Shown: piece after piece, positions 1 to 48,900 of the stretch
Numbering within the stretch: position 1 is the first letter of the stretch
How the letters are laid out: every line of letters begins with the position of its first letter
NCBI RefSeq assembly: GCF_001194135.2
Contig: NC_068982.1
Coordinates: 106,633,257 to 106,682,156, forward strand
From: Octopus bimaculoides
Taxonomy: Eukaryota
DNA: 48,900 bases
Direction of reading: 5' to 3'
The notes under the pieces: model-generated
What the model was told of the DNA's origin: nothing
Databases searched by the model: none
The model's input: the letters and a program-made list of their open reading frames with translations, nothing else
Made by a program: the position numbers and the translations under genes

Positions 1-36080: not shown

Positions 36081-36351
36081 TTATTACTATTATTACTGCT
36101 CATGTGTCCATTGTGTGTTTATCTAAGAAATCATTACGATTCTTTCTTACAATTGTCTCTGTTAAATGGAAGGTGCCACCATTGATAATTCTAATTGCAT
36201 GAATGTGTGAAAGGTACATGGTACAATGAGTCTTTCTCCTTAAAAGAACATTGGAAGTAATAATCACGGGTACATTCATCGATGACTTGGTTTTCGGAAA
36301 ATGTTGCCACTACTCGTAAAAAGCTTCTATCTATACTGACTTCAGTTCAAA

Positions 36352-36493
36352 TATGTATGCAAGTCTGTATGAATGTATGTGTGTATATGTATGTATGAAT
36401 GTATGTGCGTGTATGTATGTATGTATGTGTATGTATATATGTGCGTATGTATGTATACGTGTATGTATGTGTTGCATTGTATTGTATGCATTG

Positions 36494-36527
<34 letters not shown>

Positions 36528-36658
36528 TGTATGTATGTATGTATGTATGTCATTATTCAGTTTTATTTCAAGACTTCTTGTCAATAGAGAAAGAAGCGGT
36601 TTCTAACCTAGATCCAAAGCCCCTTCATCGGAATTTCAACATCAACAACAGGGTATTT
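36352..36658 (-). mobile_element. 3'UTR-only RLE LINE remnant (36552-36658) with (CATA)n tail (36352-36550)
   Basis: Minus-strand GGGGCTTTGGATCTAGGTTAGAAACCGCTTCTTTC resembles GGAGCTTTGTATCTTTGTTTGAAACCAGCTCCTTC in the 3'UTR at 37205-37308. Confidence 0.7.
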
Positions 36659-36659
36659 T

Positions 36660-37145
36660 TGTATGTATGTGTGTATGTATGTATGTATGTATGTATGTAT
36701 GTATGTATGTATGTATGTATGTATGTATGTATANNNNNNNNNNATGTATGTATGTATGTATGTATGTATGTATGTATGTATGTATGTATGTATGTATGTA
36801 TACATGTTGACTTGTATGTTTTGTTTTCCGAATGTCTTCTCGTGCATATACTTGCATATCTAGACATACTTAAATGATAAACTTCTGGAAAGTTTTATAG
36901 ATTTTTACAGTTCCAGTGATGGATTGGATCTGTAGTCTTCGAATCAGCATTCTCCTTTCTGATTTTTGAGAAGCCTAATTTCACAATATTGGTATTTAGG
37001 TAGTGGGTTATATATCCCAGTGCCCCAATAATTACAGGTATAAACCTGAACTTGTAATCTGGATAGAGTAACTGCAGAATTCTCAATAATTCAGCGTAGG
37101 TATTCTCTTTTTCATTGATCTTCAGCTCTATGTTAACATCTGCTG
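36660..37145 (-). mobile_element. 5'-truncated RLE LINE (endonuclease C-terminus and UTR) with (CATA)n tail at 36660-36802
   Basis: EISCPADVNIELKINEKENTYAELLRILQLLYPDYKFRFIPVIIGALG...QIQSITGTVKIYKTFQKF. Confidence 0.93.
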
Positions 37146-39274
37146 GGCAGCTGATTTCATATGTATATATGTGTATATGTATGTATGTATTCTATGTATG
37201 TGTTTCTCCTCAGTATTTAATCATTTAAGTTCTTCTTCTGAAGAAGGAGCTGGTTTCAAACAAAGATACAAAGCTCCATCTTTGGAAATGTAGATAACGA
37301 AAACAATGTCACATTTTAAACCTGAGAAAAGTCTTGCATAGTTTTACTATTCCTCTCACAGATTGTATTTGTGGTGCGTGAATCAGTTGGCTGATTTCTT
37401 TTTCTGAAAATCCAAGATTATCAAAACTGACAGTTAGGCATTTAGGCATTTGTTAATGAAACCAAGTATTCCAATTATTATTGGTATAAATGTAAAATTT
37501 GTAATCTGGATATAGATGTTGGAGGGTCCGAAGCAGTTGTCCATAGTTATCCTGTTTCTCTTTGATTTTCAAAATAGATATTCCCGTCAGCAATACAGCT
37601 GACCTCTATGATGGTACATACTTTTTCTTGGTCATCCAAAACAGCAATATCCGACCTGTTATGCTTACATTTGACGGATATTTTGATGGGTATGTTCCAC
37701 CAGTATCCCTTGTGCTGGTATTTGTGTACGTATTACAATAACAGGGGGATTTTCTATATTTATTCCAGGACAGTCTTTTTTCCGAAGAGCATTGTATATT
37801 ATTTTTGCGATAACGTCATGTCGCATAGGGGGTAGTACCTTGATGACATTTTTGGGCATCTGCTAATCACATGTTTGATGTCTTTCACAGAAATGTGACA
37901 TAATCAACAGTTACGGTTGCATCTTGGAACTCCAAGGGCTTCACTGTCTCTTTTGTTGATTAGGTATTTAGTAGCAATCTCCTGTTCTTGGATTGCTAAT
38001 GTATAGTTTTCGAAGTGTGATGTGATGTAGCGGTCATTATTACAAGAGAAGCTTCGCTACATGTCAATGTTACCATCTTCTTCAAGTCTACGAGAAATAT
38101 ACCCATGCATGGTCTTTTCACTTCCAGGTCTTCTTTGAGATATGCCAGTCTAGCTGATTAAGGGTTGTACGGGAGGTCATCAGGAAGAGAGTACTTCCTG
38201 AGGAGTCCACTTCCAACAAGTAGGATATTGTTTTCTTCACTTTTCAGCTCTAAGTCAATATATTTATTTTAGCTGTTGTTCTTTAGCAAGTGCTCTCTGT
38301 GAGAGACCATGCAACACTCGAAGGTTGTCTGCACTGACCTCAAGCCCCCTACCTCAATTATCTGTTCTTAGGTAGAGCCTGTCGATATCACTCTTTTTGT
38401 GGAGATTTCCAGTTGATGTTAGAATCTTGCGGGTTTTAATGTCTATGGAGTGGATTTCTTCTAATGACCAGTCAAGTATCTCAAATGTTGGAATCAGCAC
38501 TGGTACTGCAAATGCATTGTAGGTTATAGTCTTGTAAGTGGAGAGTTCAGACTGCCATATTTTCCTTAGTTCTTTCAAATTTTAATTTAGTCACTTACAT
38601 ATATTCTGGAGTCTTTTCTGTCAGGCCAATGTACAGGGATGCCGATCCGACAGAGTTGTGTGATGGTGGTACTGGTGGTGTCACTTTGTTTACGTTCTTG
38701 CTGGTCTCAGTGTAAGTATTTCGCTCGTCTGGAATATTGTCGAGAATATGAGTAGTATTACAGGAACAGAATATCTATCGCGATTTGTAACAGCCATTTT
38801 CTGAGCGAAGAAAGACGCCAGTTGTCGCAGTTGTTTAGCTGTGAAGTGGCTTAAATTTGTGTAATATTCGTCACCATATTTCTTTAACCGCTTCATGTAG
38901 CAAATAGCGGGAACCTCTCGAAGAACATTGAAGAACATCCTGATTTAACTACAAAGACCAGGTGAAATGAGAAGGGTACTTATGTTTTCGAAGACAACTC
39001 ACACGAATGGTACTGGTTTTGCTGTCAGTATTGGTGGTATTGTTATTATTGGAGTCAGCCATGATTGTACAAGCGAAATTCCACTTGGATGAAAATATTT
39101 TTAAATTCTAATATGAATGACACTAAGTTGGTGAGTAAAAGACAGTTTAGATCGGCATAGTTGCAGGAGAAACGTTCAAAAACACATTTTATATGATCTT
39201 CTGCAGTCTGTCGCTGACAACCATATTAATGTATGTATGTATGTATGTATGTATGTATGTATGTATGTATGTAT
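37146..39274 (-). mobile_element. Internally deleted RLE LINE retaining its N-terminus and 3' end, flanked by (CATA)n on both sides
   Basis: (CATA)n at 39229-39274; ~165-nt leader; ATG at 39062 (MADSNNNNTT...FTWSL.LNQDV...YMKRLKK..LSHFTAKQLRQ); jump at ~38600 to ELRKIWQSELS..NAFAVPVLIPTF..DIKTRKIL..SDIDRLYL; TSHFENY.LAIQEQEIATKYL; CHISVKDIKHVISRC; RHD; HNRSDIAVLD..IIEVSC; stop at 37309; CATA-type tail at 37146-37204. No RT core motifs were found. Confidence 0.88.
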
Positions 39275-39489
39275 GCAATAGACAATGTTGAACATATTTG
39301 GACAAATAGTGACTGGTAGTAAGAAATGAGTATTCATCACAAGATTGTATTCAACGTCAAGGGATATCAAAATTCTCTTTACTTCTTTTTCTTTTACAGT
39401 CATTTTCATTTCGTGAAAATATAATTCGCCAAAATCTCGTTAAAACTGTCGATTATATTTTCTGATTGGATTTATTGATTGATTGATAT

Positions 39490-40010
39490 GTCCAGTAATA
39501 AATCATAGTTATAATTATGGAATTAGAAAAATAGGAAAAAAATTATATATAATAACTGCATTTAGAATACACCAACCAAAATCCGTCGCAAAAGAATTAT
39601 ATTTACAACGAATACAAGGAAACGAGTGTCTTCTGTAAATATAAAGCTTATACAAAATATCTAGTAAAGAATTACTGGTAGCAAATTCAAATGTCTACAA
39701 AAGACTAGCAAAAATATTTTTCCCTTTCAAAGAAGCTAACAAACATAAAACAGACAGTAAGTAGAATGGACAAGCTACAACAAACATTAATAATAAGAAG
39801 AAAAAAACTAAGCTGAAATACGATTGCAAAAAAAAGCTTCGAACATGACTGAACAAAGCAGAAAAGGATGAAGGAAAATCTCAACGCAAGCTGGACTGAA
39901 AAGGAAGAGGCAAAGGTGAAACCGAATGATATTTTATTGTATCTCAGAAGACCAATCTCTTCGGACCAGAAAATATCAAAAGCAAATAATGTAGCAAAAT
40001 CCAAAAATAA
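39490..40010 (+). mobile_element. Old R4/Dong-like LINE fragment F8 (F1-like subfamily)
   Basis: FRIHQPKSVAKELYLQRIQG resembles F1 FRMHHPKSDIERLYIQRIEG; GETE...DQSLRTRKYQKQIM resembles F1 AETEG..DQSLPTRNYQKHIM. Confidence 0.7.
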
Positions 40011-40029
40011 CAATAATATGAAATTCGAA

Positions 40030-40356
40030 AATAATAATAATAATAATAATGGACTCTCTCGTCGAAGATGGCGTATGAATGTTCTGCTTTTTTGGTCGAA
40101 CGACCTGCACAAATGACTTGTTTATAATGATGTTGCCTAAACAGGTGCACAAATGTGTTGGAATCGATGTTGCATGAACAGGTGCTCAAATGTGTCACCA
40201 ACGTGAAATGAAGTGTTTTGCGCAAGAACACGACGCACCACCTGGTCTAGAAATTGAAACGACGATCTAGAAATTGAAACTACCCTAATCACTGGGCCAT
40301 GCGTCCTCACCTAAAATAATAATAACAATAATGATAATAACAATAATAATAATAAC

Positions 40357-40428
<72 letters not shown>
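40030..40428 (-). mobile_element. tRNA-derived SINE family D (40051-40311) embedded between two (AAT)n tracts
   Basis: Minus-strand head GGTGAGGACGCATGGCCCAGTGATTAGGGT, with a 20-bp internal tandem duplication in the head; 3' end shared with 2940-3030; (AAT)n at 40030-40050 and 40314-40428. Confidence 0.88.
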
Positions 40429-40429
<1 letters not shown>

Positions 40430-40442
40430 TGTGTGTGTGTGT

Positions 40443-40650
40443 AGGACTGTGTGTGTAATATACAAGACTTTATTCAAATTCAAAATGTGACATTCTTTTT
40501 GTGATCTACATTTCAGCGACGGGCTTTGTAACTTTGTTAGAAACCAGTTCCTTCTTTACAAGAAGATTTCAAATGATTGAAAGCAAAAGGGAACATACAC
40601 ACACATACATACATACATACATACATACATACATACATACATACATACAT
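40443..40650 (+). mobile_element. Short 3' end of the (CATA)n-lineage RLE LINE with (CATA)n tail
   Basis: TTCAAAATGTGACATTCTTTTTGTGATCTACATTTC...GGGCTTTGTAACTTTGTTAGAAACCAGTTCCTTC aligns with the reverse complement of 37205-37320; tail at 40593-40650. Confidence 0.9.
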
Positions 40651-40979
40651 GAAAACAAAGTTTAAAGATCCACACAAATCACATCATAATTTAAAACTAG
40701 AAAAATCAAGATGCACTGAAAATGTTCGTCTATTTTCAAAATATAGTAAACATTTTATGTTTACGCATTAATTCAAAATACGATGTATATAACAAAATTT
40801 GTCACAGATCTTTCCCGACTGATTTCAACACTAACTGGATATTTTAATTATAAGTTTTTATCAAGTTACATTAAAGGTTTTTGCATAATTTCAAAAGCAA
40901 TACAGAACAAAATAAAACAAAAATTAAATGAAATTATAAAAGAATTTACTAATCTGGATATTAATAAGTTTACGTTTAT

Positions 40980-41212
40980 AGGCGTAAGTATGGCTGAGTG
41001 GTTGAGAAACTAGCTATGCAAACTCATGGTTTCGGATTCAGTCCCACTGCGCAGCAAATGTTTACTATTATAGCCCTGGACCGACTAGTGCCTGGTAAGT
41101 AAGTGAGGTGCACGGAAACTGTGAGGAAGCCTGTCGAATATGTGTATGCGAGTGTGTGTTCGTGTGTATCTTAGTATTTGTCATGGATTTGTCCTCTACT
41201 TCGCTAGACAAC

Positions 41213-41247
<35 letters not shown>

Positions 41248-41450
41248 ATTTTGTGTCGTGTTTTCCCATACCACCGCTTAACAACCGGTGTTGCTTTGTT
41301 TACGTCCTGCAACTTATCTGTTCGGCAAAAAAAAAATACACCGATAGAATACGTACCAGACTTTTTTTTAAATATGTATTGGGGGGATCGATTCGTTCAA
41401 GACAGTACTTCAGCATGGCCGCAATCCAATGACTAAAATAAAAGATAAAA
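40980..41450 (+). mobile_element. Older, diverged SINE family A copy
   Basis: GGCGTAAGTATGGCTGAGTGG head, CGGAAACTGTGAGGAAGCCTGTCG, internal (GT)n, GTTTACGTCC and CAGCATGGCCGCA. Confidence 0.85.
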
Positions 41451-42099
41451 CATTCAGAATTACAACCGAATTATTGTAATGGAAACAACTTGTGAATTTT
41501 CTTGCATTATTCTGTACTAGCTGACCACGTGCCGTTAGTAATGACAGCTAATTGGAGTATGTTGTATATAAAATAAGGTACAAAATAAGCTACATAATAA
41601 TCACACATACAAACATTTACATACCTCCCTTGTACACGCACACACATACACACATATACTCACATAGAGTTGAAACGCTGATTTTTTTCACCCCTTCCTT
41701 TCTCTCATTGCTACTACTTTCTCTCACGCCCTCTCAGTCAGGGCTATTACTCTCACTACTTCTCCTTCACTGAATTACAATTTTTCTCTCCTCCTCCGTG
41801 TCTGGCGTGATTCTGGACAATGATATATATATATAAGCGCTACGCTCATTATTATATTAGATTATCGTATTTGCCGTGGTATAAGACGGGCTTTTTTCAT
41901 TCTTAAAAGTAACTTGAGAAAAACATTTGTTGACCTTGAAAATACCAAATTATGATTAAAACCAGCAGGGGTAAATGAATTTATGGCAAATTTTGTTATA
42001 TATTTTATGTTGAAATTTTGCACAAATATTAAATATTTTGAAATATAATGAAAATTTTCAGTGCATTTTCACTTCATAATTTTATAATTTTTCTTTTAT

Positions 42100-42294
42100 T
42101 TTTTTGACATATGTGTGTGTGTGTGTACATCTGTTTGCGTATTTTTAAATAAATATGTGTGTATACATGTATATATATATATACACACATATATATGTAT
42201 ATATATGCATATATGTACATATGCATATAAAAATATATGGTTATATATGTGTGTATATACATGTATGTATATATATATATGTATATATATAAAC

Positions 42295-42325
<31 letters not shown>

Positions 42326-42385
42326 CAAATATACACACGTGTATATATATATTGTGTATATATATATATATATAANNNNNNNNNN

Positions 42386-42417
<32 letters not shown>

Positions 42418-42683
42418 GTATATATTGCATGCATAGATATATACATATTAATGTCTTTATATATACGCATATTTATGTGTGTGTGTGTGTGTGTGTGTGT
42501 GCGTGCGTGTTTGTGTGTGCGTGGGTATGAATATGTGTGTGTGTGTATATATATTTTTAATATATATATATATATATGACAGGCAGAAAACTGACAGACA
42601 GACAGACAGGCAGACAGACAGACAGAGAGACAGATAGACAGATAGATAGACAGACAGACAGACAGATAGACAGACAGACAGAC

Positions 42684-42751
<68 letters not shown>

Positions 42752-42825
42752 TATACATACAGCATGGGGGGGAGCGAAAAAGAGAGAAATATATATGTAT
42801 GCATGTATGTATGTATATATGTATA
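42100..42825 (+). repeat. (TA/TG), (CAGA)n and (GATA)n microsatellite block
   Basis: Directly visible. Confidence 0.95.
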
Positions 42826-43127
42826 NNNNNNNNNNNNNNNNNNNNNNNNNNNNNNNNNNNNNNNNNNNNNNNNNNNNNNNNNNNNNNNNNNNNNNNNNNN
42901 NNNNNNNNNNNNNNNNNNNNNNNNNNNNNNNNNNNNNNNNNNNNNNNNNNNNNNNNNNNNNNNNNNNNNNNNNNNNNNNNNNNNNNNNNNNNNNNNNNNN
43001 NNNNNNNNNNNNNNNNNNNNNNTATATATATCAACGACAGGTTATTGAAGAAAGATCAATAGAAAATGGAGAGAAACATGAAACATGAAATAATGTTTTC
43101 TAGAACAAACACTCACAAATCCCTTCT

Positions 43128-43172
<45 letters not shown>

Positions 43173-43989
43173 CTTATTTCTTTCTCCCTCCCTCTTATCA
43201 CTTTCTCTTGTTATCATTCTCTTCTTTCACTCCGTTGAATTAAAACCTACAAACCTCCACCGTAAATTTCTCAACGCGATATTTACCTTATAAACTGAAG
43301 AACAAAGCGTGTTCACTCGTGTTACTAAAACTAAAACTCGGGGTGCCCGAGTGCTTTTTAATATGATTAAACGTAATATTTTAATAATCAACCTAAACAA
43401 ACGTAATAACGCTATATAAATGAACACGGTTATATAATTGAAATGCTATGTATAGATGTATAACATTCAATAAATAAAGCCGAATATTTTGTAATAGTCT
43501 GTATCGATTTTAATGGCCGATAAATAGAATCAGTTTTACGAATATGAACATATTAACAGGTACACAAACGCACCTAGCGTCACACATTTGAAAGATTATG
43601 TCGTCAAGACACTACATTCTTCAAAAATTCCATGCTGCCTGACATTCGCCAGCATTACTCCTAATCCGCCTTTGTACCCTTTCCTCTTTATGATTCTTTT
43701 ATTGTTCATTTTTCTGTCTCTGTTTGTTTTATTGTGTTGTGCATGCACTTCTAGCTTTCATTGGTGTCTTTCTTCACCTGACCTGTAGCTACTTTCTGCC
43801 TCCTCTTTACTCTTTTCCGACAAGTTGTAGTGCAATTGTATACAATAAGCTCATTAGTATTGTTGTTGTTGTTATCATTATTATTATTATTCATTGTCCA
43901 ACATATCCTTATTATTAATGCAAGGAATACATCTTTAGCGGATCAATGTCGTTTCGTTTTGCTTCTTTTTTTCTATTACCCTTCACTGA

Positions 43990-44217
43990 TGTGGAGGTGC
44001 AATGGCCCAGTGGTTAGAGCAGCAGACTCGCGGTCATAGGATCGCGGTTTCGATTCCCAGACCAGGCGTTGTGAGTGTTTATTGAGCGAAAACACATAGA
44101 GCTCCACGAGGCTCCGGCAGGGGATGGTGGTGAACCCTGCTGTACTCTTCCACCACAACTTTCTCTTACTTCCTGTTTCTGTTGTGCCTGTAATTCAAAG
44201 GGTCAGCCTTGTCACAC
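43990..44217 (+). mobile_element. tRNA-derived SINE family C, 5' part cut by a gap
   Basis: Box A TGGCCCAGTGG and box B GGTTTCGATTCC are followed by a non-tRNA body; there is no acceptor-stem closure. Confidence 0.85.
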
Positions 44218-44899
44218 NNNNNNNNNNNNNNNNNNNNNNNNNNNNNNNNNNNNNNNNNNNNNNNNNNNNNNNNNNNNNNNNNNNNNNNNNNNNNNNNNNN
44301 NNNNNNNNNNNNNNNNNNNNNNNNNNNNNNNNNNNNNNNNNNNNNNNNNNNNNNNNNNNNNNNNNNNNNNNNNNNNNNNNNNNNNNNNNNNNNNNNNNNN
44401 NNNNNNNNNNNNNNNNNNNNNNNNNNNNNNNNNNNNNNNNNNNNNNNNNNNNNNNNNNNNNNNNNNNNNNNNNNNNNNNNNNNNNNNNNNNNNNNNNNNN
44501 NNNNNNNNNNNNNNNNNNNNNNNNNNNNNNNNNNNNNNNNNNNNNNNNNNNNNNNNNNNNNNNNNNNNNNNNNNNNNNNNNNNNNNNNNNNNNNNNNNNN
44601 NNNNNNNNNNNNNNNNNNNNNNNNNNNNNNNNNNNNNNNNNNNNNNNNNNNNNNNNNNNNNNNNNNNNNNNNNNNNNNNNNNNNNNNNNNNNNNNNNNNN
44701 NNNNNNNNNNNNNNNNNNNNNNNNNNNNNNNNNNNNNNNNNNNNNNNNNNNNNNNNNNNNNNNNNNNNNNNNNNNNNNNNNNNNNNNNNNNNNNNNNNNN
44801 NNNNNNNNNNNNNNNNNNNNNNNNNNNNNNNNNNNNNNNNNNNNNNNNNNNNNNNNNNNNNNNNNNNNNNNNNNNNNNNNNNNNNNNNNNNNNNNNNNN

Positions 44900-45200
44900 A
44901 TTTGAACTCAGAACGTAAAAACAGACGAAATACTGCTAAGTATTTCGCCGGGCGCACTGACGTTTCTTAGTTCTTTATTGCCCACAAGGGGCTAAACATA
45001 GAGGGGACAAACAAGGACAGACAAAAGAATTAAGTTGATTACATCATCCCCAGTGCGTAACTGGTACTTAATTTATCGACCCCGAAAGGATGAAAAGTAA
45101 AGTCGACCCCGGCAGAATTTGAACTCAGAACGTAACGGCAGACGAAATACCGCTAAGTATTTCGCCCGGCGTGCTCACGTTTCTGCCAGCTCGCCGCCTT
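44900..45200 (-). mobile_element. SINE family B, full-length young copy (44966-45200) plus a partial copy (44900-44965)
   Basis: Reverse complement: GGCGGCGAGCTGGCAGAAACG..TTCTGAGTTCAAATTCTGCCGGGGTCGACTTTACTTTTCATCCTTTCGGGGTCGATAAATTAAGTACCAG. The central segment resembles the Meta/MESC SINE domain as I recall it. Confidence 0.95.
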
Positions 45201-45513
45201 ACACGCAACTAGTCCATATTGCAATGATGGAAGACCTTGTGTTAAAATGGTGAGGAGATTTAATGCATGTAGTTGGAAAATATCCAAAACAAAATCTCGC
45301 TGAGAAAAAACCTCCAATGACACACCATGTGATATTGATTAAATTGTTGCTGTTGTTGTTTATCTTCACATGATAGAATTTTCAGTGATTACCATCCTGC
45401 ACTATTATCCAAACGTAATATAGGTTTGCATTTAACGCGTTTTTGTTTTACTTTTTAAAGAGAGAATTTAGTGAGGTTTAGCAGCGACGTAGCGGTTCAC
45501 TCGTTAGATTGTT

Positions 45514-46000
45514 AATATTGAATTATATGAACAAGGCGGCGAGCTGGCAGAATCGTTAGTACGCCGGGCAAAATGCTTTGCGGCGTTTCGTATGTCTTTA
45601 CGTTCTGACTTCAAATTACGCTGAGGTCAGCTTTACCTGCTTTCCCTTCGGGGTCGGTAAAAATAAGTACCAGTTGCGTACTGGGTCAATCTAATCGACT
45701 GGACCCCTCCTCCAAAATTTTGGGCCTTGTGCCTAGAGTAGATAAGAATATTGAATTATATGAACAAGGCGGCGAGCTTGCAGAATCGTTAGTACGCCGG
45801 GCAAAATGTTTTGCAGCATTTCGTCACTCTTTACGTTCTGAGTTCAAATTCCGCTGAGGTCGACTTTACCTGTCATCCTTTCAGGGTCGTTAAAATAAGT
45901 ACCAGTTGAGCACTGGGGTCGATGTAATCGACTTACCTCCTCTTCTGAAATTGCTGGCCTTGTACCAAAATTTGAAACTAATATTAAATTATATATAAAG
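45514..46000 (+). mobile_element. Two tandem SINE family B copies (45533-45746, 45766-45985) separated and flanked by a repeated 19-bp site
   Basis: AATATTGAATTATATGAAC at 45514 and 45747, with the variant AATATTAAATTATATATAA at ~45980. Confidence 0.93.
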
Positions 46001-46226
46001 TTATTCAAAGAAAAACGGATGTGACGGAAGAACAAAACTTACCCGCAGATACTAATTCTTGAAATGGAGATCATTGATACTGAAACATGACCTCATATCT
46101 GTCTGTTTCTTTCTCTTTCTTTTTCTCTCCCTCTCTCTCTCTCTCTCCCTCCCTCTTTCTTTTTCGTCTTCTTCTTGGTCATTAAAACATAATGTTGTCT
46201 CTAAGTGAGTAAATAACACTTTCGCC

Positions 46227-47158
46227 GGATCTTTTTGGTTTGACGGGCAACATTTTTCATTTATGTTTTATGTAGTGTTTTTGGTACCGAAACACTTTCA
46301 AACTTCGTATACTTGTATATTTTGTGTTATAGAACAGATAAAAAAATTTGTAGCTAATAAGGGGGAAAAGGCCATCAAAATACTTGAATATTGCCTGCAC
46401 GTGTTATTGGAGCTGGCAGAATTATTAATGCACCTCCACCAAGTGCTTCATTTCCTAGAAATAGCAGCCAAATCTTCTTCCTAGTTNNNNNNNNNNNNNN
46501 NNNNNNNNNNNNNNNNNNNNNNNNNNNNNNNNNNNNNNNNNNNNNNNNNNNNNNNNNNNNNNNNNNNNNNNNNNNNNNNNNNNNNNNNNNNNNNNNNNNN
46601 NNNNNNNNNNNNNNNNNNNNNNNNNNNNNNNNNNNNNNNNNNNNNNNNNNNNNNNNNNNNNNNNNNNNNNNNNNNNNNNNNNNNNNNNNNNNNNNNNNNN
46701 NNNNNNNNNNNNNNNNNNNNNNNNNNNNNNNNNNNNNNNNNNNNNNNNNNNNNNNNNNAGAAAATGTGTTACTGAGTACTAGCGAAAAATTGTTACAAAC
46801 ACAGATACGCACAGCGTAATTTATTATATAAACAATATAAACGTATAAATTACCATTTTTCTGTAATTTTGTCTGCTTCAAAAGAAAACAAACCAAAAAA
46901 CCGGATGAAATATGTCAACAAGAGATTAATACCATATACACCGCCACAGCAGTAACTGTATTCAGCTGAATAGACGTCAGTGATTGGTTGAAATTACAGA
47001 AATACGACAACTTTAACATGAAATAACTTGCGATGTACAATTTTTTGTTAAGAAGGCTAAGAGAAAAAGTTGTTTTAAATGATACATTCTATCAGTGTCC
47101 CAAATTTGAAAGTGCTTCGTTAAGAAAACAAGTGTTGTCCGTCAAACCAAAAAGATCC
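46227..47158. mobile_element. Non-autonomous DNA transposon with 26-bp TIRs and 8-bp TSD (Merlin-like)
   Basis: Left TIR GGATCTTTTTGGTTTGACGGGCAACA (46227-46252) versus right TGTTGTCCGTCAAACCAAAAAGATCC (47133-47158), 25/26 complementary; TSD CTTTCGCC at 46219-46226 and 47159-47166. The superfamily assignment is an inference. Confidence 0.92.
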
Positions 47159-47310
47159 CTTTCGCCGTTGTAGAATTCTGTTGAGACATAACACGAGAAA
47201 GAAAGAGAAGCAGACGATATGAAAGGTGATGTCCAGACATACGCATATTTAAATAAGAAATATGCTTGATTGAAAAGTATATAAATACATGTATACATGT
47301 ACAAACAGAA

Positions 47311-47341
<31 letters not shown>

Positions 47342-47579
47342 CATAACACGCACACACATGTATATATACATAACTTAAAAGCCTATTTACTACGTGTGAA
47401 CAATAGTTTATTTTCATAAATGGAAGGTTATATAAATATAAAATATATTATAGAAATATGAAAATATTAAAAAATGCAAAAATGTTGCTATTATCAAATA
47501 TATAAGTTTCTGCGTCAATAAACAAAAGCGAAGCAGTTATTTCATGAAATAGGGAAATGCTCTTCTTAGAATGGTAGGA

Positions 47580-47586
47580 AGAAGGA

Positions 47587-47650
<64 letters not shown>

Positions 47651-47654
47651 ACGA

Positions 47655-47686
<32 letters not shown>

Positions 47687-47688
47687 AG
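47580..47688 (+). repeat. (GAAA)n microsatellite
   Basis: Directly visible. Confidence 0.98.
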
Positions 47689-48140
47689 TACAATAAATCT
47701 TGTCAATAAACTCTTCGTTGAATGTTTCTTGCCAATTGTTTGTGTTCCCTTTTCCTACAATGTCAGCATATGCTATATTTATCTATTTTCTTACTATGTA
47801 TGTGTGTGTGTGTGTTATCTCTATGATGGTAAATAATATGAGACTCTAAATGTAAGAAATGCCATAGTGATATAAAAGGTTGTTACGATGATATTAAAAA
47901 GAAATATTAAATTAAAAATTTTATCTAAATACGGAACTTAAAAGGTAAGAGTCTTTTCATAGATCATCTCATAATCCACCTGGACACATCATCGATTTTG
48001 TTACCTTGGACTAATGAGCGTATCGGGATTTTCCCTAATCAGACACCCTCACCCAGATGACCCAGCTAGAGTTGATCAATCCCAGGCAACCCCAGAAAAC
48101 TCTATGTTCTCCAAGGTTCGCACCCAAGAATTATAAATAT

Positions 48141-48588
48141 AATATTGACTTCAAATTTTGGCACAAGGCCAGCAAGTTCGAGGGAGTGGATAAGTCGATT
48201 ACATCTACCCCAGCGGGCAACTGGTACTTATTTTATCAACCTCGAAAGGATAAAAGGCAAAGTCGACTTCAACGGAATTTTAACTCAGAACGTAAGGACG
48301 GGCGAAAGGCCGTTAACTCATTTTGCCTCGCATACTAACGATTCTACCATTAATTTTAAATATAATATTCCTTTCAACTACAGGCACAAGGCGTGAAATT
48401 TCGGGAAATGGGGAGAGGATAGTCGATTACATCGACCCAAGTGGTCAACTGGTACTTATTTCATCGACCCCGAAAGGGATGAAAGGCAAAGTCAACCACG
48501 GCGGAATTTGAATTCAGAACGTAAAAACGGACGAAATGCCGCGAAGCATTTTACCCTGCGTGTTAACGATTCTCCCAGGGCGCTGCCT
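48141..48588 (-). mobile_element. Two tandem SINE family B copies with different tails
   Basis: 48141-48349 and 48364-48588 each carry AACTGGTACTTATTT.ATC.ACC.CGAAAGG and AAAGGCAAAGTC.AC...GGAATTT.AA.TCAGAACGTAA. Confidence 0.93.
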
Positions 48589-48900
48589 CAATTTTAAATA
48601 CTAGGCAGAAAGACCACTCTGCGGGCGATTTTCTGCTAGCCACTTGATAATATTTTCACATTTGATTCCCAATTCTAATAATTTTTATATTTTACGTCTG
48701 ATTATTTCTTTATATAATAGTGCTCACTTGCATAGTAAATATTACTTTCATTATTTTATCAGTCATAATTTCTCTCTCCTAAACAAACATCACGGTAGTC
48801 CGACAACAGGGGGAGAAGCAATTTGTCAAGTTTTACCTTCCCCTCAAAGCAACATAAAGATTGCAATTCAGCAGCCCATCTGTATGCTTTGCAGTGTGTG

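What the first reader, a model, noticed from the sequence alone, without database searches (positions are those of the whole stretch)
36352..39274. An RLE retrotransposon lineage that appears to target, and end in, (CATA)n microsatellites
On the minus strand the order is (CATA)n - element - CATA-type tract - 5'-truncated element - (CATA)n - 3'UTR remnant - (CATA)n. These are three separate head-to-tail insertions, each bounded by the same tetranucleotide. Two more copies agree: 40443-40650 ends in (CATA)n, and 14225-14585 starts right after a CATA tract. Repeat at the 5' junction of truncated copies suggests a pre-existing target rather than only tail synthesis. Established: R4-clade Dong elements target (TAA)n. 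Inference: this divergent lineage (AIQEQEIxTKYL signature instead of AAQDQ) has switched to (CATA)n, and may both exploit and propagate the (TATG)n arrays that fill this genome. I do not know of a description, but I cannot check Repbase or Dfam.
Basis: partly seen in the sequence, partly recalled or inferred. Interest (0 to 1): 0.75.

Follow-up and report, generated by a model that had tools for sequence, protein, structure and literature searches.

The report
Dong-like retrotransposons living in (CATA)n repeats
This octopus region holds several dead copies of a jumping gene that sits inside, and ends in, CATA-type simple repeats; intact relatives elsewhere show the same habit, so it is a real sister lineage of the known (TAA)n-specific Dong elements with a different repeat as its home.

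Summary
On the minus strand, 39275-36366 reads: (CATA)12, element 1, a decayed CATA tract, 5'-truncated element 2, (CATA)n with the N gap, a 110-nt 3'UTR remnant, then (CATA)n.

Element 1 is not a plain copy. It keeps a genuine 5' end and N-terminus but has lost about 1.9 kb of reverse transcriptase.

Relatives at 31-57% amino-acid identity were fetched from unrelated assemblies. They include intact 1128-1151-aa ORFs and carry (ACAT)n on both sides (L006/L007, L011), upstream (L005) or as a tail (L001, L012, L015). Three relatives use (ACTT)n instead (L002, L003, L016).

All of these form one clade with 100% bootstrap support. It carries the AIQEQEI motif and is sister to (TAA)n-flanked Dong-like elements, which carry AAQDQ.

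In the three cases that could be tested, the upstream array is not the tail of another copy of the element.

Not done:
- Repbase and Dfam could not be consulted.
- Placement against HERO and R4 reference sequences is open.
- The direction of the switch is unresolved.

Verdict: a new variant of a known kind, of moderate interest.

The parts
39229..39275 (-). Perfect (CATA)12 array directly upstream of element 1. The DNA further upstream is unique sequence, not a 3'UTR.
   Evidence: blastn of the element 3'UTR against 525 nt upstream finds only chance matches of 10 nt or less
37202..39228 (-). Element 1: a dead, internally deleted copy of about 2.0 kb. It has a 5'UTR (39228-39063), an ATG at 39062, the N-terminal domain (to 38798), and a deletion of about aa 110-735 (most of the RT). 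RT thumb, CCHC and RLE follow (38578-37312, with many stops and frameshifts). The stop is at 37311-37309 and the 3'UTR is 37308-37202.
   Evidence: three-frame translation; tblastn with P0041/P0004/P0007; N-terminal alignment A3
37160..37201 (-). Decayed CATA-type tract. It is the tail of element 1 and also the 5' flank of element 2.
36808..37158 (-). Element 2: a 5'-truncated copy of a second family. It has the C-terminal part of the RLE from EISCPADVN onward, then a 3'UTR of about 60 nt that is unlike element 1's.
   Evidence: tblastn P0007 aa 151-243 at 60%; only 72% over 79 nt to element 1
36661..36807 (-). (CATA)n array. It is the tail of element 2 and the 5' flank of the remnant. It holds the assembly gap 36734-36743, so its true length is unknown.
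   Evidence: read test not possible
36551..36660 (-). A 110-nt 3'UTR remnant of the element-1 type (an extreme 5' truncation).
   Evidence: alignments A1 and A2, conserved core GG(A/G)GCTTTG..GAAACC..TTCT
36366..36550 (-). (CATA)13 followed by a decayed CATA-type tract. It is the tail of the remnant and the downstream end of the array.
40459..40650 (+). A separate 5'-truncated copy on the other strand: last codons plus 3'UTR (40459-40592), then a (CATA)n tail (40593-40650). Its 5' junction lies in (TG)n-like sequence, not CATA.
   Evidence: blastn 81.6% over 125 nt
14210..14613 (-). Fragment truncated at both ends (14585-14210), starting at AIQEQE right after an ACAT tract (14613-14586). The break point coincides with an internal ATACAT in element 1, which points to microhomology.
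   Evidence: comparison with element 1 codons NYTLAIQEQE = aactatacattagca

Best explanation
These are copies of a Dong-like non-LTR retrotransposon lineage.

Architecture: one ORF of about 1130-1160 aa. It has an N-terminal three-helix domain without zinc fingers, a reverse transcriptase, a CCHC knuckle and a C-terminal restriction-like endonuclease.

Habit: its genomic home and its 3' tail are both the tetranucleotide repeat (ACAT)n, which is the same repeat as (CATA)n.

Most likely mechanism, inferred by analogy with R2 and Dong and not shown here:
1. The protein nicks a (CATA)n array.
2. The (CAUA)n at the 3' end of the RNA pairs with the nicked (TATG)n strand and primes reverse transcription.
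3. The new copy therefore splits the array and regrows a tail of variable length.
4. Each tail is a fresh target, which produces head-to-tail stacks like 39275-36366.
5. 5' truncations join the upstream array, sometimes at internal ATACAT microhomology.

The window copies are all dead. Intact copies exist in other animals.
For: Anatomy in the window.

Relatives flanked by the same unit:
- L006/L007 carry an intact 1139-aa ORF found in four independent marine-biofilm assemblies. (ACAT)n lies on both sides, and unique sequence follows the tail.
- L011 has (ACAT)n on both sides.
- L005 has (ACAT)41 upstream.
- L001, L012 and L015 end in CATA tails.
- L002, L003 and L016 carry (ACTT)n or (ACTC)n on both sides.

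Contrast group: relatives nearest P0061, P0060 and P0066 end in (AAT)n in 14 loci.

Phylogeny and motifs:
- The ACAT/ACTT clade has 100% bootstrap support.
- AIQEQEI versus AAQDQ is diagnostic.
- CCHC, RHD, PD..D.N..K are invariant in 11 intact proteins.
- The RT matches solved R2 proteins at E = 9e-32.

Pre-existing target:
- The upstream arrays of window element 1, L002 and L003 are not preceded by the element's 3'UTR.
- The outer flanks of L002 are inverted repeats of each other, as if one locus had been split.

In-window control: (TAA)n-type Dong fragments show the same head-to-tail habit in (AAT)n.

Statistic: four of five 5' junctions abut a CATA tract, P about 5e-8.
Against: - No empty site was seen, so tail and target cannot be formally separated.
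- Three of the four positive window junctions lie in one array and could come from template jumps.
- The 40459 copy lacks CATA at its 5' end.
- Several metagenome contigs simply stop inside the repeat, so what lies beyond is unknown.
- The scaffold gap sits inside one array.
- No nicking or priming step is shown here. Neither the RNA-tail pairing nor the role of the N-terminal domain has been tested.
Confidence: 0.8

Rival explanations
1. Tail only. The reverse transcriptase makes or copies a (CATA)n tail, but insertion sites are not chosen. Upstream CATA arrays are then tails of earlier copies, or arise in one event when the enzyme jumps from the 5' end of one RNA to the tail of another.
For: The two internal junctions of the cluster (37201-37160 and 36807-36661) are tails of the copy upstream. 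The 40459 copy has no CATA at its 5' end. Template jumping by R2-type enzymes is established knowledge.
Against: The outermost array 39275-39229 and the upstream arrays of L002 and L003 are not preceded by any 3'UTR of the element. Seven independent full-length 5' ends abut the unit of their own tail, on the same strand: window element 1, L002, L003, L005, L006, L011 and L016. The unit changes together on both sides: ACAT with ACAT, ACTT with ACTT, AAT with AAT.
Confidence: 0.12
2. Passive accumulation or rearrangement. Copies and CATA arrays merely pile up together in a repeat-rich, low-recombination region, or unequal crossing-over between arrays built the stack. This was proposed for Drosophila Waldo-A/B near CA repeats (PMC3812793).
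For: The window is crowded with microsatellites, SINEs and other Dong fragments.
Against: Junctions are exact, to the base, at element termini. They are strand-specific and recur in unrelated assemblies and families. The three stacked copies differ in family and in truncation point, so they are not duplicates of one another.
Confidence: 0.05
3. Assembly artefact. A short-read scaffolder joined unrelated contigs that end in the same microsatellite, creating an apparent stack.
For: A 10-N gap lies inside the array at 36734-36743, and eight of ten gaps in the window abut simple repeats.
Against: Only one junction (element 2 to the remnant) depends on the join. Every element-to-repeat junction lies within contiguous sequence, and the same anatomy occurs in other assemblies.
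Confidence: 0.03

Closest known systems
Dong (Bombyx mori) and Dong-like elements of insects, molluscs and cnidarians; R4 clade, RepeatMasker class LINE/Dong-R4
   Same: One ORF with RT, CCHC and a C-terminal restriction-like endonuclease, and no N-terminal zinc finger. A microsatellite of one unit lies on both sides and forms the tail. Copies stack head to tail. They are full-length collinear at about 25-30% identity with (TAA)n-flanked relatives such as L010.
   Different: The repeat is (ACAT)n, or (ACTT)n in three relatives, not (TAA)n. The motif before the CCHC is AIQEQEI, not AAQDQ. The group forms a separate clade. The HDV-like 5' ribozyme published for Dong (PMC3774820), and found here in the (TAA)n relative L010 (40.2 bits, E = 0.013, below the gathering score), was not detected in this clade.
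Waldo (WaldoAg1/2, WaldoFs1; R1 clade)
   Same: Inserts in (ACAY)n microsatellites, which include ACAT (PMC3812793).
   Different: Waldo carries an N-terminal APE-type endonuclease and belongs to the R1 clade. The elements here have a C-terminal restriction-like endonuclease and no APE domain (Pfam). The shared repeat is convergence, not kinship.
Togen (fish, near NeSL) and microsatellite-specific HERO families
   Same: RLE-type non-LTR elements reported as specific for microsatellites: (TG)n for Togen, unit not stated for the leech HERO family (PMC4640811).
   Different: The repeat units differ. Kinship could not be tested because no reference sequences were available. A HERO placement of this clade is not excluded.
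R2 (28S rDNA-specific; solved structures 9nl3, 9dou, 9nl2, 8gh6)
   Same: RT core and C-terminal CCHC and RLE are recognisably homologous (E = 9e-32 to 1e-16). It is the mechanistic model for target-primed reverse transcription, with pairing between the RNA 3' end and the target.
   Different: R2 has N-terminal zinc fingers plus Myb and targets one site in 28S rDNA. The elements here have no CCHH motif in the first 420 aa and sit in a microsatellite.

Membership tests
RLE-type non-LTR retrotransposons (R2 group sensu Repbase: R2, R4/Dong, HERO, NeSL, CRE) | Reverse transcriptase followed by a CCHC knuckle and a C-terminal PD-(D/E)xK restriction-like endonuclease in one ORF, with no APE domain | tested here: met
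   RVT_1 and zf-RVT hits only, no Exo_endo_phos. CCHC, RHD, PD..D.N..K are invariant in 11 intact proteins. Homology to solved R2 proteins. The window copies keep these motifs in decayed form.
R4/Dong clade | RT phylogeny places it with Dong, R4 and Rex6 rather than HERO, NeSL, R2 or CRE | not testable with these tools
   No reference sequences for Dong, R4, Rex6, HERO or NeSL could be obtained: the paper supplements hold none and three protein searches returned no named reference. Partial evidence: when rooted on R2 fragments, the clade is sister to (TAA)n-flanked elements, one of which bears an HDV-like ribozyme.
R4/Dong clade | No N-terminal zinc finger; a divergent Myb/SANT-like domain near the N-terminus (PMC7998251) | tested here: inconclusive
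   No CCHH pattern in the first 420 aa of 16 proteins. There is a strongly conserved 80-aa N-terminal domain with invariant W17 and W48. AlphaFold2 predicts three helices at pLDDT 78.8. Foldseek against the PDB gave no significant match (best E = 1.6).
R4/Dong clade | HDV-like self-cleaving ribozyme at the 5' end (PMC3774820) | tested here: inconclusive
   The Rfam HDV model hits the 5' end of the (TAA)n relative L010 (RF00094, 40.2 bits, E = 0.013, below the gathering score). Nothing is found in L002, L005, L006 or the window. RNAalifold on six 5'UTRs gives no consensus structure. Such ribozymes are hard to detect by sequence.
Dong (in the strict sense) | Target and tail are (TAA)n | tested here: not met
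   Tails and flanks are (ACAT)n in the window and in L001, L005, L006, L011 and L012, and (ACTT)n in L002, L003 and L016. (AAT)n is found only in the sister group.
Microsatellite-specific non-LTR retrotransposons (criterion of Kojima and Fujiwara) | Multiple independent copies have the same repeat at both the 5' and the 3' junction | tested here: met
   Both junctions are seen in window element 1, L006/L007 and L011 for ACAT, and in L002, L003 and L016 for ACTT. Empty sites were not available.
Waldo (R1 clade, ACAY-specific) | N-terminal APE-type endonuclease | tested here: not met
   No APE domain in any full-length relative. The endonuclease is a C-terminal RLE.

The most novel reading that the evidence does not exclude
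The target of this clade may be set mainly by the repeat at the 3' end of its own RNA, through pairing with the nicked array, rather than by protein-DNA recognition. The lineage would then retarget by single-base steps in its tail.

Observations that fit:
- Every tail unit found in the clade is one substitution from another: ACAT, ACTT, ACTC, ACAG.
- Mixed arrays exist: ACTT with ACTC in L003, and (CATA)2(GACA)n in L015.
- The conserved N-terminal domain shows no residue that tracks ACAT versus ACTT.

If true, it would be a naturally RNA-programmable, repeat-seeking retrotransposon.
Probability: 0.3. Interest if true: 0.7.

Novelty: new variant of a known kind. Interest (0 to 1): 0.5.

Why it matters
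The published list of microsatellite-seeking retrotransposons is short. For RLE-type elements it is dominated by Dong with (TAA)n.

A deep, widespread sister clade with intact members, which uses (ACAT)n and has moved at least once to (ACTT)n, gives a natural series for asking how such elements choose and change their repeat. That question now bears on efforts to retarget R2-type enzymes.

It also explains part of the tetranucleotide repeat load and the assembly gaps in octopus genomes, where Dong-R4 elements are reported as recently active (PMC13282606).

Tried and rejected
No read test of the gap, no empty-site search and no RNA evidence were possible.
- Pfam on the decayed window translations gave nothing useful.
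- Rfam on the region gave only sub-threshold mir-297, mir-466 and mir-1277 hits on the (TATG)n arrays. These are low-complexity artefacts.
- The search for an HDV-like ribozyme or any conserved 5'UTR fold in the ACAT clade was negative.
- A three-sequence 3'UTR consensus fold is weak: -6.8 kcal/mol, with one compensatory pair.
- Foldseek on the N-terminal domain found no significant match.
- The Octopus bimaculoides locus L004 (P0019) holds one truncated copy without a 3' end, so it is uninformative.
- Paper supplements searched for reference RT sequences held none.
- Nine literature searches found no RLE element described in (ACAT)n or (ACTT)n. Subscription papers, Repbase Reports and Dfam are outside the library.
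- The sequence upstream of the 14613 tract is not an element 3'UTR.
- The idea that the two ACTT groups are sisters was rejected by the tree (0% bootstrap). The inner branching of clade A is poorly resolved.
Full report
**What is in the window**

Read on the minus strand, 39275-36366 is one stack:
- a perfect (CATA)12 at 39275-39229
- element 1 at 39228-37202
- a decayed CATA tract at 37201-37160
- element 2 at 37158-36808
- a long (CATA)n at 36807-36661, interrupted by ten N at 36743-36734
- a 110-nt remnant at 36660-36551
- (CATA)13 running into decayed CATA-type sequence, down to 36366

A script confirmed the tracts.

Two further copies lie elsewhere in the window:
- 40459-40592 on the plus strand is 81.6% identical to the end of element 1. 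A (CATA)n tail follows at 40593-40650.
- 14585-14210 on the minus strand begins at AIQEQE, right after an ACAT tract at 14613-14586.

**What the copies are**

Three-frame translation and tblastn with intact relatives show that element 1 carries the RT thumb, a CCHC knuckle and a restriction-like endonuclease, riddled with stops and frameshifts.

Its first 430 nt were not noise, contrary to my first impression. They align to the N-terminus of full-length relatives: P0041 aa 3-78 maps to 39017-38798 (alignment A3).

Element 1 is therefore an internally deleted copy of about 2.0 kb, against about 4.1 kb for L002. It has lost roughly aa 110-735 but keeps the true 5'UTR (166 nt) and the start codon. 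Its genuine 5' end abuts (CATA)12.

Element 2 is a 5'-truncated copy of a second family. It is 60% identical to P0007, only 72% identical to element 1 over 79 nt, and has its own 3'UTR of about 60 nt.

The remnant and the 40459 copy share element 1's 3'UTR core.

**The gap**

- Both sides of the gap are (TATG)n, and no frame crosses it.
- Every element-to-repeat junction lies inside contiguous sequence.
- Only the statement that element 2 and the remnant share one array depends on the scaffold join.
- Eight of the ten gaps in the window abut simple repeats. The gap most likely marks an array too long for the assembler.

**Is the association more than chance?**

Outside these copies, same-strand CATA tracts plus a 6-nt margin cover 1.0% of position-strand pairs. 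Four of five 5' junctions abut such a tract (P about 5e-8). Three of the four are in one stack, so this number overstates the independence.

The stronger evidence comes from elsewhere.

**Relatives**

Protein searches found only unnamed proteins from ENA, Logan and JGI assemblies, plus one Octopus bimaculoides entry (P0019). Fetching their contigs gave the following:

| Locus (protein) | Flanks seen |
|---|---|
| L006-L009 (P0045, intact 1139 aa, four independent marine-biofilm assemblies) | (ACAT)n on both sides; unique sequence after the tail in L006 |
| L011 (P0046, intact 1134 aa) | (ACAT)n on both sides |
| L005 (P0042, 1151 aa) | (ACAT)41 upstream |
| L001, L012, L015 | CATA tails; L015 reads (CATA)2(GACA)n |
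| L002, L003, L016 | (ACTT)n, or mixed (ACTT)/(ACTC)n, on both sides |

A scan of metagenome contigs, followed by a scripted survey, showed that relatives nearest P0061, P0060 and P0066 end in (AAT)n in 14 loci. The unit at the 5' flank always matches the unit of the tail.

**Target or tail?**

Three full-length copies have readable DNA beyond the upstream array: window element 1, L002 and L003. In all three, that DNA is unrelated to the element's own 3'UTR. The upstream array is therefore not a neighbour's tail.

In L002 the sequences just outside the two arrays are inverted repeats of each other (4081-4103 and 8580-8602, 87%), as if one pre-existing locus had been split.

The 14585 fragment breaks exactly where element 1 has an internal ATACAT. 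This is what microhomology joining to a CATA array would give.

This meets the criterion used in the field for microsatellite-specific elements. It is not proof, because no empty site was seen.

**Relationships**

- Neighbour-joining trees place every ACAT and ACTT member in one clade with 100% bootstrap support. The window copy is sister to P0007, also at 100%.
- Rooted on R2 fragments taken from PDB alignments, this clade is sister to the (TAA)n group. Monophyly of the (TAA)n group has only 56% support, so the direction of change is open.
- The two ACTT groups are not sisters (0% bootstrap), but the inner branches are weak.

**Membership in R4/Dong**

In favour:
- the shared domain order
- no N-terminal zinc finger
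- a conserved N-terminal domain predicted as three helices (pLDDT 78.8), as reported for Dong (PMC7998251)
- sisterhood to (TAA)n elements, one of which (L010) has an HDV-like ribozyme hit at its 5' junction, as published for Dong (PMC3774820)

Not shown:
- Foldseek gave no significant match for the N-terminal domain.
- No ribozyme or conserved 5' fold was found in the ACAT clade.
- No reference sequences for Dong, R4, Rex6 or HERO were available, so a HERO placement is not excluded. Some HERO families are microsatellite-specific (PMC4640811).

**How it most likely works (inferred, by analogy with R2 and Dong)**

1. The endonuclease nicks the array.
2. The (CAUA)n end of the RNA pairs with the (TATG)n strand and primes reverse transcription.
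3. The copy splits the array and regrows a tail.
4. Tails attract further copies, giving stacks.

The same habit is visible for (TAA)n-type Dong fragments in this window: the C-terminus at 18117-18368, then (AAT)28 at 18476-18561, then the next RT fragment at 18560-18787.

One observation is worth following. All tail units in the clade are one substitution apart (ACAT, ACTT, ACTC, ACAG), and the N-terminal domain shows no residue that tracks the unit. This fits a target set largely by the RNA tail.

**Known or new?**

- Reviews list Dong (TAA)n, Togen (TG)n, some HERO families, and the APE-type elements Waldo (ACAY)n, Mino, Kibi and Koshi (PMC3812793, PMC4640811).
- Dong's target is given as (TAA)n in most insects, molluscs and cnidarians (PMC7998251).
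- Octopus Dong-R4 families are catalogued as abundant and recently active, but their targets are not discussed (PMC13282606, PMC8967140).
- Nine searches found no RLE element described in (ACAT)n or (ACTT)n. Repbase, Dfam and subscription journals could not be consulted.

**Verdict**

I rate it a new variant of a known kind. Confidence that the lineage is (CATA)n-associated and inserts into such arrays is 0.8. Interest is 0.5.

Noticed in passing
window 16512-18787 (+), 21771-23075 (+), 29283-31776, 35812-36072 (-): The window is a graveyard of (TAA)n-type Dong fragments. At 18117-18368 a C-terminus is followed by (AAT)28 (18476-18561) and then by the next RT fragment (18560-18787). This is the same head-to-tail habit, in the classical Dong repeat.
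   Followed up: partly
window 35613-36109 (-): Just downstream of the CATA stack lies a 5'-truncated (TAA)n-type RLE fragment. It has a TAA-like tract at its 5' junction (36109-36086) and an (ATA)n tail (35640-35613), followed by (GAA)n.
   Followed up: partly
L001, L002, L003, L005, L006, L011, L012, L015, L016: Every tail unit in the clade is one substitution from another (ACAT, ACTT, ACTC, ACAG). Mixed arrays occur: ACTT with ACTC in L003, and (CATA)2(GACA)n in L015. The conserved N-terminal domain has no residue that tracks the unit.
   Followed up: partly
L002 4081-4103 and 8580-8602: The sequences just outside the two (ACTT)n arrays that flank the element are inverted repeats of each other (23 nt, 87%). 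The upstream side is a tandem 21-mer. It looks like one palindromic locus split by the insertion.
   Followed up: partly
L010 22-112: The 5' end of a (TAA)n-flanked relative from a Tara Oceans metagenome matches the HDV ribozyme model (RF00094, 40.2 bits, E = 0.013, below the gathering score), starting at the junction with (TAA)n. This agrees with the published Dong ribozyme.
   Followed up: partly
window 36409-36811, 39229-39281, 40589-40650; L005, L006, L001: Rfam mir-297, mir-466, mir-1277 and mir-3149 models give sub-threshold hits on every (TATG)n array. These are low-complexity artefacts, not microRNA genes.
   Followed up: yes
window 1929-2107, 3339-3355, 25307-25394: Several other TATG/TG/TA tracts lie inside or beside copies of the abundant tRNA-like octopus SINE. 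Much of the tetranucleotide repeat load here is therefore not attached to the RLE lineage; about 40% of CATA-tract bases are.
   Followed up: partly
window gaps at 10155, 18788, 24065, 25495, 28364, 36734, 42376, 42826: Eight of the ten assembly gaps abut simple repeats ((TA)n, (AAT)n, (TATG)n). Microsatellites, some of them element tails, are what break this assembly.
   Followed up: yes
L015 1-47: The contig begins with an untrimmed Nextera adapter sequence (…ctcgtgggctcggagatgtgtataagagacag).
   Followed up: no
L005 3-1928 (-): Upstream of the (ACAT)41 array lie genes with YqaJ exonuclease and SAP domains on the other strand. This may be another mobile element.
   Followed up: no
L006, L005, L011, L002 5' ends: Full-length copies from different families begin with a similar (T)GAC(A/G/T)(C/A/T)(C/T)(G) sequence right after the array. 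This suggests a defined RNA 5' end whose origin (promoter or ribozyme) is unknown. The window copy has about 16 extra nucleotides before a GACAGAC.
   Followed up: partly
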